Source: Trichodelitschia bisporula (Eukaryota). Taken from it: 64,000 nucleotides of DNA. Where the stretch lies: positions 169,873-233,872 of the forward strand of contig ML996689.1 in NCBI GenBank assembly GCA_010356995.1, written 5' to 3'. Both the position numbers and the translations under genes were made by a program. Shown piece after piece: positions 1-64,000 of this stretch; the stretch's first letter is position 1, and every line of letters starts with the position of its first letter. Under the pieces are notes generated by a model that ran no database searches, was not told the origin of the DNA, and saw only the letters and a program-made list of their open reading frames with translations.

Positions 1-273
1 TGGGACGCCGGCTCGGGAAAGGCGCTGCAGACGCTCGAGGGCCAGTCGGATATCAACGCCGTGGCATTCTGGCAGGACGGCAAGCAGTTGCCAGGTTCCG
101 GATCGGATCCTCCACGTTTCAGAATTGTTGGGGAATGGATGACCATAAGTGCGGAAAAATGTCTTTGGCTTCCAGTCGAGTATCGCAATCCGCTACATGT
201 CGCTGTTCATGGAAGCAAGGTTGGCTTGGGGTATTCGTCTGGTCGAGTGCTGTGCATGGAATTCATTTGCTAA
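1..273 (+). CDS. 3' end of a WD40-repeat protein, probably a NACHT-WD (HET-E/NWD-like) NLR; 5'-truncated by the window edge
   Basis: Frame 1 reads WDAGSGKALQTLEGQSDINAVAFWQDGKQL...GEWMTISAEKCLWLPVEYR...VAVHGSKVGLGYSSGRVLCMEF*. This is a WD..G..LQTLEGH-type repeat followed by the LWLP.EYR...G..SGRV tail typical of fungal NACHT-WD proteins. The NACHT domain itself is not in the window. Confidence 0.8.
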   Translation, partial: WDAGSGKALQTLEGQSDINAVAFWQDGKQLPGSGSDPPRFRIVGEWMTISAEKCLWLPVEYRNPLHVAVHGSKVGLGYSSGRVLCMEFIC

Positions 274-757
274 ATATTTCTCTTAACCCCCTCCCCACCC
301 ACCTCCGTTGTGGTCTGAGCCCCTTAATACCTTGAGAGTGAAAGTGGTAAAGGATTACAAATGGGAGTGGTACGGCTTTAAAATCAAGCACTCCATTAGC
401 AAATGGTAACAGTGGCATACAAAAATGTCGCCAGATCAGTGAAGTAATGGCTTCAATGCAAAGGGGATCTGGAAACATCTGGAATTAACCATTCTTTCAG
501 TGCACAGAGAAGGTATGATGGAATGTAGTGGCTGTGTTCAATGTTTTCCACTCCCAGTTCTTGCGTCGAGCAGAGCGTTGATGAAGACGGGACCAGACCC
601 TAGCTCAACCTGATCAAAGCCGGAAAAGGGAGACGGTTACGTTCACCATGTCCTCTCATTAGCCTCCATTGATAAAGACGTGAAGCTGTGTTAGGATGCT
701 AGGCGGATAATCCTATGTTTGTCATCTGAGGCCCTACACAGTGAGCCCGATCTTGAG

Positions 758-853
758 CGCCACCTCCGCCCGCGCCACCATCTCCATCCGCGCCACCAAC
801 TCCACCCGCGCCACCAATTTCACCCGTGCCACCAACCCACTCGCCACCTGCGC
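758..853. repeat. Degenerate ~18-bp tandem repeat (CGCCACCAWYTCCACCCG-like), 5-6 units
   Basis: cgccaccatctccatccg / cgccaccaactccacccg / cgccaccaatttcacccg are directly visible. Confidence 0.7.
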
Positions 854-1323
854 CACTACCTCAGCTCGTCTTCCCTTCCCTCACCAAGGTACAGCCCCAC
901 ACTTAGCCCCCTAGCCACCCCACTCGGAGAATCGGAGTGCAGGGTAGTGTTGCCTGAGTCACGTTGAGGCAGACCTGACACTGCGAAGACGGAATAGGGG
1001 TCCTAACAGGCGCCCCCGCTTAATTGAGATATGGCCCTTCCGATACTCATGATACTTCGCTTGCAGGTCCAACCGGGCCGGTTCTGGAGAGGGGAGCCGG
1101 CGACAGGCCGAAGACAGGGCGATTTAAGGGAGGCGTTGTGGTTCAATGCGGAGGGTAGCACGAGCACATGTTACTGCCCATCTAAAATCACTTAGCGCGT
1201 CAGTAACTTTCAGTTGAAGGAAATCTGGCGCTGGATTTAGTGGCAAGACGGAGGAAAGTATTGGCTAGCAAGGATGACAATGCATAGGCTAGTCCAGATT
1301 GAGCATTTACCTCATTGAACTGA

Positions 1324-1441
1324 GGATACGGACACATGTCAAAGAGAATACCAGTCCCGGTCTGCTCACTGAAGTTAAGCTTTGAACCGGTTGACTAGTA
1401 GTTGCGTAGGTGACCAGCAGCGAATCCCAACTGCAGTATGT
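1324..1441 (+). pseudogene. 5S rRNA variant, probably a pseudogene
   Basis: 118 nt, colinear with the 5S gene at 48319 (17 differences by hand alignment) and followed by a T-run. Helix I is disrupted (GGATACGGA vs GCAGTATGT). Confidence 0.8.
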
Positions 1442-1670
1442 TTTCGCCTCTTTGCATCATGAAACTGGTGTGGGCGGACGTGGAAGAGAACTGGCCAATG
1501 ACTTGTGAAGCTCAACTCGCTAGAGCTAGGCTGTCTCACGTGAACACGCTTCCTTTTTCGACGACGGGTGGCCTTGCTGCAGAAGCGATCGTTCGACGTC
1601 GTGTCGTCTTCTGTCACAACGGACATCAACAGAGTCTCAACTCAGCAAAATTCATCGAAATCACGGCAAA

Positions 1671-2582
1671 ATGGCTCGTCCCTTTAGTTCCCGAAAGCGT
1701 GATCTTGTCTACTTGATCTTTTTCAGCATCCACCTCCCCGTGATCTTTGGTGCCTCTCCCTTCCCCGTGGGTAGATCGCAATCCGGCTAACTGCTCAGCT
1801 GTCGATGCCGTCGCGCTGTATCCGCCCCAGCTGGTGCCCGGGTGGATGGCCGCGCTGCGTAACTTTTATATTACTACGTATCAGGATCGGTTTTTCATTG
1901 CGCCACCGTGAGTTGAGTCAGGTGTGGTCGGTTGGACCGGGTCGGGTAAAGATACGTACCTACTCCAGAAGTGTGGCATCTACCTCCGCTCTATTGCCGC
2001 AAACCATACCACTTTTCTCATGATTCCCATCTTATGGTCGACGGCAATAGAGGGGAGGTAGATCCCACACCTTTGGGGTAAGTAGGTATCGTCTATCCAG
2101 CCCGGTCCAACTGGTCACACTCGTTTCCGTCAAGGGAATGGCAATCGGATGTATGCTGATACCGCCAGCGCCTGGTTCAAGCTGTACATCTGGCTCGAAG
2201 TGTTATACCACGCGCCGCTGTCAGCATGGGCCGTAGGCGCGCTCTGGCGGGGTAAGGCTCCCCTCCCGGGTCCCGCGGAAACAAGCTGATGAAGCAGATG
2301 ACCCCAAGGTCCCGGTGCACCTGCTCGGGTACGCGGTGCAGACGGCGGTGACGACCGCGACGTGCATTGCCGAGTATCTGAGCTGGGAGGACTTCAGCGC
2401 GGAGCAGAAGTTGCAGCTCGGGTATTTGTATGTGCCATATCTGGCGGTTGGTGAGTGTTTCTCTTTGTTGCTTGGTTTGTGGGAGGCTGATGGGGGTAGC
2501 GGTTTTTATGGGCGTGGATATGTTTGGGAGGCTTTTGGGGCAGGTGGAGAGGGCGAGAGGGGGGGTGAAGAAGGTGCAGTAG
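1671..2582 (+). CDS. EXPERA-domain (TMEM97/EBP-like) integral membrane protein, 5 exons
   Basis: Exons about 1671-1749, 1799-1907, 2169-2251, 2298-2450 and 2500-2582 splice to MARPFSSRKRDLVYLIFFSIHLPVIFAVDAVALYP...YQDRFFIAPPAWFKLYIWLEVLYHAPLS...DDPKVPVHLLGYAVQTAVTTATCIAEY...LYVPYLAVAVFMGVDMFGRL. GT-AG boundaries carry CTAAC/CTGAT branch sites. Confidence 0.85.
1922..2120. repeat. Long imperfect inverted repeat (foldback/MITE-like) inside intron 2 of the EXPERA gene
   Basis: Arm 1922-2008 matches the reverse complement of 2033-2120 at about 80% (17 substitutions and 1 gap over 88 positions), with a 24-nt loop. Confidence 0.9.
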
Positions 2583-2947
2583 GGGTGAGGGAGGAATGCG
2601 GGGTAATGGGAATGGGAATGAGGAACTTGCTTTGTAGGGCCGACGGTAGCGGGTTGGAATATTAATGCGTTGTTCATTTTCATCATCTTTAAAGCACATC
2701 AATCAGGAATCTAAGTCTAGCCCATTTGCCACCACAGTCCGAGAGATACCGTCGATCAAGCATGCTCTCGGTCATGGTGCGCAGTCAGACCTGCCAACGC
2801 GCCTGTTTCTCACGTACCACGCCCACCCGCCCGCACGCAGGGACTGCCACCTTCGGTGAAGTACTCAACGCAGTAAAGTGAGGGCAAACCGCATGAATGA
2901 CGAAATGATTGATAAAAAGAGAGGGGGCGTAAGAACTTGCCCGGGAG

Positions 2948-3595
2948 TTAGCCGCGCTCACCGCGCTCACGACGCTTTGCCAGAAGAATCCGGAAGAGAA
3001 CAGTGTTCTTGCGTTCGCGGTCGCGGCCCTGTGGGCACTCGTACATCTTCCCGTCAAAAAGGTAAAAGCTCATTAAGCCGTGAGCCACGTTCTGGAGCCT
3101 GTGCGTATTTCTTAGACTTGAATGAAGGCTTCAGTTTGGGGATATTTACTCAGGGTTCTTGTCATGCCACTCTGCCCCTCTGCCATCCCAGCCGTCTTTG
3201 CCATCCCAAACGGACAGGACAGTCTCCAAGACTTTCTTCGGAAGGTCATAGAATTCGACTTTGACGTCTTCGGTCCATTTCGCTTTGATTGTGATGAGGT
3301 GATTGATGATGTCCTTTGCCGAAAAGTCGCTCGCATCAATGGAGATTACAGAGGAATGGTATACGTCCGGGACAGCGACCCTCCATACATCGGCGCCAAA
3401 CCCCATTGATTTGTTTATGCGTATGGATTGCGTTGCCCTAGCGCGAGGCACTGAGTCCGCAAGTCCATTTAGGAAGCATGTCAAAGGCTCCCCTTTTGTG
3501 CAATTCTTCAGGATTGACTGCCACTCGGCGTCGTCAAGAATGGGTTCCCACTCATCCACTCTCGGCTTATACAACTTCGAAGCTGTGGAAGACAT
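2948..3595 (-). CDS. Hypothetical protein of about 198 aa, 2 exons
   Basis: ORF MSSTASKLYKPRVDEWEPIL...HDKNPE continues in frame across a 51-nt GTAAAT...CTAAG...CAG intron (3099-3149) into LQNVAHGLMSFYLFDGKMYECPQG...ERG*. No family recognised. Confidence 0.45.
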
Positions 3596-6500
3596 ATTGT
3601 TGAGTACAAGCAAGAGGTTACGGTAGATTGTGGGGTTGTGTTGCGGTGGTCGAGCGTGCTCTGCCGCAGTAGGTATCTTCGTTCTATTTATGCTGTATCT
3701 AAGTCATGACACAGGGCGAGAAGCGAAGCTCGCGTTGGGTCCTTCGTAGATAGATGCCAGATCTCAACCAAATGACGAGCTCCTTTCGATCTGTCAGGGT
3801 GATACTAGCCAGCTAGCAGAACCAAAGATTGCGTCGGGCCAAAACCCTCCGTTGAGGGAAAAGTCCGGCGGTAGAACATATTCATCTGCGGTAACTGTCA
3901 GTCCGAGCAGACAGACGACGAGGACTGAACCATGCTTCGTTGCTAGCACCAGGACAGCGGTGGAAAGCGCGCTCTCCGAAAGCTGCCACAATTCACTTCG
4001 TACCGTCAGAAATGGTCCCACAATCACCGATAGAAAACCCTCATCCACTAACCTTTCAGCCCTATCAACAAACACGTCAGCCCGCCGCTCCAAAGAACCA
4101 CTCACCAGCGATCTATCAAATTCGACAAACGCGTCAGCATCCACGAGGTGTCGTCTCCGTCTCCCGGCCGGCCACCACTCGGCCCGAACCGGCGGCCGCA
4201 GATCCGCACGGTCCGCGGATCATCATCTCCATTTCAGCTGCTCCAACGCCAGACATGCCGCATGCCTTTCAGCGGCCGCAGGCAGGCGAATGTCTCCATA
4301 TGTAACTGCTGGCGAATGATGCTGTGCGATGTGGCCCATTTGACCGTGGTGCCTTGCAGGTGCATGCAGTGCGCGCTAGCCGGATTGGGGACGTGATGGT
4401 CCGAGTGGTTGACACGTCAGAGATGGGGAGAGTGTACGCAACGTATATTATGGTTGAGGCTTGGGCAGATGGCTTGGGTGGGAGAGCCTGGTTTAAAGGT
4501 ACCGTAGGCCCTGGCGTGGAATATGTTTGTACTGCGTAGGGCTGGTGGAGGAGTTGCGGGCGGAATTGAGCATCGAAATGTCGTCGCGGGAACGTACAGG
4601 GAATGCGGGAGTATTTCCAATCAGCATGCGTTTGCGGAACTGTGTGCATATGCTAACCCTTGAAGGTATCTACATCTGGTTCACCGTGCTGTGACTCAAA
4701 ACCTCAACGTCGACGTCCACTCATTGGGGCTCGCTTCACCGCACAGCGTCCCAAATTTGGGAGCCTGGCTGGACCAAAATCAACCGCCTTCTTGCTGCTG
4801 TGTATATAATCCCGCGTCGTTGTCGGCGGGCGAACTCTTGCGGGAGCTGATAACTTCGAAATTAGGTTGTAGGGTGCTCGGTTATGGCGCGACTGCGTCA
4901 TGTTATTGGGTCCCTTTCGGGGACAAGGTCTGTCTTACGCCCCGAGGCCATCGCGACTTCCGTTGGCGACAACCTTTGCCCTTGGCTCTTGTATTGAAGT
5001 GAGCTTGACATATGTCTAGACGATACTGGCACCAATACTCCAAGGCCACTCTGAAGATTATGACGGCTGAACAGGGTTGGCCGCCGTTGAACGTTGCATG
5101 CCGCAAGGTAGGGTTGGAAACCCTCAGCTAAACCAGTGCAAGGTATCTTGAGCCTCCGATACATCCTCCGACTCGAAAGCTGCTGGCCTAAAGGTTGTCA
5201 GCATCCAGTAGTAGCAGCAAACAGGATACAGGTCAGACCTCTCTCGTGCATTTGACGGCACGCACTTGACGACGGCCGAAGCGATACGCCAACCTTCCCC
5301 ACAGCAATCAGACAAACAAACTCCTCCCGTACGAGCATCTAACAAGATGCAATAAACATCCTTCGGATGACTGTCACGGCTCAAAAGGCCTTCGTCCTGC
5401 TTCAGCATAGACTGTTCACCACTGTCATCGCATTGGCGTCCCCCGGCATCGTCCAGAGTGAACACATCCTCCATATCATTCAGCCCCGCAGAGCCTCACA
5501 TCACAAGACCGCATGACCTCTCCCTTGATAATCAACAGCTGGACACCCGCGTTAAATGTATCACACAGCAGCCTTCCTCAGTACGACCAACTCGAAACCC
5601 GCTCCGCGGCAGCCTCGCGTTGCCGTGCCGTATTGCCGCACCGCATCGCCCATCCGATCAGGCTGCCTTGACTCACAGTCCCGTTTGTGCAATATCCGAT
5701 GACGGAACTTAGACGCAGCGAGAAGGCCATGGAACCACAATGATGCAGCAACCTTTGTGTATCGACAGAGGCAGATTTCTGGCCACGGTCGCCTTGTTTG
5801 CTGGGAGTGCCCCGTCTTTGTTGAGGAGACATGGGGCACACAGGATCGAGCAAGCAGCACTTGTTCAGACACGTCCATCACACCACCATAGCCACTGGCG
5901 CGCTCCACATGACAACCGCCGCGCGCGCGCAATTGACATCCAGTCCCACTCAATCGTGGCGCCGACCGCTCCCGGACTGGGCACACGACCGCTTAAACCC
6001 CAACCCCAATCCCAACGTCGACAACTGTCCAGCAACTCAGAGCTCAAGGCAGCAAGCAACTAGCTCGTCTGCTGCCTACAGCGCAAAGAAACCCCAAGCG
6101 ATATCGCGCGATTTTGCCGCAGATCGTCCAGCTCAGGCCCGCTACTAACGAGGCAACCGCACCATCGCAGCTGAGCTCGCTCCTAGACGAGATAGTGCCG
6201 AGGCAGCCTTGTTGCTGCTCTTCGGAGATGTTGTAACAAAGAGCGAAGCAGTGCCATCTCCACTGGCGGGCCTGAGCGGCGAACACGCCGTCCAGGACAA
6301 ACCCCGACTTCGCTGCGACACGCTTTGCCTGGACTTACGAGGGATGTGCGGGGAGCGTGTCCGTCCCGTGTGGGAGCGGGGGTCGCGATCCCTCGCCCGC
6401 ATAGCCTCGTCCTTGGACAGGGTTTGCCGACTTTGATGAAATCGATAACGAAGGCTGGGCGGCGGAGGGACGGACGTCTTCCTACCGGATACAGTTTGTT

Positions 6501-9500
6501 GGATGACCAGTCCAGGCCTTGTCGATGGAAGAGGCCATTCTACCGTCGTTGATTGTTCAGCACGGATTATGTTTGAGGATCGGGCGCCCTGTGCGCAGCG
6601 CTTTATTCAGCATGTCACCGTTGGTAATACTTCCTCCGTTGGCGCAGGGGAGCCACCGGGGCTGGTGCTTCTTCTTCACCCGCGAGAGTCACTATTGTCC
6701 AACCCGGGACCGCTATCCCGTCACTTGGCCCTGTCTTGCTGACCCCCGCAAAATTGGGCATGAATTCAAGCAGCCTGTGCCACAGTGGCTCGGTTTCTCA
6801 TCAATCTATCGCTCTGATCCTCTAGGGGCGATCTTCCCGTACCCTCAGGCCCTAAGTATTTTCAGCAACTTTTCCAACGACCCCCCGTTGATGGCCTTGT
6901 AACACAATCCAGTCAACACCCGCTCTCTACCTCAGCACCGCAAGCGGCGAAACGGGTTGACGTACAGCTTTCGCCCCGGGGGAGATTAGCAAGCGTAAAA
7001 TAGCTGCCCGAGGCGCACGTCCGTTTTGGAATCCGGGTGCTTCCGTGCTCCCCATTAGGAATATTCGAGGCAAATTAGTGTGGCGAACAATCCTAGACAG
7101 CCTATCGCAGTTGCTAGATAACGCCCTGCGCGCCTAAACTGTGGCTAATTAACTGTGGCTCGGATGATGTGTGGCGTTAGGCGGTGCAAGCCCCGCGAGT
7201 GAGGAGGGGGATCGAACGGTGTACAGCCGCAGTCACACCGCAGGTTCCTCACGCAAACACACTTCCGTTTCCATCCGGAGCGGTTCCTCACGTCGCAGCG
7301 ACGGAAAGGGCAAGCGAAACTCTCGGCGATGCCTATTGGCGCCTAGGCGCATTCATGCGCACTTGCGCTAAGCGTTGCCGGACAGGGAAACTGGGAAAGG
7401 CGCCACGGGAGGCCGTTTGGGTGTTCGGCGACGGTCTTAGCTTGATCGTGCCGGATACCCTTCGGTGCATGTCTCCTTTCGGCTTTTGGGAATTGGGAGT
7501 CACTATGGCATGTCCATTATCATATGTTGTAGCGGGGGTTGTGGTGGGGGGTGAGGCTCGCGGCGGTGCGTGTGCGCGGGGCGCTGCGGCACACGGCCCT
7601 TCCATCAGCGGCGTGCGGATGGGCGAGACTAGTGCCCGCGGTGTCGGGGACGGGGGCGTCTGGCGCTGGTGTGGGCGGATTCGAGAAGTCTTTCGGAGGA
7701 TATGTGCGGAACGGGCACGGGGCACGATGGGCGGGTACTCGGGGCGGGATGTTTTTCTTGGTTTTGGGTGCCGGAGGGCGGTTCACGCGTGAACCTGCAT
7801 TAGCTGCCGCGTGGTCGCTGCGTCGCTCTTCTGCATCTCTGCGCTTCCCGCTGCGTATGCCACTTGTCCGCGAGGCTGCCGACTGGTTCGGGAGGGGGGT
7901 GTTCGATGCAGAGCTTTGCGCGGGGAGCGAGAGTGGGTGGATGAAGCGCGGTGCGCGGGGCGTTTGCGAATCGGCCTTCGGGGACCCCGGTGGGAGATGC
8001 GCGCGACGGTCCGCGTTGCGGATGGCGGGTGACAGTGGACGAGTGAGGGCGGGTCTGGGGGTGGGGGAGGGGTGGATGGGCGATGGGGTGGCTTGAGCTG
8101 CGCCTTGTTTGGTTGATTGAGGGGAGGGGGGGGTGGAGGGGGGGTTGGAGGAGCAGGGTGGCCTTCTGACGCCCTGCCCGATTTGCCGGGGTGGACGACG
8201 CCCGGTTAGTATGAGGGTGTACGGGTGCGGTGAGGATGGGAGATGGGGATAGAGTGGTGATTTGCCGTGGTGCTGGGGATGGGGGAATGGGTTGTGGTGC
8301 CCGGACCCGTCGCGACAGATGGTCGCAAAGACATCGACGCCCCAGGGGTGTGTGATGTGCCCGGCCACCTCGGCAGGCTTTTTGTCGAGGAATTTGTGGG
8401 CGACACTGGGGGTGTTGATGGTTGTTGGTGGTGTTGCAAGGGAGGGGATGGCAACCAGGCCACAGCGTGCCCATCGAAATAGGCAGACTGTTTGGGAGTT
8501 TGGTGAAGAGAGAGAGAGCTAGGAGCTAGGAGCTGGTAATGTGAGTGGGTGAGTGTGCCTTGAGCAATTCCTCGGCTGACGATGGCTTTCCATTCTCTTG
8601 CTCTTGCTCTTCCCCTTTCCTAACTTCACTGAATGCTCACTGTATATTTGCATTTTGAATATTCTCTCTTGCATCATCCACTCTCCTCTTTCTCTCCCGT
8701 CCTCCCATTTGACCATCGGCATCACTCTCGGAAAATCAACAGGGCCCCCAAGACTTCTTCCTGCACAGCCTTACACGGACCGCTGCAAATACTCACCCCT
8801 ACACACTCAGCCCCAGTGGCTGATACTACGGTTTATTGCGCTTCAACTAGGGAAACTAAACTACGCACTACTGATCTCGACACCTTGTTGGAAGAGAGAG
8901 CAGAAGCAGGAAACGGTTCGCAGGGGAACAAGGTGTGGCGTGTGCTGTGCAAAAAGACGTCAACCCAAGGGGAAAGCCAATTCAGGCAACCGACGAAGTC
9001 GACTTTGTTATAATAGCCATATGCCGGCCAGTCACCTCTCATTCTCCTCGCACTTAGCACCTCCCCCCCCCCAGTCGTCCAGCCTGCTTCAACTCTTCCT
9101 TCACTCTAACGATCCACTCATGCACACGCGGCGCCTTTGAACCTGCAGCAACCGTACATAACTCTCCTCTGTGCCTGTCGCATTTCTTCCTTCATCTTCC
9201 ACTCTCCACTCTCCACTCAACCACTCAACCACCTATATCATTGATCAGTCTCGCACTTTGTACATCGGCCTTTCTTCTCCCTTTTACTTACCGCTTTGCG
9301 CTACTCTTCACTCCCGGCGACACATCTCACCCCTCACACACCAACACCACTACCAACTTCTACCCACCACCCCCTCGCCTTGTCTCACTTAAGGCTTGTC
9401 ATCTGCTTTCTACCCCAACCAACAAACCCTTCTCTTCAAAGAGTACCCGCAGGCACCAGACGATTCCCGATCATAGAGCATCCTGACCCCGCAGGCCTTA

Positions 9501-9545
9501 AAGCCGACACCGTTTTCCCGTCCGCTTGTCGCCATTAGTCTCTGT

Positions 9546-9580
9546 GCATCGCGTCGCATCGCATCGCATCGCATCGCATC
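9546..9580. repeat. (GCATC)7 microsatellite with one variant unit
   Basis: Directly visible. Confidence 0.85.
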
Positions 9581-9784
9581 GTTGCTGATACCGATCACCA
9601 CTTCACCTCGACCAGCAGCAGCCTCGCTCTTGACCGCGCCGTCCCACAAGCACCACAGTCTCCCACACACAACCCAACACCCACCTTCCTCACTCCGCGC
9701 GTAGCCCCCCCCAACCGACCGCGGGACAAGCCCGCCTCACCCCCCCACCACCACCACACCGCGCCCCGCGCACACGTGACCACG

Positions 9785-11593
9785 ATGTGCGAAATCATAA
9801 TCCACAAATACATCTCGCCCTCCGGCCAGCGCTCCAGCCGGGAGGAAAAACGCCTCTGCGGCCTCTCCGACGACGTAAACCCATGCATGTACCACACGCG
9901 CCGCGAAATCACGGAGCCCCTCGACCCGCACCCCCCCAGCCTCGTGCACGACGATTCCCCGTCCTCGGTCTCGGTGTCTATCCCCGGGACCCCGATTAGT
10001 GCGACGTCGTCGGCGCGGTATGAGGTGCGGGAGCCTAGGCCGCTGGATCTGGGGCAGGGGAAGAAGAGGAGGGATTCGTTCCGTAGGAGGGAGAGCGCGG
10101 CGTCGTCGCGCCGTCCGAGTCCGAGGAGTTTTTACTCCGCCGGCACGGACGAGGAGCGCGACTCCGGAGTCATCGATGATACTCCCTCCTCGCGCCCCGG
10201 ACCTCCCAGTCCCACCCCCACCCCGCGCCTCCGCCGCAAAGCAGGCTACCCAGCCATAGTCCGGCAACCCGAGCCCCCGCGCACCCTCGCCCCCCCCACA
10301 GACCCAGGTCACCGCCGCACCCGCACCGCCCCCGAACCCATCCCCTTCTCAGACAGGGAATTCGCCCGGTCCCAGGCCCGCGAGGACCTTAGGAAGCAAA
10401 ACAAGCAGCGCGAGCGCGAACTCGAGGATGAGCGGAGGAAGCGCGAGGCCGCTGCGAAGAAGGAAGAGGAGGAGCGGAAGCTGGATGAGCAGGCGAGGAG
10501 GGATTATGAGCGGGTGGAGGGGCGGGCGGAGATTAGGGAGATGGCGCGTCGGAGGCGCGAGATGGAGGATGCGAAGGCCAGGGCGGGCGAGCAGGCCACC
10601 GCGCAGGCCAACGCTCAGGCTGCGGCGAAGGCCCGCCAGGCGGAGGCGGAGGCCCTGGCGCGCGCGCAGATGGAGGCTAAGGCCCGCGCGCGCCGGCTTG
10701 ACGATCTCAAGGCCCAGGCTGAGGAGCAGCGCCGGCGCGCCGAAGCCGATGAGCGCCGCGCCCGGCTTGAGCGCGAGGCCCGTGATCGGGAAATCGCGCG
10801 GCAGGCCGAGGCGCAGCGTGTGCGCGACGAGGAAATGCGCAGAGAACAATCCCGCCGCGTGGACGAACTGCGCCGAGCCGAGGAAGCGCGCCGCGAGCAA
10901 CTCATCGACGAAGCGGTGGAAAAGGTGCGCCGCGAACGGGCCGCGGAGGCAGCTGCTGAGCTTGAGGCGAGGTCGCGGCAGGCGAGTCGGGAGCGGCGCG
11001 CGGCGAGGGAGAGGGCCGCGGTGTTGGAGCGCGATTTGAGGGCGCAGGAGGAGGAGGAGATGAAGGTGCGGAGGCGCGAGGCCGAGCGGCTCCAGGCGGA
11101 GATCGAGGAGCTGGAGCGGGCTCAAGCGGTCGAGGACCGGCGTCTACGCGGCGAGGAGCGGCTCCGGGCCGAGGAGCGGCTTCGGCAAGAGGAGCGCGCG
11201 CGGCTTGGCCGGCGCCCCCGCATGGCACCTCCGCCGCTCGCTGCGTCGCCGCTACCCTTGCGCCTTGCGGCGCCGCAACGGAGTCCGGTGAATGTGTTGG
11301 GGGGGAATCCTTTGGCGAGTCAGGATTTCTTGAGGAGTTTGGGGGAGAGCGTGTTGCAGCGGGAGCGGAATGTGGCGAGTACGAGGGCGCAGGTGGCTAG
11401 TCAGGCGTTGCAGCCGTATGTTGCGCCGACTGGGTACGGAGGGGCGTATGCTGGGGAGGGGACGGGTTATGGTGCTGCGCCGGGGATTGTGAGGCGGAAT
11501 ACGATTGGGGGGCCGGGGAGTCGGGTGCGGGAGGCAAGGTATCGGGAGGGACGGAGGATGCAGGAGTGGCCAGATTATGATGCTAGGTATTGA
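9785..11593 (+). CDS. Hypothetical protein with a small Cys/His N-terminus, a Pro/Ser-rich linker and a long Arg/Glu/Ala coiled coil
   Basis: Uninterrupted 602-codon ORF from ATG 9785 (MCEIIIHKY...) with a charged helical central region. Confidence 0.8.
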   Translation: MCEIIIHKYISPSGQRSSREEKRLCGLSDDVNPCMYHTRREITEPLDPHPPSLVHDDSPSSVSVSIPGTPISATSSARYEVREPRPLDLGQGKKRRDSFRRRESAASSRRPSPRSFYSAGTDEERDSGVIDDTPSSRPGPPSPTPTPRLRRKAGYPAIVRQPEPPRTLAPPTDPGHRRTRTAPEPIPFSDREFARSQAREDLRKQNKQRERELEDERRKREAAAKKEEEERKLDEQARRDYERVEGRAEIREMARRRREMEDAKARAGEQATAQANAQAAAKARQAEAEALARAQMEAKARARRLDDLKAQAEEQRRRAEADERRARLEREARDREIARQAEAQRVRDEEMRREQSRRVDELRRAEEARREQLIDEAVEKVRRERAAEAAAELEARSRQASRERRAARERAAVLERDLRAQEEEEMKVRRREAERLQAEIEELERAQAVEDRRLRGEERLRAEERLRQEERARLGRRPRMAPPPLAASPLPLRLAAPQRSPVNVLGGNPLASQDFLRSLGESVLQRERNVASTRAQVASQALQPYVAPTGYGGAYAGEGTGYGAAPGIVRRNTIGGPGSRVREARYREGRRMQEWPDYDARY

Positions 11594-12530
11594 GGATGAT
11601 GGGTGAGGCGTTTGGGATGGCGTTTTTGGGTTCGTGGTTCTCGTGCTTTGGTCTGTTGGGTTTTGATTGCTTGTTGCGTTTACTGTGATCTGATTGTTCT
11701 CGTTGCTCGTTTCTTGTTTGCTCTGGATTTGAGGGATGGGTGACGGATGGGAGGGTTATCACTTGTACGCAGGACTCAACTTGTACGAACGGACTGACCT
11801 TTCATATACTCAGGGTGGTGGATCGGGATCTGTGAGGCTTCCAGGAGTTTTTCTGGCGTATATGGTCCGTTTGAGGATTGGAATGGGCGGCGTTTTCTGC
11901 ATTCTGGCTTGTAAAACGCGTGGTTTCCGGTAGTGATGTTCGAATCATTATGGTCTTGTTCATTGCCGCTATCTTGCGAAGCTCTAGTGTTGCCATCGGG
12001 TGTTGACTGGCGAGGAAGAAGTCGCGATACTCTTCATCATTTATCATACCGGCTTGAGTCGGCGGACAAAAGTGCTCCATGATACACCCTCATCCTCATT
12101 TTTTCCTTCTGGTGTGCAGCCTGTTGTTCGTAGATTCCATTCCCTCCTCCCTGTTCACAGAGAATTCGGAAGAGAAAAATACTTTGAACTGCCAGCACAT
12201 ATAAGATGCGTTGGCACCATCCCTGCCCCATCGGGAACCTCCAGAACAAACCGCCGTACCTCGGCGCCATGAGGCTCCAAGGCAGCCCTCCGGACCCATC
12301 CCGCCGGGCCCCGCGCGCCTTAAGGCGTTAAGCCCATTGCGGCGGAATTAGCGGGCGTTAGCGGCACGGGGCACGTCAAATTGGCGGTGTTGCGCCATCG
12401 CCGAGAGCCATTTCCCCATATGCTCTACGGCAAAGGGCTTTAACGTGTGTGACTCCTCATTATTCTGGTCCTTTATACTACCACGACATTGAACCTAAGT
12501 TACGTTGGACCTGCATTGGAAGTGCATCTT

Positions 12531-12607
12531 GTGAGCTAGCACGAGGAAGAGAGTGTGAGTAGATTGGGCAGGTTTGCCGCGCGAGCATCCTACTGACAAA
12601 GTTACAG
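12531..12607 (+). other. Probable 5'-UTR intron of the cystathionine beta-lyase gene
   Basis: GTGAGC donor, TACTGAC branch and CAG acceptor 100 nt upstream of the ATG. There is no in-frame upstream ATG. Confidence 0.6.
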
Positions 12608-12707
12608 CCGGCAGCGTACCCCGCCTTTCACGCAAACGACATCTCTACAACCATCCCCTCCACCACCTATCCCTATCCTACCACAACATCCCCCTCAATC
12701 CCTCAAG

Positions 12708-14039
12708 ATGACCGCCCCTACCAAACCCTCCATGGCCCACAAACTCGACCTAGACGGGCACAACCTCCCCCCCTCCCCCGCGCCCTCCTCCCCCCACACC
12801 GGCCGCCGCTACGCCCTCGCCACCGAACTCGTCTACACCGAATCCAACGACCAGTACCACGCCTCCAGCGTCCCCATCTACCAATCCGCAACCTTCAAGC
12901 AAACCTCCAGTTCCGCCGGGCAAGAATACGACTACACGCGGTCCGGAAACCCTACGCGCACACACCTCGAGCGGCACCTGGCTAAAATAATGGGCGCCAC
13001 GCGCGCGCTGGCCGTGAGCTCAGGCATGGGCGCGCTGGACGTGATCACGCGGTTGCTGAGGCCGGGGGATGAGGTGGTAACGGGCGATGATCTGTACGGC
13101 GGCTCGAATCGGTTGTTGACGTTCCTGGCGACGAATTCGGGCATCGTGGTGCACCACGTCGACACCACGGACGTGGCCGCCGTAACTAAAGTTCTAGGCC
13201 CGAAGACCGCGATGCTGCTCCTCGAAACGCCGACGAATCCACTCATCAAAATCGCAGACGTACCGGCCCTGGCCGCGGCGGCGCACGCTGCGAACCCGGC
13301 CGCCTTGGTCGCAGTGGACAACACCATGCTCAGTCCCCTCCTCCTCTCCCCTCTCGACCTCGGCGCAGACATAGTCTACGAGTCCGGGACCAAGTACCTC
13401 TCCGGCCATCACGACGTCATGGCCGGCGTAATCGGGGTGCGCGACGCAGCCCTCGGCCAACGCCTGTACTTCCCCATAAACACGAGCGGATGCGGTCTTT
13501 CCCCCTTCGATTCCTGGCTCTTACTCCGGGGCATCAAGACCCTAGGCGTACGCATGGAAAAACAGCAATCGAACGCCCAACGCATCGCCGAATTCCTCGA
13601 GTCCCAAGGCTTCAGCGTGCGCTACCCAGGCCTAAAATCCCACCCGCAATACGACCTGCACTGGAGCATGGCCCGCGGCGCAGGCGCGGTGCTCAGCTTC
13701 GAAACGGGGGACGTGCGGCTCAGCGAGCGGATAGTCGAGAGCGCGCGGCTGTGGGCTATCTCAGTGTCTTTCGGGTGTGTGAACTCTCTGATCAGCATGC
13801 CGTGCCGCATGAGCCATGCGAGCATTGATGCGAAGACAAGGGCGGAGAGGAAGATGCCTGAGGATATTATCCGGCTGTGCGTGGGGATTGAGGATGTTGA
13901 TGATCTTATTGATGATTTGAGGCGGGCGCTGGTGCAGGCTGGTGCTGTGCGGGTTACGCTCGAGGGCACGGCGGCGTTGGCTGCTGCTGCTGCTGGCGGA
14001 GAGGAGGTAGAGGCGGAGGGAGCAGTCGAGGGTAGCTAG
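12708..14039 (+). CDS. metG: Cystathionine beta-lyase (Cys/Met metabolism PLP enzyme)
   Basis: SVPIYQSATFKQ, YDYTRSGNPTR, ETPTNP, ESGTKYLSGHHD (PLP lysine) and SVSFGCVNSLISMPC motifs; STR3/metG type. Confidence 0.93.
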   Translation: MTAPTKPSMAHKLDLDGHNLPPSPAPSSPHTGRRYALATELVYTESNDQYHASSVPIYQSATFKQTSSSAGQEYDYTRSGNPTRTHLERHLAKIMGATRALAVSSGMGALDVITRLLRPGDEVVTGDDLYGGSNRLLTFLATNSGIVVHHVDTTDVAAVTKVLGPKTAMLLLETPTNPLIKIADVPALAAAAHAANPAALVAVDNTMLSPLLLSPLDLGADIVYESGTKYLSGHHDVMAGVIGVRDAALGQRLYFPINTSGCGLSPFDSWLLLRGIKTLGVRMEKQQSNAQRIAEFLESQGFSVRYPGLKSHPQYDLHWSMARGAGAVLSFETGDVRLSERIVESARLWAISVSFGCVNSLISMPCRMSHASIDAKTRAERKMPEDIIRLCVGIEDVDDLIDDLRRALVQAGAVRVTLEGTAALAAAAAGGEEVEAEGAVEGS

Positions 14040-14273
14040 ACTATTTCCTTTTGGGCTCGATATCCGGATAGGCGTTTGGTGGGACAACAAAAGGCAACCT
14101 CAGAAAATAAACCCGTGAATCTAAACCTCATCGCTACGCCTAACTATGCAGCCTCGTGAAGAACCCATTACACATAGCCCTCACAAGCCCAGCATCCGCA
14201 TGGCGCATAAAACAGAAACAACATCATCATGTATCCTCCATCGTCATCCCATGCTCATCCCCCACCATCACGC

Positions 14274-15907
14274 CTATCTAAAATACGCCGCAACCGCATC
14301 CTTCAACTTCGGCCCCACCTGATCAATAATAAGCTCCAAATCCTCCGCCGCCGTAATCCCAAACTTGCGAATAAAATCTTTAGCCGCGCCCTCCAGATCA
14401 CCATAGTCTTCCGCCGGCGCATCCTCCGGATGCCCGAAATACGCATTCGACGAAATAGCCGTCGCGCCGTCGAACCCGGCCAATCTAGCCTTGGCCTCGG
14501 CGCCCGCGGCGGGATCGTGGTTCCCGCGCCCGAAGAATTCGTCCGACGAGATGCCTTTCTGCTTGCCGAATTTTTCGCGCGCGAAGCGGTTGCTGTCATC
14601 TGGTGCTTGCGTCAGCCTCCCCACAATGCTAGTATGACAGGGGAACTCACCCTCCTCCGCCGCGGCCCGGTTGGTGGCTCCGAAACCCATCTTCTTCGCC
14701 GGCGCCTTCGCCGCACTCTTACTCGCACCAACCTGCCCAAATCCTAACCTCGCCACGCCAGCAGTAGCCTTCTCAACATCGCTCCCCGCCCTATCCCGGC
14801 TCTTCGTAGCACCGAACCCCGCGCCCGTAGTCTCCTTCACCGTAGGCTTGGCCTCAACCGGCGCTACCTTCGCAGCAGCGGCCTCAGCCTCAGCATCATA
14901 TCCCAATTTCTCCAACCGCTCAGCTTCCTCCTTCGCCTTGCGCTCCGCCTCGTCGAAGTCCAAGCCCCCGTCGGCGGGGGCCAGTTTGCGTACGCCGAGT
15001 TTGGACTTCTTGCCGCCGAGGACGGCTTTGCGGGGCGGGGCTGTCTTGCGCAGGGACGCGGAGGAGGTGGTGCGCGACTGGGCCGGCGCAGACGTGGGTC
15101 CGTCGGCGGAGTTGCTGGCGTTGAGCGGGGATTTCGGCCTTGCAGCATTGGCGTGGGCACCTGGGGCAAGGAACGGGCTCGCGGTCCTAGTGACGGGGGT
15201 GCCGGTGCGGCTCGGCGGGTTCGACGGGCGCTTAATACTCGGCTTGTCCCACGAGCTGAAGAAGTCGTCGTCTGGGTCGCCGGAGGGGGTGTTCGTGCCG
15301 GAGGAGGGAGCGTCGGGGATGTCTGTTATCACGACCTCATCTGGGTTACTGCGGTAGCAGGCTGTTAGCATGGTTCCAGGAAGAAGAGACGGGTAACGCT
15401 TCGCGTACGCTTTCTGATCCGCCACAACGCGCCTCGCGAGTTCCTCCTTGTACTTCACCGCCGCAGCGGAGGTATATTTGGTTTTAGGGTCCTTGCTCGC
15501 GAGCGCGGCGCTCCCGCCGTGCGATTGGAAGTACTTTGTCGCGGACTCGTTGCCGCCGACTTTCATGATGCGGAGTTGGTCCCACTGCCAAACTAAAGAA
15601 ACGACATCAGCTATGCCCATGGGAAAGGAGGAGTAGGGGCCGCCCTACTGTCCAGGTTCGTAGAGCGCACGAACGAGATATGCACGCCCATGTTGCGGTG
15701 GTTGGCGCTGCAGTCAAGACACAGGTAAATGCCGAAGGGCACCGACGTCCATGTCGGGTTCGTCGCGCCGCAGTCGAAGCATATCTACACAACACTTGTC
15801 AGAGGCGGCGCGGATGCGGTGAAGGTGGGGCAGTTTACTTTGTTTGCGGGCTTCGTTTTGAGCTTCGCGAAGATATTCTGAGACTCGGTTTTCGTAGCGA
15901 GCGCCAT
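14274..15907 (-). CDS. GLO3: ADP-ribosylation factor GTPase-activating protein, Glo3/ArfGAP2-3 type, 5 exons
   Basis: [83 protein letters not shown], plus paired Glo3 motifs ([19 protein letters not shown]). Confidence 0.93.
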
Positions 15908-16477
15908 GGTGGGCAAGCGGGAGAGAATTTTCTGGGATTAAGGAGCGTCTGTGTTGGGAGAAGGGATACGTGGAGAAGCTGGAGTGGAAATTGGGAAAGT
16001 TGAAGCCACAATGGCCACTTGGTGATCGTGCACGGACCACGCTCCCTGGGGTTGTTTCTCTCACGTGATTATGACTGAATAGGGTGAGGCATTCCGGAAC
16101 TCGGGAGTTGTGGACAGTTCATCGATGTAAATCAAGGGGATCAAGGGGCGATATCATGCGAATTAAGTGAATGGCAAATCAATTGACACCTGGATATGCT
16201 ACAGTCCATTCCTCAACGCCAGGACAGCAACTTGAGACTAGAGTACAGCTTCGAGCAGCGAACATGAGCTTAGGCAGGCTGCTATGCCTCGACTCCATCG
16301 ACTGTCACTCCAATGGCAGAGAGCCCAAGCAGCAATGATATGCCTGAACGTCCTGCCTTGTCCATCTCCGTCGATTTCAGCGGCTGACCCATTCTAGGAT
16401 GAGGTTCTTGAAGCCGAGCAATCGACCTTCCCGCACGGCAGTGTCCAACCTTCCGCGGCAGCAGTCAATCTTGAACT

Positions 16478-17665
<1,188 letters not shown>

Positions 17666-17760
17666 TTAAGCGCTCCGCTTAGCCTCCCCGCTAAACTACC
17701 CTTTGCAGACCAGGCTTCGCCTTTCCATCTCAACATCACGAACCCCCCCCATCACCCACC

Positions 17761-18941
17761 ATGGCTCGCAGCTCATCCCCACGCCCGCGCGTCTTCCTCG
17801 ATATAAGCGAAGACACCACGCCCATCGGGCGCATCATAATCGAGCTCTTCACCGAGCACACGCCCAAAACCTGCGAAAAGTACATCCCCCATCCCATCCC
17901 ATCCCATCAGCCTAACCAACCCTAACCCTAACTCCCAGCTTCCGCACCCTCTGCACCTCCCCGCAACCTCCTAACTACAAACTCTCCCCCTTCCACCGCA
18001 TAATCGACACCTTCATGCTGCAAGGCGGTGACATAACAGCCGGCAACGGCACCGGCGGAACATCCATCTACGGCCCCACCTTCCCCGACGAAAACCTCTC
18101 CTGGCGCCCCCTCGACTCGCGCGGGCTAGTATGCATGGCCAACCGCGGCCCCAACACAAACAGCAGCCAATTCTTCATCACCCTCGCCCCCTGCCCGCAC
18201 CTAAACGGTCGGCACACCGTCTTCGGCCGCGTCGTCCCCACCCCCACCTCCGACGCTGTCCTAACCCGCATGTCGTCCGTCCCCGTCGACAGCAACGACA
18301 AACCGCTAACCCCCCTCCTAATCACACACACCGGTGAACTCGAGCGACGCCCCCGCCCGCACCACACAGACACAGCCACCTCGCACCGCGGCCGGGCCAA
18401 ACGCAGCCGCTCCCCCTCGCACAAGCGCTCGCGCTCGCTAGATCGCAACCGGCACCGTCGGCGACGCACGCGCAGCCCCGCCGTCCTCAGCGAGTCCGAC
18501 AACCTCGCCCCGCCAACCACGCACCGCAGCCGGCGGCGCAGCGACAACGCACCGGACCACAACTTGCGGGGCCGGGCACGGGAGCGCTCGCCGTCTCCAG
18601 CGGAGAAAGATGCGGCGCCCGTGGACCCGGAACCGGAGTCACCGCGTGCGCATACGCATCGGCGACAGCGTAGCCCACCACCGAGCCGGCCGCGGTCGCG
18701 GAGCGCAGGGGAGAGGCGGCAGCGGTCGTTGCCGAATCAGTATCGGGACTGGCGGGAGGAGGAGCGTGTTGCGCGTGAGGAGTGGGAGCGGGAGCGGGGG
18801 CGGTTTGATGAGAATGATGGTGGGCGGCTTAGGGGGGATGATGGGCGGCTAGGAGGGGGTGGGGGGTGGGGTGGGGATGAGGAGGGGGGGATTGTGTACA
18901 AGGGGCGGGGGAGCATGAGATTTCGGGAGCAGAGGCGGTAG
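17761..18941 (+). CDS. Cyclophilin-type PPIase with an Arg/Ser-rich C-terminal extension, 2 exons
   Basis: RPRVFLDI...GRIIIELF...PKTCEN|FRTLC...[28 protein letters not shown]...[16 protein letters not shown]...[12 protein letters not shown]; intron 17880-17938. Confidence 0.93.
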
Positions 18942-19313
18942 TAGTGTCACTGCAGGATGAAGATTGGGACAAAATAATGTTGAATTTTGGCGGTCAACGA
19001 GCGCGCTTCTATGTAACTCGTACACCATATACTAACACCACCGGTTACACTCACCCGCCGACAAAACGCCGCCGCTGCACCAAAGCACCGCTGATACTCA
19101 AACAAAAGACTGGGGTAGGGGGAGTAAGGGGACCTAATCACGCATGTCAACGGTACTACAACCCCAAAAAATCATCGCATCCCATCCGCACCCCCTGTTC
19201 TAAATGAGTTGTAAGTTTCGACCGCACGATGAGGTGCATATGGCCCGTTGTAACGCCTACCAAAAACACATCAAACCTAAAGTATGGCAATGCAATGATA
19301 GAGCCTTGACTCC

Positions 19314-21018
19314 TCAGCGGCGCCCACTCCCCGATGACGGCGCCAGTATGTCGGGATGGTTAGTATGATAATGACGACGCAAGTTGTCAAACCGACTATA
19401 CTTCCGGGCGCAGATGTAGCACACGAAGTTGCGATCGCCTGTATGCGTGCTCATGTGTCGAGTCAGGTCCTTCTCCCAGTGGAAGCCACGACTGCACTGC
19501 GGGCACTGGAAGCGGCGATGCTCAACATGGATGCGCATGTGGTGGCTGGAACCAAATCAGAACAAAAACGACGACGAGGCATCCTCGTCAAGGTTGGAAG
19601 CGTAAGAGCTCACCTCAGGTCGCTCTGCGATGTACATTGCCGGCCGCACCGGCCGCACGGCCACGTGCTGGTGCTGCTCCGGCTCATGCTCGGCGCGCTA
19701 GTATTCTTGCTGATGCTGCGGCGCATGTTGGCGGGGCGGCGCTCCGCAGGCACCGGCGCGGGCACCGGCGCTGACTGCATGGGCTGAGTGGAGCGCATTG
19801 AGATGGCCACAGGGGGAGGGCGGGGCGACTGGTGCTCTTGAAGGAGGGCGGGGTTGATAACACCGCTGGGGAGCGAGGCAATCTGCCCACGCGAGGGAAG
19901 TGAGGCAGCTTGCGCATAAGATGGAGCCGCGGCATTGACATTGTCGGGCGCGATGGCGAACCACTGGTTCAGAGCGCCGGGATACACGCGCTCTGCGTTA
20001 TCGTTAAAGAGCCAGACGGTGACGACACGGCGTGGGTCCGCAGCCTCGGCGTGCTGCACCCGAATGTCGTAGTGGTTTGGGTCTGGACAGCCTCCATTCA
20101 CGATGCCCAGCGCGTAGACGCCACCATTCACGCTGCCGTAGGCTTCGAGGACCTGAAAGAGTGCGGCGGCGCAGAGGTACTCATCAACTTTGTAGCGGGC
20201 GAAGAGGTTGGCGATGACGGGCTTAAGTGGCGGGACCAACCCCATAGACCGCCGGACGGCCGACAAGCTGACGTGGAGGGCGGTCAGGGCATCTCGGGGT
20301 AGGGAGGTCTGAACAATGTAGCGGTCCACCTCGACCTTGTAGATAAGCTCGCTCTTCCACCTCTGTTGGACAGGGGCGACGTTGAGGGTGATCCAGCGAG
20401 GGCCGCGATGGACAAAGTCAGAGCAGTCGTCCTTCATAGAAGCGCTCTGTCCCGACGGCATTGTAGCTAGGAACGAGGGGACGAACAGCGGCGAACCATA
20501 GCCCAGTGGGGGTGGGGTCTGCGGCTGGTGTAGCCGTTGACCGCCGGTGTGTTGGCCCTGCCACACAGGAATTACCCTGTCATTGCGCATGGGTGTTTTC
20601 TCGGCCTCATCACGAATTCCCAAGCTCTTAAAGCCATCGTCGAGGTTGGTGGGTAGAGTTGCTCTCGGTGTGGTTTGTGAAGTGGCGTAGCCTTGCGCAG
20701 AGTATTGGGGGGGAGCGGGTGCGGGAGGAGGGATTGATTCGACCAAATCGAAGGGCAAGTCAAACTACAAAAGGTCAACTCAAAGGTTCAGGCAGGAGGT
20801 GGCCAGGAGACGGCGAGCAGCAAGAAGCGACGCACATTGCCGTGAACGCAGAACGGCCACTCAGCGCAGCATGACATAGTAACGTAGGCGTCGTCAACTG
20901 CAACTTGCGGGATGTTGGCATTCTGCTGCTTTTTGGTGTCGGCGATGTCTGGGTGCATGTCTAGGCTGTAGGCGGCGGGCATTGCTGCCATAGCCTCGAG
21001 CCTCGAGTCGTCGTCCAT
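19314..21018 (-). CDS. C2H2 zinc-finger protein (3 C-terminal fingers) with an unassigned central globular domain, 3 exons
   Basis: Introns 20765-20835 and 19546-19613 join in frame. Fingers: CGRCGRQCTSQSDLSHHMRIH, CPQCSRGFHWEKDLTRHMSTH(TGDRNF), CYICARKYSRFDNLRRHYHTNH. The first exon is less certain. Confidence 0.85.
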
Positions 21019-23526
21019 GGCAGAACACACAACGTCGGCGACGAAGCCGGCGCGAGATAAATGTTTTCGATCTCAGCAGTGGCAAAACCGATGGGGAAAG
21101 TGGGTAAGAGAGAGAGATGAAGCTAGCAAAAGGATAGGAAGGAAAGCGTGGCAGTAAGTTGCGATCAGGCAGCATATGTACGGAGCTCGTCGAAGCGGGG
21201 GGGGGCCTCCATTGGTGGCCTCCATCCACCATGCCTAGCAACGCAGTTGCGTGCGCTGGAAGCGTGGGGCTGTGTTCTGCAGCAAAACCGGCGTGACATT
21301 TTGGCGAAGGCTCTAGTCGAAATGGGTGACGACGACGGCGAAGTCAATGTAGATGATGAAAAGGGCGCCGGAAGGGCGAGAGGGGTTTGTCAGACAGCTT
21401 AAGAGGAGCCCAAAGTGATTGACGTTTCTCCGCACGCCGAAGCGGCACCCAGAGGGCGTCTATTCTGTGTTGGGCCATGTGGGAGCCAATGGCGTCGGCG
21501 TGCAACGGCGGCATCAACGCTGGCTCCCTGCAGAGTCAACGGGTAGTGCCCTGCTTGCTATGCAAAGCTCTGCAAGCAGTGTGTTCCTACTGCCCTTTAC
21601 TCTTCATCCGGGCGTGAAGTCTGCGATGCAGAATTTCTTGCATCAACGCCGTACTGTGGTACAGCGACACCGTTGGAGCTGTGGGTGCCTAGGGTTTTGC
21701 GGTGTCGACGGTAAAGCCCTGCCTAATCGTCAGCCACCTTGCTTTTTCTTCCGTTTGTAAGCCTCGTAGGCAACGCGTTTCAATTCGAAAACAGCCTGAG
21801 AGGCTCGAATCCCAGAGTTGGAAATACAAGAAGGCATCCTCAGCTGCAGTGTCTATTTCCAAGGTACTAGAGTGGCGATGGGGATCCAGACTCGGGAAAC
21901 TCCTTCGAATGTCGTCAGTGACATGCTAATGCGAACCGTCCCTGGGTGTTTGCGGCCAAAAATAATGGGGACCAAGTGAGGCGGCGAGAGAAAAGTGAAA
22001 GAAGTACACACTTCCTGTCCGGGCCGAGGTTGCAGGACTGCTCATTTCCAGAGCAGGTCTAAACGAGAGGGTCGAAGCTCCCAAAGCTCTCGCCATGCAG
22101 GAACGGTCCGCCGACCTTAAGTATCGTGCTCCTGATCCGGGCTCAGGCCACCACTGGCTCAAATATCCGGGCGAAAGTGATGTGGGCCATCTATGAAGCG
22201 GAGCTCCGCCGCCATGGACTGTTGACGCGTTAAAAGGAAAGGAGCTAGCGCGTGTGAAACGCGGCTGTCAACAGTGCACGATTGGATGTGGAGATCCTAG
22301 CTTGTCTCGGCCGGACGTATAAACACCGCCCGGACAGGTAGCGAAGTCTCACGGAGCTGCTCTGTGCTGGTACATTGGGCCACAATACCAGCAAGGACAT
22401 CGATGGGGCCTGTTGACACCCCAAGTTCCTCCTTCCGTATCATATGCTGTTGCCGGGGGATGCTCGTTGCAGCTGAGGCCATATGGATGGATCGGGAAGT
22501 CGGATGACGGCCCTGGTGGTGGTTGGGAAGAAGCCGGACCGACAGGGCGATATTGCAGCGCGCATAATGGTGGAATCAGCAGAGCAGAGCTGCAGGTCTC
22601 AGAGTTGAGATATTCGGTAGTGATGGAGAGAGAGAGATGAAGTTGAGGTTGAGGTTGAGGTAGGGTCAAGAAGCAATTACCCTCCTCGTCGTCATAGCGT
22701 CGGGCCGCTCCTGCCGTTGGCCCACTTTTTAACGATACCCACAGGACCACAACCTCATCTCGAAGACGGACTCTGTTTACCTTTATGTACAGCTGCAGAG
22801 CAGGCTGATGAAGCCCGTATCCTGTGCTTGGCTTCAGGCACCGGCCAGTAGAGTCACCACGTTTCTCACCACCTGCAATTTCGGGGGCCATGAGCCACTG
22901 AAGCCACCCGACGGCGCAATGCTAGTACTAATTAAGGGTGCCTGACATACTGCAGTTGCTTCTTCTGGATATAAAGGCCTTCAGTGACTCGAGCTAAACA
23001 GGCTGCCCTTTGGCTATCGCCATCTCCGTCCTCTAGGGTTCGCAAGCATCAAATCCCACGGCTTACATTGTACACGCTATCGCGACTCCAGCCACACTCA
23101 ACTCAGCCCTACTCGTTGGATATCGGAGTCGGTGTTTTCATTTCTGCGAACTTAGACGGCAAGGAAGTGTTAGAACTGCAGATCCCAATTCATGACTTCA
23201 GGCGCGTCCTCTAAATGACCGAGCACACCCCCTAACCCACGGAGAGGGTTACGACAAAGGAGATGAGTGTACTTGACGGATCAAGGATACCAGGCACTGG
23301 TATATGAATAGCATTGTCTGCCGTTCTCTATGAGTTCAGCAGATAGAACTGGGTCGTCATCAGTATACGCCACAGCCACAATTCGTCTGCTAAAGTCCAT
23401 ACCGCTGCTGCCTGCAAGGGAGGACGTCATATCAAGTCCATCAAACACCACTTCATCAAGCCTCACAAGCCAACCCATTTTCATTCCCTATCCCATCCAA
23501 TTCCCCCCCCCCCCAACTCACACCAC

Positions 23527-24097
23527 CTACAACCTCGCCTCCTTCCACTCCCTCCCCGCCAACTCCAACCCCCTCTCCCCATCCACAAGCACACACCACC
23601 CCTCTCCCCCTCCAGGCTGTAACCGCCCCTCCCCCTCCGTCCCCACAATCACCCCCTTCGGCCAAGCATTATACGCCGCCTCCAGCACCGTCTCATCATA
23701 CGTCCCGGGCTGCAACCAAACCGCCCTCACCCCCGCCTCCTTCGCCTCGCGCAGGAGTGCCAGCGTAACCTTCGGCGGCGTCACGACGCTCAGCGCCGTC
23801 TCGGCCGGCGCAGCCAACGCGGCCGGCGATGCAGCGGTGGGGTAGGTGTGGTCGATGGGTTTGGCGGGGACGGTGATGCTGTTGGCGCGGGGGTTGAGGG
23901 GCGTTACGGGGAGGGAGTGCTGGAGGTACCAGGCGAAGACTGGGGGTGTTAGCGGGGAAGGCTTTTGGGGGGGGGGGGGGGGGGGGGGGCGTACTCTTGT
24001 GCCCGAATTTGCTTGGGTCGCTCGATGCGCCGGCAACGGCGAAGTGGGCCGATTGGAAGAAGGTCTTCAGCGCGGTTTCGATGGCCGGTTCGGACAT
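23527..24097 (-). CDS. CoA-binding domain protein (YccU-like) with a C-terminal PTS1-like ARL, 2 exons
   Basis: FAVAGASSDPSKFGHK|IFAWY...VTPLNP...LSVVTPP...VWLQPG...CVLVDG...ARL*; intron 23940-23994. An alternative in-frame ATG lies at 24118. Confidence 0.88.
23967..23989. repeat. G23 homopolymer (C23 on the sense strand) inside the intron of the CoA-binding gene
   Basis: Directly visible. Confidence 0.9.
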
Positions 24098-25154
24098 GAT
24101 GGCTGCAAGGCGGGGCATTAGCGTGTGGGTTGGGGGTGTTTGGGTACGAACCGGATGGAGTGATGGATGGACGATGGGCTGGGTGATTCAAGTGAGATGG
24201 ACGTTGAAGATGCAGCTTTCGCAGCTCGCTTCATCCCACCCGAAGTCCGCAACCCCGCACCGGACCCGAAGCTCGCCTTCTGATCCTGGTCCCCACACCC
24301 CAGGTCCAGTTCCGCCGGCGGAGGGGTAATCACGTGTCAGCATCTCAGTAGCTCTCAAAGAAGACCTAACGATAAACCCATTACTCTACGAGGTTATCGT
24401 CTTAACCATGTCGTGCATGTCGCTGTCTCTCGCTTTCTCGCTTCCCGATTCTAGCTGCATGCCAGAGTGACATCACATGCATTTCCACCCTCACCCCACC
24501 CCGACTAAACCCTACCCCGCATACTGTACCCCCGCCCCAGGCATCGGCACCCCTTCCCCGCCAACCCACACGCATCGCGATCGTGCTCACCAGCCGCACA
24601 CCTCTCCACGTTGTGTACCGGACGCCGCATCCGCACTGCGCAACCAGCACCCAGACACGAGGCGGGATACAGGGCGGCGAAAGGGGTGAGGCGCGCGATG
24701 CATGGGGCGCAACAGTGGGGCGGTGCGGGAATAACTGCGAATAGATCTGAGCGCGGCATCCTTGGTGTGGGGGGCAGGTGATGTACTACAATAGTTGCAT
24801 CCACAGGGGAGAAGTGAGACAGCAGATGGACTGCAGATGGTTGGCGTGTGGGGTTGGATGGACGATGCGACTGTTTTTGCTAACTTGGGATCGCGGGTTG
24901 ACAGGCCGTCGGTCTGAATCACAGGCGACTCGTTGGACCCCGGCGGCGGGCTTATCACGAGGCTGTCACGGCTGTCCAAGGGTAAGGAGGCTGATAATAG
25001 ACGGCCGCAAAGAAATACCTCCCCCACATACCCCACGTCACGTGCGACCGCCCATTGGCCAGCCTAACCTCAGCCTTGCAAGCACAACATCATTTATAGA
25101 ATCTCAAGCTCCAATATCATTACCGCCTCACAATTATACACTAAAATGGGGTAT

Positions 25155-26872
25155 CTACACCACAGTATCCCCCTTAGGCTCCGCAGAAGAGTGCCCCTTG
25201 CGGCCCACACTCCCCGTAACACTCGCCCTGCGCTCAACATCCTGCACAATCTCCGCCTTGAGCTCGCCCTTCTCCGTCATGCCCATCTCAGCCGCATAGG
25301 TCGTCGTCGGCTTCCACTTGGCGCTGGTGCGCGGCGTGGTCTCCTCCAGCATGCGGTCCACCTGCTCCAGCGACAGGCCCTTGGTCTCCGGGATCAGGAA
25401 GTAGGCGTACAGGAAGCATAGCACGCACAGCGAGCCCCAGATGAAGAACACCTTGGGCCCGAGGTTGCCCTTGTCGGTGCCGACCATGTAGGGCGTGATG
25501 ACAGCGATGATGCAGTTCCACAGCCAGTTGGAGGCGGTGGAGAGCGCGACGCCGCGAGACCGGATCGATAGAGGGAACTGCTCGCCGATGCACACCCAAG
25601 CGCCGGGACCCCAGGTGGAGGCGAAGAAGACTGAGACGGGTTAGTGGTGAGCGAGATAGTGGTGCGAGGGGACTTACAGATGTAAATGCAGATGAACGAG
25701 ATCATAGCCTTGACCGCCTGCGGGTTGTGCCCATCCGTAACACCAATAATAGCGACAATAAACTCGCACACAAACATACCAGCCGCACCCCAGATCATAA
25801 GTGGGCGCCGACCGAAGCGCTCAATAGTCCAAAACGAGATGGGCGTCGAGAGCACATTGACAAGCGTTGTGATCAAGCTGATGAGGAAGGGGTTGCTGAT
25901 GGTGCCGAGGGCCTGGAAGAAGGTGGTGCCGAAGTAGAAGACGAAGTTGATGCCCGTCCACTGCTGCATCATCTGCAAGCTGGTGCCCAGAATCGTGCGC
26001 CGCAGGTTGCTGGCCGGGTTCCAGAGGCTGCCGCTGAAGCAATCGGTCCAGCTCTTGATGTACCCGCCCTGGGGGCGCAGGAGCAGCTCGTACTCGTGGT
26101 TGGCAATGATCTCCGCAAGCTCTACCTGAACGAACTCGCTCTCGTACGGCTGGTCGCGCAGGCGCGCAAGCACATGCCGCGCCTTCTCCATCTCGCCCTT
26201 GCGCACGAAGTACCGCGGCGACTCAGGGAGGAGGAAAAGACCGGTCGCGAGAATGAGCGCCCAGAGCATCTGCAGCGCAATGGGGATGCGGTACGAGCCG
26301 GTGTCGGTGCGGTTCTGGGTTCCGTAATCGACGCACGACGCCAGCAGCAAGCCAATCGTGATGCAGAACTGATACCCGGAGACGATGGCGCCGCGCACCT
26401 TCTTCGGCGCGATTTCAGACATGTACAGGATGATGATGGCGGACACGAAGCCGACGCCGAAACCCGCAACCAGGCGCCCGGCAACGAGAAGGCCATAAGT
26501 CTCGGACGCAGTCTGCAGGATGACACCGATGACAAATACAACGCAGCCGGCGATGATAGTCGTGCGACGGCCAAACCAATCCGCAAGATCACCAGCAATG
26601 AGCGCGCCGAAGAAAGTACCAGCCGAGAGAATGGACACGATGAGCGACTTCTGCCAGCTGGGCAGCGTCCACACATCGGCGTTGCCCCGGTCGCTGAACG
26701 GCTTGCCCGTGTACTTGTGGATGATGAAGTCCATGCCGAGCACGCCGTTGATGTACCCGGAGTCGTAGCCGAAGAAGATACCGCCGAAGGCTGCGAACGC
26801 GCACATCATGTACGCCTTCGCCGTGACGGGTGCCTCGACGCGATTGACGTCCGCCGACGCGAGGAGAGGCAT
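25155..26872 (-). CDS. MFS sugar porter, high-affinity glucose transporter-like (RCO-3/MstA group), 2 exons
   Basis: FGGIFFGYDSG, DWFGRR, YMSEIAPKKVRG, PESPR, QQWTGIN, ERFGRR and PETKG motifs; intron 25631-25677. Confidence 0.93.
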
Positions 26873-29800
26873 GGTGGAAAGTGCGGGATGAAGATCTCGG
26901 GTGAGTTGGGAAGGTGATCGGCAGGGGAGGGCCTCGGCCTTGCGGGGGAGGGAGGGGGAGGAAAAACTGGGGAGAGACGGGCGGTGATGGAACAAAACTT
27001 GATGATCTTTCGGAAAGCGGGGGAATTGCTCACCTTTATCTATACCTCCAATCCTTCCCCACCGTTCGGGGGTACGAAAAAGATCACCAGTCCGGGCGCT
27101 CGGCGTGGTGCACACGGGGTCGCGGGGATGCCATGCTGGGGTCGACGGAATGGGCACAATTTCCGGATTCGAGCATCCGCCCGGAGCCAGGCCAATTCAC
27201 TTCCTAGCCGCGTTCTCGCCCTCGCGCAAGCCGGGCAGGCCAGTCAGAGCCGATCTGCAGAAAACTTTGACAGTCAGGCATGCCGATGCTGTGGACCTAT
27301 TTTTCCTCTCCACAGCCTTAGCGCCCAATCTCCGCACTCAATTCCGCGCGGGCCCCCCTTCGCCCCAGCAAGCATCCCCCATCCCCGCGATACGGAGGGT
27401 CGCAACGCTCGCATGCCATGCGCCGAACACGACATGCATCATCGTCGCCCCGCGTCAGCACACACCACAGCAAGAAACACGCAGGGCTCTAGACGCACGC
27501 TAGAAGCCCAGCTCACCAGGAATCGGGCCTGCGCGCACGAACCACGTTGCACGCAGCGAGCATCGCGCAGCGCCTTCCCCTAGCCCGAGCCGGCCCTCGG
27601 CATCACAATTGGCCAGGTTCCTGTTCTTCCCTTCGGCCTGCCTTGCCCCGGGACTTTGCAAGGAACGCGCGGGCAGCCCGAAGCGGGACCAGGGACGTCA
27701 CGAACGCGGAGAAACGGCCTGGCGGACCCTCATGCTCCCCGCATGCCCATGCCCTTGCTGCCCGTGGTTACATGCAGAGCGGCGCGCGCTCGTTGGTTGA
27801 TGGTCCTGGGTGCGATCGAACCGTATCTGCAGTTGCGGGGAGAGATGTGGTGCACGCGACGTGGGCGGGTGAGCGCGAGGGGGGATGCGAGGTTGGGATG
27901 TCGGAGCGGCGACGATGTTACGGCGCGGAGGAACAGGGGCAAGGCACGAATTGCAGGAATAGGATGAGGGCGTGCTAGGGGCGTGCTCCTTGTCCCCGGG
28001 TAACAGAAGAGAAGGGGGGAGCTGGATCTGCTACTGTACTACCCTTAGCCCGGATTATGGAATAGTTCCCTGATGGAACGTCCCTCCTTCCATCTCTCCC
28101 CTGCCCTTTAGGCCTGGAATTAGGTCTGGATGGGGAGGAGTTTGCAGGTTTCGCGACATGAGATAGTGTATGGTTCGCGCTGACTTCGCGCTACGCACCC
28201 CAGGGAAGGCTGCCCCACACCTCGCACACCTAAGCATTGCGGCCAGAATTAAGCTCTGAAGTTTGCCATCACACAGCGCGGAGTCTTGACCTAAACGGGC
28301 CCAGCCCGCGATCAGCACGCGCACATTGATCCGCATTGGACGGCGCAAGACGTCGCCCATCAATCGCAACCCAGGCACTGGCGAACGGAAATGAGACAAG
28401 CAACGAGGAACAGCACCAGTACCAACGGCGCCCGCACCAGTCGCCGTCAAACTCTCGTCGTCGTGAAAACACTGCCATCCACGAGCTTACCACAGTAAAC
28501 GAACAGGAGCCGTCGCCTCAACGGAACCTGTCAGCTTGCGGCCACCTGCGCGCAAAAAAAATCTTCCCTTCCTCCATTCGTCCATCCATCACCCCGCAAT
28601 CTGACAAAACACCCCGCATGTCGTCGAGCCGCACGCGCAGCCGCAATGCAACATCGCCGCCACCACGATGGCGATACGAGCGATACCACGCCGCGCGGGA
28701 GCGCCAGGGTAGGAGCGACGAATCACGCGCGCCCGCCGCACTAAGCTTAGCTACGGCGCCGAAACGGCGCACGCCGTTGACGTCATTGGTGAACGACGCT
28801 CGGCCAGCTGCGTCGGTAGCAAGAAGCGAGTGAATACTCAAGCTTCGGGCTACCATAATCCAACATCAGTCACCGCCGCAGCTTCGGTTAGCTTCACGGC
28901 TAGTGTTTACGGTTATGCTTGATTGGACGGGAAATGCTCCGCGGCGAATCACGCGCACTCGCTTCAGTGGCTACTCCGCGCAAGCGCGCGGGGCCGGGAT
29001 GCCGGCTACCATATGGGGCAGGGACGCCGGTAACGTGCGTCGGGCCGGCTTGGAAGTACGGTACGGCGGCGATCGCGATCGCGGCAAGAACGGAAGCTTA
29101 TGTCTAGACTATTACGGCATGGACGCGCTGCAATGGGACGTCAATGAGGGCGTGAGCGCATGACATCACTTGTTTCGTCGCCATCGCTTGCCCCGTCGCC
29201 ATCGCTCGTACCGTCGTCGCATCGCCATGCTGACAGCATATGCACTCCACACCCGCGAGGCGGGGAAGGTGGATGCCAGAGTCTGGAGTGCATAATATCG
29301 TGTGGGGCAAGTAAGCGGGGGCGAATTTCGCGCAGAACAACCTGGAACGTTCACTTGCCGGGTTACACTTGCTGTCCACGTCGGCCTCGCCCACCGGGCC
29401 ACCCCAGCGTAATCGGGAGTGGGCCGGTGGGGCCTTCAAATCTCCGAGTTCCACCCGCCGGACCGGGCGCCAAGCAGGGAATACCACTTCGCTACAGGCT
29501 GGCCAGCCGTCTCCACTCAGAAGTTCTGGACGCGTGCTGTAGTAAGCCGCGGGGACGACTGATGTAATCCCGGGGAAGGTTGACAGATCCAGATCAAGCT
29601 GGCCAGATCCAGATCTTGCAGCGTTTTGCCAGGACTCCCGTGCCAATACGTTGTCGATCCAGTTCGCACAACCGACCGACCGGGTGCGGGTCCATCCCCG
29701 ACTCATAGACAGCGGCACGAAGTCTGCGGTGTGATGCACGGCATGAAGCCGATCATTCCAGGGCTGCACCTCGTCCGTCCCGACCACCGGGTAGCCCTGT

Positions 29801-30128
29801 ACGGTAGTGTAGCGGCGCCCCGCCCTGCTCAGGCGTTCGGCCGGCAAGCGCTGCTCGGGGTTGGAGCAGCTTGGGGACCCGCCTGGGGGCGCTGTCGAGT
29901 GAACCTCTGCCCACTGCGGGGGAGGTTATCGAATGAGCGTCGGCCCCGCGTCTACTGTGTATTGAGTGAGTGTGGAGTTATGGTATGGGGTGAGGGAGTT
30001 ACATCAGGGCGAGCTAGTGATTGATAGCGGTGGTAGGAAACTCCTCGTCAATAGCGGTAAAATGAGAGTTGGGTGAGGCGGATGAAGCTCAGGTGCGCGC
30101 TGCGCGGTGCATATAGGTTCCCTTATCG

Positions 30129-30317
30129 CAGAATGTCGTCGCTTCCCTGCAGAATGCCGTTGTTTCCCTTCAGAAGGTCGCCGCTTCCCCGCATAAGGTC
30201 GTTTTTTCCCTTCAGAAGGTCGTTTTTTCCCTTCAGAATGTCGTCGCCTCCCTCCAGAACGGCGTCGCTTCCCTTCAGAAGGTCGTCGCTTCCCTGCAGA
30301 ATGTCGTCCCTTCCTGA
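30129..30317. repeat. 21-bp minisatellite, 9 units (consensus CAGAAKGTCGTCGCTTCCCTK)
   Basis: Nine consecutive in-register 21-mers are visible. Confidence 0.92.
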
Positions 30318-31093
30318 GCTTATAACTCCAGCTGCACCTCCATCTCCCCCCGTAACGCCGCGCCCGCCCTAACGCAGCTCCTACAAGACTCATGCACTAC
30401 ACCCTTGACCCCGGCGGGCGTCCATGTCCCACAACCGCGGGATGCGATGCTGGGCATATTCTCGGCGATCAGATGGCCAAGTGCCTCCTCTAGATCCCAG
30501 TCCGGGAATGCAATTTGCCCGGCGGTGTCTGCTGCATGTAGTTAGCGAGGGGATTTTGGTGTGATGTTATGCGTATACGTACCAGGCGTTAAGCCCGACC
30601 TGGGCTGGACGTCTAGTTCTAGTTCTAGTCGGTCTATCGCTGCCGCGCGCCTGGTTCCGCGATACCCGCTGGTCGACGGCGGGGCTCGCCCAACATCGCC
30701 GTCTGCAGTCGTCCAGATCGCTAAGGTCCCATGAGAGGGAGTGGGCGCCTTGCGCCTCCGCCAGGATAGCTCCGTAGACCCTGTGTCATCCCATATGGGC
30801 GCCATGTGCAATCCACGAGGATCGGAGGATTCCATCGGACCCTTGCCATTTAGGATAACCGTTGAGAAGCATTTCAGCCCTGCCAGGCGACCGCCATCCC
30901 GCCAACAAGAGGATGAAACAAAGGAATAATCCACCGATTACCCCCCCTGCCTCACATGCGTGCTCGGGTGGGCAATTGCCATTGGCGTCCAAGCGCCATA
31001 CCCGCCAGCATCACGACCTCGGGCTGCGGATGCAGAACCGGTAGGAGAGAAGAGACCTAGGTTTCAAGGCACTACATCAACAGCTACTACACC

Positions 31094-32198
31094 TCAAACA
31101 ACCGCCCAAAGCGGGCGCGGCAAGAAGCCAACACCCCCCTCCCGCACACCAACCCAAACACACCTCCCCTCCCCACCCTCAACACTCCACGTCCTAAGCC
31201 CATAATAAGCGCCCACAGCATGCACCACCCACCGCGCAAACGGCCCATCCGCCTCAATCGCCCTCTCCATCCGCCCCCCCAATCCCAAACTCATCTCCCC
31301 ATCCTGCCCTACAAACACCATCTCCTCGTCCTCACTCTCCCCATCCCTGCCAACAAACACAACACTCTCGTCCTCACTCTCTCCCCCCACCTCCTGCGCC
31401 CTCAACCGCTCCGCCACAAAACCCCTCACCTCGCCCTCAACATCGCGCAGCAAACCCCGCGCACCCCGCGCCTTCCTAAGCCGCACCCGCAGCTCCCGCG
31501 GCACGTGGCCCGGCGGCACGGCGGCGACGTTCCCGCCCTGAACCGGCGCCGCGGCTGCGGCTTCGAGCGCGGCTTTCTTGCGCGCGCGCTCGCGCTCAAG
31601 ACGCGCGGCGCTGATGGACGCGAGGCCGGCCTCCCAGAGCGGCGCGAGGTAATATGGCACTGTGTGCGTGGGCGGGGTGGGCACGGCCCAGTCCGTGGGG
31701 AGAGGGGGCGTGGCGTGCGGATTGCCCAGGAGGCGGTCTGGCCGCGGTCAGCAACATGCACGTTCTACGAAAGGTGGGGAACGGGGGGGTGGCGCGGGTG
31801 TGGGGTGCAGGAAGGCGGTGGGCGTGCAGGTGGGGTGTGGGGGAGGCAGATGCGCGGTGGGTTTATGCGGAATGGAGATGCGGGGAATAGACGGTGCGCG
31901 ATTTGCCATGGGATTGTCTCGCAGCCCGGGAGGGGGAGTGCCACGTACCGTTTTCCCAGCGGCGCCGGCGGCGAGTGCCTTCCCGGCCTTCGAGGAGGGC
32001 CTCGCGCCGGCGGAAACTGTCGCGCTCGCGCTTGCGCAGGAGGGCGGCGGCGGCAGCGGCGGTTGCTGCGTCGTAGGTGTTGGGCTTGCGCTGGATGGGT
32101 TGGGGGGCGGGGGATGGGGGTTCGGAGTCGGAGAGGGAGAGGTCGCTGAGGGGCGGGAGGACCTCGGCGGACCAGATTGGGATGATGATGGGCTGCAT
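31094..32198 (-). CDS. R3H-associated N-terminal domain protein, 2 exons
   Basis: RDSFRRREALLEGREGTRRRRRWEN|DRLLGNPHATPPLPTDW...VPYYLA...FARWVVHAVGAYYGLRTWS...LPRPLW; intron 31738-31948. The start codon is uncertain. Confidence 0.8.
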
Positions 32199-33184
32199 GA
32201 TGGGGTACGATGGGTACGATGCGTTGATTGTTCGTTGTTGTGTTTGCGGGATCGGTGAGGGATGGGAGAGGACGTGGTTGGGGTTGGGGTGGCGCGCGGG
32301 TTATATGCGAGATAGTGATAAGCTCGGCGGGGAGGGTGGGCGCTAGGGCCGGGAGGGAGCTCAGCTGGTGGGGAAGGGGGCGGGGTGAGTCAACTGATTC
32401 AACGCCGTGGGCTTGAGGTTGGGATGAATGGATGACGGAATGAAGAGGAATTGAGGGTGACGAGGTGAATGAGGGGATCGAGGCGGCGCTGAGATGAGTG
32501 ACAGTTGATTGTCTTTGTGAGGGCTGGCCAGTCACGCCCGTTGGCCTCATCGCGTGTTGAACGGTAGGGCCAATGGTGGCGGCAGCTGGGCATGGGCGGG
32601 GAAGCCGGAAGGGCAAGGGCGGTGATGGATGCCTCCGGCGCTCACAACAGTTGACCGTCAACGAGCATTCCTTGTTGCGGTACCCCTTCAATCGCCGGTT
32701 GCCATAATTGAAGTTAAGTTCCCCTATTGGGCCGGTAATGTGCTGTAGCTTCCAGGCGCACCTGCTTTTCGATGTCGGGATCTTTTGCTTCAACACCAAT
32801 GACATAGCCGCATAAAAGATTGGCAGAGTATCTTCTGCACCGTCTCCACGCGCCATGGAGAAGAACACCATGCTCCGGACTCTCCCCATCTTCGATATCA
32901 ATGAGGACGCCTGCTGTACTGGCGCTCTGCGTGGTCACTCGGATCAGTTCTTCCCATATGCAGCATGGGACTTGATGAACTCAGAATTCAAATCCATTGG
33001 CCGGCGGCCTCTTCCCCTGGGCGGTGCTCAGCCTCACTTCGTTGAGGAGGCCACTGCGGGGTTCAAGACGACATGAAACCGGACTGCCCAACCTCGAAGA
33101 AACGACCCCCCCGACAGTTCTTCTTCAACGGTCCCACCAGGCATTACCTTCTTACAGCAGTCCCCCTATCAATCATCTCCACCA

Positions 33185-35058
33185 ATGCGACTCCTGAATG
33201 TTCACACATTCCGTCTCAAAAACTATATTGATGCAGAGCATGCCCCAACGTACACGATCCTCTCCCACACATGGGGTCCGAGAGAGGTCACCTTCGAGGA
33301 TGCTGTGGCGGTTATGGATGACCAAGGAGACAAAGTGCTCGAATTCCATGAGATGCCATCCAAGCCGGAATCGTGGCGCAAAATAGTCGGCGCCTGCAAA
33401 CAAGCACAATCAGATGGCTACGAATATATCTGGATAGATACAATCTGTATTGATAAATCGTCGTCAGCAGAGCTCTCCGAAGCCATCAATAGTATGTTCC
33501 AGTGGTACGAAAGGTCCTTTGTATGCTACGCAGTTCTCGAAGACGTTTCCGACCCCGACTCACCATTTCTGGATCTGCATCAGATTTACGGCGGACCCGA
33601 CTCTCAAATACCAGTTCCCCGCTGGTTCACGCGCGGCTGGACGCTACAGGAGTTGATTGCACCAAAAAAGGTCAACTTCTACACTGGCGGTTGGGCCAAG
33701 ATTGGAACCAAAGAAAGTCTTCGCGCGAAGCTCGCACAGGTTACTGGGATCAATGAGGCTGCCCTCCACAACTCGTTGACAATATATGATCTTACCATCG
33801 CACATCGAATGTCGTGGGCCGCGCACCGCCAAACTACGCGCCTCGAGGACATGGCCTACTGTCTCATAGGCATCTTCCGCGTCAACATGCCACTGCTATA
33901 CGGCGAAGGTGAGTCTGCGTGCCCTCTGTGAAAAGAGCGGAGCGTGCTTCAGATTGGTAACGAAATGAAGGTACCAAAGCCTTCACACGCCTACAGGAGG
34001 AGTTGATGAAGGAGTCAGACGACCATTCATTGTTTGCATGGGAGACAGACGGCATTCCCGCAGTCTTCAACCAAGTGGGTATCCTGGCCCGGTCCCCAAG
34101 AGACTTCTCCAAAACGGCGGATGTCGTTTCATACCCTCCAGGCGATCCGCATGAGATGACGAACCGCGGGTTGCGCATCCGAGCCGCGATCTACGTCGAC
34201 CCGAAGAGCCTGCCCTACCTTATCTTACGCTGCTCGTTCTCGTCTTACCCGAAGAAGCACATAGGCGTACCACTAAGCGACGACAGTCTTGCCAAGGGAA
34301 AATACTGGCGCGACAGTACGCAACCCTTGAAGATGTTTGCCATAACACCGATATTTTATGCGGAGTTGACCAAAACGGTCTACATTCATAAGGCAGGACA
34401 GCGAAGTGCGGATTCACATCAACTGCGATACTGCGTCCTAAAGCGCTTCCCAAAGTCGCCCGACTTCGACTTGTTGATGGGCTTTGTGCTGGCACTAGGA
34501 CAAGACCGCTTCGCATTCGACAACCATATTGACTTTACTTTAGCAGGCGCGGCATGGAACCTTGAGGCCCACACGCTTTACTTCAAGACGCGACTGGACA
34601 GAGGGTGCAAGTCGATGCTAGTCTTTGGAGGCCCGGGAAGTTCTAAAAGAGTGATCCTTTGTTTGGAGCTGTACAATTCAGGCATTGCGCATGCTCGTCT
34701 CGTGGACGCCAGAAAGGGCTCGTTGGAAAAAACCATCAGGGATAATTTGATACCGCCAGCAGTTCTCCCACCTGTAACCTTGAAATTCGGGAGTGCTCGC
34801 TTGAGTGTGGATGTTAAACTGGCAAGAGACGTAAAAGTTGGTGATGAGTTTTTTGAGGTGGATATGGAATGGACTGACGACCGACCGCCTCGGCATCCGG
34901 TCTCTTGGACGAGCAGGCTAAATGAGCGGGAGAAAAACCTGGGAAGGCTGCAGTCGGCGATGGAAGGAATGGAAGAACGGGAGAAGGCTATGCGGGATGA
35001 GATCGAGCGAAGGAAGAAATTGCCGAACGAACGGATAAGGGACGTAGATGCACGATGA
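33185..35058 (+). CDS. HET-domain (heterokaryon incompatibility) protein without NACHT, 2 exons
   Basis: MRLLNV...YTILSHTWG...YIWIDTICIDKSSSAELSEAINSMFQWY...WFTRGWTLQELIAP...RMSWAAHRQTTRLEDMAYCLIGIF.VNMPLLYGEG|TKAFTRLQEELMKESDDHSLFAW; intron 33909-33970. Confidence 0.93.
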
Positions 35059-35572
35059 CTAGATTGATGCAAGAGAGTGATGGAATAAATCACGAAGGTT
35101 GGATGTTAGGGGGGGGAGATTTTGGAGCCGATCGATAGGTTATGTTGATACAATCGGCATTGGTGCTCCGCAACTCAAAGATGGCTTCCGGCTAATATGA
35201 TGTACTGTGTATGCCAGTTTGGTCCCATGAGGGGAGAGTTCTCGAGGTTGCAGAAGTGATTTGACGAGGCTCTACCTCCGTACGGATGTAGCCGTGCTTG
35301 CAGTTCATCACCACGTCATAGGGGACAGGTCTTGGCAACTTGGCAATCAAATACTGACTGGTCCGACACCGGTGATACCGCACTGCTTCCAACTTCAATC
35401 GTTAATCACTGCTGGTTTAGAAGCCCAATTGCCCTGATTCCTCCCTCTCCTACCGTGTCCAGACTCGTTACTCATTCATCTGGCATTGCAACCACCTTCT
35501 CCCTCGAATTTGATCCCGATACAGTTCACATATCTTGATAAAGTCTCTTACAATCCCACCCTCCCCACCGCG

Positions 35573-36740
35573 ATGCCCTTCTCCCATCACAGCCACAGCA
35601 GTTCATTCTGCGCACATGCCTCCTCACCTTTAGAATCCATGATCCAAACCGCCATATCTCGCGACATGTTTCTGTATGCATTGACCGAGCACATGCCGCG
35701 CGACCAGGAAGACTTCTACCCGGAAGAAGTACGCTCCGCTTACCCCCCCCTTACCTCACTACAGCTGACTTCCCAAAGATCCCCCTCCATCCCACCGCAG
35801 CCAGCCTAGCCGCTCAAATCACCGCTTTCCACGCCTCTGCTACCTCCCTCCGCACCAAATATGCTCCCCAAATTGCCCTCCCCATAGGCTTCGAAGCAGA
35901 ATGGATCCGACCCTCCACCCTCCCTGCCATCCAGGCCCTCCTCACCGCCCACAAATGGGACTTCTTCATAGGCTCCGTGCACCACGTCCACACTATCCCA
36001 ATCGACTTTGACCGTGCGACCTACGAGTCGGCCCGGGAGCGAGCGCTCTTGCTATACCAAAGCTCCCCACGGTACGACGAAGCAGCTACAATGCAGCCGG
36101 ACTCTGACGAGATCTTATTTGAGGACTACTTCGACGCCCAGCTCGCCATGCTGGTCGCATTGCGCCCTCCTGTCGTGGGCCATTTCGACCTCATCCGACT
36201 ATACAGCAATGCCCGTGACGCGGCGCTTTCCCGCTGGCCTGGCGTCTGGTCTCGCGTGTGCCGGAACCTCGGCTTCATCGCTGGGTATGGCGGTATCGTA
36301 GAGATCAACAGTTCGGCGCTCCGCAAGGGCTTGGCGGAACCGTATCCGACAGCTGAGGTTTGCCGGGTGGGTTTAGGGCTCCTTTATTGGGCGCGCGGAG
36401 TCAAATGATGCTTCGGGATCAGCTTCGCTAGTGTACGACCGGCCCTGCTGACCCTCTGTAGGAATTCCTCGGCCTTGGCGGCCGCTTCACGCTCTCCGAT
36501 GACGCCCACGACGTCACCCAGGTGGGCACGCATTATGCGCAGGCGTTGGCGTTTGCAAAGGGGGTGGGCGTAACAGCACTGCACCGGCTCGACATATTAG
36601 CAGGCAGCGACTATGCCAGCAGCCAAGCGCCTGACGCGGCTGCCAACTCAACCCCCCAGCCAACTTTCACCCCCATCCGGATGACTTCCCTTGAGAACCA
36701 CCCCTTCTTCAGCGCGGAGCCGTCCCCACCCACTGCCTAA
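35573..36740 (+). CDS. HIS2: Histidinol-phosphate phosphatase (PHP family), 3 exons
   Basis: MPFSHHSHS..FC.HA, LTEHMPR, GFEAEW, GSVHHV, VVGHFDLIRL, EINSSALRKG..EPYP and FTLSDDAH motifs. Confidence 0.9.
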
Positions 36741-38739
36741 CCGTCATGCAGCTAACCCACCCACCGCACCGAACGCGTCGCACCGTTCCTTACGCCTTCA
36801 CGCCTTCCCCCGCGCGCCTAGGGCGTCGCACGCCTTAGCCGCAGCGGACCGCATCGGGCAGGCCCGGCATACATACATGGGGGGCGTCGCGGTCTGGCGT
36901 GCGAGCGACGCGGCTACGTCAAATCTAATAACACCCGGGCTTGGACTAAAGCCCGTGGGGCGCAGGGGTTGAAGTGATTTGCTGTGAGTGCTCGACACTG
37001 CTGTCGTTTTGCTCCGTCGCTGGTCTTTCGCTCCCTGTCCTTCCTCTGCAAGCTGCCTGCGTCCGCGTTGTCGGCCCTATTCCCGGACCTATCCCCGCAC
37101 CCATTGCCATACCATATGCCTTCGTGCATCATCAGCGATGAAGGAAGTGCCGAGTCCGCCAGCATCTATCCATGCAGCGGCCCGGCGGACGAAGTTCTGT
37201 CTGATGAATCCCCGACAGCGGCGCTCAAAAGCTGTTGACCATAATAAACCGAACCGCAAACGGCGATAGCAGCTCAAGCAGCGCAAAACAAGACGACCTG
37301 CAAGCCCCGCATCCCGCTCACCCGTCCCACCAATCAGTTGGGCAAAAGCGCGGCCGATACATTGGATATCGGAAACCCGCGGCCAGAGCGGCGGGGCGGG
37401 ATGCGCCGATACGGAGGCGGTGATAACGAATCTGCAGAGTGTGGGTGATTCCTGTGCCGGCTGGCTTGCTGGCATATGCGGTTGCCGCGCGAGACGGAAG
37501 GGAGGATGGTGGATGTGAATGTATGGAGGATTTGCTTTTCTGGAAGGAGCGGGGTTGGTGGTTGGCGGTGATGGCCCCGCCGGTGCCAAGAGGAGGTGGG
37601 ATCAGCGCCCCCCCCCACGATTTGCGGGCTGTGGCGCAGGTGGCCGCTTGCAGCGGTCAATGTGGGTTTGCGGATGGGTACAGATATTGCAGATTGAAGT
37701 GCGTGTGGATGGGCTGTTTGGGATCGAGGATGGGGGTGCACTCCGATACCGTATGCCACTGGACGACGGGTCTACGGTGCTGCTCGCCATCGCGATCACT
37801 TACCTCGAATATGTTGTCCCCCAACCAAAATCCCCCGCTTAATAATGTCCTGAAGCGGCCTTTTGGTCCTCTCTGCAGCCGCACAAATCCCAGCTTGCTT
37901 CCCCCACCCCAGCCTCAGGTCCGGCGAGGGAGTCAACCTTTGGTTGTGCAAAACGTGCTGCAGCATGCCGTACCGGGGCCTAAGCGCAGAGGTGCAGACC
38001 AGCGCCCGCCGTACATAGAGGGCACATGGAGCGCGCATTCCGCATTCAGCAAGCATTCTGCGCGCGCGCTCCACCATTCTCTGCAAGGACTCTGCAAGCC
38101 GACAAAAGCAAAGGCGGGGGGCAGAGCGAAATAGTGCTCACAGCCAGAGAGCTCGCAGCAGGAAAGCCGGCAGCAGAGTAGTAGAGCTGGCACCAGCTTC
38201 ATTTTCGCCAACCGGAACGCAGCGTTCGCTGCTGCCTCATTCGACGGCTATTGAGGTGCGCCGACGCTGCTGCACTGGAGGAAACGTTGGCCCGCGCGGA
38301 GCGGCTAATGCGCCCTGGGGCTACTGGAGTGCTTCCGATGCGACTGGACCGTGGGCAGAGTGGCCGGTGGGCGGATGTCGCATTTCTAGACGATGTGCCC
38401 AGGCGCCAGGCGGTGGGGTGCGAGGGGTTCAATGGTCTGGATGGATGCGGGTGCGTGTGGGTGGATTCTGGACTGGATAGACGCGTGAAGGAGGGTACGA
38501 TGGACAGTGAGATGTGGGAAAGGGATTTGGAAGTGAAGAGAGTTGGAATTGATGGAGGGGAGAGAGAGTAGAGTAGGAAGAGGCTGATAATGTCGAATGA
38601 CGGAACTTGGAAAGAAGAACTGATTTTTGGCAGATGGAAAGGCGCCACGCCATGCCCCTCCATCAGCCAGCCTCGCTCACCATTTTCCCAATCGCCTAAT
38701 ATCATGCTGTCATCAATTGCTCATCTCATCACGTCCTTC

Positions 38740-38741
<2 letters not shown>

Positions 38742-38778
<37 letters not shown>
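38742..38778. repeat. (CA)~18 microsatellite
   Basis: Directly visible. Confidence 0.95.
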
Positions 38779-38782
<4 letters not shown>

Positions 38783-39298
38783 GCGCGCGCACACACACGG
38801 TGAAGGAGTCGCCAGAGAGCAGTGGAGATGCTGGTCCTTCGCTCGCTCGCACTTTCCCTCAACAAAACGACAATACGACAATACGCAGGTGGAAATAGTG
38901 CAGGAGCAACCAGACACAGAAGGACCGAAGCAAGAAGCAAGAAGCAGGCAAGGCAAGAGCTATCCAACCATCCCTCGTTTCGTCTCATCTCATCCACTCT
39001 CCCCACCCTCCACTACACTCTCAAGCTCGCCTTCCCCACTCCCACCAGACAAGGTCCATAAAAGAGACCTTGACGGGCCCCACTTTCCACTTTTATTCTC
39101 CCGGTCCCCCACCCGTCCACCACCACAGCTTCCTTTCCTCCAAACTCTTTCCTCACCTCTCTCAAATCTTCCTCACCTTCTATCTCACAAGCGCCAGCAG
39201 ATACCTCATAGCTCACAAACCTCTCCCGCGACCATCAATGTAGGGTCCCGCCTCTCCCTTACCACCTCCACCCAAAGACTGACACCCCCGCCAGCACA

Positions 39299-39985
39299 AT
39301 GGGCGTCGAAAAGATCACAATCAGCCCCGGCAACGGCGTCGACTTCCCTAAGCAGGGCGACAACGTCACCATGGAGTACACCGGCTACTTGTACGACCCG
39401 GCCGCGGCCGCCAACGACTTCAAGGGCAAACAGTAAGCTCGCTCCCGTGCCATGTTCGCCTTTGTTCCCTCGGCAAACACCTGACGTCATAGGTTCGACA
39501 CCTCCGTTGGCCGTGGCGACTTCCAGACCCGTATTGGCACCGGCCAGGTCATCAAAGGTGAGCTTCCCCGTCCCATGGAGCTATCTTGAGCTTCGTTGCT
39601 AATTTAATGGTACCAGGCTGGGACGAGGGCATCCTCGGCACTACGTCGGGCCAGCCCATGTCGTTGGGTGAGAAGGCTCGGCTGAACATCACGAGGTAGG
39701 TGTGCGTCCGTCTCCCGTTATGCCAGCTAATCGCCACAGCGACTTCGCGTACGGCAATCGGTAAGCCAATACTGACAGCGCATAATCATGCGGTAACTAA
39801 ACTTTTAGGGGATTCCCCGGCCTCATTCCGCCCGGCTCGGTAAGTAGTCCATTCCTATTGCAGGCTGATTATGAGTACTGACAATTGCAGACACTGGTCT
39901 TGTGAGTGGAGTACACAATGCCGGGGTCCGGCTGCTAACCCCCTCCAGTGACGTTACACTCAAGGGTATCAACGGCAAACGCTAA
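39299..39985 (+). CDS. FPR1: FK506-binding protein FKBP12-type PPIase, 7 coding exons
   Basis: MGVEKITISPGNGVDFPKQGDNVTMEYTG...KQ|FDTSVGRGDFQTRIGTGQVIK|GWDEGI...SLGEKARLNITS|DFAYGNR|GFPGLIPPGS|TLVF|DVTLKGINGKR*. Confidence 0.92.
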
Positions 39986-42900
39986 ATTCTTTCCCTCCAG
40001 AGGGGGTCCCAGGCGTCATCTCAACACACTCAGCTCAGCTGACGTCTTACTGCTGCCATTTCGCAATGTTCAACATGAGCACGATAGCTTGAGCTAGCAT
40101 CCAGCATCCAGTCCTGACACCCGGCTGCTAGGCCTGGGATCAGGACTGCGCATACATTGGAGTACTGGAGGACTGTAAAAGTGCTTACAGGCATTTTCTC
40201 TTTGGAAGGTTTACACAAAAGGGGGTCATCGCGACGGAGCGCGAAAGCGTGGGCTGTCGCGGTGGATAGCTTTGTGCCAGCGTATGAAGCCAATACCACG
40301 GGACTTCCAATTGTAAACGCCGTGACGGACACGGCCACATGTACCACGTACGCGCCCGTAGAGCCTCCCTGGCAACCACTCACCCGCCCGCCATGAAGCA
40401 TCAGGACCCAAAACCCCCACCCCCCCGCTCACACCTGACGTCCCAATTAGCTTTTGGCCCGCGGCCGCACATCGCACCTAGCATCAATGCCCGAACTGGA
40501 CACGCTGATCACCCCGCCCCCCTCCCCAGTCTGTAAGCATGATCCGGGTTGGTCTAGCCGACGCGCCCGGTGGCCCTTCTCCCATGCCCGGGGCCTAGGC
40601 CTTGCTGCCCCGCTGCCGGCTGCCGATCAGGGCCCGGCGGACGTTGTGCTCATGCGCGACAGGCCGGAGGGCGGGTGGCTGGCGTTGCGGTGCGATGCGT
40701 TGTGCTGGTGGAGGGGGTGTGTGGCCCTCATGGGCATGGTTTCGGGATGGGATAAGCGGGTATCTAAAGCCTGGCACTGGGCATGGGAGGGGGAATCTAA
40801 AGCCTGGCACTGCCCAGGGAGGGGGGAGAGCTGGATGATGGCTGGGGGTCGAAGGCGGGGTTGGAAGATGAAGGTATGTACTTCAGCGGCATGGAGTTGA
40901 GGGCAAACGCGGCAGCAGCAGCACCCGGCCCTTCCTCGCCGCCGCCGACATATCCCGTCCTTGCCCCGGCTGCTCGGGCTCGAACACACCCCACACGGCA
41001 ACACAGCGCGCGGCCTCAGCCCACACGCGCAGCCCAGTCCGGACCGAACCATCTAGAACACCGCGCGGCGCGGCGCGGTGCAGTGCACAAACCACCGCAT
41101 TCGCATGCGCGCACTCGCTAAGCCGTTTCCGCGGCAGCGAGGTGCGCGCGCCAACGTTACACGGCGTCATGCGGGTGGGGGCGGGGGATGGGTGACGTCA
41201 GCGGAATCGGGGGGTTGGGCGGGAGGGCGGGGGAGGGGTGCGGATATGCCGGGTAAAGACGATGGGGGTGAGGTTCGGCGGTTCGAATGGCTCGGCGATG
41301 CGTGTGGTTCGCCTCGGGGGGGTGGGCCCGAGTCGGCGGCCGAGGGGTGGCGTGCGGGCCGGGGCGTGGGGTGCGGGTCCGAGGGGGTGCTGTGCCCGGA
41401 TTAGTGTCGGCGAGTGGATCTTGTGCCACGAAACGCGTGTCAGAGGGGGCTGGTCAGAGTAGCACGTTGTTCGAGAGGTTGGGGGGATGGGTGGCACGTC
41501 TTCGGGAACGGGCATGGATGTCGTTCGCATTGACGTCGAAAATGGAAAATGGCGAACGCTGCGAGGTCCCGTCCGGCATCCAGAGGCATAGAAAATGCGT
41601 CGGTCTAGACCTGGCACTGCGTTGGTCGTTCAGCGCTTGAACGGAACCCGAAGAGATGCTGCGGTGATCAACCTGAGGGTGGCGAATATTCAGCCTTTGG
41701 GGACGAATGGGGGCAGGCTTTGGTATGGAAACGGTTCCGGGGTGATCGATTGGATATGTCCATAATCTATGTCCAATGATGGACCAGCGCAGGATTTCAC
41801 AACACGCCTGCAAGCCGGGATGCCAACCTGGCTTGCCACACGTTAGCCGAATCCAGATAAGATATAGCAGGGAACTCACGCTGCGACCTTCCGCATCTTT
41901 CTCGTTACCACGTTAATGCCCGATGCTGTGATTGAAAGGGGATTGCTCGACAGCAGCGCTTGCGGATATGGGCAAAAGCCATCGGTGCGCTGGCTCAGTC
42001 AAATGCTGGTTTATCGAAGGGCAGGATTCTACAATTCCGGGTTCCGACAGCGATATCTCCAGCGCGAGGTAGAGGGACGAATCTAGACACGAACTCTGTC
42101 ACCCCGACCGGTTCACGTTGCAAGCTGGGGAGAATGGCTTTTCGGAGCTGTGGTTCAGCGACTTCTATTGCGGGTCCAGCATGGGACACTGGATGGCTTC
42201 ATGATGAACGAGGGCTAAAGATGGAGTAGCAGAATCGTAAAGGCCGAGCCGGGATCTATGATCTGGTGGACATGAATTCCTTTGCCGTAATAAAGATTGG
42301 AAAGAATGTTCCAGGCGTGAAGACGTCGAAGATCCGAAATCGCGGCTCCGTCTTTCAAGATAGAACCTCACCCCGCATTAGCGGTAGCCGATATAGACAG
42401 CAAGCAAAGGATCAAAGAGGTAGGGGAATTCCTTTAAGGGCCAAACTGCAAGAGGAGGAATTCCTTTCGAAGGATTCGGAATGTTCGGTTACGATGTAGA
42501 GTCCTGCCAGCACACCCAGAAGACAAGGCCAGGAGAGGCTGCTTTTGGTCGCTAATAGTGCGGCGTCGCTCGAAACAAGATTGTTACGTTGTAGGAGGAT
42601 TACTACGTTGTAGTAACCGGGCACAACTGGCGAAGGAACACTTAGCTCAAGAACTGTCGTCGTCAGACGGGCGACCATCTCTCGTGAAATCGGTGCCTTA
42701 CATGCCTACATCCGGGCCTGAGGCAGGATTCCAAATTTATCAACACTCCCGACGGCCGGCAAGTCGGTGAGGCCCGAGTCCCCGGTCAAGGGCGGCCGAC
42801 ATGTGTTCGGGTTTCACGAGCTTCTTTGTGCTCCCAATCCGCGCCTCAACCACGGCGAGGACAGCATGCTTTGATGCTGTCAAAAGAAGTCTTTGTTTGT

Positions 42901-44519
42901 CGCAAGGTGCCATCCTTTCATGCCGTAGCCAGCCAGTCAGACACGTCAGCCGCTGGCGTGCGCGGCCGCGTTGTCTCGCGGGAGGCTGTGAGGGCGCCAC
43001 CGCCCGCGGCGGGCGCAGCCAATGGCCCCGTGCGTCGGCCGCTCATTGCAGCTTGTTTTTCCGGCTGTGGCTGTTACGGTAGCGCTCGCCGGTGGCCGTG
43101 TTTCTGAATCGCATGCAGGCACAACAGGCGCGGACTCGGGCAATGCAAGCAGCATCCGCATCAGCACATCTGCGGGCAGGAAACAGCTCGAAACAAAGGC
43201 CGCGTTTCGGCGATGCGAGTGCCCACATTCCGACCTGTTTCCCCCAATGTCCATGCGTGTCGATGTGGCAGGCGATTGGGGGTTGCACATCGCATCGCAG
43301 GAAATGAGGCCCGGCGCCTCGCGCAGTACGGGACAGCCTCTCCGCGCTCGTCGAGCGTCACTGCCAGCCTCTGCACGGTGCGGCGCCGGGGCTTCAATGC
43401 GGCTCAGATCTGGCATGCGATGGCGGGCGAATTGCTTGGACTTGGCGATATGCGGTGCCCGACACTATATACCACTAGATACTCGGCTCGCCATGGGAAC
43501 AACAGACAGCTGATCGAGGGCTGGCAGAGACGGATGCAGGACGATGGTTGACATCCCTTCCCCGCAGCATGACAACGGACGCTGCTGGCGTCGGAAAGGG
43601 AGAAACGGGCGTGGCGCGCGAGAAGAGTGGATCCTCACTTAACGATTAACTTCCGGCGTTGCGACGGACTGTTGTGGAGTGGAGACTCTGAAGTCAGTGC
43701 ACAGTACGGGGGCGGGATATTCGGCAAGTGGTGGGCGTAAGCGCAGGAAGGAAGCAAAGAGAGTGGGGAGCCGTTTTGTGAGGGAAGACTTGATAAGGAG
43801 AATGCTCCGAATAATGTCGACGTTGAAATTATGTTCTGTCTGTTAAACACTTTCAATGAACAAAACAGACTGTTTCTCGATGGGATTATTCGATGTGATG
43901 GATCAAATGAAATGATTTTAGCATCATGATCTACGAAACGAAAGCACGACAAACACGAGAGGATCAACCCGCTGTTTCCCTCATTTCGACTCCATCCAAA
44001 GCCTCTTGGCGCAATCCCCCTGGGCAGGCACCGAATCCCTCTAGCTCTGTGGTTCCTGCTTCTCTTGGCCGCGCGTTATCCCGCCTTTGGCTAGAGTGCA
44101 GGGACCACCCAACGGACCCTGACCCTGGTCATGGCGGTCCGTTTCAACGACGGACGTGAGTTGTGCCTTTGTCCCATTGGCCATTGTCCTCGAAATGGCG
44201 TCTTTTGGGAAGCGCCATGGGTTGTTCGACGCTTGCTTTGCTCCTTTTTCTCCTCTCACCCTACATAAGCCCGTGGGCCCCAGTCCCACTCCCCTTTCGG
44301 TCTCTCTCTTGATTCTACCATATCTATCTTTCTGGGTTTTTGCATCTTCACGGCTCTCTTGCCATACACGCTCCTTTGCTTACTACAAGCGTCCACTCCT
44401 TCAGAGCAATCACCAGAAACGAATATCATCAACTGCTAGATCAGCTTCAGACTCATCTCCACCCCCTTTCCAACAACAAATCAACCAGAAGTCACAACTC
44501 CAACACATCCATCATCACA

Positions 44520-45239
44520 ATGCGCGCTTCAATCATCTCCGCCGTCGTCGGCCTTGCCGTCACCTCCGTCTCTGCCAACACTGCCACCATCAACAACCTG
44601 TGCTCCTTCCCCGTCTACATGTGGGCCGTCGATGTCGACCGTGTCCCGGGCTCGCCCACCGTCATCCAGCCCGGAGGCAGCTACAGCGAGCCGTACCACA
44701 AGCCCAAGACCGGCGGTGTCTCGCTCAAGCTCTCCAAGACCAAGGACTGCGTCAAGATCACCCAGTTCGAGTACACGCAACAGTCGTACGGCCAGGACTT
44801 CATCTGGTATGACGGTTCGAATGTCGACTGCACGGGCACCGACTGCCCCTTCCAGCCCTATGGCATCTACATGTACACCAGCAAGGACAGCTGCCCGACG
44901 CGCACGTGCACTCCTGGTGCGCCGCAGTGCGACGGGTTCTACACTCTCTGGAACGACGACATCAACTCCCTCGCCTGCGACGCTACGGCTGACATCTTCA
45001 TGAACCTGTGCGCCACGGGTCCCGGCGGCAAGGCTGCCCCCGCCGCCTCTGTTGCTGCTCCCGCCGCCTATGCTGCTCCCGCCGCCAGCTCGGCGGCTGC
45101 GTCTGCCGCGTCCAGCGCGCCTGCCTCCTACGCCGCGTCGGCCAAGGTCGTCAACGAGGCGCCCACAACGACGCTGGTCAAGGTCGTCGTCCAGCCGAAG
45201 CACTCGCACTACGCCCACCGCCGTCACGCCCACATCTAA
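44520..45239 (+). CDS. Secreted Bys1/thaumatin-like protein with an Ala/Pro/Ser tail
   Basis: Signal peptide MRASIISAVVGLAVTSVSA, then N.C.FPVY.W, GGVSLKLS, ITQFEYT, IWYDGSNVDC and a Cys-rich end; strong C-ending codon bias. Confidence 0.85.
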   Translation: MRASIISAVVGLAVTSVSANTATINNLCSFPVYMWAVDVDRVPGSPTVIQPGGSYSEPYHKPKTGGVSLKLSKTKDCVKITQFEYTQQSYGQDFIWYDGSNVDCTGTDCPFQPYGIYMYTSKDSCPTRTCTPGAPQCDGFYTLWNDDINSLACDATADIFMNLCATGPGGKAAPAASVAAPAAYAAPAASSAAASAASSAPASYAASAKVVNEAPTTTLVKVVVQPKHSHYAHRRHAHI

Positions 45240-48200
45240 GCGTTTGGTCAATAGTGTTGCTTTTCACTTCTTGGATACCAGATCTTCTTGGGTGGGGCAT
45301 CGCATCGGGCACCGTTTCTCTTCGCGTTCTATATTTCTCGCTTTTGGCCCCTCTGCTTGGACGGACGTGTGTGGCCTGTTGAAAATTCCGGCTGGGCCTG
45401 AGCGGGCACGGGGGGAGTTTGGATGCGGAACCTGGTGTTCACTGCTTCGTTGGTTTTGAAGGGGACGGGCAGCAGGGTTCTTCTTCAACGTGCGTGCGGA
45501 GCCTGCGAACGAACGGCATCAGCGGCATTCATCAGACACACAATGGCAAGGGCTTTGGCGGTTGTTGCTGCTTTGATTCCTTTTAATGCCTGTTAACGAA
45601 CGTGATGACGGGCCTCCTTTTTGCAGCGGGGCTGGGGGCATTGATTGTGTTTGGTGCTGGATGGCGGCCGCCTTGGCTTGGTGTCTCGATGCGTTGCGGT
45701 TTGGTGGTTTGTAGCTCAATTTACTCTCGTCGAAAAGATGCTCTGTGAGACTCGATGGCCGGTGAGATGCGTGTCGTGGGTGCGATTCCAGTGATTGGAC
45801 AGGCACATGGCCTGTCGGAGCCCGTGTGTGACGATCTCTAATCTTGGCCCTTGCTCGTGCCTGGCAGATCGACAGGGAACAGGCCAGCGGTGCAATCTCT
45901 GCCGGGCCAAGGGGCTGGCACGGAACCCTGACGACATAAAGCGTGGTCCGGTCGACGACAACAAGGCCGAGTCCACGGGCCGCATCATAGAACGTAACAT
46001 CTCCACCTCGACGCCCTAGACTTGTTCATCCTTTCAGTCTTTCATCATCGCCTCTCGCCACCCGCCGCCATCGCACAGCCGCCCCCACGTGACCGTCAGC
46101 CGCGCGACGCAGTCTCCACCCCTCCGTTTCACCACACCGTCAGCACAAATTTTCCCTGTCTGCGCGCATGCAGTGATAAGGATCAAGGAAAAGCTGACAT
46201 GCAGCCGCGGGTCGACATCGGACATCGGGTTGGGGGCGGCTCGTCCAAGCATCTTCGCCGCCAACCCGTCCCGCCGCCAGCCTGACGCTTTGTCCAGCGT
46301 CCAGCCCTGCCAGCCTTGTAAGGTACCGTACCCGCCGTCAGGGCGGACGGCATGGCAGGCGGGCGGGTCGGCTGTGGGGTGACCTGACTGTGCCGCAGCA
46401 TTTTCGCTCCTACCGACTGATTCCGACAGGGCCCCGCGATGGGGGCTATCCTGCATCCTCGCGTAGATCACACACGAGGTGAGCCGTGCTACGCTGTGCC
46501 TCGCGCTGCAGGCACCGGGGCGAATGGGTTGGTAGACGTGCCTGCGTCTGCATCTGCGGTGCGCGGGGACGTGGGGGATGAGAGCTGGCAAGCGAGCTGA
46601 GCATGTGGCGATGGCACGAGGAGGAGGGGTAACAGAGCCGTCGCTATTTCCAAGCCATGTTGTGCGGCGGGCCGGGTGCACTGAGTCTGCGTTCCGCCCG
46701 CTTGTTACTGCGCACTGGATACATTTGCGGTGCGACGGTCGGACGGGGCGAGGTTACACGGCCCGGGGCGGGGGCTCGGGTCGGATGGGGTCGTGCGACG
46801 AGAGGGCTATTTTTGGCGGGAGCTGGGGATGTGTTGTGCTTGATGCTGAGGGATGTTGCTGACCATTCGGCTGTTTCGGCTGCCTTGAGTGCATCGGTAT
46901 TGGGGTGGCTGGGTCGGGCCGAGAGGACGCTGACAGTCTCGTCGTTGCCCAAGGGAATTTCACCGGGTAACTTGGTGGGCCGGACTGCCGTAGCAGCTGG
47001 TTTCAGCTGATATTCAGTGGAGCGTAAGGCTGAGACCGACGAAGCGATCATGAAGCTGACTTGTTTCGATGCGAGTCACAGGCACAGGTCAGATGAGAGT
47101 CAGTGATAATGCTTCAGGTGCGGAGGGAGAATGCACCTCGGATGACTATGTCCTCTCATACCCATCTAGCAAATCCTGAGCCTCGTCACAACCACACGAC
47201 TGATTGAAGAGCGTGAAAAATAAACCTGAGAAATCAGCCGATGATGGGAGCACGGCTCAGACACATGCAGTGGCAACGGGTACGGAGTGAATGTGTCGAT
47301 AGAAGACAAAGAACAAAAGAGAGAGGAGAGTCGCAGAGCCGCTCATATCTGAATACATGTGTTGTCTTGTCCTCCAGGGCTTCTTCCCTTACTTCCTCAG
47401 CTACTTCCCCGGTTAAGGATACTTCCTTACCAGAGAACGGCCGCCCCTTCCAAGGGCATGGCCGCTCTTTCCCTGTGACTACATCAGCCGATGGGCTAGA
47501 AGAAGAAGAAGTGACTCGCGTCCTCTACTCCATAACTAGATGCTCACGCATCCAAATCAGTGAAGAGGCTGAGCCTCATTCAACCTCACGATCACCTCCA
47601 GGCCTGCTTATCCTTTACCCCTCGAGAACTAGCCGTGCCATACCGCCTCGGAACACTATCGACGCATCTTTTCCAACATGGTGGATGAGCTTGACCTCCG
47701 GTATGCTCGATGGTAGAGTACAGTACGAATTGAGCCTTAGTATCCACTGCCAGCTGACCCAAACACTCCACAATGTCTGGTTCAACACTCAACTCTAAGA
47801 GAACAAACAAATTACTACTAAATTGAAGCCGTGATACGTTCCCCAGTTAAAGCTAGCATCAGAGGTCTCTCGCGGAAGGCATACGGCATCCGTCATGTGC
47901 TTGACGCGGAACGCGCCGGGCTTCTGAATGCTCCAAGGTAGCGGAAGTCAGACTCGGAGCAAATGAAGCTGTCGCAACAACCGTAGGAGTGACAGCGGCT
48001 GTAAGTGTGTATGCTGTTTCAATATATGGGGCCCCGGCATGTTGTTTCAATTCTCGTTGTGTACCAGCTACGGTACTGTACAGTAGCATGAGTAGATCCA
48101 GATCCCTCTCCGTGCACCATCGGAGACTGCTACGCCATCTGGGTCACCATCAGTAACGGTGTACATATACTCGGATGCGGAAACCACCGCGATGAGATAC

Positions 48201-48318
48201 TCCCAAAAGCTGTGTTGTGTTCACCTCCGGTGCGGTGGGGGGTTTGAGCAGCCCGTTCGATACGACAGCCACGATGATCGTCAAGCTGAACATTTTCAAC
48301 TTTTGTGTACTAACAAGC

Positions 48319-48436
48319 ACATACGGCCATAGGTCGCTGAGAACACCAGTCCCAGTCTGCTCACTGAAGTTAAACAGCGAACCGGTTGATTAGTAGTTGC
48401 GTGGGTGACCAGCAGCGAATCCCAACTGCTGTATGT
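48319..48436 (+). rRNA. 5S rRNA gene (dispersed copy)
   Basis: ACATACGGCCATAGG...TAGTAGTTGCGTGGGTGACCAGCAGCGAATCCCAACTGCTGTATGT, 118 nt. The expected helices pair and a T-run Pol III terminator follows. Confidence 0.93.
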
Positions 48437-48641
48437 TTTTGATTTTCTTTTTTACTTTTCCTTGTGGTGTGCTGATACGAGCCGGGCCGGGAAGGAATAG
48501 ACACCGGGAGTATATCCATGAACGTGGTGCTTGAACGTGGGACCAGAAGGAGCACAGCCAGTGTATACTGTGGTAGGAGGTGCCTCGCGAGGCGATGACA
48601 CAACATAAAAACCTCATCATACCCCCATCCTACCCCCACCT

Positions 48642-50522
48642 CTACCCCCCACCCTCCTGCGACAACTCCCCTAAAAAAGCCTCCGCCTTGCTCACGCCAA
48701 ACTCATCCCTCACAACCCTCATCACCGCCTTCATCCACTCCAGCCTCGCCGCCCCCTTCCCATCCATCTCCAGCCCCTCGATCCCATCCTCCTTCATGCA
48801 CATCCCCGCGCACCACAGTGGCCAGATAGGCACATACCCACGCATACTAGGCATGTCGGCGACTTCGCGCGGCGCGTCCTGCCCGCGCAGGGGACTGACG
48901 AAGTGTGGCAGCGTCGCGGCGCAGATCGCGTCGACCAGCGTGCGCAGTCGCCGGCGCGTGCCCTGGCGCGCGATGAGGAGGGCTTGGGGGCTCATGGGGG
49001 ACATGGGGTAAAGGGCGGCCTGACTGCCTGCCGGCGGATCCCACGGCAGGGGTGAGAGGGGCGATCCGGACGTAGGCGGTGAATCGGGCGACGGCGACCC
49101 GGATGACAGTGACGCCAGCGAGGCCTGTGAGACGGGCGAGGTCGCGGACGTCACGTACGCGAGCTCGACGTCTAGTGCGCGCAGTAGAATCCGGTTTAAG
49201 AAAAGCCGCGCTGTGTCGAGGAAGTTCCACTTGAATGCCAGATCCATGTTCACGAAGCGGTGGACCTTCTCCGGGGCTCCTGGATGTTCTAGGAGCGGGC
49301 GCAGCCAGGCACCGCATTCCTCTGGGGAAACGGGTGTGGGCTCGTAGTGCCAGAAAAAGGCGGAGAAGGTGCCGAATAGGGCGTAGCGAGCGTCGACGGC
49401 GAGGGCAGAGGTGATGAGGGCGGAGAGCTTTGGGCTGTGAGCACCGGTCAGGGTGGGCTCCAGGGTGTGCCAATCTGCGCAGATTGTTGCGGCATGGTGA
49501 ATGAGTTCGAGGAAGATATGGGGTGGGGAATTAGGTTCGAGGAACAGAGAGCGAGTTTCGAGTGGTATTGAGGGGTGGCTTTTGTGGTTGAGCTTGTTTA
49601 CCAGCTGCCGAGGTTAGTCAGGACAGACTAACGGTAGCGACGTACCATTTCGAAGAAGACACTATGGAAGATTAAAGCCTGCGCCGGCTTTTCATAACTT
49701 TGTAGGAACTTGCTATGCAGCAATGCGGCGGCACCTTCGGCATGTGCGCCCCAGGAGCCGTTCGGGGTCATGTACGGCGCGGTGATCATCTGGCCTGACG
49801 TCAGAACGGTCGCAGGAAGCACTAAAACCTCACCTCGTATATCCCCAGCGTCGTGATAGCAATGAGCGTGTGGAGAGGCTGACGGTGATTGGGAGTACTC
49901 ATCGCCTGCGTCACTAACTTTAGGGCCTTGGTGTAGTATGCGATTCCCTTGAGCCTTCCCTCGGGTGATTTGCATCGTGCACCGAAATTCGCATACGCGG
50001 CCGCCAGCACGGACGTATGTAATGTCGAGCCGGCCGGAGCCTCCCAGAAGAAGGGGGCAATGTAGGAGTAGAAGCCGAAACCATTAGCCTCCTCAAGGAT
50101 GCAATAGTCATAGAAGAAACGATGGCAAGCCAGATCCGCGACGAGTGGCTGTATGGAGACACGACTGAGCGGCACAATCGCAGTGAAGGATACTCCGCTC
50201 CAGGCGCTTTGGGGACTGCTAACACTCCGTGGACTGCTGGCCTGCGAGCCGTCGAGCTCGCCGTCCTTTTTGGCGCGGCTTCGCCACTTCTGCTGAGCGC
50301 GATGCGCCGTGGCGGTGGTCTGGTTCCGCAGCACGAGCTCAAACCCATCGCGATAGATGCAGTTGTAACTGCCCTTGACGCAGCGCTGGCACGCGGGGGT
50401 GGCCTCATCACACTGGCGACGTTAGCGGTGACGACACTGTAAGGAAACGGCAGCCTGCTTGCCTTGACTTTGCTCGAGCGGCACTTGGAGCAGCCTTTGC
50501 TGGGGCGTCCGCGTCCCGACAT
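48642..50522 (-). CDS. Zn(II)2Cys6 transcription factor, multi-exon
   Basis: MSGRGRPSKGCSKCRSSKVK|CDEATPACQRCVKGSYNCIYRD...; a fungal TF middle region (YYTKALKLV...LGIYE, WGAHAEGAAALL). Internal exon boundaries are approximate. Confidence 0.88.
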
Positions 50523-51304
50523 GATGATGGCACTGGGGAGGCTAGGATATGTATGGCGACTGGGCCTGGACTTCAGGATACGGCATACGGCTTGTAGGAC
50601 TTGAATGTGGCTATCGCTTATGCATGGTAGTGCCCGCTCGTAAAGCGCCTGCGCCGTGCGGCTTCACGTGATATCCAGCGGGATGTTTGGACTTTATGAT
50701 GCCTTCCACGGGGATTAAAGGGAACTTAGAAGATCATAGGGCTTATCCGGAGCAGAGACTCGGTGGGAGAACGGTAGGCGGCCTTTGATAGCGTATCAAT
50801 CATTGTCTTCCATAGCGAAAACTAAGCAAAAATATATGAACAATAGAGTGCTGAAGATGAGTCCATTGGTGCTGACGCCGCAGTGTGATTTGACTGGGGT
50901 TCTGCTCGAATTCATTAGCCATCCAGAGTGCAGAAATTCGAGAGGCAGACGCTGCAGGGACGGAGATTTCCATCATCTGGTTGGCCGGGAGAGAGAAAGA
51001 TTGAAGAGCCTAAATGAACGAAACATGCGTGTTTGAAATTAGTAGATGGGTGCCCCACGTTTCTAGCCTTCTGTTTCTGGTGTAGTGAAGGTGAAGTTGT
51101 CGTCCCAGCTCTCCTCACTCCGTTCACCGTTAAGCACCGCCACAAGCCATCCTTCAATGCGCCACAAAGTATCACGTGCATACCGCATTCATGCCTTACC
51201 CCCCGTGCTCAGTCTCAGGCTCCAGCCATGTGAACAGCTTCCTCTAACATCATCTCCATCGTCGTCACCATCACCAAACATTTCCACCCTACCATACCGT
51301 CAAG

Positions 51305-52586
51305 ATGGACAAATTCCAGGCCTTTAGCAAGAACATCTCGTGCGTATCCTAGGCCTCTCGCTCGCCCTCACCCTCTCTATCACCACGCTAACAAAGCTTC
51401 TCCAGCGCGGCCGTGATGCCCGGCTTTGCTCGAACCCAGCAATTCGTCAAGGAGCGTCTGGGCCAGGCCGATGACAAGGTGCACCTCCTCGCTCTCTACC
51501 CCAGAGCCATCTAACCACACAGACCGAGCTCCCGCCCGACTACCTCGAGCTCGAGAAGCGGATCGATGCTCTCAAGGCCGTGCACCAAAAGATGCTCTCC
51601 GTGACGTTCGTCGCCCTCTCCCCCCTCTATCAAGCTCCCCAGCTAACCCACCAGCTCGCAATACACGCACGAAGCCTACGACTACCCCACCAACCTCCGC
51701 GAGTCCTTCAACGACCTCGGCCGCACCGTCTCCGAAAAAGTCACCCTCCTCAGCACTGCATCAACCCCCGCCGAAGCCGCCGCCGCAATGACCGCGCCCC
51801 CCTCCGCAGCCCCGCAACCCAAAACCTTCAACCATGCCCTCGCCCGCGCCGCCCTGTCCTCCAGCCACGTGCTCAACACAGCCGCGCACGACAGCGCGGA
51901 CGACGCGCTCGCGCAGGCGCTCGAGAAATACGCGGTTGCGCAGGAAAAGGTCGGCGAGGCGCGGCTTGCGCAGGATGCGGCGGTGCAGGCGCGCTTCCTG
52001 GCGGGTTGGACCACGACGCTGAACACGCAGCTGCAGTTTGCGGCGCGCGCGCGGCGTAATGTTGAGAGTGCGCGGCTGAGTCTCGATGCTACGAAGGCGA
52101 GCGTCAAGCCTGGTGGCTTGGGGTTCCCGGGGCAGCATCGCGATCCGCTTGGGGATGAGGAGCATTTGAGTGAGGAGGCGAGGGCGAAGATTGAGGCGAA
52201 GGAGGATGAGTTTGTGGGTGTGACGGAGGAGGCGGTTGGCGTGATGAAGAATGTACGCTTCCCCTTACACCCCGCCAAGATACACGATCCGCTAACGCCT
52301 ACCCCAGGTCCTCGATACGCCAGAGCCGCTGCGCAATCTGGCCGAGCTCATCGCTGCGCAGCTCGAGTTCCACAAGAAGGCATACGAGATCTTGTCCGAG
52401 CTCGCGCCCGTCGTCGACCAGTTGCAGCAGGAGCAGGAGGTAAGCCGCTCCCACTCCGCGTCGTCGTTTTCTGCGCTGTAGTGCGGCTTCCTGTGCCCCT
52501 TGTTTTGTCGCTTTTCCGCCACGGACGAGGCGCTGACAAGCTCCCGCGCGTAGGCTAGTTACCGGAAGAGCCGTGAGGGGGCGTAG
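51305..52586 (+). CDS. GVP36: BAR-domain protein, Gvp36 type, 6 exons
   Basis: MDKFQAFSKNIS|...RTQQFVKERLGQADDK|TELPPDYLELEKRIDALK...YTHEAYDYPTNLRESF...PKTFNHALARA...EDEFVGVTEEAVGVMKN|VLDTPEPLRNL...|ASYRKSREGA*. Confidence 0.88.
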
Positions 52587-53449
52587 AGTGAGCAGAGGGC
52601 GGGTTGCGGAGTGTTGGGCGGACTTGCGTAGGGCGAATGGGTCGGGCGAGGCTGGTTACGCTTATGCTTTGTATTCTGTGAGATTGAGATATTGAACTAT
52701 TAGAGGCCTTTTTTTCCCGTGATGCTGGTGAGGCTGAGGCACTACATTTGGCGATTGGAAGTGATGTTTGCGTTGCCCAGTCCTCTTCACGAACATTCAC
52801 GAACACTTACTCGACACTCGAGCACCAGGTAACGAACAATGCGGCAAGTCATCTGCTGTAATGCGCAGACAAAGCTTTATGAGCATCCCACTTGATCAGA
52901 CTTCGTGGGCAGGCAAACCGTAAACCTCGAGCCCAAACCATACGGTCCCTAAACAACCACAAGCCCGCGCCCCTCCCATCCAATAAACACCCCACGATGC
53001 ACAGTAGCGCAAAGACGCGGGGCACGAAGCACAGTAGCGCAAGACGCGATGCATGAAGCAACGCACAGCAGGTCTAGCGCCGAAGACACAATCACATGTC
53101 GTCCAACCCCAGCGCCAGGGGGCATGGCATGTTGGAAGGGGAAAACCCCACCATTCCCTTATCGAGAACCAACTCTTTTCCCCTTCTCCCTCACACATCA
53201 CCAAAGTGCAGGTTGCTTCAGAGCCAAGTTCATTTGAGAGTCAAGTTCATTCATTCGAAGAGATGCATTTGCTCGCCATCTCCCATTTCTCATGCCGGAT
53301 CAGCGCACCATTCACCATATACATACAACCATCCCCCCCAAAACGCCCGCCCGAGAGACAATCCTCGGGGTAACAGCCTGTCAGAAGAGACACACACGCA
53401 AGCCATGCCTAAAACCACACTAACACCTCATCACAAGTTTTTTTTTCCA

Positions 53450-54892
53450 CTACGCAGCACCAGCACCCTGAACCGGTTCAGGAAGCTTCGTAACCTGATT
53501 GCCAGCACGGATGATACGATTGCCCATCTCGTCCTTGAGGACCGTGCCGTCCTTCAGCGTACCATCGGACGAATGCGCGCGCTTCCAGATCTCAACCTCC
53601 ATGCCGCCGCGGATGACACCCACGCGCAATGTGGACAGCAGGTTGTGCGCCGCGTTGCTGTGGTTGTACACGCCGCCGTTGAACATGCCGGTCGCATCCT
53701 TGCCAACGCCGGAGAGGATGAGCGCGCGGCCACCGGGGTGGTCGTTGATGAAGCCGGAGAGATCGTGCACGACGCCCGCGACGGCAATCAGCGCACGTCC
53801 AGCCTTGGCCTGCTCGACGTAGTCGTCCCACTCCATGACAGGGAGCTGCTCGAGCGGGGTGCCCCAGTCGAGCTTGGCGCGGGTCTGGTCGAGCTTCTTC
53901 TGCAGCTGCTGGACACGGCCCTTCTCGATCTCGTTCGAGCGGAATTGCTTCAGGTTGTGCGCGAGCCCAAGCTGCTTCATGGTCCAGATGAACCACTTGG
54001 TCGGGTCGTATTGCCACCACTGGATGGCATTGCGGTAATCAGAGGGGAACTCGTGGTGGAAGTTGTGATAGCCTTCTCCGAGGGTGACGAGAGCGGTGAC
54101 GACGTGGTCGCGAGGGGAGTTGCGGTCGTCAAACGGTTGGTCACCCAGCCAGTGAGCCAGCGAGTTGACGCAGAAGGTAGCCTGCTGCACGAAGAAGATA
54201 CGGCAGATACCAGCATAGACGAGACCGCCAACCCAATCGTCCCAGAGAAGTCCAGCAACGACCGACGGGAAAATGATGCCCATGCCGAGCGCCACCCAGA
54301 CGTAGTGACGGTGCTGCCAGACGACGATCGAGTTCTCGTTCAGGTCGGTGATGTCGGTACGGCCGATGCGCTTAGGGTTCTGCTTCATCACCATCCAGCC
54401 CAGATGCGAGTACAAAAGGCCCTTGCGGACGCTGTACGGGTCCTTGTTGGTATCGGTGTAGCGGTGGTGGGCGCGGCTGCATGGGTTAGCATGGTCAATG
54501 GAATTATAGGAGGAAAAAGCTCACTGGTCACGGCTCCACCACCGGATCGAGCCCTCGACGGCACCGCCGCCGCACAGCGCGAGGAACAACTCCAGCGGGA
54601 ACGAGGCCGAGTACGACTTGTGGGCCCAGAGACGATGGTAGCCAGCGGTGATACCGAGGCCGGTGCAGAAGTAATAGAAAATGGACCAGCAGAAGGTGTA
54701 GAAGCGCAGCGGGGTCCAGATGGTGGCGACGACGCCGGCTAGAGGCAGGAAGCCGATGAAGTACACATTCATCCAGTTGACGTGCTGGTACCAATTGCTC
54801 CAGGTGATAGGAGTGTCGCTGATGTGAGGCTTCTTCTCAGACTTGTCGGTGGCCGCAGCGGCGTTGGGGCCGGCTGGCTTGGAGGTCGACAT
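53450..54892 (-). CDS. OLE1: Delta-9 acyl-CoA desaturase with a C-terminal cytochrome b5 domain, 2 exons
   Basis: His boxes HRLWAH, HRAHH and HNFHH; HPGG heme motif; intron 54477-54524. Confidence 0.96.
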
Positions 54893-56187
54893 TGTTAGAT
54901 GTCGAGGCAGTGTTGATGCCAGCAGAGGAGGAGGAGGAGGCGGTAGTGTGAGGGTTGAGCTCCGGAGGGGAAGATGGGTGGAGGGCTAAAGAGGAGAGGA
55001 GAGACTGAAGGTGGGAGGGGTTGAGATAATATATCGGACGGTGTCGGTTTGATCCGCTATCCACCAAAGGGGGCCGATGCAAGACAATCAACAGAAAAAC
55101 CGTTAGGCAACGGCGTCTGTTTGGTTGGCGGGTGGCGGGAAGGGGGGAACCAGTCTAGGCGTCGTAAAAAGAGGCAAAAGAATGGAGGTAGGAAGTCACG
55201 AGTGGGAGCGGTCGCCGGCCCGTTGATGTTGGGGTGAGGCTGGCGCGAAGCTTCTCAACAAAAATTATCCCTGGCGGGTGGTCCGTGGGTATGGGGTGGA
55301 GGGAGTGGCTGGTGAGATGAACCGAGGATATGAAGATTGTTTGGGGAGAAAGATGCAGATAGCAAGACCAGTGAAAGGAATTGATTGATAGCTTTGACTT
55401 TGATTCCCTGGATGTTTGCTCCAGCTCTACGGAGGTAGCTGTTGCTTCAATCCTCTCGAACCTCTGTGGCCAGCATGCAGCTTGAACGCCTCAACCCCAC
55501 GATACAGTACCGTAGTACGCCGTTGATCGCCCCTTCCAGCGCGGCTCTGCTCCAATCCCCTCTCAGCCAAGCTCGCTTAGTAAGGGCATAACGTCCCACC
55601 AAAATCAGCCCTGCCAAGTTCAACAAGCAGCCCAGGCATTTTGTGAGAGTCACAAAGTCACATGTGCCGAGCTCAAACTTCAAGCTCAACCCTCACCCGC
55701 ATGCCTGATCCTTTCTCGCCATGATCCCATCAAAAGCGCTTTGAATCCCCATATTTTCTCTCGCCACCCGTCGTTGAGACTCATGCAGGAACATTGGGAA
55801 ACACGCGCTTGTGGGGGTGTCCTTCCTGTGCATGATCACGTCACTGCTTTCCAGTCTCCACCCGCTCGCATGAAAAGGTCGAACCACCACTTGCTGCTTC
55901 ACTGCGGTGCCGGCCCGAGGGACTCCTCTGCTTCCGAAGCTGCCGAGTGGCGAGGTGATGTTCGTCGCCGGGTGCCTGGCGTGCCTGGATCTTCCGTTAC
56001 CCCATTCCGGCATCAAGGCACGCAGCACCTTCCCACGCGGTTGAGCAACCCCACCATATCCCCGCTTGTCCGCGGCACCACTTCCTCCCGCCACTCCTTG
56101 GCTCAATCTATTCCAAGCAAAGGACCCCGCAATATCCCGTTCGTCTGGAGCTCCGGCGGCAAATCTAGCGAGAGGCTGGGTTCGAGA

Positions 56188-56217
56188 TGTGTTTGGTGTT
56201 TGGTGTTTGGTGTTTGG
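56188..56217. repeat. (TGTTTGG)4 short tandem repeat
   Basis: Directly visible. Confidence 0.75.
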
Positions 56218-56944
56218 GATTGGGTGTTTGTAAGGTGAGACGCGAGGCGAGACTCGAGGTATGTACCACAGCGTATGCTTACCGTACGGCGTGTGCCTCT
56301 CTTGCTGTTGCACCCAGCCAGATGGTGCATCTGGTGGGACTGGAGGGGTACCGGTAGAGGAGCTCGAGAGTGCGGGATGTTGAGCTCGATGTTGGGCGGA
56401 CCTTACATTCACATGCTCGAAATCCGCACTCGAGATTCTCAACCATGTGTCAGCTCTACAGCTTGAAGCTCTGCTCCAGGTCCTAGGCTGCCATGAAGAG
56501 GTACAGTATCTTAGGGGGACACATTGGCCAGAGATAAGCTTCCATTGAGGTAAGATGCGGGTGCAACCGGTTGTGCGACATATTTCACTGCATGAGCTTG
56601 CGTCATCCCAACGATTCTTTGCTGAAGGCCCATTTAATGCTGAAGCCTGATCTGAATGGGAAGGTGCATCTGCACGGTAGACTCGGGATGTGTGTACTGG
56701 AAGCTGTCGACATGTGGAAGAGGATTCTGTAAAGCCGTAGCTTCACTTTCAACCGAAGCTACACAGAAGATGGCCGTTGGGTGATAGGGGTATCTGCTTC
56801 GGCTATGGGGGACTACCCGGCGCTCAAGGCCAAAACATTTGCATCCCGACTCGCTCAAGAATGCCCTCTCTCACAGCTTCCGGACCACTTCTATGCGAAT
56901 AATTCTGCGCTTCGGTATTTTCTTCCCATCAAATCATCCAATCC

Positions 56945-57016
56945 AGTCTAATGGTCTAGTGGTATGACGTCTGCTTCACACGCAGAAGGTCCAGGGTTCG
57001 ATCCCCTGTTGGACTA
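56945..57016 (+). tRNA. tRNA-Val (anticodon CAC), intronless
   Basis: Acceptor stem AGTCTAA/TTGGACT, D-arm TGGTCTAGTGGTATGAC, anticodon arm TCTGC-TTCACAC-GCAGA, T-arm CAGGG-TTCGATC-CCCTG; downstream T-run. Confidence 0.95.
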
Positions 57017-57304
57017 CATGATTCTTCCTTTTTTGCTCTTTGCGGGGCCCCTTCCCTTTTCGGCCCTCACGGTGCTCAGCCTTGCCATCTGCACTTTAGG
57101 AGCTCCACTTTCCATCGAAAAGCCCTCATGGCTCAGGGGTAGAGCGTCGCACTCGTACTTCGAGTACATGCGAAGGTCCGTCGTTCAAATCGGCGTGAGG
57201 GCAGATGCGAAGTTGTCTTTTTGCCTGTCCATCCCCCATCTTTGCCTTTTTTTTCACCTCGCCTGCTCCGCCATCACATCCCCTCCTTTCCGTCCCTTCC
57301 TCCA

Positions 57305-58841
57305 TCAAACAACCGGCCTCCAAGCCCCCCTCCCCGGATCAGCAACATACACATGCCCCCCCTCCCCAACTACCTCCAGCTTATCCCCCACCCTCACCTC
57401 CCCCCCCACCGCCCCCTTCCCCGGCACTAGATGCACCCCCAAACACGGTCCCTTACTCCCCTCATCCACAACCCTGTACTTCACCATCGTGCCAAACGGC
57501 TCGTTGAGCGCCTTCTCCCCGGAGTCAGGGTGCGTACTCGGCAGACTGCACCGCGGCGTAAGCGCCGAGACATGCAGCGGTAGGCCGGCGATGGAGACGC
57601 GCGTCCAGGCGTCTTCGGCGTAGGGCGCGGGGCCAGAGACTAGGGGGTTAGTAGGGTGGGAGGAAAGGGAAGGGGAGGGGGAGCGCTGACTGTATATGTT
57701 TGCCCTGAAGCGTCGTGCGTCAGGCGTGTAGCGCCGCCCTGGGGGGACACGCGCTTCGGTGTCGGCGATGCTGGTGAGGTTTTGGAGGTGGATTGGGTAC
57801 TGGCTTTGTTAGGTTTTGCTTGAGGGGGGGGGGGAGAAGCTGGCGCACTGAGTCTGCAAACCCAACCGCCGCCTGCCGCCCCAGCACCTCCGGCCCGGGG
57901 GCGCATTTGTACAGCACGCGGCTCCGCGCGGGGTGCACAGCGAACAGGGAGATGTCGTTCGATACCCCGAGCGCGTACGCCAGCTTGCTCTTCACGTCCG
58001 GGCTCATCGCACGTCCTACGTCTAGCGCGTGCGGGTAGTCGCGCCAGATGCGTAAACGCGCGGCGGGATAGTCTTCTTCCGAGGGTGTTAGGGGGACGTG
58101 GAATGTGAGCATTGGCTCTGCGCCCTTGTCCCGCCGACGCAGCTTTTCAAAGAGTGAAGCGAGGGTGCCGCGGAGGCCGTCGGGCGTGAAGGGGAAGGCG
58201 ATGATGAGGAGGGGGACGTCGGTGGGAGAGTGGTATTTGAGGGTGGAGTCCGGGAGCCAGATTTCGCAGCGGACGCGCGCGAGGCGCGGGTGGCTGCGCT
58301 GGGTTAGGAAGGCCCAGTGCCCCGACGCCGGCGGGGGCTGGAACTGGTCGTCTGCCTGGTCGTCGGTGAAGGGCGAGGTTGAGGCGGTGGTGGGGGTTGT
58401 GAGGTCCGCGCCAGCCTGCGGTGTGGGCGTGGTCCATTGCGCGAAGGCGAAGGCCCGGTCGTACTTGAAGCCCGTGGGCGTGATTTCCGCGGAGTGCACT
58501 TCGACGGGGTGACACGATTTAATCGGGTAGATGAAGAGCGCCTTTATGCGGTTCCCGCCTGCGGGATCGGCCTCGGCCTCGGCCCCGTCGCTTGGATTCC
58601 GCTCTCCGGGCGCGCCATACATGCTGCATCCGGGCGGTGGGGTGGGTTCGAGGGTGCGCTGCGTGAAGAGCGCGTAGATGTGCCATGCGGAGGTCCAGGC
58701 CCTGTGGTAGAGGAAGGGGATTAGCAACGTCGCGCCGATGAGCGTCGGGAGCACGAGGTAGAGCTCCCATGGTATGCTGGGGTTATCCGCCGGGAGGGAG
58801 GCGAGGCGCTCGCGGAGGGGGGCGTCGGTGGGACAGGACAT
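57305..58841 (-). CDS. MOSC-domain (mARC-like) protein with an N-terminal membrane anchor, 3 exons
   Basis: IKALFIYPIKSC, YDRAFAFA, FLTQR, GFADS, RFRANI, AEDAW, PRC and GEVRVGD motifs. Confidence 0.88.
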
Positions 58842-60504
58842 GTTGGTGGGTGGTGGATGGCGGTCATCGGGGGAGAGTGAGGCGCGTTGTCGTCGCGATG
58901 TTTGAAACGTTATCGGTTGCCGTGATCCGAGGGAGCTCCGGATGCCTCAGGCTGCGAGCCTTGGTATTTTGGGGTTCGCGGGGTTTGGTCGCGTGTCTTG
59001 CCGGCGTCGATGGCGGGGAATGGCGGGGTAAATGTTCGGAGTGGTTGAGGTCTGGTTCCTTCTCGAATGACGGCCTGGTCTAGCCACTTTCTGTGGGTTA
59101 GGGCAAAGGAGGGTGGCCGTGTCACGGGCCCAAGCGTTGTAGCGCAAGGAACAGCTGTGAGGCTGGACTCTCATCCTTCGGGAGCAGCCTTGCGTGGCGT
59201 CTTGCTATCGATTTCAAGCCGTCCGCTCAGAAGGCGGATAAGACCTACCGGATGAGGACGCTTGGTGAGAGGAAGGATGCAGCAACAGGCATCACAAACA
59301 GGCATGTCGAAACAAGAAACATTGAATTAAGGAACCTGGCTGCGGTATTGACGCTGCTTGAGGAACCATGCCCTGTTACACAAAGGCCACACAACTTCCC
59401 GCACTGCTCCCAGTTACATAAGGTACTCTATGTGCTCCTCCCATCTGAACGCAACGCCCGACTGACGGCACACGCCATTGCGGGGCAGTTCTACGGAGGC
59501 AAGGACTGGAGGGCATCAGAGGAAGTAGAGCCATGATTTAGAGGAAGTGCAGCCATGGTTTAGAGGAAGTGCAGAGGAATGGGTGTGAGGGTTTGGGATG
59601 TGTAGGAAAGAAGGGATGGAGGTTCAAAGTCCAATGTGCAAAGTTGAAGATGATGACTTCGTGTCAGGGTCGGGCCCGGATCAGACTTCATCCGACAGCA
59701 GCACAGCTTCTCGTCGTCTCCGGACTCCGGAACACGTCAAAAAGGCAGGCTGGGAACATCGGACGATGTTGGCGGCTGCAACAGTAGACGCATCGCGAGC
59801 GCGAGTCGTGAGTGGTAAAGTGGTGACGTCCAGGACGCGACGAACGCGACGCGTCGGACTTTCGGTGGGGCCGCCCCGCCCAGCCACAGATGCCAAGCCC
59901 TGATGTGTGGCAGGGTCTGGGTGCCTGACCCCCCTAATCTCAGCGGCCTCAGGCGCCTATCACGCACATGGATATGGATGAGGCGAGGTGCACAGGAGCA
60001 CAAACCCAAAGAGCACGAGAGATTGTTTATTTCCCCGGGAGAGAACAGACACAAGAACACGGCAGTGTTACCATCTCTTTTTCGTCTTGCATCAATTGCT
60101 ACCTTCGTACATAAGAGAGAGCGCTTCCCCTCGTCCTCCGCTCCAGCTGGGCGCGCGTGCAGTTACATCAGCGAAGCAATCAGCAGCGGAAAAAAAAGAC
60201 ACAGCTAAGCAAACCACGGCAAGACACACTCGGTTGCCCCAGCCACCACAAGCCAGCTTTTCTGCCCGACTCTTCTCTTCATCTCTGAACCAGTGCTATC
60301 GCAATATCCACCATCTCGCTCCACAAATCCCCCATCTTCAAAGTTGTCCCCCCCCCCCAGTCTCCAGCCATCCAATTCCCTTCTTACCCACCACCCCAAC
60401 CCCCCCCAGTCATCTCACCACTCGACCCACAACCACCCCCCTCCCCACCCATAAAACCACCACCACTCCATCCCTGCCCCGCAACTTCTTTTCCCCCTTC
60501 GACT

Positions 60505-61616
60505 ATGTTCTTCAAGCGCCTCTCTCGTGGCTCCCGTTCAAATTCTTACATCGAAGACTTTGCCGACGACAACAGCCCGAGCCGCTCCCCGCACGCTCCC
60601 CTCGACTCGCCCCGCGCCTCCAACCATCAGCACAACACGCTTCCCGACCGCGGAATCTCTGACCGCGGCATCCCTTCTACTCCGACGACCAAGGACGCAC
60701 CGCCTTTCGATTCCAAGGAGATGTATTCCCGCTCCCAGCCGCCCGCCGACCCGTACGCCCGTGCCGCCCACACAAACGGCATGAGCCACGGGTCGCGCAA
60801 CTCAATGGCCGTTGACCCCGCGCCGAGCAAGGCCGAGGGCGCACCCGACATGCTGTTGCGTGCGTGGGCTGAGACGCTGCGCCCCTACACCGATAAGATC
60901 GAACAGCTCGAGAACCAGGTCGCCGATCTGCAGAACTTCATCGACCAGCTCGAGCACCAGCGCGGAGAAGTGCACTCGTGGATTGACAAGCGTGGCTTGC
61001 GTCCTGGTAAGCTAGCCCCTGGCTCTACCGAAAAATCTTCGCTAACAAGACAGACGTCCCCCCCTCCATCGCCAAAGTCATGGACGCCCAACCCGACGCC
61101 GCAACAACCCTCAACGCCCAACTCGACCGCAAAATCACCATCGTAAACTTCGACCTGCACCGCCTGCAAGACGATCTAAACGACAGCATCTCCACCGCGC
61201 ACTTCGCCTCCGCCATGACCAAGTTCCTGCCAGACATCTCGCGCCTCTCCGCCCTCCCAGGCGGCGGCGCCAAATTCGGCTTCGACCTCATCCTCAAGCT
61301 AGGCGGGAACCTAAACTCGCACGGCGGGCTCGACTCCGGCGACCCGGCGGACCTTTCCGCGCGCCGCGATTTCTACGCCCAGCTCGACCAGGCCATGGTC
61401 GAGGTCGTGCGGCGCCGGTTCCAGGACGGCGAGGACTGGCCCGTCGGCCGCGAGATCAAGCGCATTGAGAAGACGGCGGCGTATCTGCGGAACTTTGGCG
61501 TCGAGCCGTATTTCCCGGCTACACTGGATGCGATGCGCCGTGAGGTTGACTATCGGGGTGCGGCGCCGCAAGGGGGGGTTCCGCCGGCGGCGCATAGCCC
61601 GCCGCGGTATCAGTGA
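60505..61616 (+). CDS. Fungal hypothetical protein with a coiled coil, 2 exons
   Basis: Two long ORFs join in frame across intron 61007-61053 (WIDKRGLRP|DVPPSIAKVMD...LDRKITIVNFDLHRLQDDLND); strong codon bias. Confidence 0.85.
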
Positions 61617-62118
61617 TTGCGGATGGGTGTTTGAGCGACTGGGCAGCAAGGCGTTTCGGGTTTGAGAAAATGGGGTGTTATTCGGCATACCACGGCATTA
61701 TGTTAGCGGGTTCGGGATCGGTGTACTTGTATTGACGAATCTCCTTGATAGGGGGGTCGCGTGGCGGATACGCATGGGAGCGGGTTCGGATGAGAGGGGG
61801 GAGGATGGGGGTGGATGTTCGGGGACTACAGATTTTAATCTCTTATTTCTGCTTCGGGATGGGATGGGAGGGGATTTGAGGTGGCCATATGAGATGGGAT
61901 AGGTAGCCAAGCGTCAATTGTGTTTTCCCCCTTACCGCTCCGTCGCTCCTGCTGAACTTGGAAAGCTTTTGATGTTGATAGCAAACTCCACCGGCGCTAT
62001 GATTCCCCGAGCGTGACTGCCATTCCTGGCGACGCACTGGCCTCTTCAGCCTTCCAAGACCTCTTCTTGCCAAGCATCGTAGGCCTCGCTGCGAGGCTCT
62101 ATTATCGATGTGCTGGAC

Positions 62119-62272
62119 TTCTCTTCCACTTCTCCTTTGCAACCTTCTGCATACCATCTTCTGCAACCATCTTCATACCATCCTCATACCATCGATTTTC
62201 TCTTCCACTTCTCATCTGCAACCTTCTACACACCATCTTCAAACCCTCGACATCTCTTCCACTTCTCCTCAT
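62119..62272. repeat. Degenerate pyrimidine-rich direct repeat (TCTCTTCCACTTCTC...TGCAACCTTCT...ACCATCTTC), about 2.5 units
   Basis: Units start near 62119, 62199 and 62253. Confidence 0.65.
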
Positions 62273-62547
62273 AGGTACGTCTTCATCTACTTCTCCAGTA
62301 TCTCGCTCATATCGTAGGGCGCGTTGAGAATCTCGTGTTTGTTTGTTGTCGCGGTGTTTGCGCTCGCCTTCGCGCCTCTTCACGAAGCTGTCTGTCGCTG
62401 TACGTAACTCCTTTCTCATCGTGTATCTGCGCAGATTATACCCCCGCGCTATACAATCCGCCTCGCGCCTCGGTGTCTATATACACCATCGATACTTACA
62501 ATCAATCGCCTGTTAACACATAACCCCCCCCCAGGGTCCATCCCAAG

Positions 62548-64000
62548 ATGTCCTCCCCCGCCACCCCCGCCCCGCCGCCCCCGTCGTCGCTGACGGCCGC
62601 TGAGCTGCGCTACATCATCAGCGTGCTCACGCACCTCGTCGCCGGCATCACCTCCTCCCGCACCACCGGCACGCCCCTCCTCACCCCCGAGCAGCGCATC
62701 GCCGCCATCGAGGCCCGCATGGAACAGCACGTCGTCAACATGCACTCGGTCCTCGCGCAGCTAGCCACCGTGCACGAAGCCGCCATCCACGCTGCCATCA
62801 CAGCCATCGCAGCCGACGCCGCCGACCACGAGTACGAGTACGGCCTGGGTGGCCTCGACGGGACCTCGGACACCATCAAGGGTGCGAAAAAGACCAAGCG
62901 CATCCGCTACGCGCTCCCCCCCTCGGCGCAGGCGCAGACGCAAGATGCGCTGATGGACGACATCGAGGCGTTGCTCGGTGCCCCTTCGTCTTCGGCCGGC
63001 CCATCGGCGAATGACACCCTGGTCGTAGATGGCGGGAATGATACTGGACAGGCCAAGCGGGGCAAGGTCGCGATCAAGATTAATCCGGCGCCTGAGGTGC
63101 CGAACCGGATTGTGCACGACACGGTTAGTAGGCTGGAGGAATTGTCTCGTAGTACACGGGAGGGGCTTTCGCCGGGGAGTGCTGTGAGGACGACTTCGCC
63201 TGTTTCGTCGCTTTCGCCGGTTACTGCTGCGGTTGGGTCGGCTTCGCCTGTTGCGTCTGCTGCGCCGGTTAGGTCTGGTTCTCCGGTTGTGTCGACCTCT
63301 CCCATTCCGGCTCCTTCGGCCTCAGGGTTACGTTCGGCGTCGGCTTCAGCGACACAGACGTCGACTGCGATTTTTCGTTTCTACGCGCGCGACAGGTCTC
63401 CAGGCCCGCCTCCAGGTTACGCACCTCCGGATGTTCCCTTGTCGCAGCTGTTCAACACCTTTCAAGCAGCTCAGGCCCCGGTCGCTGTCTCGCAAGCTGC
63501 GGGTGGTAGTCGTATGGTCCGCTCTCCGGGGTTTATGAATCTGGCACTTGCACGTCTTTCCCTGGAAGACGACGACCTCCCGAGCTACGAGTCTCTCCAG
63601 CACCCAACTTCCGTACCCTCGAGCAATTTCTACCCAGACTCCGACTCCGAAGAGCACGAATCACTGCCTCTGCCCTCGCCTCCGCATGCGCCTTTCTTAC
63701 CTCAAGAAAGCGCTCCAGTCATCACCACCGCATCGACGAACCTTCCTAACAGCGAAATCCAGGGCGAAGCGGGCTACGCGTACTACAGCACCGACGACGA
63801 GGAGGGCTATTACGAACATCCGGCCTACAAAAAGGTCGCGGATGGCCCTCCCGCTGTCTACCACGCCGTCAAGGACCCGGTTCCCTATCGTTCCAGTGGC
63901 GGGGCATCGCCTGACATCACCGACCTTGTTCCGCGCGAGGCGCACCAGGGCCTGGTCCCCGCCCCGCTCACCATCGTCAAGGGCAGCTACGCGCGCCGTA
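62548..64000 (+). CDS. Hypothetical protein, 3'-truncated by the window edge
   Basis: ATG in CAAGATG context. The frame reads MSSPATPAPPPPSSLTAAELRYIISVLTHLV... with a helical N-terminus, then a Ser/Pro/Thr-rich region, and appears open to the window end, which would explain its absence from the ORF track. Confidence 0.7.
   Translation, partial: MSSPATPAPPPPSSLTAAELRYIISVLTHLVAGITSSRTTGTPLLTPEQRIAAIEARMEQHVVNMHSVLAQLATVHEAAIHAAITAIAADAADHEYEYGLGGLDGTSDTIKGAKKTKRIRYALPPSAQAQTQDALMDDIEALLGAPSSSAGPSANDTLVVDGGNDTGQAKRGKVAIKINPAPEVPNRIVHDTVSRLEELSRSTREGLSPGSAVRTTSPVSSLSPVTAAVGSASPVASAAPVRSGSPVVSTSPIPAPSASGLRSASASATQTSTAIFRFYARDRSPGPPPGYAPPDVPLSQLFNTFQAAQAPVAVSQAAGGSRMVRSPGFMNLALARLSLEDDDLPSYESLQHPTSVPSSNFYPDSDSEEHESLPLPSPPHAPFLPQESAPVITTASTNLPNSEIQGEAGYAYYSTDDEEGYYEHPAYKKVADGPPAVYHAVKDPVPYRSSGGASPDITDLVPREAHQGLVPAPLTIVKGSYARR

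Follow-up and report, generated by a model that had tools for sequence, protein, structure and literature searches.

The question raised by this locus is why a single intron of the EXPERA/TMEM97-like gene of the dothideomycete Trichodelitschia bisporula extends to 261 nt and is occupied mostly by one large hairpin, when the others in the gene measure 49, 46 and 49 nt, and whether that hairpin is a mobile element, a regulatory RNA structure, or a passenger without a role of its own. All coordinates refer to the window, i.e. the whole 64-kb stretch of DNA that was analysed. The first-pass annotation had put most introns at 45–75 nt, and in the EXPERA gene, the one place where this was looked at, the three other introns fall within that range.

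Four public sequencing runs contain the stretch, i.e. two DNA runs of one sample, probably that of the source genome, and two runs of another study (X3 and X4), and the contigs of the runs were aligned at 80% likeness. X3 and X4 were guessed to be RNA, and the presence of spliced contigs proves that these runs contain cDNA. The gene model proposed in the first-pass annotation proved correct, as its five exons are linked, across four GT..AG introns and in an open frame, by a single RNA-derived contig (run X4, record 25).

1671..2582, + strand: EXPERA/TMEM97-like gene, from start to stop codon
1671-1749, + strand: exon 1
1799-1907, + strand: exon 2
2169-2251, + strand: exon 3
2298-2450, + strand: exon 4
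2500-2582, + strand: exon 5
2149..2151, + strand: start ATG of the public 112-aa model, within the 3′-terminal part of intron 2

The coding sequence comprises 507 nt and encodes 168 aa, and the sole stop codon of the spliced frame is the terminal one. The EXPERA domain (Pfam PF05241) was recognised in exon 4 with an E-value of 7.7e-8 and 33.1 bits, which is above the gathering score (cut-off 25.7), and in exon 3 with an E-value of 2.4e-4 and 21.8 bits, which by itself is under the cut-off. Homologues of the protein carry EXPERA or TMEM6/97 annotation. Exon 4 and a public hypothetical EXPERA protein of T. bisporula match at 100% identity, and the nearest other protein homologues show 78–80% identity over this exon. 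The public protein for the locus (P0001) is 112 aa long with the N-terminus MYADTAS, which reads from 2149, just 3′ of the hairpin. Accordingly, the public gene model (2149-2582) is without exons 1 and 2, and it appears truncated, since the RNA contig joins five exons and the first two of these show conservation across homologous loci; exons 1–4 were matched in nearly all of the 31 homologous loci described below.

The surroundings of the gene contain several further features. The EXPERA start codon is preceded, at a distance of 229 nt, by an RNA gene.

1324-1442, + strand: full-length 5S rRNA gene (Rfam RF00001, 54.1 bits, model positions 1-120)

The 3′ end of the 5S gene (1400-1464) was covered in the DNA runs by many short contigs, 80–97% alike and of very high depth, a pile-up that dispersed 5S genes or pseudogenes would be expected to produce. 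Apart from the 5S gene, the only Rfam match within 1200-2700 at E-value ≤1 was a chance-level snoR134 in intron 3 (18.9 bits, gathering score 40). A degenerate tandem repeat with an 18-nt unit (CCAACTCCACCCGCGCCA, 4.8 copies, 80% matches) occupies 760-844, within the spacer that precedes the 5S gene, and the first 272 nt of the window (1-272, + strand) hold the end of a reading frame of which the peptide WDAGSGKALQTLEG is, by eye, WD40-repeat-like. On the downstream side, a 5,618-nt RNA-like contig of X3 (2583-2900, + strand) continues beyond the stop codon in exon 5 to a point downstream of 2900 and heads toward an apparent convergent minus-strand gene (~2950-3600); a long 3′ UTR or overlapping transcripts are possible.

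Intron 2 was confirmed at the 261 nt and the borders claimed for it (1908-2168), as RNA-derived contigs of two runs skip exactly this length. It is composed of the following elements.

1908..2168, + strand: intron 2, 261 nt, phase 2, donor GTGAGT and acceptor CAG; 1907 joined to 2169 in one contig each of X3 and X4
1921..2008, no strand assigned: left arm of the quasi-palindrome, 88 nt
2009..2032, no strand assigned: unpaired 24-nt centre, with the hexamer TCATGA (2018-2023) exactly on the symmetry axis
2033..2121, no strand assigned: right arm of the quasi-palindrome, 89 nt
1959..1968, + strand: acceptor-like CCTACTCCAG in the left arm
2078..2083, + strand: donor-like GTAAGT in the right arm
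2156..2160, + strand: branch-site motif CTGAT (branch A: 2159), 9 nt upstream of the 3′ splice site

The foldback, the arms of which were delimited by the fold and by arm alignment, covers 201 nt (1921-2121). Folding supported the strong hairpin announced in the first-pass annotation: the MFE of intron 2 is −140.6 kcal/mol vs −81.7 ± 4.9 kcal/mol for shuffled sequences (z −11.9), none of 200 dinucleotide-preserving shuffles was as good, and the sense strand of the stem alone reaches −126.6 kcal/mol (z −15.8). The stem consists of 77 pairs, or of 79 when a 2-bp mini-stem in the loop is included, and the fold of the intron contains 71 Watson-Crick and 8 G:U pairs. When the left arm was aligned with the reverse complement of the right, 70 of 89 columns (79%) were identical, with one indel and 18 substitutions (8 of the G:U type, 5 of the A:C type and 5 transversions); with the slightly narrower boundaries 1922-2120 used originally, the 17 substitutions and 7 G:U pairs reported before were reproduced exactly. 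Outside the stem, 13 nt before and 47 nt after it add up to 60 nt, so that the earlier claim of a normal intron length (~62 nt) remaining after removal of the hairpin also stands. In the 64-kb window, the hairpin is the sole inverted repeat of at least 30 nt with arms at most 400 nt apart.

All four introns of the gene are skipped at their GT..AG sites in contigs of the RNA-derived runs. The branch-site consensus of fungal introns is YTRAY, and each of the four introns contains exactly one such motif (CTAAC or CTGAT), located 8–9 nt ahead of the 3′ splice site. The sole YTRAY of intron 2 is the CTGAT listed above, i.e. it lies in the tail that follows the stem.

The age of the intron was separated from that of the hairpin by comparison with relatives. 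A scan of metagenome contigs with a homologue alignment resulted in 31 fungal loci, 30 of which hold both exon 2 and exon 3. An intron at the same proline codon and in the same phase 2 (CC/GT...AG/N) was present in 11 of these 30 loci, and the site was uninterrupted in the other 19. The occupied loci represent 7 distinct introns with lengths of 53, 54, 56, 72, 104, 179 and 254 nt, none of which resembles the hairpin or folds better than 100 mononucleotide shuffles (z −0.65 to +1.9). As the phase-2 site is common to 11 of 30 loci and the hairpin occurs in none of them, the intron is old and the palindrome is lineage-specific. The 60 nt outside the stem are comparable to the orthologous introns of 53–72 nt.

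Intron length at this site differs widely among the relatives. The two longest introns, of 254 and 179 nt (L026:527-783 and L030:710-891, from one metagenome), fold in an ordinary way, and introns 1 and 3 of the same two loci are long as well (112–189 nt).

The hairpin is single copy at the 80% likeness applied, since 1502-2900 is covered at ≥80% by precisely one contig in either DNA run, the contigs of which total 29.4 and 30.9 million letters. The tail of the 5S gene draws many contigs in the same alignment, which indicates that dispersed repeats down to 45 nt are detectable by this approach. No second copy was found elsewhere in the 64-kb window, and a blastn query with the intron against 102,216 nt of the 31 related loci returned only matches of 12–22 nt (E-value 3.1). 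The absence of an evident target-site duplication (TSD), remarked upon in the first-pass annotation, was confirmed, as none of at least 3 nt was found at any of 12 × 12 boundary pairs (± 6 nt around the stem ends); shuffled flanks yielded a direct repeat of at least 3 nt in about one third of cases. In addition, TA was missing at the stem boundaries on both sides.

The explanation to which we give somewhat better than an even chance is that intron 2 carries a single-copy, lineage-specific DNA quasi-palindrome of 201 bp, which originated in a one-off event within an ancestral short intron and is a tolerated passenger. The palindrome would most likely have arisen once at the DNA level, either through an inverted duplication (fold-back or template switch) or as palindromic filler during break repair, and its arms may since have decayed neutrally to ~79% identity. 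Fold-back inverted duplications arise from DNA break repair or from replication template switching. The element resembles them in its two inverted arms, and such an origin fits the single copy, the absent TSD and the short, asymmetric 24-nt spacer. The origin is the least secure element of this account. After an arm divergence of ~20%, a repair-type junction signature is not readable, and an extinct transposon family would give the same picture.

The rival that survives best, although we consider it unlikely, is that the hairpin is a relic of a MITE or foldback DNA transposon the family of which is otherwise gone from the genome, and which would have inserted into a 60-nt intron to become a neutral passenger. 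MITE insertions in introns occur, e.g. in plants, and the element is MITE-like in its size (201 bp), in its nearly full-length inverted symmetry with terminal inverted repeats (88/89-nt arms, 79% identical columns), and in lying harmlessly within an intron. Moreover, its removal restores a length that is normal at this site, which is easier to reconcile with a complete unit having been inserted than with resident intron sequence having been duplicated. However, two features that define MITEs are missing here: there is no further family member, i.e. no second copy at ≥80% in ~30 Mb of contigs, in the window or in the 102 kb of related loci, and there is neither a TSD of at least 3 nt nor a TA at either boundary. 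The first-pass annotation had suggested an old MITE that is tolerated because it folds out; the toleration and the folding out are retained in our interpretation, and the assignment to MITEs is not.

If the element is indeed a passenger palindrome of one-off origin, it would have no role of its own and would exit the transcript inside the intron via ordinary splice sites. The RNA stem would close upon itself, so that the spliceosome would meet a near-normal short intron (a zipper effect), and the same pairing would bury the donor-like GTAAGT. When the stem is closed, the linkers of 13 nt (5′ splice site to stem) and 37 nt (stem to the branch A at 2159) sum up to 50 nt. The palindrome is probably tolerated because the stem leaves only these 50 nt between donor and branch point: by zipping the splice signals together and hiding its own donor-like hexamer, it would allow a fungus with introns of 46–49 nt to still remove one of 261 nt.

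Zipper stems are described in long introns of Saccharomyces cerevisiae, with RPS17B as the prototype, in the accessible portions of two articles (PMC2536676, PMC12350175), and the 50 nt of linkers found here lie within the positional rule as it is given in the accessible text of PMC12350175. In yeast, according to the same text, the stems are short (threshold 6 bp) and several have been mutation-tested, whereas the stem in T. bisporula has 77 pairs; furthermore, it belongs to a DNA palindrome of which either strand folds and which is seen in a single species, and its zipper role is one that we infer.

The view of the hairpin as a product of DNA rather than of RNA evolution is addressed by the two strands and by the divergence of the arms. 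The antisense strand of the stem folds at −119.0 kcal/mol (z −11.8), i.e. nearly as well as the sense strand. Between the arms there were 13 transitions vs 5 transversions. Eight of the transitions leave G:U on the sense RNA and five leave A:C, a split that does not depart significantly from the neutral ratio of 1:1 and that bears out the earlier observation that the mismatches show little strand bias. Repeat-induced point mutation (RIP) was rejected as the source of the divergence, with 0 of 13 transitions in CpA/TpG context. The pattern is that of a DNA palindrome eroding through ordinary mutation. The ratio of 8 to 5, together with a sense strand that folds better by 7.6 kcal/mol, leans slightly, in a faint and non-significant manner, to RNA-level constraint.

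Selection at the RNA level is the core of a second rival, by which the stem is a splicing element, either as a required zipper or as a switch that exposes the GTAAGT at 2078 and the acceptor at 1968, leading to an mRNA with a premature stop or to retention and thereby tuning EXPERA. We regard this as improbable. The cryptic sites do exist as claimed in the first-pass annotation: CCTACTCCAG, the last base of which is 1968, faces GTAAGT (2078-2083) almost directly across the stem, and the donor-like hexamer is paired with 1958-1963 with one mismatch. The hypothetical exon between them (1969-2077) is indeed 109 nt long and frame-shifting and brings a stop at codon 81, and retention of intron 2 would bring one at codon 64. 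Both of these early stops, the pairing of the cryptic donor within the stem, and a geometry that satisfies the yeast zipper-stem rule are in line with a selected splicing element.

On the other side, no joint at 1968 or 2078, nor any other inside intron 2, was present in the contigs of the two RNA-derived runs, from which rare forms can drop out. The putative upstream mini-intron (1908-1968) is also without a YTRAY motif, which leaves the acceptor at 1968 without a branch site, and the idea of a structure-gated poison exon is thus weak on sequence too and was not upheld. Neither are the homologous introns structured, and both strands of the element fold alike with G:U vs A:C near 1:1. Moreover, a 77-bp stem at −126 kcal/mol would be unlikely to open under physiological conditions. 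Nested introns considered by eye (GTAAAG at 1946, GTAAGT at 2078, CAG at 2100) were rejected, as no combination offers a branch motif or a length that would work.

An additional point in favour of a splicing element is that an unspliced contig was found for intron 2 only, and in one run. In X3, this contig spans 1878-2198 at a depth of 91.8 vs 1646.7 for the spliced junction contig, depths being poor measures of abundance. Unspliced contigs were absent over introns 3 and 4, where the bins are explained by exon cover alone, and an untranscribed stretch upstream of the gene has zero cover; for these reasons, the unspliced piece is likelier to be pre-mRNA than contaminating DNA. It gives a weak hint that removal of intron 2 may be somewhat less complete than that of its neighbours, or that retention may be regulated.

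A third possibility, which we hold to be hardly probable, is that the hairpin of the excised intron or of the pre-mRNA is a Dicer substrate, i.e. a mirtron-like milRNA precursor or a source of hairpin-siRNA. In fungi, the precursors of milRNAs are hairpins of about this size, and in this case a long, nearly perfect stem is transcribed within an expressed gene. Against this, Rfam returned no match to the hairpin at E-value ≤1, and no other genomic stretch of at least 45 nt is 80% alike, which argues that there is no long trans target.

The least probable proposal, that of a remnant of an introner-like element or of an internally symmetrical (stw)intron of the Hypoxylaceae kind, is largely refuted: the symmetry, the predicted hairpin and the missing flanking short duplications are in common with the introns which the accessible text of PMC8469720 describes as multi-copy, at new positions and with inverted repeats of 45–55 nt at the intron termini, whereas the element of T. 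bisporula is single copy with no near-identical family, lies within an ancestral intron (11 of 30 loci, 7 distinct sequences) that it consequently did not create, unlike an introner-like element, has a stem that is set back by 13 nt from the donor end and by 47 nt from the acceptor end of the intron and is without AG at its ends, and leaves the outer donor GTGAGT, branch site CTGAT and acceptor CAG intact and used in one step by the single junction 1907 to 2169, from which it follows that intron 2 is no stwintron, although contigs cannot show intermediates. In the accessible part of the supplement to the introner survey PMC9860276, T. bisporula is mentioned a single time, among the genomes that were screened.

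A functional sense hairpin, acting either as a mirtron-like small-RNA precursor or as a very stable zipper whose occasional failure causes retention and so tunes the sterol-related EXPERA gene, is altogether doubtful. If true, a DNA palindrome would have given rise to a regulatory RNA that is young and specific to this species.

For the passenger palindrome that we prefer, the consequences are of three kinds. A striking intronic hairpin of 200 nt turns out to be a clean negative: being single copy, missing from the orthologous introns and normally spliced, it does not belong in a tally of MITEs, introners or splicing switches. The practical upshot is a correction of the EXPERA gene model, as the exons missing from the public model are conserved in homologues. 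Finally, the locus would provide a natural case outside yeast in which a short-intron fungus tolerates a 4- to 5-fold longer intron when the extra sequence zips shut.
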